Assembly: GCA_001783595.1 (NCBI GenBank) | Contig: MFMW01000016.1 | Span: 386 to 46,034 of the forward strand | Length of the DNA: 45,649 bases | Source: Candidatus Kuenenbacteria bacterium RIFCSPHIGHO2_02_FULL_39_13 | Lineage (GTDB): Bacteria > Patescibacteriota > Patescibacteriia > UBA2196 > GWA2-42-15 | Direction: 5' to 3' | Notes under the pieces: generated by a model | Databases searched by the model: none | Told to the model about the DNA's origin: nothing | The model's input: the letters and a program-made list of their open reading frames with translations, nothing else | Part shown: positions 1 to 45,649 of the stretch, one piece after another | Layout: each line of letters begins with the position of its first letter | How positions within the stretch are numbered: position 1 is the stretch's first letter | Program-made: the position numbers and the translations under genes

Positions 1-138
1 TTAATTTTAAGAATATCAAATTGTTGTGGATAAGTCAAAATTGAGTTTATAAAAATAGGAATGTTTAAAATTGATAAGAGAATAAGTATTTAAAACAAAA
101 AATTCTCCCGATACAGTCAGGAGAATTTTTTGTGAAAA

Positions 139-567
139 TTATTTTTGTGCCTGTTCTAATTCTCTTTGGCGGTCTTTAAACCAGTTATCATTGTATTGCG
201 GAAATTGGTCACGGTTATCAAGAATGTATTGTAACCATTCTTTAGCTTCCTTAACCTTCCCCTTTTCTAAAGTTTGGCAAAAATCAGCAGTTTTCCTCAT
301 TCCAAATTTTTTAAATAATTCCTGCTGAGAAATCTCTTGCTTTCGATCTTTTAACCAATTGTCCCAAGTACTTTGATATTGGGGAAATTGCTCTTTGTTA
401 TTAATAATATATTGCAACCACTTTTCACACTTATCAATATCGCCGCTTTGAAGAGCCACGCGAAAAGCAGATGTGTCTTCAATGCCAAATTTTTCCTTGA
501 GTTCTTGTCGAGCCGTTTCTTTAGTTGGGGTATTTTCTATATTTTCTTTTTGTTCTTTTTCAGACAT
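139..567 (-). CDS. hypothetical protein with two tandem internal repeats
   Basis: 142-aa ORF. The translation shows a clear internal duplication (..CEKWLQYIINNKEQFPQYQSTWDNWLKDRKQE.. and ..AKEWLQYILDNRDQFPQYNDNWFKDRQRE..). No family recognised. Confidence 0.6.
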   Translation of the reverse strand: MSEKEQKENIENTPTKETARQELKEKFGIEDTSAFRVALQSGDIDKCEKWLQYIINNKEQFPQYQSTWDNWLKDRKQEISQQELFKKFGMRKTADFCQTLEKGKVKEAKEWLQYILDNRDQFPQYNDNWFKDRQRELEQAQK

Positions 568-596
568 ATAATAAAATTAATTTATAAATTTCTAGT

Positions 597-670
597 TGGA
601 GCGGGTAAGGGGAGTCGGACCCCTGTCATTAGCTTGGAAAGCTAAGGTAATACCGTTATACGATACCCGC
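597..670 (-). tRNA. tRNA-Gly (anticodon TCC), CCA encoded
   Basis: The reverse complement folds by hand as a cloverleaf: acceptor GCGGGTA/TACCCGC, anticodon stem TTAGC/GCTAA with loop TTTCCAA, T arm AGGGG/CCCCT, 3' TCCA. Confidence 0.9.
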
Positions 671-695
671 CAGCATGCCCACTCGCCAGCGCCTA

Positions 696-781
696 TGCCG
701 GAGGGGAGACTCGAACTCCCATCCCGCGAACGCGGGACTAGCTCCTAGGGCTAGCGTGTCTACCAATTCCACCACTCCGGC
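696..781 (-). tRNA. tRNA-Leu (anticodon TAG), long variable arm, no encoded CCA
   Basis: Reverse complement: acceptor GCCGGAG/CTCCGGC, anticodon stem CTAGC/GCTAG with loop CCTAGGA, variable-arm hairpin CCCGCG-TT-CGCGGG, T arm GGGAG/CTCCC. Confidence 0.9.
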
Positions 782-854
782 TCGGGCAAATGAATAATTG
801 ATTTTATCTTAGCGGATTTGGTGAATAATTTCAAGCCTGTTATAATAAATATGT

Positions 855-1580
855 ATGAAACTTCCAAAAATCAAGCAGAAATATTTTTTGTTGCCAGTTG
901 TTATTTTGGGTATTATTTTAGCTTGGCTGGGATTTTATGATATGGGTAACAAACAAAGCACTGGCGATGGCAGCAGAACAAAAGTCATTCAAGTCATTGA
1001 CGGTGATACTTTTAAAATTAGCGGAGATGATAAAGTCAGGCTGTTAGGGATTGATGCGCCAGAAGAAGGTGATTGTTATTATAGTCAGGCACAGGTCGCG
1101 CTTAAAGAATTAATTGAAGATAAGGTTGTGAGATTAGACAAAGATATTGAAGAGCGGGATAAATACGATCGTTTGCTCCGTTATGTTATTTTAGAGAGAG
1201 AGGCAGAAGATAATTTGCTGGTCAATGATTATTTAGTCAGGCAGGGTTTTGCTTTTGATACCGGCAGTCCGCCTAATAATAGATACCGCGATTTATTAAG
1301 TTCGGCTGAAGAAGAAGCTAAGCGGGCCGGCCGGGGTTTATGGCTGGCGTGTGATTATGCCAAGACAGCTGATTGGCGCGAGCAGAACAATCTGCCGGAT
1401 GATCCGAACTGTATTATCAAAGGCAATATTTCAGAAAAAGGTTATGGCAAAACATATTTAATCCCCGGCTGTGATAACTACGAGACGGTCAAGATTGATA
1501 AGCGCAAAGGCGAGGGATATTTTTGCACGGAAAATGAAGCCATCAAAGCAGGCTTTAAAAAAGCCACCAATTGCCCGTAG
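855..1580 (+). CDS. membrane-anchored/secreted thermonuclease (SNase-like) with Cys-containing C-terminal domain
   Basis: N-terminal hydrophobic helix. SNase-like motifs VIDGDTFK, VRLLGIDAPE and DKYDRLLRYV. C-terminal segment IKGNIS..YLIPGCDNY..GYFCTENEAIKAGF. Confidence 0.85.
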   Translation: MKLPKIKQKYFLLPVVILGIILAWLGFYDMGNKQSTGDGSRTKVIQVIDGDTFKISGDDKVRLLGIDAPEEGDCYYSQAQVALKELIEDKVVRLDKDIEERDKYDRLLRYVILEREAEDNLLVNDYLVRQGFAFDTGSPPNNRYRDLLSSAEEEAKRAGRGLWLACDYAKTADWREQNNLPDDPNCIIKGNISEKGYGKTYLIPGCDNYETVKIDKRKGEGYFCTENEAIKAGFKKATNCP

Positions 1581-1596
1581 ATTAATAATTTATTAA

Positions 1597-1621
1597 ATCC
1601 ACCGCGGAGGTGGATTTTTTA
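1597..1621 (+). terminator. rho-independent terminator after the nuclease gene
   Basis: Hairpin ATCCACC-gcgga-GGTGGAT followed by a T run. Confidence 0.7.
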
Positions 1622-1646
1622 ATTTGTGTGATATAATAAAAAGTAT

Positions 1647-4478
1647 ATGAAGTTATGGCTGGCGGGAATTTTAATATTTGCCTTGGGGGGCTGTTTTTTA
1701 TTAATTAAACCAGTTGGGGCGACGATAGGCATTACTCCGTCAGATAGTTTTGTTGGGGATGGAACTTTAGACGGCGGTACAATATCTGTGGTTAGTGTAA
1801 ATATTATTGGCAATAGTTATCCAGACGTTTATTATTTAAAGGCGTATTTTTACCCAGAGGCAAATTCTGGAGCGCGTTTTGGATATAATTTCAACCCGGA
1901 TATAAATAAATGGGTGAGTACCTGGTCTGGAAATGACCAACAGAGGCAAATAACTTTGGACGAGAGCGGCAATTGGTCTGGCGATGTTCAAGTAAAAACA
2001 GAAACTGATGCCGATAGGGCAGGATATACCGGGCCGGGAAATTATATGTTAAAAGTTAAAATCACTTCAACGACAAATTCCTCCCGCACCTATGATACAA
2101 AAGTGCAAGTTGTTATTGTGGCAGGACAAAATAGTCAAGATACTGGTGGCAACGGTGATGAAACTGATGAAGAAGCCAGTGATACAGTTTATTCGGATAA
2201 AATCATAATTAATGAGCTTTTGCCCAATCCGATGGAGAGTGATGATTTTGAGTGGATTGAATTAAAAAATATCGGAGATGCCGCAATGGATTTAGTTGGC
2301 TGGAAAATAGCAGATGCCAGTAAAAGTTATGTAATTAAGAGTGATGACTTTCAATCAACAATAATCAGCGCCGGCGGTTTTTTTATTTTAGATAAAGAAA
2401 TAACAGGCATTGCTTTAAATAATAGCGGAGGAGAAACAGTGAGCCTCTATAACCAAGATGATAAATTAATCAGCCAGACGAGCTACAATGAAACAGCTCA
2501 AGATGATCAAAGTTGGGCGAGAGATGAGAACGGCAATTATAGCTGGACAACCAGTTTGACCAAAGGTGATGAAAATATTTTTTCAGCGCCGATTGTTGAG
2601 CAGCCAAATATGGGCGGTGTAAGCAATGGTGGAGCGGCTAGTGATCAGGAATTGGAAGCGGTGAAAGAAAAAAATAAATATTCTGATTATCAAGGCAAAA
2701 TTATCATCACTGAATTTTTAGCCAATCCCCTTGGTATTGACAATAACGAGTGGCTTGAAATTTATAACACCTCAACCAGCTCGGTGGATTTAGCTGGCTG
2801 GCTGTTAAAAGATAATAGCGGCGAGTTTAAGTTTAGCCAGATTAATATCAAGGCCAAAAGTTATTTGCTTTTAGACAGAAAAACAACCGGTTTGGTTTTA
2901 AATAATTTGGGCGGCGATTATCTGGAATTAATTGATCAGGGTAACAAGCTGGTTGATAAAGTAAGTTATAAAAATAAAGTAGCGGCCGCGGAGAGCTATA
3001 ATTGGTGTGCCAATCAAGGCAAATGGATGTGGATTTTGGAAATTAGTCCGGGAGAGGAGAATAAGTGTCCAGCCAAGAATGACCAGCCAGTGGCATATTT
3101 TGAAATTGAAGAGCAGGTGCTTGCTAAAGACAAATATGTTATTTTAGATGCCAGCGAAAGTTATGATCAGGACGGGCAAATAGTTAAATACAGCTGGGAG
3201 TTCAGCCAGCCAGTACAAATTTTCGGCGCAAAAAACAATATCTGGGAATTTACTGAAGCGCGAGTAGAAATTAAGTTTAGTAAAACTGGCGAACAGAAAA
3301 TCATACTAAAGGTAGTGGATAATTTAGGCGGTGAAGATGAATATAGTCTGCCAGTTGAAATTGGCGGGTTGGAAGAGAAAACAGAAATTGAGGCGAGTAA
3401 AATTTATATCAATAAATTTTTACCCAATCCAACTGGGGCTGACAGCGAGAATGAATGGATTGAACTTTGCAATTCAGGCAAGAGTGATATTGATTTGACT
3501 GGTTTTAGTTTAGATGACAGCGCCGGAGGCTCAAAGCCGTATCAACTGGATGATTACAGTTTGGCGGCTGAAAGCTGTATTTTTATCACTAGCGCGGAAT
3601 CGCACATTGCTTTAAATAATAACAGTGACAGCGTCAGATTTTTGGACATAAACGGGGAAGTGGTTGATCAGGTGGATTACAGCGGGGGAGGCGAGGGGTT
3701 GGTTTACGGGAAAATTGACAACACTTGGCAATGGATTGGAGAGAGCGCGGATTCTACTGTTGAACAAGCTAGTGAAATTTATTATGGGATAAACGATTTA
3801 GGAGAACTGCGTGATTTGAAAGCAGGCAGTAAAGTGAGTGTGCGCGGCTGGGTGGCAGTTGAGCCTGGTCTTTTCGGCAAAACAATTTTTTACATTATTG
3901 ATGGCAGCAGCGGGGTGCAGATTTATTCTTATAAAAAAGATTTTCCAGAGCTTGCGCTGGGTGATTTTATCACAGTTAACGGAGAGTTGAGCGATAATCA
4001 GGGCGAGACAAGAGTGAAAACAAAAACCAAGGCCGATATTGTCAAAATTAAAGAGGATAAATTACCGGCGCCCTTGGCAATCCAGCTTGAAGACATCGGC
4101 GAAGATATTGAGGGGGCGCTGGTAAAAATAGCAGGAGATTTGACAGAGATTAAAGGCTCGTCATGGTGGCTGGATGATCAGACTGAAGAAGTTAAAATAT
4201 ACATCAAACAGAATACAGGTATCTCTGGCAATAATTTTAATGTCGGGGACAAACTAGAGGTCAGCGGCATTATTTCGGAAATTCATGGCGAATACAGGGT
4301 TTTGCCAAGATTTCCAGCTGATGTTAAATTAGCCGGGCGGATTGCGTCAGGGGCAACAACCAACCAAGAACAACCGACCAGCAACCAAGGGAATGATTTG
4401 ATTAAATATTTATTTGTAGCGGCAGTGGGCATAATAATTATTTTAGTTTCCATAATAATTAGATTTAAAAAAGTATGA
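1647..4478 (+). CDS. large cell-surface protein with three lamin-tail-domain (LTD)-like repeats, a PKD-like segment, an OB-fold-like region and a C-terminal TM anchor
   Basis: 943 aa with an N-terminal signal/TM. Three LTD-like signatures (INELLPNP..EWIELKN, ITEFLANP..EWLEIYN, INKFLPNP..EWIELCN). PKD-like LDASESYDQDGQIVKYSWEF. C-terminal hydrophobic helix VAAVGIIIILVSIII. Confidence 0.8.
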   Translation: MKLWLAGILIFALGGCFLLIKPVGATIGITPSDSFVGDGTLDGGTISVVSVNIIGNSYPDVYYLKAYFYPEANSGARFGYNFNPDINKWVSTWSGNDQQRQITLDESGNWSGDVQVKTETDADRAGYTGPGNYMLKVKITSTTNSSRTYDTKVQVVIVAGQNSQDTGGNGDETDEEASDTVYSDKIIINELLPNPMESDDFEWIELKNIGDAAMDLVGWKIADASKSYVIKSDDFQSTIISAGGFFILDKEITGIALNNSGGETVSLYNQDDKLISQTSYNETAQDDQSWARDENGNYSWTTSLTKGDENIFSAPIVEQPNMGGVSNGGAASDQELEAVKEKNKYSDYQGKIIITEFLANPLGIDNNEWLEIYNTSTSSVDLAGWLLKDNSGEFKFSQINIKAKSYLLLDRKTTGLVLNNLGGDYLELIDQGNKLVDKVSYKNKVAAAESYNWCANQGKWMWILEISPGEENKCPAKNDQPVAYFEIEEQVLAKDKYVILDASESYDQDGQIVKYSWEFSQPVQIFGAKNNIWEFTEARVEIKFSKTGEQKIILKVVDNLGGEDEYSLPVEIGGLEEKTEIEASKIYINKFLPNPTGADSENEWIELCNSGKSDIDLTGFSLDDSAGGSKPYQLDDYSLAAESCIFITSAESHIALNNNSDSVRFLDINGEVVDQVDYSGGGEGLVYGKIDNTWQWIGESADSTVEQASEIYYGINDLGELRDLKAGSKVSVRGWVAVEPGLFGKTIFYIIDGSSGVQIYSYKKDFPELALGDFITVNGELSDNQGETRVKTKTKADIVKIKEDKLPAPLAIQLEDIGEDIEGALVKIAGDLTEIKGSSWWLDDQTEEVKIYIKQNTGISGNNFNVGDKLEVSGIISEIHGEYRVLPRFPADVKLAGRIASGATTNQEQPTSNQGNDLIKYLFVAAVGIIIILVSIIIRFKKV

Positions 4479-5395
4479 AGCATAAAATTTTAGTCAGCGG
4501 TTCTTTGGTCTATGATAAAATAATGGATTTCCATGGTAAATTTTCTGACCATATTATGCCAGAGAAAATTCACAGCCTATCCGTCTGTTTTGTGGTGGAT
4601 AAAATAAAAGTTAATTTTGGCGGCACAGCAGGCAATATCGCCTATAACTTGAAATTATTAGGGGAAGAGCCGGTGATTTTGTCGCAAGCCGGAGCTGATT
4701 TTTCAAATTATGAAAAATGGCTGCGGAAAAATAGGCTGATCTTGTCTGGCATTAAATTACTGAAGGATAAGAATACGGCAGCGGCGCACATTGTGACTGA
4801 TAGGGCTGATAATCAGATTACTGCCTTGCATCTGGAAACTATGGGAGTACCATGCGGGATTACAGAAAGAAAAGTGAGAAATTTTGGTCAAGTGGCCATG
4901 GCCATAGTCGCGCCGGGAAACACCCAAGATATGCTGGACGCGGTCAGGGTTTATAAAAAATTAGGCATTCCATACATTGCTGATCCGGGCCAGCAGATAC
5001 CGCTTTTATCCGCGCGAGAATTAGATTTCTTAATCAAAAATACCAGGGTGCTGATTGGTAATGATTATGAGCTGGCGCTGATTATGAAGGTATTAAAACA
5101 TACAAGCATTGAAGCAATTCAGAGGTTGGTGGAGGTGTTAGTTGTGACATATGGCGCTCAAGGCTCGGTTATTTACAGTAATCATAAGCAGATTAAAATT
5201 AAAGCAGTCCGTCCGCGAAAAATTGTGGACCCGACCGGAGCGGGCGACGGTTATCGGGCAGGATTTATTAAAGGAATTGTCAGTGGTTGGGATTTGAAAA
5301 AATGCGGCGAGTTGGCTTCTTGGACGGCTAAATTTTCAGTGGAACATTATGGCACGCAGGAGCATCGGTTTAAATTCTCGGATTTTATGGGTTGA
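4475..5395 (+). CDS. PfkB-family carbohydrate/nucleoside kinase
   Basis: 306 aa. NFGGTAGN near the N-terminus and the C-terminal DPTGAGDGYRAGF motif typical of the ribokinase/PfkB superfamily. 4-nt overlap with the upstream gene. Confidence 0.8.
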   Translation: MKHKILVSGSLVYDKIMDFHGKFSDHIMPEKIHSLSVCFVVDKIKVNFGGTAGNIAYNLKLLGEEPVILSQAGADFSNYEKWLRKNRLILSGIKLLKDKNTAAAHIVTDRADNQITALHLETMGVPCGITERKVRNFGQVAMAIVAPGNTQDMLDAVRVYKKLGIPYIADPGQQIPLLSARELDFLIKNTRVLIGNDYELALIMKVLKHTSIEAIQRLVEVLVVTYGAQGSVIYSNHKQIKIKAVRPRKIVDPTGAGDGYRAGFIKGIVSGWDLKKCGELASWTAKFSVEHYGTQEHRFKFSDFMG

Positions 5396-5453
5396 TTGAC
5401 CGAAGAGTGGTGGATTTAGTATAATTAATTAGTATTACGCAATCCTCTCCCAT

Positions 5454-5550
5454 GTCATTGCGAGCGAACGGAGTGAGCGTCGCAATCTCGTGGCAAATAG
5501 CATTAACTGCGAGATTGCTACGTCGTCGCTTCGCTCCTTCTCGCAATGAC
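5454..5550. repeat. palindromic intergenic repeat, copy 1 (gtcattgcgag ... ctcgcaatgac)
   Basis: Long imperfect hairpin with 11-nt perfect terminal inverted repeats. The right half is nearly identical to copy 3 (caaatagcattaact.cgagattgc.acgtcgtcgcttcgctcct.ctcgcaatgac). Confidence 0.85.
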
Positions 5551-5567
5551 AATATTATTTAAAATAT

Positions 5568-6521
5568 ATGCCTAAAAAAGAACAATTTATACAATCAGAG
5601 GTGCGGGAAGATAAGATTCATGACAGGTTTGTCATTATGGCGCCTGGTAGGAGTAAAAGGCCAAAAGATGTCGGAGAAGAAGAAAAATTTTCCAAGAAGC
5701 AAATTGAAGCGGAAAAAAAGGCGTGTGTATTTTGTCCTGGAAACCAGAAAAAAGTGCCTGGACTTTATTTTGCCGGGGATAAAAATAATTGGCAGGTGAA
5801 AGTGGTTAAAAATATTTTTCCGGCAGTAACTCCTGAAAATGAGCAAGCTTATGGCTATCAGGAGGTGGTGATTGAAACCCCGGAACATTACAAAGAAACC
5901 GGTGATTTGCCCTTAGACCATTGGATAGCGATTATGGAATCGTATATCAATAGAACGGGCGAACTGTCAAAAGATAAAAAAATTCAGTATATTTTAATTT
6001 TTAAAAATAAGGGCGGCAAGGCCGGAGCGTCTTTGCACCATGCTCATTCGCAGATTTTTGCCGCCGGTTTTACGCCCCCGCACATTATTAACAAGCTCAC
6101 CAAAGCGCAGGAATACAGGATTGAACATGGCAATTGTTATTATTGTGATTTGATAAAAAAAGAGGAAAAAGGGCCTAGATTTATTATGGCTGACGACAAA
6201 GCGGTGGCTTTCACTCCCTATGCCTCAATTTATCAGTATGAAGCCTGGATTATTCCCAGAAATCACCTGGATAATATTACGGTTTTGGATCGCCAGGAAA
6301 TTACTTCTATGGCTAAAATGATGAAGTATATCGTGACAAAATTAAATAAATTAGAGATCTCTTACAATATGTATTTACACCAGTCAATTACTGACAAAGA
6401 CGAGCATTTTTATATTCGCATTTGCCCCAGGCGCAGCACTTGGGCTGGGGTTGAGATGGGCTCTAGAATAATAATAAATACCGTATCTCCCGAAGATGCG
6501 GCGGAATTTTATAGAAAATAA
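5568..6521 (+). CDS. galT: galactose-1-phosphate uridylyltransferase-like (GalT/HIT family) nucleotidyltransferase
   Basis: 317 aa. Zinc-site-like CVFCPGN and the active-site HHAHSQI (HxHxQ) motif of class I GalT-type enzymes. Confidence 0.75.
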   Translation: MPKKEQFIQSEVREDKIHDRFVIMAPGRSKRPKDVGEEEKFSKKQIEAEKKACVFCPGNQKKVPGLYFAGDKNNWQVKVVKNIFPAVTPENEQAYGYQEVVIETPEHYKETGDLPLDHWIAIMESYINRTGELSKDKKIQYILIFKNKGGKAGASLHHAHSQIFAAGFTPPHIINKLTKAQEYRIEHGNCYYCDLIKKEEKGPRFIMADDKAVAFTPYASIYQYEAWIIPRNHLDNITVLDRQEITSMAKMMKYIVTKLNKLEISYNMYLHQSITDKDEHFYIRICPRRSTWAGVEMGSRIIINTVSPEDAAEFYRK

Positions 6522-6546
6522 GTATTGCGTTTTGTATTTTGATTTT

Positions 6547-7119
6547 ATGTGGAGGAAAATTGTAAAATTTGAAATTATTATTTTAATGGCAGTGGTATTG
6601 CTTGTTTTTACTCTGCCGATTTTGGCTAGAGAAATTGATGAGAGCAGATTTAGGATAGAAAATTATATGAGAATTAAGACTGGTTTGCCGGAGAATAAAA
6701 CAACAGTCTGGTCTGGAGAATTGCCGGAAATTGAGGAGAAAGTTAAGATTAAAAAGATAATTATTGATTTAAGCGAGCAAAAATTAAATACCTATGAGAA
6801 TGATGAGTTGACTGGCGAATATCCAGTGTCAACTGGCAAGAATGGAATGAAAACGCCGCCTGGGGAGTTCAAAGTTTATGAAAAACGAGCCAGGGCTTGG
6901 TCAAAAATGGCAGGACTATGGATGCCCTATTGGATGTTAATTGATCCTGTGCGCGGTATGGGAATCCATGAGTTGCCCGAATGGCCTTCTGGTTATAAAG
7001 AAGGAGCGGATCATCTGGGCACCCCAGTGTCGCATGGCTGCGTAAGATTGGGGGTTGGTCCGGCAAAGATAGTTTATGATTGGGCGGATATAGGGACGAG
7101 AGTGATTATACAGGAATAA
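6547..7119 (+). CDS. L,D-transpeptidase (YkuD domain), membrane anchored
   Basis: Catalytic HGCVRL motif and an N-terminal TM helix. Start moved to the internal ATG at 6547 (MWRKIVKF), which removes the overlap with galT. Confidence 0.8.
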   Translation: MWRKIVKFEIIILMAVVLLVFTLPILAREIDESRFRIENYMRIKTGLPENKTTVWSGELPEIEEKVKIKKIIIDLSEQKLNTYENDELTGEYPVSTGKNGMKTPPGEFKVYEKRARAWSKMAGLWMPYWMLIDPVRGMGIHELPEWPSGYKEGADHLGTPVSHGCVRLGVGPAKIVYDWADIGTRVIIQE

Positions 7120-7200
7120 TAATTTTAAATGACAAATTTTTAAACATTTTAAATTTAAAATTGAGATTTATTTTAAAATTTAAAATTTAAAATTAACACC

Positions 7201-7866
7201 ATGATAGAAAGAATTGATAACAATAATCCTGATAAAAATATTATAAACCACGCCGTTAAAATTTTGCATCGGGGTGGTGTTTTAGTCATTCCCACGGAAA
7301 CGGCTTATGGTTTGGCGGCTGATGCGACGAACGCCATGGCGGTGAAGAATATTTACCAGATAAAAGGCAGAAGTTTTAAAAAATTTTTACCCTTGATTTG
7401 CGGCAGTTTAAATCAAGTTAAGAAATATTTTAAGTTAGATAAAAAAGAATTAGAATTATTTAGGAAATATAAAGGGTTATCCGTAATTGTAGAAACGCGA
7501 TTTATCCCGTCTAGAAAAAGTATTTATTTATTAAAAAATCAGAAAATTTGCGCAGTCAGAGTTTCAACTAATAAGGTAGCGCAGTTATTGGCGTGTAAAT
7601 TAGGCCGACCAATTACGGCTACCAGCGCGAATAAGGCTGGTAAAGGGAATTGTTATGCAGTGGAAGAGGTGTTAAGACAGCTAACTAAATACCCCTCTGT
7701 CCCCCTACGCCAAGGCTTTGGGGGACACCTCCCCTTAGAAAGGGGAGGAAGCATTGATTTAGTTTTAGATGCTGGAAAATTAAAAAAAAGAAAACCCTCA
7801 ACAATAGTCAAGGTTACCAATACTGGTATTAGAATTTTAAGGCAGGGGGAAATTAAAATCAATTAA
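7201..7866 (+). CDS. tsaC: L-threonylcarbamoyladenylate synthase (YrdC/Sua5 family)
   Basis: 221 aa. VIPTETAYGLAADA and TATSANKAG motifs. Carries an in-frame G/C-rich hairpin insertion (see the repeat at 7728..7748). Confidence 0.85.
   Translation: MIERIDNNNPDKNIINHAVKILHRGGVLVIPTETAYGLAADATNAMAVKNIYQIKGRSFKKFLPLICGSLNQVKKYFKLDKKELELFRKYKGLSVIVETRFIPSRKSIYLLKNQKICAVRVSTNKVAQLLACKLGRPITATSANKAGKGNCYAVEEVLRQLTKYPSVPLRQGFGGHLPLERGGSIDLVLDAGKLKKRKPSTIVKVTNTGIRILRQGEIKIN
7728..7748. repeat. G/C-rich mini-hairpin embedded in frame in tsaC
   Basis: Perfect 9-bp stem CCTCCCCTT-aga-AAGGGGAGG, inside a roughly 60-nt G/C-rich patch encoding ..KYPSVPLRQGFGGHLPLERGGS.. The core ccccttag.aagg.gag recurs at 15250..15276. 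Confidence 0.7.
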
Positions 7867-7883
7867 CAGGGAACAAGGAATAT

Positions 7884-8963
7884 TTATTTACTAAATCTAA
7901 AATACGCCACGTCCCCGTCTCGCATAATATAGTCTTTGCCTTCAATTTTCATCTGGCCTTTTTCTTTAGCAGGAATTTCGCCCCTAGCATCCAGCAAATT
8001 TTTCCAGTTTATAATTTCAGCGCGAATAAAACCCTGTTCAAAATCAGTGTGGATTTTGCCCGCGGCCGCGGGAGCTTTGGTGCCGTTGGTAATTGTCCAG
8101 GCATGACTTTCTTTAGGGCCGGCAGTAAAAAAAGTAATTAAGTTGAGTAACTTATAGCTCTCAATAATTAACTGGTCCAGTCCGGTTTTTTTGATACTAA
8201 GTTCTTGCAGATAATTTTGAGATTCTTCAGGAGACAGTTCTGATAATTCTGCTTCTAATTTGGCGCAAATTTTTATAAGCGGACCATTTACTTTAAGGTC
8301 GTTAGTTGTAAGTTGTTTGTTGTCAGTTGCGAGTTGTTCTTCGCCAATGTTTTCAATAAATAGTTCTGGTTTTAAGCTTAGCAGGCTTAAGCCCTTAATA
8401 AATTTTTGCTCGTCATCTTTTAGTTCAGCAATATCAGGTTTTTTACCTTTGTCCAAAGCAATGATAATATTTTTCAAAATTATTTTTTGTCCAGGGGCGT
8501 CTTTATCGTTAGCTTTTATTTTAGTCTCTGTTTTATTTAATATTTTTTCAATCGTGGCAATGTCAGCCATGGCCAGTTCGGTTTCTATGGTATTTAAATC
8601 TTCTTCAGGCTCAATTTTGCCGGCAATATGAGTGACATTTTCATCTTGAAAATTTCTGATGACATGGGCGATCGCGTCAACCTCGCGGATATGGGAGAGA
8701 AACTGGTTGCCCAAGCCTTCGCCTTTATGGGCGTTTTTAACCAGTCCGGCAATGTCAACAAATTCAATGGCTGCCGGGACAATTTTTTCAGAATGATAAA
8801 GATCGGCAAGTTTATCAAGCCGTTCATCCGGCACTGCCACCACCCCAACATTGGGGCTAATGGTGCAGAAAGGATAGTTTGAAGTGTCAACTTGTTTTTT
8901 AGTCAATGCCTTGAATAATGTTGATTTGCCAACATTAGGCAGGCCGACAATCCCAATTTGCAT
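7884..8963 (-). CDS. ychF: ribosome-binding (redox-regulated) ATPase YchF
   Basis: 359 aa. N-terminal MQIGIVGLPNVGKSTLFKALT P-loop and a C-terminal TGS-like region ending DGDVAYFRF. Confidence 0.95.
   Translation of the reverse strand: MQIGIVGLPNVGKSTLFKALTKKQVDTSNYPFCTISPNVGVVAVPDERLDKLADLYHSEKIVPAAIEFVDIAGLVKNAHKGEGLGNQFLSHIREVDAIAHVIRNFQDENVTHIAGKIEPEEDLNTIETELAMADIATIEKILNKTETKIKANDKDAPGQKIILKNIIIALDKGKKPDIAELKDDEQKFIKGLSLLSLKPELFIENIGEEQLATDNKQLTTNDLKVNGPLIKICAKLEAELSELSPEESQNYLQELSIKKTGLDQLIIESYKLLNLITFFTAGPKESHAWTITNGTKAPAAAGKIHTDFEQGFIRAEIINWKNLLDARGEIPAKEKGQMKIEGKDYIMRDGDVAYFRFSK
8301..8329 (-). repeat. 29-nt element shared in frame with the elp3-like gene (encodes TDNKQLTTN)
   Basis: gttagttgtaagttgtttgttgtcagttg matches 14578..14606 at 26 of 29 positions (hand alignment). 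Same strand and same reading frame. Confidence 0.75.
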
Positions 8964-9004
8964 AATATTTGAATCTTATCATAATTTAGGTTAATATCAA
9001 GTAT

Positions 9005-9472
9005 GTGTTAACCATAGTCATTGATACCAATATATTAATAGACGCCTGGCAGGATGATTTTAGCTATGCTCGTCGGATTATTGATGAGGTGGTGGCCGGT
9101 AATGTCCGGGCAGTGGCATCGCATAAAATTTGGCAAGAGTACCAGTTGATTTTTGATAAATTAATTAATAATTCCCGTCATTATGAAATGGCTCAAAAGT
9201 TTTTTTATGCGGTTGAAGAGGTTCAGCCCAAGACTAGAGTTCGGGTAGTTAAATACGATCAACAGGATAATAAGTTTTTTGACGCGGCCATAGCGGGCAA
9301 GGCAAAGTATATTATTTCCAATGATTGCCATTTATGGGAAATTGGAGAATATCAGGGGATTCAAGTATTAAAGGCAGAAGATTTCTGGGCAGAGTATAAA
9401 TCTATTGATGATAAAAGCGGTCAGGAAGAGTGGAAAAAATGGATGGGGAATATAATTGGCAAGGGCAATTAG
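9005..9472 (+). CDS. PIN-domain protein (toxin-like nuclease, no visible antitoxin)
   Basis: 155 aa with a GTG start. N-terminal IVIDTNILIDA, typical of the first acidic motif of PIN domains, and ISNDCHL near the C-terminus. Confidence 0.65.
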   Translation: MLTIVIDTNILIDAWQDDFSYARRIIDEVVAGNVRAVASHKIWQEYQLIFDKLINNSRHYEMAQKFFYAVEEVQPKTRVRVVKYDQQDNKFFDAAIAGKAKYIISNDCHLWEIGEYQGIQVLKAEDFWAEYKSIDDKSGQEEWKKWMGNIIGKGN

Positions 9473-9510
9473 TAAGTGATGTTACGCAAAGAACAAAAAA
9501 TCATAAAAAT

Positions 9511-9642
9511 GTCATTGCGAGGAATGGAGCGTAGCGGAATGACGTCGCAATCTCGCGCCATAATAATGGAAATATTAATGCTACTCATCTCGGGATTGCG
9601 ACGGAGCTCTCCCGCGATTGCGGGATCGCTCCTCGCAATGAC
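9511..9642. repeat. palindromic intergenic repeat, copy 2
   Basis: Same termini (gtcattgcgag / ctcgcaatgac) and cgcaatctcg / gggattgcg internal arms as copies 1 and 3, with a longer centre. Lies between convergent genes. Confidence 0.85.
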
Positions 9643-9651
9643 ATTATTTAC

Positions 9652-11421
9652 TTATTTTAATTCTCCCAATGCTTGTAATTTGAGCAAATCCGTATAAAGT
9701 CCTTTTTTATTTTCAAGCAGTTCCTGATGACTGCCCGATTCTATAATCCGGCCTTGATCAATGACAAAAATTTTATCCGCGCCAATAACAGTGGATAAGC
9801 GGTGAGCAATGATGACCATAGTCTGGTTTTTAGCAATACGCGCGATTGAAGCTTGGATTAATTTTTCAGAATGGCTGTCAAGATTTGAAGTGGCTTCGTC
9901 AAAGATAAGGATGCTTGGTTTGGCCAGAATGGCGCGGGCAATGCCCACCCGTTGTTTTTGTCCGCCGGAGAGTCTTGTGCCCCGTTCGCCCACGAGTGTG
10001 TTTAAGCCCTTATCAAGAGTATTAATAAAATCAATGTTGGCAATTTGAGCTGCGTTTTTAATTTCATCCAGTGTGGCGTTGGTTTTACCATAGGCAATGT
10101 TTTCTTTCAATGTGGTGTTAAATATCTCAACGTCTTGGGGGACAATAGCTAAGTTTTTTCGGTATTGATAGATGTCATAATCTCTGATGTCTCTGCCATC
10201 AACAAGAATCTGACCGCTTGTTACGTCATAATGGCGGTAGAGCAGTTTTATCACAGTGGTTTTGCCGCCGCCTGACAGGCCGACGAGCGCAATGGTTTCT
10301 CCCGGCTTGATCTCAAAATTAACCTTGCTGATGGCCGGGGTCTTGCTTTTTTTATGGTAAGAAAAGGAAACATTATTGAATTTTATTTGGCCTTGAAGAT
10401 GGTGTTTCAGCCTGATTTGCGGGTTGTTAATAATAGCGCTTTTTTCATCCAGCAGCCTAGTGACCCGTTCAACAGCGGTTGAGCTTTCAATCAGGTGGTC
10501 ATAAGTGCGGGAAATTCTAAAAAGAGAGTGGTAAGCTGTTTCAGACAGGGTAATAAAAAAGACAAAGGAGCCGATGGAAATACTGCCGTGCCAGGCTAAA
10601 AAAGCGCTGTAGAAGATAACGGCGATTCTGCCGAAATCAATAATAAAGCCTCTTAAAACATTATAATTGAGCACCAACCGCCATTCTCGGTTTTCTATTT
10701 TTTTAATGTGGTCGCGGATGTTTTGGAATTTTCTTGTTTCTTTGAGTTCGGCTACAAAAGATTGGACTGTGTAGATATTAATGATTGATTGGCCGAGAAT
10801 GCCGGAGGCGTTTTCGTATTCTTCATGCCGGGTTCTTCTCATCGGATTGACCCGTTTGTTCATGGCAAAGGTGATGAGCAGAAAAATGGGAATAAAAGCG
10901 ATAAAAATTAATGACACTCGCCAGTTAAAATAGAGCATTAGGACAAAAGAAAAAGTAATGCTGGCAACGGTCGGCCAGAATTCCCAAGCGGCATTAGTCA
11001 TCAGTTCGGTTAGTTTGTCTACGCCGCGCTGAACCTTGATGATTTTATTGCCAGTATTTTCCCGTTCATGGTAGCCAAGCGACAGGGAAATCAATTTTTT
11101 TTGCAGAGTGATGGGCAGGTAGTATTCCATATCAATCAGAAAAGCAAAAATGCGGCGGTCTTTATAGTAATGGATCAGGGTTGAAAAACCGTCAGAGATA
11201 AAAATCAGGGCAATTAGTGTCAAGAGCTCCTTAATTTTTTGCTGGTCAAAATTTTCTATGTGTTCAATGACAAGTTTTAAAAAATAAGGGCTGATCAGGC
11301 GGGAGAATTCAAAGAGCGAGACCATAACAAAAAGCCAGATCATCCGACGTTGAAATGGTTTTAAAATTGACCAGAGGTTAAGCCAGAAGTTTTTATTAAT
11401 TTGGTTTTTTTGTTTAGTCAT
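9652..11421 (-). CDS. ABC exporter, fused permease/ATP-binding protein (MsbA-like)
   Basis: 589 aa. N-terminal multi-helix TMD, Walker A GLSGGGKTT, signature LSGGQKQR, Walker B ILIFDEATS. Confidence 0.9.
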   Translation of the reverse strand: MTKQKNQINKNFWLNLWSILKPFQRRMIWLFVMVSLFEFSRLISPYFLKLVIEHIENFDQQKIKELLTLIALIFISDGFSTLIHYYKDRRIFAFLIDMEYYLPITLQKKLISLSLGYHERENTGNKIIKVQRGVDKLTELMTNAAWEFWPTVASITFSFVLMLYFNWRVSLIFIAFIPIFLLITFAMNKRVNPMRRTRHEEYENASGILGQSIINIYTVQSFVAELKETRKFQNIRDHIKKIENREWRLVLNYNVLRGFIIDFGRIAVIFYSAFLAWHGSISIGSFVFFITLSETAYHSLFRISRTYDHLIESSTAVERVTRLLDEKSAIINNPQIRLKHHLQGQIKFNNVSFSYHKKSKTPAISKVNFEIKPGETIALVGLSGGGKTTVIKLLYRHYDVTSGQILVDGRDIRDYDIYQYRKNLAIVPQDVEIFNTTLKENIAYGKTNATLDEIKNAAQIANIDFINTLDKGLNTLVGERGTRLSGGQKQRVGIARAILAKPSILIFDEATSNLDSHSEKLIQASIARIAKNQTMVIIAHRLSTVIGADKIFVIDQGRIIESGSHQELLENKKGLYTDLLKLQALGELK

Positions 11422-12248
11422 AAAAAACTATATAATAGACAGCAGTTTTTTAAAAGCATAGAAACGGTTAGGGGACCGATACCGCCGGGAACTGGAGTAA
11501 CCCAGGCGGCTTTTTTTTTAACGCTTTCAAAATCAACATCGCCAACTGTTTTGCCACTCACTTTATTTATACCCACGTCTATGATAATAGCATTTTTTTT
11601 AACATAGTTTGCCGTGATAAAATTTGGCTGACCAATGGCGACAATCAAAATATCTGTTCTCTTGCATTTTCCAGGCAGGTTTTTTGTTTTGGAATTGTAG
11701 ATATTGATTTGCTTGACTCGTTTTTTAAGATAATAATATGTTGGCAGTCCAACAATTTTGCTTTTGCCGACTATGGCAACTGATTTATTTTTAAGGTTTA
11801 TTCTGGTTGATTTTAGGGCTTCAATAATAGCGCCAGTGGTGGCTGGGAGAATTGAGGGTGTTTGACCGCGTTTCAATTGATTGAGATGTTTGGGATGAAG
11901 GCCGTCAGCATCTTTGTTAGGATCAATAGTTGAAATTATTTTATCCGTGTCAAGATGTCTGGGCAAAGGCAGCTGCACCAAAATAGCGGTTACTTTTGGA
12001 TTATTGTTTAATTCAGTTATTAATCCAATGATTTTTGATTGTTTGGTTTTTCCAGGCAGTAAATATTTTTTAAAGCCGATGTTTATTTCTTTGGCGCGTT
12101 TTTCTTTAATTTTGACATAAAGATTGGAGGCTGGATTTTTGCCGATTAAAATAACGGCTAAAAAAGGTTTTGTTTTTAGTTTTTCAGTTTTTCTCTTGAG
12201 TCCAGCTAAGATTTTATTGGAGATTTTTTGGCCGTTAATGAGTTTCAT
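11418..12248 (-). CDS. folD: bifunctional methylenetetrahydrofolate dehydrogenase/cyclohydrolase
   Basis: 276 aa. YVKIKEKRAKE, ILVQLPLP and VTPVPGGIGPLT motifs. 4-nt overlap with the ABC gene. Confidence 0.9.
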   Translation of the reverse strand: MKLINGQKISNKILAGLKRKTEKLKTKPFLAVILIGKNPASNLYVKIKEKRAKEINIGFKKYLLPGKTKQSKIIGLITELNNNPKVTAILVQLPLPRHLDTDKIISTIDPNKDADGLHPKHLNQLKRGQTPSILPATTGAIIEALKSTRINLKNKSVAIVGKSKIVGLPTYYYLKKRVKQINIYNSKTKNLPGKCKRTDILIVAIGQPNFITANYVKKNAIIIDVGINKVSGKTVGDVDFESVKKKAAWVTPVPGGIGPLTVSMLLKNCCLLYSFL

Positions 12249-12281
12249 ATATTTAAGAATGGCGCTTCGGTATTAATCCAT

Positions 12282-13532
12282 TCATTTGTTTATTCCTGGT
12301 ACTGGAAATTTTTTGCACAAGGAGGTGATTTGAGATTTAATTTTTTTAAGTTGTGATTTATTGCCGCGGTTTTTAATTGTCCAGTTGATCAGCTGGGCAA
12401 TTTTTTTAACTTCAGATATGCCCATACCGCGGCTGGTAAGCGCTGGCGTGCCTAAGCGGATGCCAGAAGGATTCATTGGCGGATTGGGATCATTAGGAAT
12501 AGTTGAGCGGTTGACAGAAATGCCAACTTGCTCAAGAGCTTTTTCTGCCTCTCTGCCAGTCAATCCTTGGTTGGCCAGATTAACGACTATTAAATGGTTG
12601 TCACTGCCGCCTGAAATTATTTGGTAGCCTAATTTTTGCAATTCAGCAGCAAGAGTTTGGCAGTTTTTAATAATTTGAGCAGCATATTTTTTAAATGATG
12701 GTTTTAAGGCTTCGCCAAAAGCCACAGCTTTGGCCGCGGTAATGTGGTCATGCGGGCCGCCTTGCATACCGGGAAAAACTGAACGGTCAATTTGTTTGGC
12801 GTATTTTTCTTTACACATTATAATCGCGCCTCTGGGACCGCGCAGGGTTTTATGGGTAGTGGTGGAAACAACGTCACAAATTGGCACTGGATTTTTTAAC
12901 AGCCCGGCCACAATCAGGCCGGCAGTATGGGCAATATCGGCAAAGAGAAAAGCCCCTACCTGGTCTGCGATTTTACGGAATTTATTCCATTCTATCTCTC
13001 TGGAATAGGCGCTATAGCCGGCAACAATCATTTTTGGTTTTTCTTTTTTAGCCAGTTTTTTGACAGCTTCCATGTTGATTTTACCTGTTTTTTTATCTAC
13101 TTCGTATTGGACAAAATTATACAGCATGCCGGAAAAATTAACAGGATGGCCGTGAGAGAGATGGCCGCCATGGTCAAGTTTTAATCCAAGGACTTTGTCG
13201 CCTGGTTTGAGGAAAGCCATATAGACCGCGGCATTGGCCGGCGAGCCGGACAGAGGCTGGACATTGACATGTTCTGCTTTGAATAGTTTTTTGGCGCGTT
13301 CAATTGCCAGAGTTTCAATATTATCAATAATTTGGTTGCCGCCGTAATAACGTTTGCCAGGATAGCCTTCGGAGTATTTATTAGTCAGCACAGTGGCCAT
13401 GGCTTCCAGCACTGCCGGGGAAACGTAATTTTCTGAAGCAATCATTTCCAGCTCGTCAGATTGGCGAGCCATTTCAGCTTTGATAATATTCCAGACCTTT
13501 GTGTCTGATTTTTTTAGATTTGCGTAGTTCAT
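12282..13532 (-). CDS. glyA: serine hydroxymethyltransferase
   Basis: 416 aa. ELIASENY-type N-terminus (ELEMIASENYVSP), the TTTHKTLRGPRG PLP-lysine motif, GGHLSHG. Confidence 0.95.
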   Translation of the reverse strand: MNYANLKKSDTKVWNIIKAEMARQSDELEMIASENYVSPAVLEAMATVLTNKYSEGYPGKRYYGGNQIIDNIETLAIERAKKLFKAEHVNVQPLSGSPANAAVYMAFLKPGDKVLGLKLDHGGHLSHGHPVNFSGMLYNFVQYEVDKKTGKINMEAVKKLAKKEKPKMIVAGYSAYSREIEWNKFRKIADQVGAFLFADIAHTAGLIVAGLLKNPVPICDVVSTTTHKTLRGPRGAIIMCKEKYAKQIDRSVFPGMQGGPHDHITAAKAVAFGEALKPSFKKYAAQIIKNCQTLAAELQKLGYQIISGGSDNHLIVVNLANQGLTGREAEKALEQVGISVNRSTIPNDPNPPMNPSGIRLGTPALTSRGMGISEVKKIAQLINWTIKNRGNKSQLKKIKSQITSLCKKFPVPGINK

Positions 13533-13545
13533 TATAGATAGAGTA

Positions 13546-14148
13546 TTATTTATCCAACTTCTTGTAGGTCATTTTTTTAAGTCCCTGCCACCAGTCAGTG
13601 AATTTAATTTTTTTCATTTCTTCTAAAAGTAATTTGGCCGACTTGGTTTCCAGTGCCTTGGCAACATTATTAATCCAATCCTCTGCGGCGCTGTATCCCT
13701 GGTCAACATATTCTTTAGCCTGGAAAGCCTGCTCTAGCCAATCAGCATCCTTGGCAATAATGCCTTCTTTGGTATTTCTGTTTTCAAATTCTTGAAAATA
13801 TTTTTTCCATTTGGTTTCAATTTGCAAGCCCAGATTTTTTAATTGATCTTGAAAAGCATTCATTTCCGCTTGCTTGGTAGAATAATAGCGGGCAGCGATT
13901 TTATCTTGGTCGCCAATTCTAATTTCAGCATTATCATGAACTAAAATTATAGCAGCCACCTGTTCTGGGTTGGCATCACCTTCAAGCTCGGCTAGAATAT
14001 AGCCGATTTGCGCCGCTCGCCAGATATGAGAGGCGGTAGAGTGAGTATGTTGGACGCCGCATTTTTTAAAACCATTGTTTTCTTGACGTTTAAGTTGGTT
14101 TAACTCAAAGATAAAATTGGCGATGTTTTTGTAATCATATTTTGGCAT
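13546..14148 (-). CDS. HD-domain phosphohydrolase (YfbR-like)
   Basis: 200 aa with H..HD..D-type motifs (HSTASHIWR, LVHDNAEIRIGD, KDADWLE). Confidence 0.75.
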   Translation of the reverse strand: MPKYDYKNIANFIFELNQLKRQENNGFKKCGVQHTHSTASHIWRAAQIGYILAELEGDANPEQVAAIILVHDNAEIRIGDQDKIAARYYSTKQAEMNAFQDQLKNLGLQIETKWKKYFQEFENRNTKEGIIAKDADWLEQAFQAKEYVDQGYSAAEDWINNVAKALETKSAKLLLEEMKKIKFTDWWQGLKKMTYKKLDK

Positions 14149-14187
14149 AGATTTTAGGTTAGTTATTACATGTTTATATTAGCAGAT

Positions 14188-15804
14188 TTATATTTTTTTC
14201 ACCATATAAGTATTTTCCAGCTGATAGCCGAGTTTGCGGTAGTAGTTGCGGACGCCAATGCCGGAGATAACGGAGAGTTTGTCGTAATGTTGCTTTTGGG
14301 CGATTGCTTCGGCTTGGGCTAATAGTTTTTTACCAAGGCCAATGTGTTGGACATTCCCAATTTGACCAATTGGCGCTAATTGACCATAGGTATGCAATTC
14401 CCTTATAAGTGCTGTATTGTGAGGTTGTATTGTTTCATTATTGCATTGTTTCATTGTTAATTTTGGCAGAAAGAGCCGGCAAAAAGCATAAAGAACTTTT
14501 TTGTCTGGCGACTCAAAACTCAAAAAATATTCAGTTCCGTTAGATACTTTATATTTTCTAGTTGTTAGTCGTAAGTTGTTAGTCGTAAGTTGTTTGTTGT
14601 TAGTTTTTAATTGGCGTCCTACTTCCCGGCATCTGGTGCATTGGCATTTAATCTTTTTTTTCTCCATTTCCGATTTAATAATCTGCCGCATATTAGTAAT
14701 TTTATTGCCAGCAATGATTGATTCTTTGGGAATGTCCCTGATGACGCGGATAATGCGCACCCAGGCAGGAGTAATTGATTTTATTTTTATCAGCAAATTT
14801 ACCAGTTGTTTTGTAGTGTAATTTTTCCATTTGTCTTGTTTATACCATTTGTAGAGCAGCGATTTTTTAGCCACAACGGTGGGATAGATTTTTATTTGGT
14901 CTGGCCGGTAGTTTGGATTTTCAAAAATATCTTTCATCATTTTAAAATCTTTGGCCGGAGTTGATCCTGGCAGGTTGAGCATCATATGATAAGTAATTTT
15001 AAAACCAAATTGGCGCATAAGTTTAGTGGCGTTGATAGTTGCGGCAACATCGTGGCCGCGTTGGTTTAATTTTAATATTTGGTTGTCAAGATGCTGCACG
15101 CCAATTTCAATTCTGGTACAGCCGTATTGGCGCATTTTCCATAATTCTTTTTCATCAATAAAATCCGGACGGGTTTCCAACGTCAGCCCGATAATCCTGT
15201 TTTTGGCTGATTCGTTTCTTTTTTGTTCTTTTACTAACCCCTCCCCCGGCCCCCTCCCCTTAGTAAGGAGAGGGGGAGTTTTATAGTTACAAAAATTATT
15301 AGCTGCCCTAAAACATTCTTTGAGATACCATGTTTGGTAACTCTCTGGCAGGTATGACCAGGTACCGCCCATGACAATTAATTCAAGTTTATCTGTTTCA
15401 TGGCCGTTGTTAGCCAGAGCCCGCAGGCGCAGTTGAACTTGCTTATACGGGTCAAATTTGCATAAAATGGCGCGCATCACTGCCGGTTCATTAGCCAAAT
15501 AGCTTTTGGGCATTTCTTTTTCATTAGGGCAATAAGCGCATTTCCCAGGGCAGGGATAAGGTTTGGTAAGCACGGCAATCGGAGCAATGCCAGAAAGAGT
15601 TCTTACTTTTCGTTTGCGCAGCAGTTGGTGTAATTCCGGATTATTAATTTTTTGTTTGTTATATTCTGCCAGAAGTTCAGCATTTGTCGGCGCGCCAGCA
15701 ATGTTAGAAAGTTTGCAAAATTTTCTTTTGGCAGATAAAATATCCCTTTCCGTCCGGGGATGGTTTTTTTGCAGGTATTTGATGATTTGAGTTGAGATGT
15801 CCAT
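14188..15804 (-). CDS. elp3: Elp3-type radical SAM / GNAT acetyltransferase (tRNA U34 cm5 modification enzyme homologue)
   Basis: 538 aa. Radical-SAM cysteine cluster CPGKCAYCPNE, central Elp3-like region (RIEIGVQHLD), C-terminal GNAT motif QHIGLGKKLLAQAEAIA. Contains two embedded repeat elements. Confidence 0.85.
   Translation of the reverse strand: MDISTQIIKYLQKNHPRTERDILSAKRKFCKLSNIAGAPTNAELLAEYNKQKINNPELHQLLRKRKVRTLSGIAPIAVLTKPYPCPGKCAYCPNEKEMPKSYLANEPAVMRAILCKFDPYKQVQLRLRALANNGHETDKLELIVMGGTWSYLPESYQTWYLKECFRAANNFCNYKTPPLLTKGRGPGEGLVKEQKRNESAKNRIIGLTLETRPDFIDEKELWKMRQYGCTRIEIGVQHLDNQILKLNQRGHDVAATINATKLMRQFGFKITYHMMLNLPGSTPAKDFKMMKDIFENPNYRPDQIKIYPTVVAKKSLLYKWYKQDKWKNYTTKQLVNLLIKIKSITPAWVRIIRVIRDIPKESIIAGNKITNMRQIIKSEMEKKKIKCQCTRCREVGRQLKTNNKQLTTNNLRLTTRKYKVSNGTEYFLSFESPDKKVLYAFCRLFLPKLTMKQCNNETIQPHNTALIRELHTYGQLAPIGQIGNVQHIGLGKKLLAQAEAIAQKQHYDKLSVISGIGVRNYYRKLGYQLENTYMVKKI
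14565..14592 (-). repeat. 14-nt perfect tandem duplication inside elp3 (ttagtcgtaagttg x2)
   Basis: Read directly: 14565..14578 equals 14579..14592. The unit length is not a multiple of 3. Confidence 0.85.
14578..14606 (-). repeat. 29-nt element shared in frame with ychF (encodes TNNKQLTTN)
   Basis: gttagtcgtaagttgtttgttgttagttt versus 8301..8329: 26 of 29 identical. Confidence 0.75.
15250..15276. repeat. G/C-rich mini-hairpin embedded in frame in elp3
   Basis: ccccctcccctta-g-taaggagaggggg, a 13-nt inverted repeat with one mismatch. Encodes ..PPLLTKGRGPGEG.. on the minus strand. Core shared with 7728..7748. Confidence 0.7.
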
Positions 15805-15866
15805 CTGGTTTATTATATATTATATAGGAATTTACTATTTTTTTCAATATGTGGTAACTTGACTTC

Positions 15867-16556
15867 ATGGATCAACAAAAAGCATTACAAATAATACAAA
15901 CAACTAAAAATACCTATAATTTAATAGGCAGTGAATTTTCTGATACCAGAGATAGAGTTTGGCCGGAGATGGAGGGGCTGGTTAAAAAATATGTCAAACA
16001 GGGTGATAAGGTTTTAGATGTGGGGTGTGGCAACGGCAGATTGATTGAGGTTTTGCCAAAAGTAGATTATCTGGGAGTTGATAGTTCAAAATTTTTACTT
16101 GGAAAAATAAAAAACGCGAGAGTAAAAAATTTGGATATTTTAGAGTTGAATAAATTGGGCGAGGATAATTTTGACGTGGTTTTTTGTTTTGCCAGTTTTA
16201 ATCATGTGGCTTCAAAGAAGCTAAGACTAAAAGTATTGGGAGAGATTAAGAAACTATTAAAGCCTGGTGGGCGTTTAATTATGACCAATTGGAATATGTG
16301 GCAATTAGGAGTTAGAAAGAGTATTTGGCAAAGTAAAAAGATTGGATTTAAAGATGTGATGACAATTTGGAAAAGCAGGGATGGTAAAAAAAGCGGGGAG
16401 ATATATTATCGGGCTTTTACCAGAGCCGAGCTTAAAAGATTATTAAAAAAAAGCGGCTTTAAGATTTTAGAGAATTATTATTCCCAAGACGGCAAACAGG
16501 CGCGTTGGTGGAGCGCTAGGAATATTGTGACAGTCGGTCAGCTTAGAGGAGTTTAG
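15867..16556 (+). CDS. class I SAM-dependent methyltransferase, Trm9/ALKBH8-like by motif order (inferred)
   Basis: 229 aa. FSDTRDRVWPEM, then VLDVGCGNGR (motif I), FNHVAS..LKVLGEIKKLLKPGGRLIMTNWNMWQ, then IYYRAFTRAELKRLL. The order and wording resemble Trm9-family enzymes. Divergent from elp3. Confidence 0.7.
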   Translation: MDQQKALQIIQTTKNTYNLIGSEFSDTRDRVWPEMEGLVKKYVKQGDKVLDVGCGNGRLIEVLPKVDYLGVDSSKFLLGKIKNARVKNLDILELNKLGEDNFDVVFCFASFNHVASKKLRLKVLGEIKKLLKPGGRLIMTNWNMWQLGVRKSIWQSKKIGFKDVMTIWKSRDGKKSGEIYYRAFTRAELKRLLKKSGFKILENYYSQDGKQARWWSARNIVTVGQLRGV

Positions 16557-17392
16557 TCAATTGTTGGCAAAGGGCAGAGGGGTTGGGGGTGAATGCTGTG
16601 AGCCAAATTGTTTTGTTTCTGGGTTTGTTGTTGAAATATTGTAGGACGATTATTGTATTTTTCAATTCTGTCCATTATTATTTTGTAATAATTTTTATTT
16701 ATTTCAAATCCGACATACTGCCTGCCATTCGTTAAGCAAGCGATAGCAGTTGTGCCTGTTCCCATAAACGGATCAAAAACCATGCCATTCGGAGGGCAAC
16801 TTGCTTTTACCATACGTTCAATTATTTCCAAAGGTTTTTGTGTTGGGTGATTTTCTCTTTCTGGATCTTGCGCGTGTATCCTTGAATTACTCCATAAATC
16901 TTTTGGATTATAGCCAATTTCTAACCATTTTTTGCCAATAAAAATTGACCTTGTTCTTGCTTTTTTAGTTTCTTCATCGTAAGGAATTCTTATATTATCT
17001 ATGTCAAAATAATAATTATTGCTTTTTACGAAAAAGCCTATATTGTCATGAACAGAAGAAAATTTTCTCGTAGAGCCGCCCATGCTCGGGACTCGCCTAT
17101 CCCAAATAATTTCATTAACCATTTTTAATTTCTTTTTTAAATAAACAAAAATTTCCGGCGAATATTGCCAGCTCAAAAAAATATAAAAGCTGCCTGTTTT
17201 TTTTAATTTTGGTAAGACCGCGTCAATCCACTGGTATGTCCAATTCAGATACTCTTCAGACGATTTTTTATCTGAATCATTGCCGTAATCTTTCCCAAGA
17301 CAATATGGAGGATCAGTCACTATTAAATCAATAGAATCATTTTCTATTTTATCTATTCCTAATAAGATATCCTCATTAAAAATTTTATTCAT
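16553..17392 (-). CDS. type II DNA methyltransferase (beta-class N6-adenine/N4-cytosine, DPPY motif)
   Basis: 279 aa. N-terminal catalytic IVTDPPY and C-terminal SAM-binding DPFMGTGTTAIA, the permuted beta-class order. Confidence 0.85.
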   Translation of the reverse strand: MNKIFNEDILLGIDKIENDSIDLIVTDPPYCLGKDYGNDSDKKSSEEYLNWTYQWIDAVLPKLKKTGSFYIFLSWQYSPEIFVYLKKKLKMVNEIIWDRRVPSMGGSTRKFSSVHDNIGFFVKSNNYYFDIDNIRIPYDEETKKARTRSIFIGKKWLEIGYNPKDLWSNSRIHAQDPERENHPTQKPLEIIERMVKASCPPNGMVFDPFMGTGTTAIACLTNGRQYVGFEINKNYYKIIMDRIEKYNNRPTIFQQQTQKQNNLAHSIHPQPLCPLPTID

Positions 17393-17395
17393 AGT

Positions 17396-17995
17396 TTATT
17401 TTAAAATAATACTTTTTGATTTTTCCTTGAGCATTTTTAAAAATTCTTCCCGCGTTCTATAAATTTTATCATGCCTATAAGTTGCTTGAATTTTGTCATT
17501 TCTTGGATTAACATAGATTGGTAAAAATTGCGGAGAAAAGATTTCCAGATAATCTTTAACAAAACTTATTTTTATATTTTCAAATTTGATGCCAAAACAG
17601 GCATAAATTAAGGTATATTTTTTGTTAACGCTATATTGGAAATAAAGTTTTTCTACCGCGGAAATATCATTTTTGTTTTCCCTGCCTTCTATATTGTGAA
17701 TTTTTACATTAACAAAATAGCTTTTTCCCCTATGGATTATTTCACAGTCATGCAATGGAGTATCGGGAAAATCAAAATTGGCATCATCAAGACCAAGTTT
17801 TTTGGCGTTGTATTTTGTTTGTTGGGTGATGACCTGTTCCACTAACCAACTTATGGATCGGGTATGTGCTTTTAATCCGTAAGGTAAAATTTTACTATCT
17901 GTGATATTAAAACTTGGTAGTATTGCCAAAAGTTTTAAGTAGATATTTTTTACAAATTTCAAATCATTCCCAATGTTTTTTATCTCATTTTTCAT
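17396..17995 (-). CDS. putative type II restriction endonuclease partnered with the methyltransferase
   Basis: 199-aa ORF ending 3 nt upstream of the MTase start on the same strand. Very AT-rich. Possible PD..(D/E)xK-like stretch FPDTPLHD..VNVKI. No family recognised by eye. Confidence 0.5.
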   Translation of the reverse strand: MKNEIKNIGNDLKFVKNIYLKLLAILPSFNITDSKILPYGLKAHTRSISWLVEQVITQQTKYNAKKLGLDDANFDFPDTPLHDCEIIHRGKSYFVNVKIHNIEGRENKNDISAVEKLYFQYSVNKKYTLIYACFGIKFENIKISFVKDYLEIFSPQFLPIYVNPRNDKIQATYRHDKIYRTREEFLKMLKEKSKSIILK

Positions 17996-18056
17996 AGTAA
18001 TGTTAATTATATTAAAGCTACCTTAATTATAGCAAAATAATGATAATGTTTAAAAA

Positions 18057-18086
18057 TTGTAGGTTATTTATACTTTGTGCTATAAT
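18057..18086 (+). promoter_or_regulatory. putative sigma70-type promoter for polA (extended -10)
   Basis: TTGTAG, 18-nt spacer, then TGcTATAAT. It overlaps the palindrome CTATAA-ttttt-TTATAG and lies about 70 nt upstream of the polA ATG. Confidence 0.4.
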
Positions 18087-18156
18087 TTTTTTATAGCAGA
18101 CCTTATTGATATTATAATTCAAGAGTTAAAATTGCGCAATTGTAGAACACGCAAAT

Positions 18157-20958
18157 ATGAAAAAAGAGAAACTTGCCATTATAGATGCCAACGCCCTTAT
18201 TCATCGCGCTTTTCACGCCCTGCCGCCTTTAATGACTAAGGACGGGGTGCTGGTAAATGCTGTTTATGGCTTTGCCAATATATTGCTTAAAGTTTTAAAA
18301 GACATCAAGCCGGATTATGTGGCAATGTGTTTTGACGTGGCCAAAGAAACTTTTCGCAATAAAATGTATCAGGATTACAAGGCGCACAGGAAGCATGGGC
18401 CGCAAGAACTTTATGACCAGTTTGAGATGGTTAAAGAATTGGTTAAGGCATTTAAAATGCCGATTTATGCCTTGGCAGGATATGAGGCAGATGATTTAAT
18501 TGGCACGATTGTCAAAAAAACCAATGGCAAGATTGAGAAATTTATTGTGACTGGGGATATGGATACCTTGCAGTTAATAGCCGAAGATACTAAAGTATAT
18601 ACTTTACACAAGGGGATTACGGATACCATAATTTATGACGCGCCAGCCGTCATGGAAAAATATGGCTTTGGACCGGAGTTGATGGTTGATTACAAAGCGC
18701 TTCGAGGAGATCCGTCTGATAATATTCCAGGGGTAAAAGGAGTCGGAGAAAAGACAGCTAAAGAATTAATAAAAAAATTTAATGCAATTGAAAAGTTGTA
18801 TGATTTTATTGACGGTTTAAAAAAGCTTGAGGAAGAAATTAGAAATCAGCCGTTAGCGATGAAGGGCATTAAAAAATCAGTTTATACAAAATTAGTTGAG
18901 CATAAAAAAGAAGCGTTTTTGTCCAAGAAGCTGGCGACGATAAAATGCGATGTTAAAATTGATTTTAATCTGGCTGATGCGCGGGTTCAGCCGTTTGACG
19001 CAGCGCGAATAGTAGAGTTGTTTCAGGCATGGAATTTTAAATCTCTGATTGGCAGAATTCCGGCAGCGGAAAAAATAATTATTAAAGGGCAGAGTTCGCT
19101 TTTTAATAAAGGGAATCGGCAGGATGAGAGAAAAAGCGGATTTGAGATCAGGCAGGGTTATGAGTTAATTGATCATCAGGATAAACTTGATTACTTTTTA
19201 GAAAAATTATCACAGCAAAAAGAGTTTGCCATTGATACGGAAACAGATAGTATTGATCCATGGCGATTAAATTTGCTTGGCATTAGTTTTTCATGGCAAG
19301 CCGCTAGCGCTTATTATCTGCCAATTAGTAAATTAGAAATTAGCGGGCAGCCACCAGGAATTTTTTATAATCAGTTAAATAAAATATTAGCTGACGAGAA
19401 AATTAAAAAAATTGGGCATAATATTAAATTTGATTTAGAAGCTTTGGCCAGGGCTGGATTTGAATTAAACGGCATTGCTTTTGATACTATGGTGGCGTCG
19501 TATTTGTTAAATCCCGGTTCAAGACAGCATAGTTTGGCCGTTTCAACATTTACGGAGTTTGGTTATGAGATGACACCAATTGAAAGTTTGCTTGGTCCAA
19601 AAGGCAAAGACCAGCTTAATATGAGCCAAGTGGCAGTGGCCATGGTAGCTGATTATTCATGCGAGGATGCTGATTATACCTGGCGCTTGTATGAAAAGTT
19701 AAAAAAGCAGCTGCTTAAAAATGATTTATTGGATTTGCTGGAAAACATTGAAAATCCGTTAATTCGGGTTTTGGCTAAAATGGAGAAAAACGGGGTAATG
19801 ATTGATGTTAATTTTTTAAAGAAAATGAGCAGGGAATTGGCCTTAAAAATAAATAGTTTAGAAGCCAAAATTTTTAAAATTGCCGGCATGAAGTTTAATG
19901 TCCGTTCGCCGCTGCAATTAAAAGAAATTTTATTTGATAAATTGAATATTTCAACAGCCGGGCTTGCCAGAACTAAAACTGGCATTTCCACGGCAGCCGT
20001 GGAAATGGATAAATTGCAAGGCAGGCATCAGATAATTGATTTAATCAGGGAACACAGGGAACTGGCAAAATTGAAAAGCACTTATACTGATGCCTTGCCA
20101 GCGCTGATTAATCCGGAAGATAAAAGAATTCACACTTCGTTTAATCAGACTGTCACAGCCACGGGCAGATTATCATCGTCTGATCCAAATTTGCAGAATA
20201 TTCCGATTCGCACGGAGTTGGGCCGTAAAATCAGGCAGGCATTTGTGGCGCCAGTTGGTTATAAAATTGCGGCTTTGGATTATTCGCAGATTGAATTGAG
20301 GATTGCGGCAGCGTTGAGCGGGGATAAAAAGATGATAGCGGCGTTCGGAAGAAAAGAAGATTTTCATGCGCGCACGGCGGCAGAAGTTTTTGAAATTCCT
20401 TTAGACAAAGTGACGCCAGAGATGAGACGTAGGGCAAAAGAGGTTAATTTTGGGATTTTGTACGGCTTGGGGGCGCATGGTTTGGCGCGGCGGACAGGAG
20501 TGAGTTATGAGGAGGCGCTGGCATTTATTGAAAAATATTTTAACATTTACAGCGATTTGAAAGAATATTTAGAAGAAACGATTGCCCTGGCTCATTCCCA
20601 AGAATACGTGGAAACTTTGTTTGGCCGCAAACGATACTTGCCGGAGATTAATGCGGACCACCAGGGCTTAAGAGCGCAGGCGGAAAGGATGGCTTTAAAT
20701 CATCCTTTCCAAGGATCAAGCGCTGATTTGATAAAAATGGCTATGATTGAAATTGATAAATTAATTGAAAAAGAATTTTCAGCTGATGAAGTAAGGATGA
20801 TATTGCAAGTGCATGACGAGTTGGTGTTTGAGATAAAAGATGGGCTGGTTAAAAAAGCCAGCGAATTAATTAAAGATGAAATGGAAACGGTCTATAAATT
20901 AAAAGTGCCGATTGTGGTAGATGTGGGCATAGGCAGGAATTGGGGCGAGTGCAAGTAA
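18157..20958 (+). CDS. polA: DNA polymerase I
   Basis: 933 aa. 5'-nuclease domain (DNIPGVKGVGEKTA), 3'-5' exo-like domain (FAIDTETDS), polymerase motifs (DYSQIELR, QVHDELVFE). Confidence 0.97.
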   Translation: MKKEKLAIIDANALIHRAFHALPPLMTKDGVLVNAVYGFANILLKVLKDIKPDYVAMCFDVAKETFRNKMYQDYKAHRKHGPQELYDQFEMVKELVKAFKMPIYALAGYEADDLIGTIVKKTNGKIEKFIVTGDMDTLQLIAEDTKVYTLHKGITDTIIYDAPAVMEKYGFGPELMVDYKALRGDPSDNIPGVKGVGEKTAKELIKKFNAIEKLYDFIDGLKKLEEEIRNQPLAMKGIKKSVYTKLVEHKKEAFLSKKLATIKCDVKIDFNLADARVQPFDAARIVELFQAWNFKSLIGRIPAAEKIIIKGQSSLFNKGNRQDERKSGFEIRQGYELIDHQDKLDYFLEKLSQQKEFAIDTETDSIDPWRLNLLGISFSWQAASAYYLPISKLEISGQPPGIFYNQLNKILADEKIKKIGHNIKFDLEALARAGFELNGIAFDTMVASYLLNPGSRQHSLAVSTFTEFGYEMTPIESLLGPKGKDQLNMSQVAVAMVADYSCEDADYTWRLYEKLKKQLLKNDLLDLLENIENPLIRVLAKMEKNGVMIDVNFLKKMSRELALKINSLEAKIFKIAGMKFNVRSPLQLKEILFDKLNISTAGLARTKTGISTAAVEMDKLQGRHQIIDLIREHRELAKLKSTYTDALPALINPEDKRIHTSFNQTVTATGRLSSSDPNLQNIPIRTELGRKIRQAFVAPVGYKIAALDYSQIELRIAAALSGDKKMIAAFGRKEDFHARTAAEVFEIPLDKVTPEMRRRAKEVNFGILYGLGAHGLARRTGVSYEEALAFIEKYFNIYSDLKEYLEETIALAHSQEYVETLFGRKRYLPEINADHQGLRAQAERMALNHPFQGSSADLIKMAMIEIDKLIEKEFSADEVRMILQVHDELVFEIKDGLVKKASELIKDEMETVYKLKVPIVVDVGIGRNWGECK

Positions 20959-21157
20959 TAGTAATTAGTTTATAAATTTGGCCTGTTGACAAGAGGATTT
21001 GCATAATTCTTAATAAGGTGCGATAATTATTGTATCAATTTACATTTATCCCAATAAAATAAGTTACTGGCTCGAGGTAACTGATAAAAGGGAATAAAAG
21101 TAGCCCGGGCGTGTTTGTTGCCCTGGGTCACATTATTAACTAATTTTAGCGAAAAAT

Positions 21158-21439
21158 ATGGCTAAAATGACAAAAACTCAAATCATACAGGCATTGGCAG
21201 ATAAGAGCGGCATGGCAAAGAAGGATGTGGTAAGTTTCATGGATAAGTTGGCAGAACTCGCCTATAGCGAAGTGAAAAGCAATGGCGAGTTTGTATTACC
21301 AGGTTTTGGTAAATTGGTAAAGGTTAACAGAAAAGCTCGCGAGGGCAGAAATCCAGCCACTGGCGCGACAATTCACATTCCGGCGAAAACTGTGGTAAAA
21401 TTCCGTGTGGCCAAGGCGGTTAAGGACGGATTACTTTAA
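21158..21439 (+). CDS. hup: HU-family DNA-binding protein
   Basis: 93 aa. GFGKLVKVNRKAREGRNPATGATIHIPA beta-arm signature. Confidence 0.95.
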   Translation: MAKMTKTQIIQALADKSGMAKKDVVSFMDKLAELAYSEVKSNGEFVLPGFGKLVKVNRKAREGRNPATGATIHIPAKTVVKFRVAKAVKDGLL

Positions 21440-21461
21440 AGGCTGGAATTTTTATAAATAA

Positions 21462-21494
21462 AAAGCTCTCCAATATTCTATGGGAGAGCTTTTT
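21462..21494. terminator. bidirectional hairpin terminator between hup and pilT
   Basis: 10-bp stem AAAGCTCTCC/GGAGAGCTTT with A and T runs on either side. Confidence 0.7.
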
Positions 21495-21505
21495 AGTTTG
21501 ATAAG

Positions 21506-22549
21506 TTATTTAATAGTCGTGCCGTTAGCAGAGTATTGTCTGGCAGTTTCTTTGTCAATCAAACCTTGTTTAATAAGTTTTTCCAGCGATTGGTTCATCG
21601 TAACCATAGAGTCATCAGATGATGTTTGGATAACAGTTTTGATTTGGGCAATTTTGTTTTCGCGGATCAGATTAGCCACAGCCGGAGTGTTGATCATAAT
21701 TTCTCTGGCGCCGACGCGATTTTTGCCATCCTTGGTTTGTATCAGCTGTTGGGCGATAACGCCGACCAGCGACATAGAGAGTTGCATGCGGATTTGCTCT
21801 TGCTGATAAGGCGGAAAGATATCAATAATTCTGTCAACTGTTTGAGAGGCGTTAGGGGTGTGCAGAGTAGCCAGCACTAAATGGCCTGTTTCAGCCAGAG
21901 TAATGGTGGAAGCAATGGTTTCTAAATCACGCATTTCGCCCACCATAATAACGTTTGGATCTTGTCTTAAAACATGTTTGAGAGCATCAGGAAAAGATAA
22001 AAAATCAAAGCCATATTGCCGCTGGCGGATTATGCTTTTTTTAGGAGTAAAAACATATTCAATCGGATCCTCAAGAGTGATAATATTGCATGATCGTTCG
22101 TTATTAATCAGGCTGATGATAGCAGCTAATGATGTTGATTTACCGCAGCCAGTGGGGCCAGTCAGGATGATCAGCCCTTGATGAAGTCGGGATAATTGGT
22201 AAACAATTTCAGGCATCATAATTTCTTCCATCGTAGGAATTTTAGTGCTTATCACCCGGGCGGCAAGACTGGGACTGCCTTTTTCAAAATGAAGATTAAT
22301 GCGGAAACGTTCACCGCTTTCAAGTTGATAGGCTAAATCCAATTCTCGTCTGCTTAAATATTGATCCTTTTGCTTGGCAGTCAGGATAGAAATAACCAGA
22401 TCCTCTAATTTTTTTTGATTAAAAACGCCAAACTTGTCCAGGCGGATAAGCTGACCAGTAACTCTGATAATTAGCGGTTCACCGTTAATAAGATGAACAT
22501 CAGAGGCTTTATGAGCTACTCCTTCATCAAAAATTTGTTTAATGGTCAT
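21506..22549 (-). CDS. pilT: type IV pilus retraction (twitching motility) ATPase PilT
   Basis: 347 aa. Walker A GPTGCGKST, MVGEMRD, ATLHT and PilT-type C-terminal motifs. Confidence 0.9.
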   Translation of the reverse strand: MTIKQIFDEGVAHKASDVHLINGEPLIIRVTGQLIRLDKFGVFNQKKLEDLVISILTAKQKDQYLSRRELDLAYQLESGERFRINLHFEKGSPSLAARVISTKIPTMEEIMMPEIVYQLSRLHQGLIILTGPTGCGKSTSLAAIISLINNERSCNIITLEDPIEYVFTPKKSIIRQRQYGFDFLSFPDALKHVLRQDPNVIMVGEMRDLETIASTITLAETGHLVLATLHTPNASQTVDRIIDIFPPYQQEQIRMQLSMSLVGVIAQQLIQTKDGKNRVGAREIMINTPAVANLIRENKIAQIKTVIQTSSDDSMVTMNQSLEKLIKQGLIDKETARQYSANGTTIK

Positions 22550-22623
22550 AGTTTCGAGATTATATTATTAATTATAGCATGGAATGATTTAATAATAAAT
22601 TTTTTTACACTTTATATTCGGCG

Positions 22624-22652
22624 TTGACAAATATTATTAAATATGCTATAAT
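22624..22652 (+). promoter_or_regulatory. consensus sigma70 promoter upstream of the FN3 protein gene
   Basis: Perfect TTGACA, 17-nt spacer, perfect TATAAT. The -10 ends 24 nt before the ATG at 22677. Confidence 0.65.
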
Positions 22653-22676
22653 TTTTAGATTAATAAGATTAACTAT

Positions 22677-24113
22677 ATGTTTATGTTTAAAATCATTAAA
22701 TTTTTGCTGATAATAGCCATATTATTTAGTTCAATAAGCTATATTCCAGCGGCAACTGCCCAGGTTTATATTTACAATATAGAAGTTTTTGATATGCAAA
22801 ATGGCAGTGCTAAAATTTATTGGGAGACAATTGAGCCAACTCAAGCAAGAGTTTATCTGGGAGAAAGCCCAAATAATCTGGATAAATTTTATTTTTATAG
22901 CCAGTTTGATTCAGCGCATATAGTTGCTTTTATGGGTTTGCAAAAAAATGTCACATATTATTTTAAAATTGTGGCCATAAATAAAGCAGGCGGGATAATG
23001 GAATCATTTTTGCAGACTTTTTCAACTAAGAATATGGTTGATACAGTGGCGCCTGAATTTTCAAACTCCCAAGTAATGCAAACAACAAAAGACGCCGCAA
23101 TGGTGTCTTGGACGACTAATGAGGAAACCAAGGCTGAAATTTTTTATGGCGCAAGAGAATATGATCTGAATAAAAAGGCTGGTTATGGCGCTTACAATAA
23201 ATATCATGAAATATTTTTATATAATTTAACTCCGGAAACATATTATTTTGTAAAGATTATTGCCGAAGACCGCGGCAAGAATAAGCAGATTAGTTTTTTA
23301 AATTTTAAAACGGCCCAGACTTTGGATAAAAATACGGCTTTGAAGATTTATCAGATTGAGCCAGCGAATTTTGATGGGGAACTGGTTCATCAAAACAAAG
23401 TCACTTTAAAGTGGAAAACAAATTTTATGGCTAAAAGTAAAATCCATTACGGTTTAGAGTCAGGCAAATATAGTAAGCACGCTGATGTTTTGAAAGACAG
23501 CCATGCTTTAGAACATGAGTTCACCATTGAAGCATTAGAGCCGAACACTACTTATTATTACAAAATTGAGGTTTATGACAGTTTTTACGGCAAGAAAGCA
23601 GAGAGCGGGGAATTGACTTTTACTACCAGCGCTTTTTCAGTGCCTGTACCGCAAATTAAAGGCGTGCAAAGCGGCAGTGAATATCTTGATTCTGATAATG
23701 ACGGTTTAAGCGATGCTTATGAATATGAGATTGGCACTGACCCGTTTAAGCAAGACAGCGATGGCGATGGTTATAATGACGGCAATGAAATGAAGCATGG
23801 TTGGGATCCGAATGTTTTCGGCAGTAGCTATGATACCAGACTTCAGGCATCAAATTACTATCTGCCCAAAAGAGCTTATCAATACAGGCTGGAGAAAGAC
23901 AGGGAACTCCGCATTTATGTTAATAATCGTTTAGGCAATCCTGATGTAGCTTCTAAAAATTGGAGAATATTAAGCGATGCTTATATTTATGGCGGATATC
24001 CAGTAGAAGCGATTGCCGCCGCCATCAAACATGGCGGGAAAACCGTGCATCCCACTATCCCCTGGAGCGTCTGGAAAAATACCAGTGTTTATCAGCAATA
24101 TATTAATCAGTGA
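22677..24113 (+). CDS. secreted protein with repeated FN3-like domains and thrombospondin type-3-like calcium-binding repeats
   Basis: 478 aa. N-terminal signal/TM, about four FN3-like units each ending ..TYYFKI / TYYFVKI / TYYYKIEV, and DSDNDGLSDAYE..DSDGDGYNDGNE Asp-rich repeats. Confidence 0.75.
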   Translation: MFMFKIIKFLLIIAILFSSISYIPAATAQVYIYNIEVFDMQNGSAKIYWETIEPTQARVYLGESPNNLDKFYFYSQFDSAHIVAFMGLQKNVTYYFKIVAINKAGGIMESFLQTFSTKNMVDTVAPEFSNSQVMQTTKDAAMVSWTTNEETKAEIFYGAREYDLNKKAGYGAYNKYHEIFLYNLTPETYYFVKIIAEDRGKNKQISFLNFKTAQTLDKNTALKIYQIEPANFDGELVHQNKVTLKWKTNFMAKSKIHYGLESGKYSKHADVLKDSHALEHEFTIEALEPNTTYYYKIEVYDSFYGKKAESGELTFTTSAFSVPVPQIKGVQSGSEYLDSDNDGLSDAYEYEIGTDPFKQDSDGDGYNDGNEMKHGWDPNVFGSSYDTRLQASNYYLPKRAYQYRLEKDRELRIYVNNRLGNPDVASKNWRILSDAYIYGGYPVEAIAAAIKHGGKTVHPTIPWSVWKNTSVYQQYINQ

Positions 24114-24150
24114 TGTTACACCAATAGCAGAAAATAACATAAATAATCCT

Positions 24151-24258
24151 GTCATCGCGAGCGACCCCGATGTCCATCGGAGGAGCGTCGCGATCCCGTG
24201 ACAAATAGCATTAACTACGAGATTGCGACGTCGTCGCTTCGCTCCTCCTCGCAATGAC
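24151..24258. repeat. palindromic intergenic repeat, copy 3
   Basis: gtcatcgcgag ... ctcgcaatgac. The right half is nearly identical to copy 1. Confidence 0.85.
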
Positions 24259-24312
24259 ATGGTGGAGGCTTGGTTAAGATAAGATCAATTAATCAGTAAA
24301 ACTTAACAAAAA

Positions 24313-24342
24313 GAAAACCTCTCAAATTTTTGAGAGGTTTTC
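24313..24342. terminator. bidirectional hairpin terminator
   Basis: Perfect 12-bp stem GAAAACCTCTCA/TGAGAGGTTTTC with loop aatttt, flanked by an A run and a T-rich tail. Confidence 0.7.
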
Positions 24343-24527
24343 TTGGGGTCATCAGCGTGGCTTGGTTATAATTACTGATATTTTGTCGGATAAAGAAGGG
24401 GTTGGGATGGTGTCTGATAGTAATTATTAGAAAATTGATTAAACAAAAGATTTCTCGGAAGGGGGGGGGTTGTTTTAATGGGGTTGCAACCGAAATTTGG
24501 ATATAATTAGCAGCAAATTAAGATTAC

Positions 24528-26021
24528 TTATTTAATGCTTGGCTCGCCCAAAAAATAACTATGATGTTTGTCTTTCCCGAAATATCCGTTTATTAATAAG
24601 AACGAATCTGCATCAGCTTCCTCAATAATTTCGCCCTGAAAATATACAAAATTTTTGTCTTTTTGATACCACTCTCCTAAACATTCAAATGAGCCCACAT
24701 CGGCTTCTGGAATAATACTACCTTGATAATATACATGACTTTTGTCTTTGACAAAACGCGTTGCCAGGATTACAAAAGTGTCATAATCTAGATTATCAAA
24801 AGCAAAGTTTTTATTATCGTAATTTACAAAATAAAGATTTTTATCATCCATTACATAATATTTATTAATTATTTTTATGGTGTCTGGACTTGCTCCTAAT
24901 ATGAGTGTCGAATTTCGATATACTCCATTTTTATCTTTTGCAAATTCATATTTTAAATATTCAAAAGAATTAATATCAAGTTTTTCTGTTGGAAAACCCA
25001 TTATATATACATGCTCGCCATCAGTAACATAATTACCCCCTAAATATTTTGCACTCTCGGGTTTATCGCTCATGATTCTGTTATTATGGTAAACGTGATT
25101 TTTGTCTTTGGAATATTGGTATCCTAAAAATTCATAGGAACCCACATCGGCGTTATTAGGAATTCTGCGACCTGAATCTACTGAAAAAGTATATTTGAAA
25201 TTTTCATCTTTAATCTCTCTATCTTTATAAAAAGAATAAATATCATTATCCTCACTAGAAATTTTTTCACAACTTTGATATACATTATTATTGTCTCTTG
25301 CGTAGCGACTTGGGTAGCTGTTTACAGCAATAACAACAAAATCTTTTGCGTCTGCTCCTTTTAATAAACTCATCTGGTCAGCAAATGTATCCATGTATTT
25401 TTTACAATAAACATTATTTTTATCTTTAATATACAATTCATTCAGGGCCTCTATGCTTTCTAAATCAACACTGATGCTATCTATTATATTGCCACGATAA
25501 TATAGGTTATTATTATCTTTTGCATAACCATAATCTAACACATCAATTTTGTTTGCATTGGCACTCTTTAATACCCTGTCTTCGTTATAATCATCAAAAT
25601 AATCAATGTCGTTAAAATGAACGACATCATTTTGTATATAATAACCATCTTTTAAATTTTTTAATTCCCATTTATAATCTGGGACATTAATCTTAGCCCC
25701 GATTCTAATTTGATAATGATTTTCTATCACACTACCATCTGAAAAGGTAATTTTACGCCAATCTGTTGCGTGACCATAGTATTTTTCGGAAAGATCCCAT
25801 AAAGTATCTCCTGCCATAAAGGTATATTTTAAAATATTATCGGTATTTTTGTATGATTTATAATTAGTTCCTGTATCTAGAAGAAAGACCCTGTCTTCTT
25901 CTGATTTATTATCATTTTTTAATTCATTGTCAAGAGTTAGTTTTTTGTTATTTAAAAAAACGCAGCCCGTAATTAAAAGCATTAAAATTAGTAGTAGTAA
26001 TATTTTAATATAACTTGTCAT
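24528..26021 (-). CDS. lipoprotein with a LysM-like segment and many DKNYY-type repeats
   Basis: 497 aa. Lipobox LLITGC, LysM-like GDTLWDLSEKYYG, and at least eight repeats of the form KDKN.VY(Y). Markedly AT-rich. Confidence 0.75.
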   Translation of the reverse strand: MTSYIKILLLLILMLLITGCVFLNNKKLTLDNELKNDNKSEEDRVFLLDTGTNYKSYKNTDNILKYTFMAGDTLWDLSEKYYGHATDWRKITFSDGSVIENHYQIRIGAKINVPDYKWELKNLKDGYYIQNDVVHFNDIDYFDDYNEDRVLKSANANKIDVLDYGYAKDNNNLYYRGNIIDSISVDLESIEALNELYIKDKNNVYCKKYMDTFADQMSLLKGADAKDFVVIAVNSYPSRYARDNNNVYQSCEKISSEDNDIYSFYKDREIKDENFKYTFSVDSGRRIPNNADVGSYEFLGYQYSKDKNHVYHNNRIMSDKPESAKYLGGNYVTDGEHVYIMGFPTEKLDINSFEYLKYEFAKDKNGVYRNSTLILGASPDTIKIINKYYVMDDKNLYFVNYDNKNFAFDNLDYDTFVILATRFVKDKSHVYYQGSIIPEADVGSFECLGEWYQKDKNFVYFQGEIIEEADADSFLLINGYFGKDKHHSYFLGEPSIK

Positions 26022-26077
26022 ATATTTATTTTATTTCCAAACCGCGAAGTTCATAAAGAGTTATAAATTCCTCGGTC

Positions 26078-26153
26078 TGGGGTGCCTAGAGGGAGTCAAA
26101 CCCTCTCTAAAAGCGCCACAAGCTTTTGTGCTAATCGTTACACCATAGGCACC
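26078..26153 (-). tRNA. tRNA-His (anticodon GTG) with encoded G-1 and CCA
   Basis: Reverse complement: G-1 plus acceptor GTGCCTA/TAGGCAC, discriminator C, anticodon stem AAAGC/GCTTT with loop TTGTGGC, T arm AGGGT/CCCTC-like, CCA. Confidence 0.85.
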
Positions 26154-26215
26154 ATATCTCTGCCAAAGGCAGAAAATTTTAAATTAAAATTCATAATTTA
26201 AAATTAAAAATTGTG

Positions 26216-26290
26216 TGGTACCCCCGAGAGGAATCGGACCTCTATCTTCACCTTAGAAGGGTGTTGCTCTATCCATTGAGCTACGGGGGC
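26216..26290 (-). tRNA. tRNA-Arg (anticodon TCT), CCA encoded
   Basis: Reverse complement GCCCCCGTAGCTCAATGGATAGAGC.. with anticodon loop CTTCTAA, T arm AGAGG/CCTCT, acceptor closing with a G1-U72 pair, ACCA. Confidence 0.85.
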
Positions 26291-26412
26291 ATAGACGCTA
26301 GCAGGCGGGGAAGGCTGATGTTCTATCCATTGTCCGCCCATCGCCCTTTGCGTGGGCGGATCCGCTCACCTGCTCAGTTTACATGAGCGGGATGAGCGGA
26401 AGCTACGGGGGC
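26291..26412 (-). pseudogene. tRNA-Arg 5'-half duplicate interrupted by a 68-nt double-hairpin insert
   Basis: On the minus strand, GCCCCCGTAGCT + 68-nt insert + CAATGGATAGA reproduces the first 23 nt of the adjacent tRNA-Arg exactly. Similarity continues to about the anticodon loop (..CAGCCTTC). No T arm or 3' acceptor follows. Confidence 0.55.
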
Positions 26413-26674
26413 TTAAGGAACTTCTCTCTTTAGTGTGTTAGAATACAATAAATTTGGAAATTTGACAAATCTTTTTTTAAATGTTAGCCTGATATTGATA
26501 GATAATACTTATCCACTGCCTAAAGAATGGGCTTACCCATATAAAATGTATAATTTAAGGCAGAAAATAAAAAATAGCAGCAGCAATTAATACACAATTC
26601 CCGGTTTCGCTGAAGTTAGCAAAAAACCGAGAAATTTTTTGTGTATCATTTTTTGCTACTCTTAATTTTTTTAC

Positions 26675-29600
26675 ATGGGGAAAGAAAATCATCAAGAAAA
26701 AGGGAAATTCTATTTTAATGAAACTAAAACGGCCTATACATTTGAGCCGCCTGATTTGATTGAGGTGCAGAAAAATTCCTATCAGTGGTTTTTGGACGAA
26801 GGATTGAAGGAACTGTTTGACGAAATAAACCCAATTAAAGACTATATTGGACGCGATTTGGAATTGTATTTTTTTGATTATTACTTAGATGAGCCAAAAT
26901 TTGACGAAGTGACAGCCAGAGAGAGAAATACTTCTTATGAAGCGGCCTTGCGGGTAAAGACCAAACTGGTTAATAAAAGAACAGGTGAAATAAAAGAGCA
27001 AGAGGTGTATTTGGCCGATTTTCCATTAATGACTGAACGCGGCACTTTTATTGTTAATGGCATTGAAAGAGTTATTGTCTCCCAGCTGATTCGTTCACCG
27101 GGCGCTTTTTTTACTTCAGAATATATTGCCGGCAAAAGATATTATGGCGCCAAGATTATTCCTAATCGCGGGGCTTGGCTGGAAATTGAAACAGCGCCTA
27201 ACGGGGCAATTACCGTTAAAATTGACAGAAAAAGAAAAGTGCCGGTGACAGCGCTGTTGAGAGCTTTTGGCGTTGCCGCAGACGAAGAGATAAAGGGGCT
27301 CTTTAAAGACGTGGATATTCTGCCTGATTTTAAATATATTGAGACAACTCTAGAAAAAGACATTTCTAAAAATGAGGCCGAGGGGCTGAAGGAAGTGTAT
27401 AAAAGAATTCGTCCGGGCGATTTGGCCACGGTGGAAAATGCCAGACAGCTGATTCATTCAATGTTTTTTAATTTTGACAGATATGATTTTGGCAAAGTAG
27501 GCAGATACAAATTGAACCAGAGATTCGGGGAAAAATATGAGATCAACAAAGAGAATAGAATTTTCAAGCGCCAGGATTTGATTAATATTTTAGGTGAGAT
27601 AATCAGACTTAATATTAATCAAAAAGCGGCTGATGACATTGACCATTTGGGCAACAGGAGAATCAGGGCGGTTGGCGAATTGGTGCAAAACAGGTTTAGA
27701 TTGGGCTTGGCGCGGATGGAGCGAGCCATTGTTGACAAGATGAGCACGGTTGACATTACCAATATTAATCCGGCGCAACTGATCAATACGCGGCCGATTA
27801 TGGGCGCAGTCAAAGAATTTTTTATGTCATCGCAACTCTCGCAGTTTATGGATCAGACAAATCTTTTGGCAGAGTTGGAGCATAAAAGAAGAATTTCCGC
27901 CATGGGGCCAGGGGGATTATCTCGCGAGCGCGCCGGTTTTGAAGTGCGCGATGTGCACCGCACTCATTACGGCAGGATTTGCCCGATTGCCACGCCCGAA
28001 GGGCCGAATATCGGGTTAGTCGGGCACTTGGCAACTTATGCCAGAATTAATAATTATGGATTTTTAGAAACACCGTACAGAAAGATAATTAAGGATAAAA
28101 ACGGCGGAGCAAGGGTATCGGCTGAAGTAGTATATTTAGACGCTTTTGCTGAAGAAAAAGCGGTTATTACCGCCGCCACCGAGCCAGTGGATGATCAGGG
28201 GTATTTTAAGAATGAAAAAGCGGGCGTGAGAAAAGAGGGCGAGCCAGTGCTTGGTCATGTGAGTGAGATTGATTATATGGATGTGGCGCCTAATCAGATT
28301 GTTTCAGTGGCGACATCTTTGATACCATTTTTAGAGCATAATGACGCGGTTAGGGCGCTGATGGGAACCAATATGCAGCGCCAAGCTGTGCCAGTGGTCT
28401 GGCCGGCCAAGCCGTTGGTGGTAACAGGCATTGAAGAGCGCGCGGCTAAGGATTCTGGCCAGGTGCTTTTGGTTAAAAAGGCCGGCAAGGCAATAACCGT
28501 GCAGGCAGACAAAGTTGAGGTTTTAGAAAATGACGGCAATGTGCGCCGCTATAATTTAGTTAAATTCGTCCGCTCCAATGCTTCAACATGTTTAAATCAT
28601 CGGGTGTTGATTGAAAAGGACGAACAGCTTAAAGTTGGGCAGGTGATAGCGGATGCTTCGGCTTGCGACCATGGTGAGCTGGCTTTGGGGCAGAATTTAC
28701 TGGTAGCTTTTATGCCTTGGCAGGGCGGCAATTATGAAGATGCGATTTTAATTTCTGAACGATTGGTCCATCAGGATAAATATACCTCAATTCATATTGA
28801 GGATTATACGATTGACGTGCGCGAAACAAAGCTTGGACCAGAAATAGTAACCAGGGACATTCCTAATATCGGCGAGGAAAAATTAAAGAACTTGGATGAG
28901 GATGGCATTATCCGCGTTGGCGCGGAAGTTTCTTCAGGCGACATATTGGCCGGCAAGATTACTCCCAAGGGCGAGACTGAACTGACTGCCGAGGAAAGGC
29001 TGCTGCGAGCTATTTTTGGCGAAAAAGCGAAAGAGGTGAGAGACACCTCCCTTTATTTGGAGCATGGCGAGCATGGCAAAATAATTGATGTCAAAATATT
29101 TACTCGCGTCCAAGGCGATAAGCTGGCGGCCGGAGTAATAAAACAGATTCAAGTGACCATTGCGCATTTAAGAAAAGTTCAGGTGGGCGACAAGATGGCC
29201 GGCCGGCATGGCAACAAGGGCGTGATTTCCAGAATCGTGGCAGTGGAAGATCTGCCTTATTTGTCTGATGGCACGCCAGTGGATATTATTTTAAATCCGC
29301 TGGGCGTGGCTTCGCGTATGAATTTGGGCCAAATTCTGGAAACGCATTTGGGGCTGGTGGCGCATAAAAAGAATTTAAATCTTGTGACGCCTGTTTTAAA
29401 TGGCGTGCCAGAAGAGCGGATTAGACAGGAATTAAAGGAGTTGGGTTATGCGGAAACGGGCAAAATGAAATTGGTTGACGGGAGAACGGGCGAAAAATTT
29501 CAACTGGAAACAACCGTTGGCTATATTTATATGATGAAATTGGTGCATATGGTGGAAGACAAAATTCATCAGCGATCAATCGGGCCGTATTCGCTGGTGA

Positions 29601-29968
29601 CACAGCAGCCCTTAGGCGGCAAGGCGCAGTTTGGCGGGCAGAGATTCGGCGAGATGGAAGTCTGGGCGCTTGAGGCTTACGGGGCGGCTTATACTCTGCA
29701 AGAAATTTTAACCATCAAGTCAGATGATGTGCCAGGCAGGTCAAAAGCTTACGAGTCAATTATTAAAGGCGAGCCAATCAACAAACTTAACGTTCCAGAA
29801 TCATTTAATGTGCTTGTCCGTGAATTAAAAGGACTTTGTCTTGACGTGGAATTATTAAAAGAAGGCCAAGTAGTGCTGGAGTCAGAAGAAGACGAGTATA
29901 CTAACGGCAGTCAAGACAAAAAGGCGGAAAATATTGGCATAGCCAAGAAAGGAAAAGATTATGTTTAA
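26675..29968 (+). CDS. rpoB: DNA-directed RNA polymerase subunit beta
   Basis: 1097 aa with conserved blocks (GTFIVNGIERVIVSQL, NMQRQAVP, GRHGNKGV, SDDVxGR). Confidence 0.98.
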   Translation: MGKENHQEKGKFYFNETKTAYTFEPPDLIEVQKNSYQWFLDEGLKELFDEINPIKDYIGRDLELYFFDYYLDEPKFDEVTARERNTSYEAALRVKTKLVNKRTGEIKEQEVYLADFPLMTERGTFIVNGIERVIVSQLIRSPGAFFTSEYIAGKRYYGAKIIPNRGAWLEIETAPNGAITVKIDRKRKVPVTALLRAFGVAADEEIKGLFKDVDILPDFKYIETTLEKDISKNEAEGLKEVYKRIRPGDLATVENARQLIHSMFFNFDRYDFGKVGRYKLNQRFGEKYEINKENRIFKRQDLINILGEIIRLNINQKAADDIDHLGNRRIRAVGELVQNRFRLGLARMERAIVDKMSTVDITNINPAQLINTRPIMGAVKEFFMSSQLSQFMDQTNLLAELEHKRRISAMGPGGLSRERAGFEVRDVHRTHYGRICPIATPEGPNIGLVGHLATYARINNYGFLETPYRKIIKDKNGGARVSAEVVYLDAFAEEKAVITAATEPVDDQGYFKNEKAGVRKEGEPVLGHVSEIDYMDVAPNQIVSVATSLIPFLEHNDAVRALMGTNMQRQAVPVVWPAKPLVVTGIEERAAKDSGQVLLVKKAGKAITVQADKVEVLENDGNVRRYNLVKFVRSNASTCLNHRVLIEKDEQLKVGQVIADASACDHGELALGQNLLVAFMPWQGGNYEDAILISERLVHQDKYTSIHIEDYTIDVRETKLGPEIVTRDIPNIGEEKLKNLDEDGIIRVGAEVSSGDILAGKITPKGETELTAEERLLRAIFGEKAKEVRDTSLYLEHGEHGKIIDVKIFTRVQGDKLAAGVIKQIQVTIAHLRKVQVGDKMAGRHGNKGVISRIVAVEDLPYLSDGTPVDIILNPLGVASRMNLGQILETHLGLVAHKKNLNLVTPVLNGVPEERIRQELKELGYAETGKMKLVDGRTGEKFQLETTVGYIYMMKLVHMVEDKIHQRSIGPYSLVTQQPLGGKAQFGGQRFGEMEVWALEAYGAAYTLQEILTIKSDDVPGRSKAYESIIKGEPINKLNVPESFNVLVRELKGLCLDVELLKEGQVVLESEEDEYTNGSQDKKAENIGIAKKGKDYV

Positions 29969-32900
29969 TGAATTAAAACAAAAGGTGTTGGATTTTGACA
30001 GCATCCGCTTGAAATTAGCTTCACCGGAAGTCATCCATAATTGGTCGCATGGCGAGGTCTTAAAACCGGAAACTATTAATTACCGCACCCAAAAGCCGGA
30101 GAAAGACGGACTGTTCTGCGAGCGGATTTTTGGTCCGACAAAAGATTGGGAGTGTTATTGCGGGAAATATAAAAGGATTCGCTATAAGGGAATAATTTGC
30201 GACAAATGCGGAGTTGAAGTGACCAGGTCAATTGTCAGGCGCGAGCGCATGGGCCATATTGATTTAGTCGTGTCCGTTTCTCATATCTGGTTTTTGCGCG
30301 GCGTGCCTTCAAAGCTCGGATTGGTAATGGATATTTCTCCGCAGGCGCTGGAAAAAGTAATCTATTTCGCGGATTACATTATCCTTAATGTTAATGAGGA
30401 ACTGAAAGGGCAAACAAAAGAGCAGGTTGTTGACGAGTATAAGAGTAAAAAAAAGGCGATTGAAAGCGATTTTAATAATAAAATAAAACAGGTGAAAACC
30501 GTTGGCGCTGAAGGAGTGGAAGCAAAAATTAAAAAATTTGATGAAGAGAAAAGAGAAGCGCTTAAAGAACTGTCTGACGCTTTGGAGCGGGCCAAAAGAG
30601 AAATTGCCGAATTGCTGCCGTTGAAAATTATTTCCGAGAGCGTTTATCAGGATTTGTCTTTGAAATACGGCCATTTATTTGAAGCAGGCATTGGGGCAGA
30701 GGCAATCAGAAATATTTTATCTAATATGGATTTGGCGGCCACGGTCGCTCAAATTGAGGAGGAGATCAAAAAAGCGAGCGGCGGTTCAAAAAAGAAACTA
30801 GCCAAAAGATTGAAACTCTTGAATGCTTTGATAAAAAATAAAATTAAGCCTGAATGGATGGTGATCAGAACTATTCCGGTTATTCCCCCGGATTTAAGGC
30901 CTATGGTCCAGTTGGACGGCGGTCGCTTCGCGGCCAGTGATCTGAATGACCTGTATCGCCGGGTGATTAACAGAAATAATCGTTTAAAAAAATTGATTGA
31001 GCTGAACGCGCCGGAAGTAATCTGCCGCAACGAGAAAAGAATGCTGCAGGAAGCAGTTGATTCACTCATAGATAATTCTGCCCGCCATGGCAAAACCGTC
31101 ACTGCTTCAACAGGGCAGAAAAGAGTTTTAAAGTCTTTGGCCGACATATTAAAAGGAAAGCAGGGTCGCTTCCGCCAGAATCTTTTAGGCAAAAGAGTAG
31201 ATTATTCCGGCAGAAGCGTAATTGTGGTTGGGCCATATTTAAAGATTAACGAATGCGGCTTGCCCAAAAGGATGGCGTTGGAACTATTTAAGCCGTTTAT
31301 TATAGCTGGATTAATTAAGCGAGAATACGTGCATAATGTCAGAAGCGCCAATAGATTTATTGAATCAGACAGAAACGAGGTGTGGGATATTTTAGAAGGC
31401 ATTACTAAGCAGGCGCATGTACTTTTAAATCGCGCGCCAACATTGCATCGGCTGGGCATTCAAGCGTTTAAACCGATTTTAATTGAGGGCAAAGCGATCC
31501 AACTTCATCCGTTGGTTTGTCCGCCGTTTAATGCCGACTTTGACGGCGATCAGATGGCGGTTCATGTGCCTTTGACTGAAGGGGCAAAACGTGAAGCGGC
31601 GGAATTAATACTCTCGTCTAAAAATATTTTAAAGCCGGCGACAGGCGATCCGTCAATTACGCCTTCGCAGGATTTTGTGCTGGGCTGTTATCTGCTGACA
31701 ACGATTCATAATGAAGATGATAATCATGAGAAAGGCAGAATATTTTCATCGGCCGTGGAGGCCAGACAGGCTTTGGAGGCTGACGTGATTGGGCTGGCGG
31801 ACAAGATTAAAGTAAGAATTGGCAAAGAATTATCAAGCACTTCAATCGGCCGGGTTATTTTTAATGAAATTGTGCCGAGTAAGCTTGGTTTTATAAATAA
31901 ACAAACTGACAAAGGAACATTAAAAGGATTAGTCAAAGAAGTAATTCATCTTTATGGCCGGGACAGGGCAGTGATTTTTTTAGATGATATTAAAGATTTG
32001 GCCTTAAAATATATTACTCTCTCCGGCATTTCTTGGGGTATGGATGATTTGCCGGTCATGCCGGAAAAGCATCAAGTTTTTGAGGCAGCGGAAAGGGAGG
32101 TAGAGGAAGTGGAAAGCCAATATGAGCAGGGTTTTTTAACCAATGAGGAGAGACATATAAAGATTATTGAAATTTGGGCGGGTGTTAAAGATAAAATCAT
32201 AGATATGAGTAAAGATAAGCTGGATAAAAACGGCGCGGTGTTTGCCATGATGAATTCTGGCGCGCGCGGTTCCTGGGGGCAGACAACGCAGATGATGGGC
32301 ATGAGGGGGCTGATGGCCAGTCCGTCCGGCGAAACTATTGAGCTGCCGGTGAAAGCGTCTTTAAAGGAAGGGATGGATGTTTTGGAATATTTTATTACCA
32401 CTCACGGAGCGAGGAAAGGGCTGTCTGACACGGCCTTAAGAACAGCCAATGCCGGATATTTGACCAGACGTTTAATTGACGTGGCCCAGGACGTGATTGT
32501 GAAAGAGGCTGATTGCGGGAACAAGGAAGGGATGCTGATAATTAAAAAAACATCAATAGAAATGAATGAGACAATTGCCAAAAGAGTTCGGGGCAGAGTG
32601 TTGCTTGAAGACATCAAGGATCATAAAGGGAAGTTAATAGCCAAAGCAGGCGAGATAATTGATGATGATATAGCCAAGGAAATTGAAAAGGCTGATTTAG
32701 AACAGGTAAAAATCAGGTCAATTTTAACTTGTGAATCAAAAAGGGGAGTGTGCCAGCAATGTTACGGCTGGGATTTGGGCCATAATGAGTTGGTTAACAA
32801 AGGGACGGCCGTGGGAATCGTCGCCGCTCAATCTATTGGCGAGCCAGGGACGCAGCTGACCATGAGAACATTTCACACAGGCGGCGTGGCCGGAGCAGGC

Positions 32901-33815
32901 GATATTACTCAAGGGCTGCCCAGAGTAGAAGAGATTTTTGAAGCGCGGCCGATTAAGCGGCCGGCGCTCTTGTCTCCGCTCGCCGGCCAAGTGCAAATAA
33001 TAAGCAATGAAATTACAAGGGAGAAGGTGTTAAAAATTAATGGCCTGGACAGGAAGGAGGAAACGTTTGAGATTAATAAAGAAGACAAAGGCTTGATTGC
33101 TTTTAAAAACGGTAAAAAAGTAAAAAAGGGCGATGAGATATTTAAAGGGCGGAATAAGATTAGCGCTCCTTTTGAAGGCAAATTGCATATTTATCCCGAG
33201 GGCGAAAAAATTATTTTAAAGGTGGCGCAAGAAAGGGAAGCTGAAGAAGAAATAAACATTGGCCGCGGAGTCAATGTCATGGTTAATAATGGCGATATGG
33301 TTGAGCGCGGCGAGCAATTGTCAAACGGGCCCGTTGATTTGTTTGAACTTTACAGGTTAAGAGGACAGCGGGCAGTGGAGGATTATATTATCAAGGAAAT
33401 CCAGTATGTTTATTCATCTCAAGGCCAGCCTTTAAATGATAAACATGTGGAAGTGATCATTCGCCAGATGTTTTCCAAGGTGAGCATTGAAGAGGCGGGG
33501 GACACCATATTTTCGCCAGGCGAAGTTGTGGAAAGAAATGAACTTGTCGAGGAGAATAAAAAAGTTCGGGCAGAAGGAAAATCAGCGGCGACATGTAAAA
33601 CAGTGCTCTTGGGGATTACTAAATCATCTTTGGCAACCCAGTCCTTTTTGTCCGCCGCCTCATTTCAAGAGACAACCAGAGTTTTAATTGACGCGGCAAT
33701 TACAGGCAAGGTTGATCATTTAAGAGGACTGAAAGAAAATGTGATTATTGGCAAACTTATTCCGGCTGGCACAGGCTTTGATAAGGAAAATTTTTTAAAG
33801 GCCAGCCTTAAATAA
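29961..33815 (+). CDS. rpoC: DNA-directed RNA polymerase subunit beta'
   Basis: 1284 aa. Zinc-finger Cx[12 protein letters not shown], the catalytic NADFDGDQM motif and a trigger-loop region. 8-nt overlap with rpoB. Confidence 0.98.
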
Positions 33816-34514
33816 TCAATTCCAATGCTTGACTTTAAGCGCTTTAGCGGCCGCATCCATCTGCGCTTCCTGCTTTGACGTCCCTCTGCCCTCGGCGGCT
33901 AACTCGTCTTCCAAATATACTCCGATCACAAAATTTTTGGCGTGGTCTGGTCCGCTCTCGCTTAACACCCGATAACCCGGAGTAATGCCAACTTTTTCCT
34001 GCGCCAATTCCTGAAAATGAGATTTAGCGTCCATATACAATTTATTTTTTAGAATATGAGGCAGTTTAACTAAGAGATGTTTGGTGACGAATTCTTTGAC
34101 CGTCTCCCAGCCCATATCCAAATAAATCGCGCCGATCAATGCCTCGGTGGCATTAGCTAAAATATAATTTCTGGCTTTAGGATTGCCATCTTTTGCCTCG
34201 CCGCGCGATAAATATAAATAATCATACAAACCAAACTCCTCCGCCACTTCAGCTAAACTGCTGCCATTAACCAAGGCCGCCCGCCAGTTGGTCAGCTCTC
34301 CTTCCGGATTCTGGTAATTTTGATACAAATATTCCGTGACTACCAGCTCCAAAACCGCATCGCCCAAAAATTCCAGACGTTCATTGTGGTTCAAGGCAAA
34401 ACTCGGATGTTCATTAATATACGAGCGATGAACCATGGCTGCTTTGAGTAAATCTTTGTTTTTAAAATTAACCCCGATCTTTTTTTCCAATTCTTTTAAT
34501 TTGTCCTTGGACAT
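33816..34514 (-). CDS. rnc: ribonuclease III
   Basis: 232 aa. NERLEFLGDAVLELV signature and a C-terminal dsRBD (GPDHAKNF..GRGTSKQEAQ). Confidence 0.95.
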   Translation of the reverse strand: MSKDKLKELEKKIGVNFKNKDLLKAAMVHRSYINEHPSFALNHNERLEFLGDAVLELVVTEYLYQNYQNPEGELTNWRAALVNGSSLAEVAEEFGLYDYLYLSRGEAKDGNPKARNYILANATEALIGAIYLDMGWETVKEFVTKHLLVKLPHILKNKLYMDAKSHFQELAQEKVGITPGYRVLSESGPDHAKNFVIGVYLEDELAAEGRGTSKQEAQMDAAAKALKVKHWN

Positions 34515-34649
34515 AAAAAATATCCCACCACTAATCTACAAATCCGCTGCAAATCTACAAATAGCCATTATTAAAAATTAGTACTCGCAGATTTACATTT
34601 GATTTAACAGATCAATAAATTAATTAATAAAATTTAATGCTTAACGACC

Positions 34650-35132
34650 CTAATCACTCTTTTTGTCTTTTTGCAACTGCTGCTTGATTTTATCAGGCGT
34701 AATGACATCATCATCCTCTATTGCCGTTTCCCTGAAAATCGCGCCCAAAACTCCATTAACAAAGCGACCCGATGAATCTCCCCCGTAAGCCTTGGCAATC
34801 TCTATTGCCTCATTGATGGCTACCTTGGGCGGCACCTGTTTGGCTATTAAAAGCTCATAAATGCCAAGCCGCAAAATATTTCTGTCAATAATCGTAATTT
34901 TGTCAATGGGCCACTCCGGTGCGTATTTGACTATTGTCTTGTCAATTTCACTCATATTTTTTGTCACCCCGCGGACAAGCGTTTCAATAAATTTCTGATC
35001 CTCATACAGCCCGGGCGCAAATTCTTCCATATTGCGCTCTATCACCTCAACTAATTTCTGGCTGCGATTATTAAAATCCCACTCAAAAAGTATTTGCATA
35101 GCCACGGTTCTTGCCAAGTGTCTATTAGACAT
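34650..35132 (-). CDS. nusB: transcription antitermination factor NusB
   Basis: 160 aa. R.ARE-like N-terminus ([17 protein letters not shown]), [25 protein letters not shown]. Confidence 0.9.
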
Positions 35133-35150
35133 AGTTGTCTTACGAATTAA

Positions 35151-35393
35151 TTATTGCTTTTTATTTTTCTTCTCCTCTTTGCCGCCTTTGGCTGATTTCT
35201 TCCTAAACTTTTTAGGCACTCTTATCTTAAAAGCTTTATTTCCATCATAAGTCCCGCAATTAGCGCAAGCCCTGTGCGGCCTGACGGGCTTTTTACATTT
35301 TGGACAAACTGATAAATTTATCTTTTTTAGTTTCAGCTGACCTCTTCTAACTTTCTTTCTGGAACTGGTGTGTTTTTGGGTTGGCGTTGGCAT
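35151..35393 (-). CDS. rpmF: 50S ribosomal protein L32 with a Lys-rich C-terminal extension
   Basis: 80 aa. MPTPTQKHTSSRKKVRR N-terminus and the zinc ribbon CPKC..CANCG. Confidence 0.9.
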   Translation of the reverse strand: MPTPTQKHTSSRKKVRRGQLKLKKINLSVCPKCKKPVRPHRACANCGTYDGNKAFKIRVPKKFRKKSAKGGKEEKKNKKQ

Positions 35394-35459
35394 TTTGATT
35401 AAAATTTAATGGCTAAGACGTTAACTATATCATAACTTAAAAAAATATTCTTGGCAAAG

Positions 35460-36035
35460 TTACTTAATAATCTTATCAATTACCCCGTATTTAACAGCTT
35501 CTTCCGCGCTCATAAAATAATCCCTGTCAGTGTCTTTTTCAATCTTGCTTAAAGATTGTCCGGTGTGCTTGACTAATATTCTGTTCAACTTATCCTTTAT
35601 TTTTAAAATATGTTCGGCCCTAATCTTTACATCCGATGCTTGGCCTTCGGCTCCGCCCATTACCTGATGCAACATCACTTCGGCATTAGGCAAAGCCATC
35701 CTTTTGCCAGCAGCGCCGGCCGTCAAAATCACCGCAGCCATACTGCCAGCCATACCCACGCAAATTGTTGACACATCAGATTTGACATACTGCATCGTAT
35801 CATATATTGCCATACCAGCAGTGACTGATCCGCCAGGAGAATTAATATATAATTTGATGTCTTTTTCCTTGTTTTGTGACTCTAAAAATAACAGCTGGGC
35901 AATAATAGTGTTGGCCAAACCGTCATTTATTGAATCGCCTAAAAAAATTATGCGCTCCTTTAAAAGCCGCGAATAGATATCATAGGCCCGTTCACCCATT
36001 TGTGACTTTTCTATAACAGTGGGAATTAAAAACAT
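35460..36035 (-). CDS. clpP: ATP-dependent Clp protease proteolytic subunit
   Basis: Start set at the internal ATG ([25 protein letters not shown]), which matches the usual ClpP N-terminus and removes the overlap with the upstream gene. Ser/His/Asp context [11 protein letters not shown]. Confidence 0.92.
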
Positions 36036-36058
36036 AAATTTATTAAGATAATTTAAAA

Positions 36059-37036
36059 TTATACTATCCTCCACCCTTCTCCCTCTTGTTCCAGCCTGCC
36101 CATAATGGTAAATCCCGCCGCTTTTTTATGCCCTCCGCCGCCAAAATATCTGGCCAGTTCTGCCGCGTTGGCTCCTTTATCAATCGCCCGGATGCTCACT
36201 TTTATTTCTCCGTCTCTTATTTCTTTGATTATCATACTTATCCTTGCTTCAGCCAAGTTACTCAAAAAATTTGACATGCCTTCAGTTTCTTCAGTTCCTG
36301 CTTCTTCAATGTCTTCAGCTAATATCACGCTATAGGCAATATTGAGTGTATCATTTTTTTTAAGCCGCTTCAATAGCCGCGACCATAATTTTAAGCCATC
36401 TCGGGTTTTTGTCTGATATAATTGGCGGCTAACCATATTAAATTTCGCTCCCTGTTGAAGCAACTTTGCGCTTAGCCCTAGAGATTTGTCATTAGTGGCG
36501 CTGTTCATAAAATTCATAGTATCAACCAATATCCCTGCCAGCAGTGAAGTCGCCATATCTTTATTAATCACCACCCGCCAGACCCTTAAAATATCATATA
36601 AGATGACGGTGGTTGAAGATGCCTGATCATCAACAATATTGATTGCGCCATAATTACTTGGGTGATGGTCAATATTAATTATTTTCACGCCCCTTTCTTT
36701 TAAGCGGTTTAACTCGATTTCTACCCCGCTATACTTCAGATCAGCAGTATCAAGACAAATCACTAAATCAAAACTATGATTAAAAATATTTTTATCGCTC
36801 CTAATCTCCAGGCTGTGCTTTAAATATTCCAGATTAACCGGCAGTTCATCAGCTGAAAAAGCAGCGTAATTTTTATTAATGCTTTTTAAATATTCCACCA
36901 TAGCGGTCAGACAGCCAATAGTATCGCCGTCAGGATTTTTATGCCCGACTAACAAAATTTTTTGGGCATCTTTAATTAATCCTCCTAATTCTTTTATTTG
37001 TTGCTCATTAATTTTTGTTTCTAACTCAAAATTCAT
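36059..37036 (-). CDS. DHH/DHHA1 phosphoesterase (NrnA-like oligoribonuclease / pAp phosphatase)
   Basis: 325 aa with canonical motifs [20 protein letters not shown] and [11 protein letters not shown]. Confidence 0.85.
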
Positions 37037-37159
37037 ATTAAATCATTCTAACAAGAATTAAATTTAGTGTCAAATCCCTGCACAAAGTTATTCGCAAACA
37101 AAAACTCTGCCATAAAGCAGGGTTTTGTTTGTAAATTTTGAATTAATTATTGAACGGTT

Positions 37160-37558
37160 TTATTTTCTCGCAACTTCTTTAATAAACTTGATAATTTCTT
37201 CAGCTGAATCAATTGCTTTTTTGGCTTCTTTTTTGCCGGCTGGCGGATATTCAGTTAGGGGATATCTGGCAATCAGATAAAATTGGCTTAAGTAACTTGT
37301 TTCGTCCGCAAAATCCAAAAAATCTTTTTCTATCTCGGCACATAATTTTAACAATTTAGTCAAATCGTGAATTTTGGGAAAACTATTTTTATGCAAAATT
37401 AAAAATCCTTTTAAATATTTTTCCGCTGCCTGCTGGGCGATAAAACAAATTTGCGCATAAAAAGCGCCAAATTCTTCAAAACTTGTTTGCGCGTATTTTA
37501 AATCATTGTCACCAATCGCAAACCACTTTTTAGCTTGCTGGCTATTTTTTTGCTTCAT
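37160..37558 (-). CDS. HEPN-domain protein (toxin of a HEPN/MNT pair)
   Basis: Start set at the internal ATG (MKQKNSQQAKKWF). QQAAEKYLKGFL and KIHDLTKLL are typical of small HEPN proteins. Overlaps the end of the upstream MNT gene. Confidence 0.75.
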   Translation of the reverse strand: MKQKNSQQAKKWFAIGDNDLKYAQTSFEEFGAFYAQICFIAQQAAEKYLKGFLILHKNSFPKIHDLTKLLKLCAEIEKDFLDFADETSYLSQFYLIARYPLTEYPPAGKKEAKKAIDSAEEIIKFIKEVARK

Positions 37559-37853
37559 ACAAAACCTTGCCGTTTTGAATGATGTCTTTAATAAAAAAAT
37601 CATCCACTAACAGACGACGTTTAATTTCTTGCGGTGTCATGACCAAAATATCAAAAGCAAAATCGGACCCCAATAAATATTTTCTCACTTCAGGAATTCT
37701 TTCATAAGGATTTTGTTTGGTATCTTTGATAATCAACAAATCCACATCGGAATCTTGATTTATTTTTCCATTAACATAACTGCCAAATAAAATTATCTTT
37801 TTAGGCTTATAATTCCTTAATTTCTTGGCAATGGTCAATATTTTTTTAGACAT
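37542..37853 (-). CDS. minimal nucleotidyltransferase (MNT) domain protein
   Basis: 103 aa. The LFGSYVNG..DSDVDLLII pattern (GS..DxD) of pol-beta-superfamily NTases. Confidence 0.8.
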   Translation of the reverse strand: MSKKILTIAKKLRNYKPKKIILFGSYVNGKINQDSDVDLLIIKDTKQNPYERIPEVRKYLLGSDFAFDILVMTPQEIKRRLLVDDFFIKDIIQNGKVLYEAKK

Positions 37854-37987
37854 AAAAATATTTTGTCTGCTCTAAAACCTCATCGCGAATATATGGACTT
37901 AAAGCGCCTCGCGTCACCAGATCAACTGGTAAATTTAATTTTAGAAATTAAATCCTTAAAATTAATTTGGGGAAATGTCTTGTTCAT
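37846..37987 (-). pseudogene. decayed nucleotidyltransferase gene remnant
   Basis: Minus strand reads MNKTFPQINFKDLISKIKFTS-stop. In another frame it reads VDLVTRGALSPYIRDEVLEQTKYFYV-stop, an MNT-like C-terminus. The catalytic core is missing. Confidence 0.45.
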
Positions 37988-38046
37988 ACTTTTATCTTAG
38001 CATAAATATTTGAAAAGTAAAACAACTGCCCGTCAGATACAACCCC

Positions 38047-38074
38047 TTGACTTTTTTTGACAATCTGCTACAAT
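38047..38074 (+). promoter_or_regulatory. putative sigma70 promoter for the DGR target gene
   Basis: TTGACT, 16-nt spacer, TACAAT, about 190 nt upstream of the target ATG. Confidence 0.5.
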
Positions 38075-38263
38075 AATGGTGTTATAAAATTCTTTGAAAA
38101 TATGGTTTAGAAATATGAGACGAGCGCCTTGGACGCTATAAAATATATAGTTTTCAAAGCGCTCGTCTCAAACAAGAGATAAGACCGTAGCCCCGCGGCA
38201 AGGGGTATCCGCTCTCTAAAGTCCTTAAAGGATGTGGAGAACAAATCAAAAAGGAGGTGTGCA

Positions 38264-39127
38264 ATGAGCACAAGCCAAAAAACAAGCGGTCTCTGGACAA
38301 TGACAAAGGGTGAGTTTGAGGAAAGCGTCTCCGCGTTGGAGAAAGCAGTTGTGAAGCAGGGAGGTAATCCCCGCGATCTCTTCGATCTCTTCCGCACTGA
38401 CGGTGAGTACGCCTGCCGCATCGCGCAAGCGATGATGCGCAAAGGTCTCGTTGGTTCCATCGAGTCGCGCCTAGCTCGGTTGGTTCTCGGTCGGAACATC
38501 TTCGACGATGCCGACTGGATGAGCTACTACGACGCCAAGTTCACCAAGAAGCAGTTCCGTGAAGCCGGGAAGTTTCCGTGGGGCGAAGACATCCTCAACA
38601 GTTCCTGCCCATTCAACTCGGGCAAGCTGGTGAAGGACACACACTTCGCATTTCTGGGTCTGACCGCCATCAACGGATCGCCGCTCACGGTGGCAAAGTG
38701 GCTCGAACTGCATCCGGCAACGGGCCAGCCGAAGTTATTCTGGAACACCGATCCGTGGCACACAGGCCAGCCCCACACCGATGTGGCGACCATGCAACTG
38801 CGCTGGTACTTGATGCTGAAGGGCGGCATCATTCCCGATTCCACGAGCAAGACGCCCGAGGAGCAGGTGGCAATGCTTCCGCCCGAGTACGAGGTGCCCA
38901 GCACCATCGCCGAAGTGACGAAGGACATTCTCGTCTTCCGTAAGACGGATGTTCGTCCGAATCCTTCTCACTGGGCGGCATGCACGGAACGCACAGTGAA
39001 GACCGACAAGGTCTCTGCTGGCTATGTCTCATGTGTCGGCCACTTCGACGAGGACGGCCTCAACGTCGGCTACTGGTACGGCGATCGCCACGACCGCGTT
39101 GGCCTCGGTGCGTCCCGGAAGTTCTGA
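38264..39127 (+). CDS. DGR variable (target) protein with C-terminal VR, probable C-type-lectin-fold ligand-binding domain
   Basis: ATG at 38264 preceded by AAGGAGG with a 6-nt spacer, preferred over the GTG at 38234. 287 aa. The last 36 codons overlap the VR. No N-terminal signal peptide or TM helix visible. About 60% GC in hand-counted lines. Confidence 0.88.
   Translation: MSTSQKTSGLWTMTKGEFEESVSALEKAVVKQGGNPRDLFDLFRTDGEYACRIAQAMMRKGLVGSIESRLARLVLGRNIFDDADWMSYYDAKFTKKQFREAGKFPWGEDILNSSCPFNSGKLVKDTHFAFLGLTAINGSPLTVAKWLELHPATGQPKLFWNTDPWHTGQPHTDVATMQLRWYLMLKGGIIPDSTSKTPEEQVAMLPPEYEVPSTIAEVTKDILVFRKTDVRPNPSHWAACTERTVKTDKVSAGYVSCVGHFDEDGLNVGYWYGDRHDRVGLGASRKF
39015..39120 (+). repeat. DGR variable region (VR)
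   Basis: 106 nt aligning without gaps to 39516..39621. The 11 mismatches are at 39023, 39041, 39053, 39068, 39069, 39071, 39077, 39083, 39089, 39095 and 39096, all opposite TR adenines. Confidence 0.92.
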
Positions 39128-39165
39128 ACCTTGAATACTTGAGGGTTTGGCCCTCTCGTAACCTT

Positions 39166-39206
39166 GAGCCTTCGGCGCGAAATTTTTTTCGTAGCGCCGG
39201 AGGCTC
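39166..39206 (+). terminator. GC-rich hairpin downstream of VR (target-gene terminator and/or DGR homing hairpin)
   Basis: GAGCCT-t-CGGCGC ... GCGCCG-g-AGGCTC followed by attttctttt. It starts 46 nt after the VR end. Confidence 0.6.
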
Positions 39207-39515
39207 ATTTTCTTTTATACTAACTTCTGATACAATAACTTCGTCTGCTAATGCAGGTGTGGTCACGGCTTCACCTCGCGGACGCCTCTTCTTTTAAGAG
39301 GTCACCGGAGTATCGTTGTCCAAGGATAACGATAGCGTGTGATAAAGAGTAGAGATGGAACTTCTTGCTTGTTTCTGGTGGAGGTTCTGCCTTTCAAAGG
39401 GCAGATGCTCCCGAATTAAATTCAAGGAAGAGAGTGTATGGGCTCGCAAGAGCAGTAATACTCAATTCTCGGTGATATGGATGGGAACAAGCAACATATG
39501 TTCGCACCGGCTCAT

Positions 39516-39621
39516 CTGCTGGCAATGTCTCATGTGTCGGCAACTTCGACGAGAACGGCCTCAACGTCAACAACTGGAACGGCAATCGCAACGACAACGT
39601 TGGCCTCGGTGCGTCCCGGAA
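39516..39621 (+). ncRNA. DGR template repeat (TR)
   Basis: In the VR reading frame it reads AGNVSCVGNFDENGLNVNNWNGNRNDNVGLGASRN. It contains 10 AAY codons, 9 of which are changed in VR. The region is non-coding, so the 117-aa ORF across it is rejected. Confidence 0.92.
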
Positions 39622-39644
39622 CTCCCATCTTTCTTCTATAAGAA

Positions 39645-39674
39645 TGCTCTCCTTTTGTGGAGGGCATTTCTTTT
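39645..39674 (+). terminator. intrinsic terminator immediately after TR
   Basis: 8-bp stem TGCTCTCC/GGAGGGCA (one G-U pair), loop ttttgt, then tttctttt. It abuts the avd stop codon on the opposite strand. Confidence 0.55.
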
Positions 39675-40023
39675 AGCGGTCTCGGGTAGACTTTATCCAG
39701 CCCCCTAACATCCTACCTATTTCATCTACATTTTGTTCCAAGCGGATGTATTTCTTACTGTCCAATACCTTGGTGTCTTTACAAAGCCGAAGAAAGACGC
39801 GCAGTAAGTTAAGTTTCGTGCTTGCTTTTTGGAGTATGGGTAATTTCTCTATTTTGGATAGCTGGCTTGCGCCGAGAATATATTCCAGAATTTCAAGGAT
39901 AAGATCTTCACACCGCTGCCAGATAGTATAACGGTCTTGTTTGGATACGGTATTGCGAAAACCATAGAATTCTTTGTAGAGTTCATAGGTCTTTTTAAAA
40001 ATTGGTATATCAAATTCGTCCAT
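39673..40023 (-). CDS. avd: DGR accessory variability determinant (Avd-like four-helix-bundle protein)
   Basis: 116 aa, basic and predicted all-helical. IPIFKKTYELYKEFY .. KQDRYTIWQRCEDL .. LLRVFLRLCKD .. IGRMLGGW resembles the Avd / 23S-rRNA-intervening-sequence protein family. Positioned between TR and RT. Confidence 0.8.
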   Translation of the reverse strand: MDEFDIPIFKKTYELYKEFYGFRNTVSKQDRYTIWQRCEDLILEILEYILGASQLSKIEKLPILQKASTKLNLLRVFLRLCKDTKVLDSKKYIRLEQNVDEIGRMLGGWIKSTRDR

Positions 40024-40034
40024 AGATAGATAGT

Positions 40035-41084
40035 ATGAAAATTTACAAAAATGTTTTTGAAAAAATAATCTCTTTAGAAAATCTCTTTTTGGCGTGGGAT
40101 AAATTCAAAAGCGACAAACAGAAAAGACAGGACGTGCGAAAATTTGAATGGCAACTTGAAGAAAACATTTTTAAGCTCCATAGGGATTTGAAATATAAAA
40201 GATACAAACACGGGGAATACGTCTCTTTTTACATTCAAGACCCAAAACAAAGACATATTCATAAGGCCACTGTCCGAGACCGCATACTTCACCATGCCGT
40301 CTTCGCCGCGCTTAGCCCAATCTTTGAGCCAACTTTTATCCCGAATTCTTTTTCTTGCCGTATCGGCAAAGGAACGCATAGGGGCATAGATATTCTGGAA
40401 AAAATACTAAAACAAGTAAGTGGCAATGCCTTTAAGCGGTGTTTTGTTCTTAAATGCGACATTAAAAAATTCTTTGAAACAATTGATCATAGAATTTTAT
40501 TAGACATCGTCCGTAAACGAGTAAAAGACGATGATGCCCTGCGGCTTTTGGAAGAAATTATTGAAAGTTTTTCTTCTAAATACTCCACGCTTTTTCAAAG
40601 AAAAGGCTTGCCCATAGGCAATTTAACCTCTCAACTGTTTGCTAATATCTACCTTAATGAATTTGACCAATTTGTCAAACACCACCTAAAAATAAAAAAC
40701 TACATTCGCTATACTGACGATTTTGTCATTATAGCTGGGGAAAGACTTTATTTAAAAAACATCATCGCCCCCATTCATTTCTTTTTTAAAAAGAAACTCG
40801 CTCTTGAGCTACACCCTAAAAAAATTACCATTCGTAAATTTCATCAAGGAATAGATTTCCTCGGCTACATTCTTCTGCCACATTATCGTTTACTGCGCGC
40901 CAAAACCAAGCAACGGATTTTCAGAAAATTAGAAAAAAGGGTAAGGGAATACAAGAATGAAACAATTAACAAACAAACTCTTGAGCAATCGCTCCAGTCC
41001 TATCTCGGCGTTCTTTCCCACGCCAATACATATAAACTTGGACAAAAAATGAAAAATCAATTCTGGTTTTGGCTAAGTGAATAG
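40035..41084 (+). CDS. DGR reverse transcriptase
   Basis: 349 aa. RT motifs CDIKKFFETIDH (A), GLPIGNLTSQLFANIYLNEFD (B, DGR-specific IGNxxSQ), YTDDFVII (C), GIDFLGY. No endonuclease or maturase domains. Confidence 0.93.
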   Translation: MKIYKNVFEKIISLENLFLAWDKFKSDKQKRQDVRKFEWQLEENIFKLHRDLKYKRYKHGEYVSFYIQDPKQRHIHKATVRDRILHHAVFAALSPIFEPTFIPNSFSCRIGKGTHRGIDILEKILKQVSGNAFKRCFVLKCDIKKFFETIDHRILLDIVRKRVKDDDALRLLEEIIESFSSKYSTLFQRKGLPIGNLTSQLFANIYLNEFDQFVKHHLKIKNYIRYTDDFVIIAGERLYLKNIIAPIHFFFKKKLALELHPKKITIRKFHQGIDFLGYILLPHYRLLRAKTKQRIFRKLEKRVREYKNETINKQTLEQSLQSYLGVLSHANTYKLGQKMKNQFWFWLSE

Positions 41085-41122
41085 CCTGAGCATTCCAAAA
41101 CCAAATATTAGGGCAAAAAAAT

Positions 41123-41139
41123 AGCGCCACTATGGCGCT
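41123..41139. terminator. bidirectional hairpin between RT and infB
   Basis: AGCGCCA-cta-TGGCGCT flanked by an A run and gtttt. Confidence 0.6.
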
Positions 41140-41172
41140 GTTTTAAACTAAATCCCTGATTGGCTAATCATT

Positions 41173-43176
41173 TTATTTTTCTTCTATTTTTATCACCTCT
41201 ATGTCGTCTCCTCCTTTTATTTCTACTATGCCTTTAATTTTTACGCCGCATTCCTGCCCAACAACAGCTTCTTTGACCACTTCTTTGCCAGCTTCTAAAC
41301 TAACCACTTGCGCCTGTTCAATTAACTCGTTGCCGCGATAAATTTTAGCCATCAAATCTGACATAATCTTGCCGCTCTCAACCCGGCCGCCGACAATCTG
41401 CCAATTTTTGCCAGTGCTAAATATTTTTAACACTTTTAATTTGCCCAATGTCTTTTCAACCATTTCTACTCCAGCCACCTGCTTAATTTCCTCTTCAACA
41501 AATAAAAGCAGGTCATAAATCACGTTAAAAAGCTGGATTTCAATATTTTTTTCAAGCGCCTGCCTTTTAGCTTCAGCGGTTATTTTTACGTTAAACCCCA
41601 ACAAATATGCCTTTGAAATCACTGCTTGTTCCACATCCTTTTCTATAATATTGCCCAGACCTTGTTTAATAATCACCACTTCAACTCTAGTCTGATTAAT
41701 TTTTTCCAAACTCTCAATAATCGCCTCAATTGAACCAAAAACATCGGCTTTTAAAATCAAGTTTACCTGTGGTCTCTCTTTTTTTTCTTCATCACCCTCA
41801 CTCTCTTCAGTTTTGATTGCCTGATGTTGTTCAACCAACCGGCTCAATTCCTTTCTATTTTTAAAAAGCTTCCTTATTTTTTTCCTGTCAGCCAATACTT
41901 GCAAAATTTCTCCCACCAACGGCACATTTTTTAATCCTAGAATTTTAACGGGCATTGAAGGCATTGCCTTATCCACCGCTTCTCCCTTCCAATTTTTCAT
42001 CGCCCGAATTTTGTTTGCTTGCCCGCCAATTTTTACTATCTCGCCTTTTTTCAATATGCCGTTATGGATTAAAACCGTGGCCACCGGCCCTTCGCCTTTA
42101 TCAATATGCGATTCAATGATCGTGCCGACTGCCAGACTTTTTTCATCAGCCACAATCTTATCGCTCTCCATATCAGCCACTAAAAATAATGTTTCCAGCA
42201 GCTCGTCAATATGCAAATTTTGTTTGGCTGAAATTGCCACGCAAATGGTTTTGCCGCCCCAATCTTCAGCAGCCAAACCGATATTCGCCAGATCTGATTT
42301 TACTTTATCAATATTAACGCCGGGCTTATCAATCTTGTTAATCGCCACAATAAAAGGCAGGCCAGCCTGTCTGATGTGCGCCACTGCTTCTATTGTCTGG
42401 GGCTGTACGCCATCATCAGCCGCCACGATTAATATGGCAATATCAGCTACTTGCGCTCCGCGTGATCTCATGGCGGAAAATGCCTCGTGCCCTGGCGTGT
42501 CAATAAAGGTCAGCAGCCGGCCGCCTTTTTCCACTTGGTAAGCTCCAATATGCTGGGTAATACCGCCTGCTTCTCCTTCCATAATATTTGTCTGTCTGAT
42601 GGCATCTAAAAGTTTTGTTTTGCCGTGGTCAACGTGCCCCATAACCACCACCACCGGCGGCCGCGGCACAGCGTTTTTCTTGTCAACCTGAAGCAGTTTG
42701 CCATAATCAATATTATGCGCTGCCCCTGCCCTTTCTTCAGATTTTTCTACTTTAAATCCCAAATCTTCGGCAATAATGCTGGCTGTCTCAAAATCAATGT
42801 CCTGATTGAGCGAGGCCATAACGCCATTTTTTATCAGCTCCAAGATTAAATTCGTCACTGGCATGCCCATTCTTTTTGAGAGTTCATTGACCACAATCCG
42901 CTCTGAAATTTGAATCACTTTGTTTCCCTCTTTTTTACTTTCAGCCTGCTTTGCCTCCCCAACAGATTTTTTCGGCTTTTCTACCACATCATCTGTCAGA
43001 TATTTCTGTCTAATCTTCGGGTCAGATAATTTCTCCAGTATTGCCTGGGCCATTGTGGGGTCAACTTTGATCGCCCGCAGGCCAATATCAAAACCAAGCT
43101 TAGGCATTATATCCCTAAGCTTTGCCGGCGTGATGCGCAGTTTTCTAGCAAGCTCCGTGACATTCATATTATTCAA
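41173..43176 (-). CDS. infB: translation initiation factor IF-2
   Basis: 667 aa. G domain VVVMGHVDHGKTKLLD, DTPGHEAF, NKID. C-terminal IF-2 domains. Confidence 0.97.
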   Translation of the reverse strand: MNNMNVTELARKLRITPAKLRDIMPKLGFDIGLRAIKVDPTMAQAILEKLSDPKIRQKYLTDDVVEKPKKSVGEAKQAESKKEGNKVIQISERIVVNELSKRMGMPVTNLILELIKNGVMASLNQDIDFETASIIAEDLGFKVEKSEERAGAAHNIDYGKLLQVDKKNAVPRPPVVVVMGHVDHGKTKLLDAIRQTNIMEGEAGGITQHIGAYQVEKGGRLLTFIDTPGHEAFSAMRSRGAQVADIAILIVAADDGVQPQTIEAVAHIRQAGLPFIVAINKIDKPGVNIDKVKSDLANIGLAAEDWGGKTICVAISAKQNLHIDELLETLFLVADMESDKIVADEKSLAVGTIIESHIDKGEGPVATVLIHNGILKKGEIVKIGGQANKIRAMKNWKGEAVDKAMPSMPVKILGLKNVPLVGEILQVLADRKKIRKLFKNRKELSRLVEQHQAIKTEESEGDEEKKERPQVNLILKADVFGSIEAIIESLEKINQTRVEVVIIKQGLGNIIEKDVEQAVISKAYLLGFNVKITAEAKRQALEKNIEIQLFNVIYDLLLFVEEEIKQVAGVEMVEKTLGKLKVLKIFSTGKNWQIVGGRVESGKIMSDLMAKIYRGNELIEQAQVVSLEAGKEVVKEAVVGQECGVKIKGIVEIKGGDDIEVIKIEEK

Positions 43177-43210
43177 TCTTACGGTAAAATAAGCAAAAAG
43201 TCAAATTCCC

Positions 43211-43239
43211 TTGACATAAATTTTACTCTCATATATATT
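43211..43239 (+). promoter_or_regulatory. putative sigma70 promoter for the DHH-like gene
   Basis: TTGACA, 17-nt spacer, TATATT, ending 29 nt upstream of the ATG at 43269. Confidence 0.5.
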
Positions 43240-43268
43240 AACTTAATATTAATTTTTAGAAATTTAAA

Positions 43269-44396
43269 ATGGCTCTTAACGTACACCAACAAATCATTGA
43301 ACTAATCAATAAATCCCATCACATCCTGCTGACCACCTCTAGCGCTAATAGCGGTGATGGGCTGGCTTCCGCCTTGGCTTTAAAGCTGTTTTTAGAATGC
43401 TTAAACAAGCCGGCTGATATCATTGTCAGTGAACTGCAAAAAGAAAAACTGTCTTTTTTGCCCAGCGGCGATAAAATTAAAACCAATCTTGGCTCTCTTA
43501 AAAAACTAATCATCAATCTTGACATTTCCAAAAACAAAGTCAGTGAATTCAATTATGACATCAGTGATAATAAACTAAAAATTTTTGTCACTCCGGAAAA
43601 CGGCGCATTTAATGAAAATGACATTAAGCTGGAATCGTCTGATTTTAAATACGATCTAATTTTTATCATTGGCTCGCCTGACCTTGAATCCCTGGGCAAT
43701 CTTTATCATAACTACACCGACTTTTTCTACGGCACCACCATCATCAATATTGACACTGACGCGGCTAATGAATATTTTGGCCAAGTCAATAAAGTTGAAC
43801 TTAATTATTCAAGCTGCGCTGAAATCCTTTTTGATTTTTTTGAAAATATCAAGCCTGATTTTATTACAGAAAATATTGCCACCAACCTGCTTGCCGGCAT
43901 TATTATTAAAACAAACGGCTTCCGCGCCGCTGGCATCTCACCCAAAGCGCTGGTGACTGCCTCGCATTTGCTCAAGCTCGGCGCGGACAGAGAACTGATC
44001 ATTAATAATTTAAATAAAACCCTGGCCACGCTAAATCTTTGGGGCAGGGTGCTTGCTCGGCTTAAAACTGACACTCATTACAAACTTGCCTGGTCGCTGG
44101 TGTCCCAAACTGACTTTCAAAAATCAGGCAGCGGCCCTGAAAACCTTGAGGGGGTAGTGGCTGAATTAATCGCCAACTCTCCTCAAATTGAAACGACTCT
44201 TATCCTTTATGAATCAAAAGCAGGCAACATTAAAGGCATCATCTATACTTCTCAAAATTACAATGCCCTTGAACTCGCCCGTCTATTTAACCCGGAAGGG
44301 CATAAAAACCGCGCCCAATTTTCCCTGGCAACCACTCGCCTGATGGCAGCGGAAGAATTGGTGATTAATAAAATAAGGGAAAGAATAAAGATTTAG
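43269..44396 (+). CDS. DHH-family-like protein with degenerate catalytic motifs
   Basis: 375 aa, colinear with NrnA-type proteins. The DHH motif position reads NIDTDAANE, the DGD motif reads SGDGLAS, and GGGH is replaced by PEGHKNRAQF. Confidence 0.7.
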   Translation: MALNVHQQIIELINKSHHILLTTSSANSGDGLASALALKLFLECLNKPADIIVSELQKEKLSFLPSGDKIKTNLGSLKKLIINLDISKNKVSEFNYDISDNKLKIFVTPENGAFNENDIKLESSDFKYDLIFIIGSPDLESLGNLYHNYTDFFYGTTIINIDTDAANEYFGQVNKVELNYSSCAEILFDFFENIKPDFITENIATNLLAGIIIKTNGFRAAGISPKALVTASHLLKLGADRELIINNLNKTLATLNLWGRVLARLKTDTHYKLAWSLVSQTDFQKSGSGPENLEGVVAELIANSPQIETTLILYESKAGNIKGIIYTSQNYNALELARLFNPEGHKNRAQFSLATTRLMAAEELVINKIRERIKI

Positions 44397-44446
44397 CAAA
44401 CCGTTGAAAAAATAGGTGCTTTGGTTTATAATAAGAAATATATAAT

Positions 44447-44522
44447 GCGCCTATAGCTCAGGGGTTAGAGCATCCGCCTTATAAGCGAAAGGTCGCTGGT
44501 TCGATCCCAGCTAGGCGCACCA
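44447..44522 (+). tRNA. tRNA-Ile (anticodon TAT), CCA encoded
   Basis: Acceptor GCGCCTA/TAGGCGC, D arm GCTC/GAGC, anticodon stem TCCGC/GCGAA (one C-A mismatch) with loop CTTATAA, T arm GCTGG/CCAGC, ACCA. Confidence 0.8.
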
Positions 44523-44523
44523 A

Positions 44524-44600
44524 GGGCAATTAGCTCAGGTGATTAGAGCGCGTCGTTGACATCGACGAGGTCGCTGGTTTGAGTCCAGCATTGCCCACCA
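44524..44600 (+). tRNA. tRNA-Val (anticodon GAC), CCA encoded
   Basis: Acceptor GGGCAAT/ATTGCCC, anticodon stem CGTCG/CGACG with loop TTGACAT, T arm GCTGG/CCAGC, ACCA. Separated by 1 nt from tRNA-Ile. Confidence 0.9.
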
Positions 44601-44681
44601 AAGACAGAAGTAAAAAATAGAACCAATGACAAAATTAATAATGAAAAATATATATATATTAAAATTTCGTTTTATTAGCTG

Positions 44682-45074
44682 TTAAGGACGGTGTTCGGCC
44701 GCCTTGCTACCTTCAAGATAATCTTTCACTTTTTCAATTACTTCTTGAATCGAGTGTTGGGATTTTACAAGATAGTCATCAGCGCCCATATCTAAAGCCC
44801 GTTTAATTACCTTATCTTCCCCAAGGTTTGATAAAACAATCACTGGAATCAATCGCCATTCGGGATTCTTTTTTATCTTCTCCAGCACATAAAAGCCATC
44901 TTTTTGGGGCATCAAAATGTCAAGCAAAACAAGGCTTGGCTTCTTTTCCCCTATTTTTTTAAGCGCCTCCTCGCCATTTCTGGCAATATCAACCGTATAG
45001 CCCGCGGCGACTAAATTATCTTTAAGCGCCATAATTAAAAAATCTTCGTCTTCAACAATTAATATATTATCCAT
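44682..45074 (-). CDS. single-domain response regulator (CheY-like receiver)
   Basis: 130 aa. ILIVEDED, LVLLDILMP (phospho-acceptor Asp context) and a conserved Lys near DDYLVKS. Confidence 0.88.
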   Translation of the reverse strand: MDNILIVEDEDFLIMALKDNLVAAGYTVDIARNGEEALKKIGEKKPSLVLLDILMPQKDGFYVLEKIKKNPEWRLIPVIVLSNLGEDKVIKRALDMGADDYLVKSQHSIQEVIEKVKDYLEGSKAAEHRP

Positions 45075-45094
45075 ATTCTAGTTCATTAGGTTTC

Positions 45095-45649
45095 TTAATT
45101 TTTACTCTTACTGCCCCTCCTTTTCGCGCCCTTATTTGACCTTTTGGGAATACGCAAATAAAAAACGGAACCTTTATTTTCCTGGGATTCAAACGAAATT
45201 TCCGCGCCAATCTTTTGAGCCAGCATCCTGGCGATGTTAAGCCCGAGGCCAGTGCCAGTTGGTTTCAATGTTTTCGCGTTGGAGGCGCGATAAAATCTCT
45301 CAAACATTCTATCTTGCTCCTTTTTGGGGATACCAATCCCAAAGTCGCGAACAGAAAATACTACTGCCCCTGGTTCTTCTTTAACATCCAAAATCACTTT
45401 TTGGCCAGGCATTGAATAATCAATAGCGTTAGAGAGAAAACACCCAAGAATTGATTTCAATATTTCCGGGTCAGTCTCAATAGTAAGCAGCTGATGATTT
45501 AATGGGCTTTGCAACGTTACCTTCCTCCCTTTGGCTGCCGCGGTCACTATAATTAAAACATCTTTGAAGAGAGAAGCTACTGAAATCTTTTCTTTTTTTA
45601 CGAGCGCCGTCTCACTCTCCAGCCGCAAGGTGCTCAATATATCAGAAAC
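45095..45649 (-). CDS. sensor histidine kinase, C-terminal HATPase domain (5' end beyond the window)
   Basis: N, G1 and G2 boxes (LSNAIDYS, DFGIGIP, GTGLGLNIA). The frame stays open to the window edge, and the first M in the ORF track is a TTG codon, most likely an internal Leu. Confidence 0.85.
   Translation of the reverse strand, partial: VSDILSTLRLESETALVKKEKISVASLFKDVLIIVTAAAKGRKVTLQSPLNHQLLTIETDPEILKSILGCFLSNAIDYSMPGQKVILDVKEEPGAVVFSVRDFGIGIPKKEQDRMFERFYRASNAKTLKPTGTGLGLNIARMLAQKIGAEISFESQENKGSVFYLRIPKRSNKGAKRRGSKSKN

Follow-up and report, generated by a model that had tools for sequence, protein, structure and literature searches.

To our knowledge, only one diversity-generating retroelement (DGR) system has been studied biochemically. 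DGRs of the CPR/Patescibacteria were reportedly first surveyed by Paul et al. in 2017. The enrichment of DGRs in CPR bacteria is already documented (PMC8144416, PMC5758913), and 90% of CPR DGRs have the order target-TR-(avd)-RT, published as architecture "B3" (Wu et al. 2018, PMC5758913). [quoted passage not shown] Here we analyze a window of 45,649 nt, the whole stretch of DNA presented above, and propose that its positions 38047-41084 hold a DGR of the CPR B3 kind that is complete, intact and recently active, a reading to which we give a probability of approximately 0.93.

Results

Gene content and layout of the cassette

The cassette is arranged as target with variable repeat (VR), TR, inverted avd and RT (Table 1). 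The initial annotation had placed the four DGR parts within 3 kb, and all of them were found at the coordinates it gave. It had also considered the host CPR-like, which holds: the nearest relatives are MAGs of Candidatus Kuenenbacteria, and the genome is Candidatus Kuenenbacteria-like. TR-(avd)-RT with an oppositely oriented avd is the B3 core order, and comparison of cassettes revealed the same layout in ~24 loci. The similarity to CPR DGRs (B3; 'DGR clade 2' of Roux et al. 2021, PMC8144416) includes the gene order and inverted avd, the CPR host, the chromosomal site, the AAY-rich TR, and a target without a recognizable transmembrane or conserved domain, and we observed nothing that contradicts membership. 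In its standard layout and CPR host, the element is a known and ordinary one.

The left edge of the region, 38047, coincides with the start of a promoter-like sequence that is conserved in relatives. Contrary to the initial annotation, the surroundings are not purely housekeeping: a HEPN/nucleotidyltransferase pair directly adjoins the cassette upstream, within the same recently exchanged 4.1-kb island.

Table 1. Features of the cassette, with positions counted from the first letter of the window.
Feature	Position	Strand	Description
Promoter-like site of target gene	38047..38074	+	TTGACT-16-TACAAT, TG before -10
Structured 5' leader of target gene	38085..38263	+	Conserved; hairpins and Shine-Dalgarno
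Target gene	38264..39127	+	287 aa; N-terminal helical part and C-terminal VR-bearing domain
Variable repeat (VR)	39014..39120	+	107 nt; target residues 251-286
IMH-like GC-rich 3' end of VR, GTTGGCCTCGGTGCGTCCCGGAA	39098..39120	+	Invariant; identical in TR 39599-39621
Post-VR element	39121..39164	+	Repeated (C)TTGA motifs ~10 nt apart; mini-hairpin
Terminator-like hairpin of target gene, GAGCCTTCGGCGCG...GCGCCGGAGGCTC, then T-run	39165..39216	+	
Extended -10 box TGaTACAAT, putative promoter of TR-containing RNA	39228..39236	+	
Structured RNA domain 5' of TR	39244..39494	+	~250 nt, covarying
Purine-rich strand AGAG-T-AGAGATGG-AAC-TTCT	39346..39365	+	Predicted pairing with TR 3' end and tail; candidate primer-side strand
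Template repeat (TR)	39515..39621	+	107 nt; 26 A; ten AAY and three GAN codons in VR frame
Pyrimidine-rich tail after TR	39622..39639	+	IMH*-side, TR-specific; predicted pairing with 39346-39358
12-bp hairpin with A-tract and T-tract flanks	39640..39671	+	Ends 1 nt before avd stop codon
avd	39673..40023	-	116 aa, pI 9.2; convergent with TR, divergent from RT
DGR RT	40035..41084	+	349 aa; LPIGNLTSQ, YTDD

Differences between the repeats fall on template adenines

The offset between VR and TR is exactly 501 nt, as annotated, but each repeat measures 107 nt and not 106 nt. The VR forms the 3' end of the target CDS, where it had been placed, leaving a single residue of the 287 after it. The repeats are 90% identical, and all 11 mismatches have A in the TR and fall on the first or second base of AAY codons (frame 38264-39127); the initial annotation had named differences at non-adenine TR positions as a finding that would count against a DGR, and there are none. 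If mismatches hit all bases alike, 11/11 on A would have a probability of approximately (26/107)^11, or ~2e-7. The adenine bias of VR/TR differences also occurs in 20 related cassettes. Adenine mutation of the ten AAY and three GAN codons cannot reach a stop codon.

The last 23 nt of the repeats are identical in VR and TR, which diverge directly after GGAA. The two terminal A of this segment are never mutated in relatives, and the encoded ASRK is invariant. By analogy with the Bordetella IMH (PMC5758913), we infer an IMH-like role for this GC-rich end. A 5-bp hairpin (GAGGG-TTTGG-CCCTC, 39141-39155) follows the VR only, not the TR. It lies within the post-VR element with the (C)TTGA motifs, a candidate target-recognition element that is kept even in a cassette whose target is unrelated (L054).

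The reverse transcriptase and Avd

The RT was present as annotated, including LPIGNLTSQ, and also carries YTDD. Its best relative of solved structure is the Bordetella phage DGR enzyme bRT (8ub7; E 3.7e-42, residues 3-343), while the best group II RT scores 4.5e-24. In the alignment to bRT, LPIGNLTSQ corresponds to IPIGSLTSQ and YTDD to YMDD. The named close relatives belong to CPR/Patescibacteria lineages, with one labelled only 'bacterium'.

An RT from another retroelement or defence system (group II intron, retron or DRT/UG), lying beside a 107-nt repeat that is an unrelated duplication, would also account for matches to generic RT models, and relatives are publicly annotated as 'retron-type' or 'group II intron' RTs. 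The top NCBIfam match is the group II RT/maturase TIGR04416, at 158.6 bits against a cut-off of 300. The retron St85 RT model reaches 52.9 against a cut-off of 235, and Drt2 and Drt3a fall far under theirs; in PADLOC, UG17 (120 bits) and UG4 (110 bits) are both weaker than its generic RT model. Rfam returned no group II intron or retron RNA at the gathering cut-off or at E values up to 10. A group II intron was rejected on the TIGR04416 score and the lack of a flanking intron RNA by Rfam, and a retron, UG or DRT RT on scores under the cut-offs with no retron RNA family matched. Considering also the adjacent Avd, the lead of 18 orders of magnitude for the Bordetella DGR RT among solved relatives, and adenine-only mismatches that are unexpected for a plain duplication, this alternative is effectively refuted. 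As the initial annotation had expected, in sequence searches the Bordetella DGR RT is a nearer relative of this enzyme than group II or retron RTs are.

The small basic protein had been annotated as Avd-like, and its match to Pfam bAvd (62.8 bits; cut-off 40) bears this out; that it is encoded on the minus strand had gone unmentioned. NCBIfam DivGenRetAVD scores 79.6 against a cut-off of 80, short by 0.4 bits, and phmmer against solved Avd chains returned no match. The orientation of avd is the same in all related cassettes.

Sister contigs differ in the VR and share the RT and TR

Two sister contigs (L001 and L005) carry the same RT and TR, identical over all 1050 nt and all 107 nt, respectively. 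The VR differs from that of L001 at 13 sites and from that of L005 at 15, of which 12/13 and 15/15 are TR-A sites; the exception, against L001, is 39076 (G/T), where the TR base is not adenine. Identical RT and TR together with VRs that differ at TR-A sites indicate that the element was recently active. The variation foreseen in the initial annotation is therefore present, in near-identical relatives that vary mainly at TR-adenine sites and have an intact, identical RT. Since the cassette matches the two contigs at 99.9-100% identity over TR, RNA domain, avd and RT yet shows 13-15 VR differences, diversification postdates a very recent ancestor shared by these copies of the island. Among protein homologues at 93-96% identity, differences are mostly at AAY-coded residues, save for two short patches outside the VR.

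A single sequence cannot reveal activity in the exact genome, and the VR could have been diversified in the past by a cassette that has since lost its function here. Decaying or orphaned relatives are numerous: L010 retains an RT remnant only, in L034 avd is interrupted by a stop and the RT is split, and ~20 target homologues have no RT, avd or RNA domain nearby. Against a fossil cassette, all of the ORFs in the present copy are intact, the RT retains the catalytic YTDD, and the near-identity to the sister contigs coexists with the differing VRs. We consider a fossil improbable and favour an intact, recently active DGR.

The target gene and its control elements

The ATG start codon at 38264 is preceded, seven nt upstream, by a strong AAGGAGG (38251-38257) and is the start used by most homologues. 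TTGAC/TAtAAT boxes occur at the same place in related cassettes as the promoter-like site of the target gene. The leader between this site and the start codon contains a palindromic hairpin, TGAGACGAGC...GCTCGTCTCA, at 38116-38170 and two smaller hairpins at ~38189-38206 and 38212-38240. Of its 35 predicted pairs, 12 show compensatory change, and the stem is kept despite loop insertions in L026 and L041. DNA homology with a Yanofskybacteria cassette (L002) starts at 38116. Downstream of the gene, the segment 39115-39215, which covers the terminator-like hairpin, has a folding z of -5.2.

The target protein has no detectable signal peptide or transmembrane segment and is apparently soluble and cytoplasmic. 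It belongs to an uncharacterized family that is widespread in CPR, with a few loci in MAG records labelled Gammaproteobacteria, and it has no sequence match in Pfam, NCBIfam, PADLOC or the PDB. In a structure model with a pLDDT of 95, the VR corresponds to the C-terminal ~36 residues and is predicted to lie on β-strands of an α/β domain. This placement resembles that in the C-type lectin and FGE-like variable proteins of other DGRs (Mtd, TvpA and the archaeal AvpA). A Foldseek search with the model returned nothing significant (best E 0.43, TM <=0.41) and did not include Mtd, TvpA or AvpA; the weak, non-significant list consists mostly of C-type lectins and FGE-like domains (CEL-I, mannose-receptor CRD4, BDCA2, EgtB and CalU17). 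The ligand-binding role named in the initial annotation is a putative one: the target has no family match, and the lectin-like fold is a non-significant hint.

The target gene is GC-rich (GC3 74%) within an AT-rich cassette. This contrast and the mosaic divergence of the gene are a hint that the recipient gene recombines unusually often.

A covarying RNA domain lies 5' of the TR

The structured domain upstream of the TR contains helices at 39244-39282, 39285-39301 and 39301-39343, and a long-range helix between 39365-39376 and 39483-39494 that encloses 39380-39411 and 39425-39470. The hairpin at 39285-39301 was spotted by eye in alignments and is also present in the single-sequence fold, for which the domain has a z of -3.5. 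Over 82 pairs, 96% are paired, compared with 43-46% in slid controls, and 51/82 show compensatory change, compared with 11-20 when slid; 0/500 shuffles match the observed values. A search with nhmmer located the domain in every avd/RT locus bar L017, and it travels with the RT/Avd module even beside an unrelated target. It matches no family in Rfam 15. The conserved RNA begins 8 nt downstream of the extended -10 box, and a TAnAAT-like box is found at the same column in 18 cassettes; the -35 region of this putative promoter is poor.

Pairing of the purine-rich strand with the TR 3' edge and tail is predicted at -14.2 kcal/mol, compared with -9.2 for shuffled tails, and the signal is thus partly one of purine/pyrimidine composition. 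The values are -13.9 for cognate and -11.8 for non-cognate duplexes (permutation p = 0.0006). Beyond the tail, the 12-bp hairpin (helix 13) has compensatory change in 8/12 pairs and is 95.8% paired. It may act as a bidirectional terminator, as an Avd-binding stem-loop by analogy with those surveyed (bioRxiv 10.1101/2023.10.23.563531), or in both ways.

From these comparisons, the template RNA is probably transcribed separately, as a ~430-nt molecule spanning ~39244-39672, which would start from the extended -10 box past the target terminator and end at the hairpin abutting the convergent avd. The structured ~250-nt domain would lie 5' of the TR, whereas the Bordetella spacer is 3' of it. The purine strand is predicted to pair with the last four TR bases and the pyrimidine tail, which would bring a conserved adenosine (~39360) next to the 3' limit of VR/TR homology, where a cis-priming site would sit. 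We put this RNA topology, taken alone as part of the best explanation, slightly short of even odds. More tentatively, we propose that the template RNA of CPR B3 elements is a stand-alone ncRNA of ~430 nt, in effect a permuted Bordetella DGR RNA, with a 5' binding and priming domain, a purine strand that supplies the priming adenosine, and a terminator shared with the convergent avd.

The element could also have a template RNA of the Bordetella type, in which the functional spacer (Avd-binding stem-loop, priming adenosine and RT-binding elements) lies 3' of the TR, from the hairpin at 39640-39671 onwards, antisense to avd and co-transcribed with the RT, and the 5' domain serves RNA stability, regulation or promoter context. 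The Bordetella precedent and the surveyed stem-loops point this way, as do the covarying hairpin ~20 nt past the TR and the 11-nt avd-RT gap, in which we found no convincing separate RT promoter or Shine-Dalgarno sequence. The hairpin, however, looks like a bidirectional terminator in its A-tract/GC-stem/T-tract arrangement and stops just short of the avd stop codon. In addition, the TR-proximal third of avd shows no constraint at synonymous sites, at 0.97 of maximal codon entropy by a crude test that includes a pseudogene row (L034) misaligned past its internal stop, and thus no embedded (Sp-like) RNA element is visible in avd. The strong covariation of the 5' domain, the co-evolution of its purine strand with the TR 3' edge, and its association with the RT/Avd module across target families likewise argue against a 3' spacer, and we regard a Bordetella-type RNA as rather unlikely.

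Discussion

The locus resembles Bordetella phage BPP-1 (mtd-avd-TR-brt) in an RT that aligns end to end with bRT, the presence of Avd, adenine-specific substitutions, a VR at the 3' end of the target, and an IMH-like, GC-rich end that is invariant and has a small hairpin behind it. An RNA duplex between upstream and downstream sequence, here predicted, brackets the TR in both. Unlike in BPP-1, an inverted avd separates TR from RT, the large structured part of the RNA is 5' of the TR whereas Bordetella has a 140-nt 3' spacer, and the strand predicted to pair with the TR 3' edge comes from upstream. The target is cytoplasmic-looking and of no known family rather than a phage tail fibre, and the host is cellular rather than a phage.

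Judged by the homologous Bordetella system, the TR-containing RNA would be bound by RT and Avd and copied into cDNA that carries random nucleotides wherever the template has adenine. The cDNA would replace the VR, recoding the ten AAY and three GAN codons and allowing ~3.7e13 protein variants of the target C-terminal domain. From the comparison of cassettes, the conserved post-VR (C)TTGA element and its mini-hairpin may mark the recipient site.

The value of the locus is as a clean and demonstrably recent example, in which RT and TR are identical across strains and VRs differ. The main new lead is the covarying RNA domain 5' of the TR together with its predicted pairing with the TR 3' edge. 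The papers on CPR DGRs that we examined, among them PMC5758913 and PMC8144416, do not describe a ~250-nt covarying RNA domain 5' of the TR, a conserved post-VR (C)TTGA element or a GC-rich target in an AT-rich cassette. If the RNA domain is an RT/Avd-binding and priming module, CPR DGRs would prime by an RNA topology unlike that of the sole biochemically studied system. The locus would then provide a defined minimal RNA (~39244-39672), a 349-aa RT and a 116-aa Avd that are suited to in vitro reconstitution of a DGR from uncultivated organisms.

Identification of a diversity-generating retroelement

A repeat search within 37500-41500 returned a single long direct repeat of 107 nt (39014-39120 and 39515-39621), with 90% identity and a spacing of 501. 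Pairwise alignment revealed that the similarity starts abruptly at TCTGCTGGC and ends at CCCGGAA. The two copies differ at 11 positions; at all 11 the downstream copy has an A, and all 11 fall in codon position 1 or 2 of the frame 38264-39127. Because of this bias, the downstream copy was assigned as the template repeat (TR), and the upstream copy, which forms the 3' end of a 287-aa ORF, as the variable repeat (VR). The initial annotation had described a diversity-generating retroelement (DGR) with such a repeat pair, and the repeat bears this out; non-adenine VR/TR differences, sought in the window as a refutation, account for 0 of the 11. Read in the VR frame, TR gives SAGNVSCVGNFDENGLNVNNWNGNRNDNVGLGASRN. 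Ten AAY and three GAN codons are recodable, a stop codon can be reached from none of them, and the number of variants is 15^10 x 4^3, or about 3.7e13, excluding the last AAC, which is invariant among relatives.

Among solved structures, the reverse transcriptase (RT) is matched best by the DGR RT of Bordetella phage, a 328-aa protein (E 3.7e-42 over residues 3-343; 8ub7 and related entries), with which its motifs align as LPIGNLTSQLFANIY over IPIGSLTSQLFANVY and YTDD over YMDD. The best group II RT among solved structures scored E 4.5e-24, and the RT fell far below every cut-off of the NCBIfam group II, Drt2, Drt3a and retron models. The earlier assignment of the RT to the DGR type is upheld by these two E-values. 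The proposal that the 116-aa ORF is Avd-like (accessory variability determinant) likewise held in an HMM search, where the ORF passed Pfam bAvd (62.8 vs a cut-off of 40 bits) and came within 0.4 bits of the cut-off of the NCBIfam DGR Avd equivalog; a search against PDB sequences gave no match. We regard the DGR as confirmed and the interpretation placed on it as supported.

Recent diversification within a near-identical island

Searches with the target protein returned 238 homologues at E up to 0.001, and those that are named belong to the CPR (Kuenen-, Yanofsky-, Pace-, Falkow-, Lipton- and Kaiserbacteria). Homologues with 93-96% identity differ mostly at the AAY-coded residues of TR and, besides, in two short patches outside VR. 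At the DNA level, activity was tested on two syntenic sister contigs, L001 and L005 (PFHP01000022.1, Candidatus Kuenenbacteria). Compared with these, the window has 0 differences in the 1050 nt of the RT, 0 in the 107 nt of TR, 1 in avd and 0-1 in the VR-TR spacer. VR differs at 13 and 15 positions, of which 12/13 and 15/15 are adenines in TR. The identity of RT and TR, combined with VR differences at TR-adenine sites, shows from the pattern of substitutions that the cassette diversified after a very recent common ancestor of the three loci. The pattern of VR heterogeneity that had been suggested as a check on population reads is seen here between sister contigs.

The flanking housekeeping genes, a DHH phosphoesterase gene upstream and IF-2 downstream, differ from those of L001 and L005 by about 5-15% per 250-nt bin. 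Between them lies a 4.1-kb island that is about 99.8-100% identical outside the target gene and its leader; its edges lie in intergenic sequence, next to the start of the DHH gene at one end and the stop of IF-2 at the other. A near-identical island in diverged flanks suggests that the island was recently exchanged horizontally or swept. Related cassettes sit in other neighbourhoods in other phyla and must therefore be mobile over longer times; on a Yanofskybacteria contig the cassette lies between RNase J and a signal-peptide-peptidase gene, and the DNA homology spans 38116-41083.

The non-VR part of the target gene (38264-39013) carries 20-22 differences and a 3-nt indel relative to L001 and L005. 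These differences are not adenine-specific and occur in three or four patches, including 38440-38473, 38737-38764 and 38822-38837. The window allele reads PKLFWNTDPWHTGQP and LKGGIIP at sites where the family consensus is PKFYFN.DPWH.GQP and LK-DIVP. The patches suggest allele mosaicism or gene conversion, or else diversifying selection outside VR.

The target gene has 58% GC, a GC3 of 74% and 22% A, compared with 36-40% GC and a GC3 of 37-44% for avd and RT and 40% GC for the window overall. Horizontal acquisition from a high-GC donor was dismissed as the cause, because about 20 diverged cassettes show the contrast as well, at roughly 13-27 points, among them L054, a locus with an unrelated target. 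For the same reason we take the GC richness of the target to be intrinsic, not a trace of recent transfer. Related targets have 52-64% GC in all but L042 (42% vs 27-29%), and their RT and avd genes mostly 32-41%. One idea is that the recipient gene is prone to recombination and that GC-biased gene conversion there lies behind the contrast.

Elsewhere in the window, at 44447-44522, ARAGORN identified a tRNA-Ile whose anticodon is UAU, with tRNA-Val(GAC) immediately after it. A UAU tRNA-Ile is uncommon in bacteria, where AUA is usually decoded by a CAU tRNA that carries lysidine.

A conserved RNA domain upstream of the template repeat

When 18 cassettes were aligned over the region bounded by the VR end and the avd stop, the 390 'intergenic' nt that separate VR from TR proved to be conserved. 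The first of the conserved features (see table), the post-VR element, is kept across cassettes with unrelated target proteins (L054:3058-3110 and other loci). It is a candidate recipient-site signal, by analogy the counterpart of the Bordetella IMH-flanking hairpin. A sub-threshold match to Rfam sroE at 39134-39214 (23 bits vs a cut-off of 51) was rejected as merely the terminator hairpin.

Coordinates of the island, genes and RNA features of the cassette
Feature	Position	Strand	Description
Island	37047-41147		HEPN gene (37160-37603), nucleotidyltransferase gene (37542-37853) and whole DGR
Post-VR element	39121-39164		~45 nt; three or four copies of (C)TTGA, spaced by about one helical turn
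5-bp hairpin	39141-39155		TTG loop; within post-VR element
Putative target gene terminator	39165-39216		Strong hairpin and T-run; z = -5.2
Extended -10 box	39228-39236		TGaTACAAT; conserved
Helix region	39244-39282		Supported
Further hairpin	39285-39301		By eye and single-sequence fold (fold z = -3.5)
Helix region	39301-39343		Supported
Duplex part	39351-39358 with 39626-39633		AGAGATGG with CCATCTTT; predicted
Duplex part	39362-39365 with 39618-39621		TTCT with last four TR bases GGAA; predicted
Long-range 12-bp helix	39365-39376 with 39483-39494		Supported; encloses 39380-39411 and 39425-39470
12-bp hairpin	39640-39671		3' of TR; supported
avd	39673-40023	minus	116-aa ORF, pI 9.2
RT	40035-41084		Pfam RVT_1 match

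RNAalifold predicted nine helices in the block starting at 39244. Across 15 sequences, the 82 predicted pairs are paired in 96.0% of cases, vs 43-46% after a shift of the 3' partners by 1-3 columns, and 51 pairs have compensatory changes, vs 11-20 after the shift. None of 500 shuffles reached any observed pairing measure. Helices predicted inside TR showed no compensatory change and were dropped. Rfam 15 returned nothing relevant for this RNA, at the gathering threshold or at E up to 10, and none of the RT-1 to RT-19 motifs of Weinberg et al. in that release covers these elements. The domain is therefore undescribed in Rfam 15 and in the papers searched.

A nucleotide HMM of the domain detected it at every avd/RT locus except L017, found fragments in decaying cassettes, and found nothing in about 20 orphan target loci. 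Three loci found via their RT (L053-L055) all share the post-VR element and the domain, the latter with compensatory changes. Judged by this distribution, the RNA domain follows the RT/Avd module, not the target.

Predicted pairing around the template repeat and models of the template RNA

A purine-rich segment of the 5' domain (39346-39365) is predicted to pair with the 3' end of TR and its pyrimidine tail at a mean of -14.2 kcal/mol, vs -9.2 kcal/mol for shuffled tails; no other single-stranded conserved segment of the domain showed excess pairing with the tail. Segments pair better with their own tail than with those of other cassettes (-13.9 vs -11.8, permutation p = 0.0006), and ATGGAA/TTCCAT and ATTGAA/TTCAGT are among the lineage-specific matches. 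The priming adenosine of the Bordetella system is provided by a 3' spacer strand that is paired with the 3' part of TR (bioRxiv 10.1101/2023.10.23.563531). In the window, the corresponding strand would lie on the upstream side of TR.

Downstream of TR, the 12-bp hairpin has a GC stem between an A-tract and a T-tract, and a single base separates its end from the stop codon of the convergent avd. Its form is that of a bidirectional terminator; by analogy it could also be an Avd-binding stem-loop, of the kind found just downstream of TR in many DGRs (bioRxiv 10.1101/2023.10.23.563531). The main rival model is a Bordetella-like RNA that reads through into a spacer antisense to avd. Codon entropy at conserved Avd residues is 0.97 of the maximum in the third of avd nearest TR, so synonymous sites near TR show no constraint, and no RNA element is seen antisense to the 3' part of the gene, where such a spacer was sought. 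Read-through is the less likely of the two models. We consider a stand-alone RNA containing the 5' domain the more likely form (probability about 0.4-0.5), and tentatively propose that this would be a permuted DGR RNA with its structured domain 5' of TR.

At the other end of avd, the divergent avd and RT start codons are 11 nt apart (40024-40034; 0-23 nt in relatives), and a Shine-Dalgarno sequence is visible at neither start. Each promoter would have to lie inside the other gene, or the mRNAs would have to be leaderless. Synonymous sites are slightly constrained in the first third of avd, nearest the RT start (0.83 of maximum entropy vs 0.93-0.97 elsewhere in the gene), as would be expected if an RT promoter or ribosome site were embedded there.

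The target protein

The target ATG at 38264 is shared by most homologues and has AAGGAGG seven nt upstream; the alternative GTG at 38234 given by ORF prediction is probably unused. The conserved leader of ~180 nt (38085-38263) contains a hairpin with 25-nt arms (38116-38170), two more hairpins and the Shine-Dalgarno sequence. The outer arms of the first hairpin (TGAGACGAGC / GCTCGTCTCA) are conserved in sequence and do not covary, and orphan targets without RT keep the leader as well. Possible roles for the leader are those of an operator, an attenuator or an RNA stabiliser.

The target matched nothing in Pfam, NCBIfam or PADLOC; a Pfam scan of 46 homologues yielded sub-threshold DUF5949 noise only, and the target profile recovered only low-complexity helical designs among PDB sequences. 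No stretch of the protein is as hydrophobic as is typical for signal peptides or membrane helices (maximum 19-residue Kyte-Doolittle mean 1.0). Full-length structure prediction was uneven, with one of five models at pLDDT 84; a second prediction for residues 76-287 from 101 sequences reached pLDDT 95.1 and pTM 0.93, with 5/5 models above 94. Foldseek found nothing significant for the full-length model in PDB and BFVD, and nothing below E 0.43 in PDB for residues 76-287. The weak matches, similar for both models, are mostly C-type lectins (CEL-I, mannose-receptor CRD4, BDCA2, factor IX/X-binding protein) and FGE-like domains (EgtB, CalU17). A very divergent CLec/FGE-like fold is plausible; such folds were anticipated for CPR targets by Roux et al. 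2021 (PMC8144416).

Related cassettes and exchange between modules

Scanning a genome collection with an alignment of the target yielded 48 loci. Almost all come from Patescibacteria MAGs; a few records carry other labels, e.g. Gammaproteobacteria. Wherever avd and RT are present (about 21 loci, plus the 3 found via RT), the order is target(+), TR(+), avd(-), RT(+), with 18-70 nt, mostly 44-58, from the TR end to the avd stop. In 20 of these cassettes a VR/TR pair has mismatches overwhelmingly at TR adenines. The core TR-(avd)-RT corresponds to architecture B3 defined by Wu et al. 2018 (PMC5758913), and Roux et al. 2021 (PMC8144416) reported DGR enrichment in CPR and described DGR clade 2, which is confined to Patescibacteria and in which targets typically have no recognisable domain. 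The window element is therefore a member of a known, well-populated kind of DGR.

The RT has more than 8000 relatives. Those of L053-L055 are 79-85% identical to the window RT, in the same architecture and with an adenine-biased VR/TR pair in 3/3, while their targets are 43% identical, 28% identical and, in L054, unrelated. Conversely, locus L002 has a target 81% identical to that of the window and an RT only 64% identical. This disagreement between RT and target histories argues for recombination between the RT/Avd/RNA module and target modules.

On a Parcubacteria contig (L017:6001-7716), an avd 86% identical to that of the window starts ~49 nt after the target stop, with no TR or RNA domain in between, and the contig ends inside the RT. 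The TR of this locus must lie elsewhere or have been lost.

Many CPR genomes carry a target homologue with no RT, avd or TR RNA within 6 kb, and in others the cassette is decaying; loci of these two kinds include L010, L011, L015, L016, L029, L034, L040 and L041. Decaying cassettes include an RT remnant (L010), an avd with an in-frame stop beside a split RT (L034), and partial RNA domains (L027, L040, L041). The target family seems to alternate between membership of an active cassette and an orphaned state.

Follow-up and report, generated by a model that had tools for sequence, protein, structure and literature searches.

Diversity-generating retroelements (DGRs) are already known to be enriched in Patescibacteria. 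To our knowledge, the way in which a DGR reverse transcriptase (RT) finds its template and primes on it is understood for one phage element only. The DGRs of the CPR/Patescibacteria were reportedly the subject of work by Paul and coworkers in 2017. Among the DGRs of the CPR, 90% show the architecture B3, 'TR-(avd)-RT' (Wu et al. 2018, PMC5758913). The locus described here lies in a window (the whole stretch of DNA analysed, 45,649 nt of contig MFMW01000016.1) from the same host group, and it shows the same order, namely a target gene with its variable repeat (VR), a template repeat (TR), avd on the reverse strand and the RT gene. As in B3, the VR is C-terminal and varies on AAY codons, and the target has neither a recognisable domain nor a transmembrane segment, so that the locus is a member of this architecture with no essential difference. 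In its host group and its domain-less target, the locus agrees with the published description of DGR clade 2, an RT clade restricted to Patescibacteria (Roux et al. 2021, PMC8144416). The DGR of Bordetella phage BPP-1 (mtd-avd-TR-brt; Handa et al. 2018, 2024) shares with the locus adenine-specific mutagenesis, Avd and RT; in both, VR ends in an IMH-like stretch rich in G+C, and an inverted repeat follows it. In contrast to BPP-1, avd is here on the opposite strand, IMH and IMH* are identical, and the element is chromosomal and not that of a phage.

This kind of DGR is already known, as a MAG with identical RT and Avd proteins is in GenBank. Indeed, RT and Avd proteins 100% identical to those of the window are found in PFHP01000022.1 (Candidatus Kuenenbacteria bacterium CG_4_8_14_3_um_filter_39_15) and in the CG2_30_39_24 MAG (AUK13_02330). 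In PFHP01000022.1, the TR and the VR-TR spacer DNA are also identical to those of the window, and the element occupies the same chromosomal site (nrnA-like gene / infB). Its VR carries 18 A-site changes from TR, compared with 11 in the window, and differs from the window VR at 15 positions; three patches of differences are seen elsewhere in the target, and the flanking housekeeping genes are 88-93% identical. Neither Wu et al. 2018, Roux et al. 2021 and Handa et al. 2024 nor full-text searches of the DGR literature yielded a description of a conserved structured domain upstream of TR, of CTTGA repeats or of a GC3 contrast; the last published survey examined only 40 nt upstream of TR.

The locus is almost certainly a complete chromosomal DGR of a Kuenenbacteria-like Patescibacteria bacterium, and one that was recently active. 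Its genes and repeats are the following:

38264..39127, + strand: DGR target gene, 287 aa from the ATG at 38264 (the mechanical ORF begins at the GTG at 38234)
39014..39120, + strand: variable repeat (VR), the last 36 codons of the target ORF
39515..39621, + strand: template repeat (TR), with 26 adenines and 10 in-frame AAY codons within its mutagenised part
39673..40023, - strand: avd (accessory variability determinant), 116 aa, oriented towards TR and away from the RT gene
40035..41084, + strand: DGR reverse transcriptase, 349 aa (RVT_1, 3e-21)

The original prediction had described a gap-free repeat with 95 identities in 106 positions, 39015-39120 against 39516-39621, and an ungapped alignment at an offset of 501 gave the same figures. 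The repeat is thus real, but its exact extent is one base longer at the 5' side (39014-39120 / 39515-39621, 107 nt). The central claim, that mismatches fall at TR adenines only, holds for 11 of the 11 (hypergeometric P = 2.8e-8), the TR side of the 106-nt alignment being composed of 26 A, 32 C, 29 G and 19 T, and the differences affect positions 1-2 of AAY codons. The translations proposed at that time were correct, frame 2 of the interval being the frame of the ORF 38234/38264-39127: nine AAY codons have been changed (to Y, H, D, G, Y, Y, D, H and R) and one, within LNV, has been kept. An 11th TR Asn codon (AA|C) spans the edge of the homology, where VR has AAG (Lys). The GC-rich 3' end is indeed identical over 24 nt (39097-39120 and 39598-39621, 71% G+C), and homology stops as abruptly as had been read, at 39121/39622. 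No second VR was detected on either strand of the window by matching TR with free A positions, nor by matching the 3' 45 nt of TR, and no further copy of the repeat is present on either strand.

Avd was recognised by the Pfam family bAvd (PF22296, 4.8e-17, 62.8 bits for a cut-off of 40) and, just below the cut-off of 80, by the NCBIfam model DivGenRetAVD (NF033474, 1.8e-22, 79.6 bits). The RT carries IGNLTSQ at residue 194, which corresponds to the DGR signature [ILV]GxxxSQ, and YTDD at residue 226. Among solved structures, the closest to it is 8ub7_A (328 aa), which we regard as the RT of the Bordetella phage DGR, with E = 3.7e-42 over the full length, compared with 4.5e-24 for group II intron RTs. 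TR sits 413 nt 5' of the RT start, in a region that covaries as RNA structure and not as coding sequence; since avd lies on the opposite strand, TR is not co-transcribed with RT. Substitutions are restricted to adenines, an ORF has VR at its 3' end, TR is non-coding and lies by avd, and the RT bears the DGR signature; with all of these features present, the identification of the VR/TR pair as a genuine DGR is supported. Taken alone, this pair would be one more active DGR in Patescibacteria and would change little.

Three features are found at the 3' boundary of VR and immediately beyond it:

39097..39120, + strand: IMH-like G+C-rich 3' end of VR, identical to the TR 3' end (39598-39621)
39128..39167, + strand: conserved CTTGA-repeat region, with CTTGA at 39130, 39138 and 39163 and a degenerate copy at 39155
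39166..39218, + strand: G+C-rich 13-bp inverted repeat (arms 39166-39178 / 39194-39206), followed by a T-run

An IMH-like role for the first of them is plausible by analogy with the IMH of the Bordetella phage, and its terminal AA is constant across the four VR alleles considered below. Identical IMH and IMH* are known in other DGRs (Wu et al. 2018, PMC5758913). Where both are the same, a VR-specific mark must be located downstream. The CTTGA repeats, which flank a small hairpin (39141-39145 / 39151-39155), are missing 3' of TR and kept in the alignment of related loci (A4); at least three copies occur in 38 of 59 non-redundant loci, compared with 0 of 1180 shuffles. The region is a candidate VR-specific recognition element, and it offers a candidate answer to how recipient and donor might be distinguished when IMH equals IMH*. 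The 13-bp inverted repeat starts 46 nt past VR and shows compensatory arm changes between loci (e.g., L008 and L021). It is read as an intrinsic terminator for the target gene, as the cruciform-type repeat that is known to follow IMH, or as both.

Approximately 270 nt of the VR-TR spacer fold into a conserved RNA structure, for which 57 comparative base pairs were defined, with 95% of the cells paired and compensatory changes at 42 of the 57 pairs. Together with the short sequence past TR, this region holds the following elements of a putative template RNA:

39228..39236, + strand: candidate template-RNA promoter, extended -10-like TGaTACAAT, with a predicted RNA 5' end near 39243
39243..39357, + strand: template-RNA 5' domain I, holding the near-invariant UGCUAAUGCAG at 39246-39256
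39358..39367, + strand: invariant GAACUUCUUG, preceded by the tail-pairing strand and followed by the long-range helix
39366..39493, + strand: template-RNA 5' domain II, with an 11-bp long-range helix (39366-39376 / 39483-39493)
39625..39632, + strand: pyrimidine-rich tail strand CCAUCUUU, pairing with the purine-rich 39351-39358 just 5' of GAACUUCUUG
39643..39674, + strand: tail hairpin (39643-39652 / 39659-39668) and then a U-rich run, ending 5 nt short of the avd stop

In the consensus of 68 sequences, a TAnAAT box is found at a fixed distance 5' of TGCTAATGCAG. Domain I comprises two helices (39256-39263 / 39268-39275 and 39285-39290 / 39296-39301) and a three-part helix (39302-39305 / 39339-39342, 39311-39314 / 39331-39334 and 39318-39320 / 39325-39327). 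Its 24 pairs, 17 of them with compensatory changes, are paired in 94.9% of the cells, compared with 34-42% when the strands are slid, and its helices were also recovered by a single-sequence MFE fold (z = -4.7). The hairpin of UGCUAAUGCAG is almost invariant, so that covariation neither supports nor rejects it. The 11-bp helix of domain II, which ends 21 nt 5' of TR and has 8 covarying pairs, encloses a stem-loop (39380-39383 / 39408-39411 plus 39386-39390 / 39401-39405), the A-rich CGAAUUAAAU (39412-39421) and a second stem-loop (39423-39429 / 39466-39472, 39432-39435 / 39460-39463 and 39442-39445 / 39450-39453). On a structure-blind MAFFT alignment, the 33 pairs of this domain are paired in 94.9% of the cells, while shuffling gives 78.5% and sliding the strands 38-54%. 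Compensatory changes are seen at 25 of these pairs, and the covariation score was reached by 0 of 500 shuffles. At least 80 non-redundant natural sequences provide a covariation-supported secondary structure of the template RNA for another DGR lineage. Rfam, including the motifs RT-1 to RT-19 (Weinberg et al. 2017), gave no match at gathering score in 39000-40100, and the sole match of the spacer RNA at E <= 10, to sroE, scored 23 bits for a cut-off of 51 and was discarded as a terminator-like chance match.

The columns of GAACUUCUUG are invariant in 83 sequences, and from its position it is predicted to be a site of RT engagement or of cis-priming. A pairing of GAACUUCUUG with the TR 3' end (GGAAC) was rejected as a general feature, for it fits one tail class and fails in the GGCAG class. 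In 36 of 62 loci, the tail strand and 39351-39358 pair over 8 or more contiguous positions, compared with 10.8% of shuffled tails, and compensatory variants exist, such as GGAUAGAG/CUCUAUCC and GAUGGAGA/UCUCCAUC. However, purine-rich and pyrimidine-rich strands pair easily by chance, a covariation scan of the 5' domain against the tail on MAFFT columns was noisy, and the comparison of cognate with non-cognate duplex energies discriminates weakly (the cognate combination of 5' domain and tail being better in 42 of 62), and confidence in this duplex is consequently moderate. A hairpin of variable sequence is present in every tail inspected; it may act as a bidirectional terminator and/or as the counterpart of an Avd-binding stem-loop.

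The DGR of the Bordetella phage suggests, by analogy, how these elements might work. A transcript of approximately 430 nt would start from the promoter near 39228-39236 and would end at the hairpin 39643-39674; RT and Avd would bind this template RNA and copy TR into cDNA, with random bases opposite adenines; the cDNA would then replace VR, with the G+C-rich 39097-39120 setting the 3' boundary and the VR-only elements beyond it, CTTGA repeats and hairpin, marking the recipient. At the C-terminus of the 287-aa target, 10 Asn and 3 Asp/Glu codons would be recodable, allowing up to 3.7e13 protein variants. The order of the elements further suggests that the 5' domain could do the job of the downstream Sp RNA of the Bordetella phage. 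In that case, the 5'-domain strand and the tail just past TR would resemble a template:primer duplex, with GAACUUCUUG following the strand, the 11-bp helix abutting the 5' edge of TR would resemble the cPRT Stop duplex, and the stem-loop and the A-rich stretch would come last. BPP-1 shares this order: a strand that pairs close to the TR 3' end, a short linker, a duplex of ~11 bp at the TR 5' edge, a stem-loop and adenosines. The correspondence of the 11-bp helix, the stem-loop and CGAAUUAAAU to the stop-duplex layout of the Bordetella phage is one of form only, and the linker is an invariant 10-mer here and 2 nt in BPP-1. In BPP-1, the elements reside in the 140-nt Sp downstream of TR, whereas in the window they are upstream, with a one-hairpin tail of ~50 nt downstream. 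A placement of the Sp type, with the elements in a spacer of ~140 nt past TR, does not fit the related loci, since TR and the avd stop are 46-61 nt apart (about 50 nt) in the 9 loci compared. The template RNA of this lineage would thus have the same elements in another order.

In retrons, a 5' strand is base-paired to the RNA 3' end (a1/a2-like), and a conserved nucleotide just 3' of that strand primes from its 2'-OH. The retron msr-msd RNA has the same topology as the one drawn here, with a structured 5' RNA that precedes the template and a 3' end that pairs with a 5' strand; it differs from it in the RT clade, in that the product is kept as msDNA instead of homing into VR, and in that the priming site of the window is predicted only. 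Tentatively, and with slightly less than even confidence, we propose that the DGR uses a stand-alone template RNA of ~430 nt with its own promoter, the scaffold of which is circularly permuted with respect to the Bordetella phage and retron-like, the 5' domain replacing Sp. In this scheme, GAACUUCUUG would hold or place the nucleotide that primes. As far as permuted cis-priming is concerned, the proposal is read from the order of the elements alone. If true, it would separate the essential features of the DGR ribonucleoprotein from those that depend on layout, and it would provide a compact, self-contained module of RNA and RT-Avd that can be tested and engineered.

The strongest competitor of this proposal places the VR-TR region outside the RT machinery, either as a promoter and leader or as an independent small RNA or regulatory element (for stability or antisense control), and assumes that priming takes place as in Bordetella, downstream of TR and into antisense avd. 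The U-tract after the stem of the tail hairpin is modest, so that read-through into antisense avd is possible, and many DGRs, those of the CPR included, have stem-loops 3' of TR and duplexes between upstream and downstream sequences (Handa et al. 2024, bioRxiv 10.1101/2023.10.23.563531). Yet the 5' domain is contiguous with TR, the covarying 11-bp helix ending ~21 nt before it, and one of the strands of this domain pairs with the tail just past TR. Moreover, the element order of the 5' domain copies that of Sp, TR and the convergent avd stop lie only about 50 nt apart in all loci, and, where enough sequence follows downstream, the domain is accompanied by Avd and RT in 93 of 101 loci, with RTs that range from 46% to 100% identity. 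We consider this competitor unlikely, while granting it a real share of the probability.

Evidence for recent activity derives from the comparison of VRs across related genomes, a check suggested by the original prediction. Four assemblies carry a 107/107 identical TR and four VR alleles that differ pairwise at 12-15 positions. These differences are all at TR-A positions but one (TGG to TGT, in one allele), and 23 of the 24 adenines 5' of the terminal AA vary. That alleles under one TR differ almost only at TR adenines indicates that the element has been recently active. When the window is compared with PFHP01000022.1, 0 of the 1551 nt of spacer, TR and RT differ, and 1 of the 351 nt of avd does; the two VRs, by contrast, differ at 15 positions, all of them TR-A positions. 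An invariant cassette with a changed VR implies a diversification more recent than any substitution in 1.5 kb of cassette. The four alleles under a single TR are a clean example from nature, in which diversification outpaces any other substitution in near-identical cassettes.

The same data bear on the notion that the DGR once diversified its target and is now inactive in this genome, the VR/TR differences being frozen history. Activity in this particular genome is deduced from a comparison between assemblies, the evidence being at the assembly level, and decayed relatives do exist: L006, L044 and L060 keep the target with an RT fragment only, and L009 has a degenerate TR, together with a VR-like second copy whose mismatches fall at mixed bases. 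Here, in contrast, target, avd and RT are intact and the catalytic YTDD is kept, a single TR is common to the four VR alleles, and the VR has changed next to a cassette identical, or nearly so in avd, to that of the relative, which makes the notion of a relic very improbable. As for an ordinary or assembly duplication that diverged by chance, the assembly artefact having been named by the original prediction among what would refute it, a 107-nt direct repeat does exist and nothing else speaks for it, and it is refuted by the mismatch spectrum (all 11 differences at adenines of one copy, at positions 1-2 of AAY codons), by the vicinity of the A-rich copy to Avd and RT and by the same layout in dozens of independent assemblies.

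The order target, TR, avd (-) and RT (+) recurs in 8 genome loci; mismatches are confined to adenines in 9 of 11 related genome loci, and 838 of 900 mismatches in 74 metagenome loci are at TR adenines. The related genome loci, 22 in number, are all from MAGs; most of these bear the label of a Patescibacteria lineage or of an unclassified 'bacterium', with nearly no exception, and one (L002) is labelled Gammaproteobacteria. At least 120 metagenome contigs carry the spacer-RNA motif, and Avd and RT nearly always come after it; a link to Avd is seen in 100 of 121 loci, 98 of these 100 in the same convergent layout. A phage origin was considered and rejected: the lone IMG/VR contig with the RNA pattern has no Avd or RT, was judged a chance match and appears to be the same contig as L053 (equal in length and in its 71-nt motif match). 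In the window, the neighbours of the DGR are housekeeping genes.

With regard to the target, its homologues begin at MSTSQKTSGLW, which matches the start at ATG 38264. The target has no sequence match in Pfam, NCBIfam or PDB, and a Foldseek search of its AF2 model (pLDDT 90) against PDB and BFVD gave none at E < 0.001 (best E = 0.68), so that a C-type-lectin fold is not shown. FGE/EgtB, C-type lectins and a sulfatase-modifying-factor-like phage protein are overrepresented among the weak top Foldseek matches, which serve as a lead and not as a result. The GC3 of the target gene is 0.74. The 238 homologues, all unnamed, are from Patescibacteria, and homologues vary at precisely the AAY-templated positions; the target belongs to a widespread family of Patescibacteria hypothetical proteins that is diversified in many lineages of this group.

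The repeat pair, whose upstream copy lies at the 3' end of the gene for a 287-residue protein (the target; 38264-39127, plus strand), is real, and its interpretation as the variable repeat (VR) and template repeat (TR) of a diversity-generating retroelement (DGR) is correct. The gap-free alignment on which the original prediction was based was reproduced, with 95 of 106 identities between 39015-39120 and 39516-39621 (an offset of 501 nt), and all 11 mismatches fall, as had been counted by hand, on TR adenines (hypergeometric P = 2.8e-8; TR composition, 26 A, 32 C, 29 G and 19 T). The proposed boundaries hold as an interval, the exact repeat being one base longer (39014-39120 and 39515-39621, 107 nt). 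Translated in the frame of the open reading frame 38234/38264-39127, the TR reads AGNVSCVGNFDENGLNVNNWNGNRNDNVGLGASRN and the VR reads AGYVSCVGHFDEDGLNVGYWYGDRHDRVGLGASRKF followed by the stop; of the AAY codons, nine have been recoded and one kept, in agreement with the earlier reading, and a further AA/C codon, the last in TR, spans the homology boundary. The 3'-terminal 24 nt of both repeats were also found to be identical, as had been stated, and no additional copy of the repeat occurs within the window.

Among the related-locus data, the most telling sign of VR diversification is the comparison with the Kuenenbacteria contig PFHP01000022.1 (locus L001). The flanking genes are 88.5% (nrnA-like) and 92.8% (infB) identical. 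Not one difference was found in the 1551 nt made up of the VR-TR spacer, TR and RT (reverse transcriptase), and the VR shows 15, all 15 at positions where TR has an adenine. The original prediction had also proposed comparing VR sequences across relatives and computing the theoretical diversity. The former yielded four VR alleles (in a set that includes metagenome contigs carrying the same RT), with an identical TR over 107 of 107 positions and 12-15 pairwise differences; one or more alleles vary at 23 of the 24 adenines preceding the terminal AA, which is itself constant. The latter gave 4^24 = 2.8e14 DNA variants and 15^10 x 4^3 = 3.7e13 protein variants. The sole non-A change among the four alleles, at a TR guanine, converts TGG to TGT (Trp to Cys) and could reflect ordinary mutation or else a rare misincorporation at a non-A base; it was seen in loci L070 and L087, at the VR position equivalent to 39075 of the window. 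A VR/TR pair is present in 11 of 22 related genome loci; in nine of these 11 every mismatch (9-20 per locus) lies at a TR adenine, and in one other, 18 of 19 do so. In metagenomes, 74 loci of this lineage show 900 mismatches in all, 838 of them at TR adenines; the automatic trimming of the ends was crude, so some of the other 62 may reflect edge noise. In an alignment of 35 target homologues, variation is concentrated at the AAY-templated positions (AG.VSCVG.F...GL.V..W.G.R...VG.GASRKF). The demonstration of recent DGR activity is the first part of what this analysis adds.

The genes for the accessory variability determinant (avd) and then for the RT lie immediately downstream of TR:

39673-40023, minus strand: avd, 116 aa (bAvd PF22296, 4.8e-17; NCBIfam DivGenRetAVD, 1.8e-22)
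40035-41084, plus strand: RT gene, 349 aa (RVT_1, 3e-21), 11 nt beyond avd

The RT contains the DGR signature IGNLTSQ and the catalytic YTDD motif. Its closest solved structure, matched at full length, is PDB 8ub7 (328 aa; E = 3.7e-42), presumed to be the RT of the Bordetella phage DGR, and group II intron RTs trail far behind (4.5e-24). The order target-VR, TR, reversed avd and RT is that of 'architecture B3', which accounts for 90% of CPR DGRs and is nearly absent outside them (Wu et al., PMC5758913). The neighbors of the cassette are housekeeping genes (clpP, an nrnA-like DHH gene and infB). A Candidatus Kuenenbacteria MAG contig is 95.8% identical to the window across 6.9 kb, and a cassette with identical RT protein, Avd protein and TR is already in GenBank.

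The 394-nt spacer between VR and TR is conserved far beyond expectation, with invariant blocks (e.g., TGCTAATGCAG, GAACTTCTTG and TGCTCCCGAATAAAAT) shared by loci whose RTs are only ~60% identical. A degenerate pattern derived from two of them has matches on at least 120 metagenome contigs. Among the matches listed, an Avd homolog is found in 100 of 121 loci, in 98 of them in the same convergent position, and in 93 of the 101 loci whose downstream sequence spans 650 nt or more. Among these listed matches, the RT is 46% to 100% identical to that of the window, and the target 24% to 94%. Loci L053 and L076 and the single IMG/VR match were discarded as chance matches to the RNA pattern. Two folded domains were recognized upstream of TR. 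For domain II (39354-39526), RNAalifold on a structure-blind MAFFT alignment of 83 non-redundant sequences gave 28 pairs, 21 with compensatory changes. Once the outer part of one hairpin was added, the 33 pairs were 94.9% paired, compared to 78.5% in column shuffles and 38-54% with slid partners; changes affect both sides in 25 pairs, and the covariation score was reached by none of 500 shuffles. Domain I (39243-39357) comprises 24 pairs, 17 with compensatory changes, 94.9% paired versus 34-42% when slid. The many G-U pairs show that the folded strand is the plus strand, that is, the sense of TR, and folding the window sequence alone recovered the helices (z = -4.7). Two further elements would mark the ends of the transcript:

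39228-39236: TGaTACAAT box, at a conserved distance upstream of the RNA domain
39643-39674: hairpin with a U-rich run, ending 5 nt before the avd stop codon

From these, a stand-alone template RNA of ~430 nt is predicted. An Rfam search returned no family matching this RNA, and no description of the 5' domain was found in full-text literature searches, whose scope did not extend to Paul et al. 2017. The RNA elements of other DGRs have been surveyed in print over just 40 nt before TR and 100 nt after it, a span that would have missed this domain. In a sub-lineage (L014, L015, L016, L019 and L097), the spacer is longer (480-531 nt) and A+T-rich; an additional insert follows the A-rich junction (CTGATATAAGG...), and the GGAG/CUCC helix takes a compensating GAAG/CUUC form.

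A possible way of working for this RNA is offered by the Bordetella phage DGR, in which the Sp segment, downstream of TR, carries ordered elements: a primer strand that pairs with the TR 3' end and terminates in the priming adenosine; two nucleotides, followed by one strand of the 11-bp 'cPRT Stop' duplex formed with a segment just upstream of TR; and a short stem-loop, followed by adenosines making A-minor contacts (Handa et al., bioRxiv 10.1101/2023.10.23.563531). In contrast, the same order appears upstream of TR in the window. Here, the purine-rich strand 39351-39358 would pair with the tail separating TR from avd (39625-39632, just after TR); this duplex reaches 8 or more contiguous pairs in 36 of 62 loci, versus 10.8% of shuffled tails, and has compensatory variants. 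Next come the invariant GAACUUCUUG and then the first (5') strand of a covarying helix of 11 bp, the second strand of which stops 21 nt short of TR. A stem-loop and CGAAUUAAAU complete the order. As TR and the convergent avd are separated by just 46-61 nt in all loci compared (n = 9), there is no room for a downstream Sp, unless it were antisense to avd. Considering both the upstream order and this lack of room, it is proposed, by analogy, that the RNA scaffold is circularly permuted relative to that of the Bordetella phage. The predicted topology resembles that of a retron, with a 5' structured RNA leading to the template and a 3' end pairing back beside the priming site. This lineage-wide structured template RNA, with its putatively permuted element order, is the second part of the added value.

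Because the G+C-rich 3' ends of VR and TR are identical, whatever marks the recipient must lie further downstream, a point already made by Wu et al. (PMC5758913). Two features follow VR:

39128-39167: CTTGA-repeat region, three CTTGA copies and one degenerate copy around a small hairpin, after the target stop codon
39166-39178 and 39194-39206: G+C-rich inverted repeat of 13 bp, then a T-run, downstream of the CTTGA repeats

This region downstream of VR is conserved lineage-wide: three or more CTTGA copies are present in 38 of 59 non-redundant loci, a number reached in 0 of 1180 shuffles. The arrangement has no counterpart after TR. We infer that the CTTGA repeats and the inverted repeat mark the recipient VR; the CTTGA region could be a protein-binding site with this role. 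The pentamers are spaced by about one helical turn. The repeats are one of two puzzling features that form the third part of the added value, the other being the GC3 contrast between target and cassette described below.

Several relatives are degenerate, decayed or mosaic. The last of the 11 VR/TR pairs, that of L009 (1066-1174 and 1552-1660), a 2.9-kb MAG contig, shows 18 mismatches over all four bases, with 4 at A; its second copy is not AAC-rich, and this 'TR' seems to be either a one-time VR or a template that has degenerated. The 5' RNA domain is retained. The decayed cassettes L006 (6435-6563), L044 and L060 keep an intact target and 5' RNA domain; in L044 and L060, TR and avd are gone, as are the N-terminal two thirds of the RT, and in L006 TR is followed by just a 43-aa C-terminal RT fragment. 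The target family therefore outlasts the loss of its diversifier. Directly upstream of the target in the window, a HEPN gene (PF05168, 2.9e-28; 37160-37603, minus strand) overlaps one for a minimal nucleotidyltransferase (PF18765, 1.7e-12; 37542-37853, minus strand), resembling a type II toxin-antitoxin module. From this pair through the DGR (37160-41084), the window is 99.7-100% identical to PFHP01000022.1, the target gene excepted, and both modules behave as an island recently exchanged or swept; it contains no integrase. Outside VR, the target differs from that of L001 at 22 positions, nearly all in 38440-38473, 38737-38764 and 38822-38837 (for example, LFWNT..T versus FYFNN..V), one patch including a 3-nt indel, and P0002 has the same patch variants as the window. 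The lack of adenine specificity in these differences points to mosaic recombination among alleles of the target.

The target protein itself has no match among Pfam, NCBIfam or PDB sequences, and none of its 238 homologs is named; those labeled by organism come from Kuenen-, Yanofsky-, Pace-, Falkow-, Lipton- and Kaiserbacteria. The same situation, targets without recognizable domains, was described by Roux et al. for the Patescibacteria-restricted DGR clade 2 (PMC8144416). A confident AlphaFold2 model (94 sequences; pLDDT 90.1, pTM 0.76) displays a helical N-terminal part and a mixed C-terminal domain ending in the VR strands. Foldseek searches of PDB and BFVD with this model gave nothing significant (best E = 0.68 and 1.9). 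FGE/EgtB domains, C-type lectins and a sulfatase-modifying-factor-like phage protein are over-represented among the weak top matches, so a divergent C-type-lectin-like fold is a plausible candidate. Within the cassette, GC3 is 0.74 for the target (GC 0.58), versus 0.37 for the RT, 0.44 for avd and 0.37-0.43 for the housekeeping neighbors; the GC contrast extends across 11 loci of the lineage (targets 0.50-0.65, avd/RT 0.32-0.41), with both A and T depleted in target genes. Recombination or transfer of a target+TR module and GC-biased gene conversion are possible explanations. Between the same pairs of loci, the target is better conserved than the RT (~80% versus 64% amino acid identity). Finally, a good sigma-70-like promoter match (TTGACT-16-TACAAT with TG, 38047-38074) lies ~190 nt upstream of the target ATG, and an inverted repeat with 25-nt arms, 84% complementary (38116-38140 and 38146-38170), is found in the presumed 5' UTR of the target.
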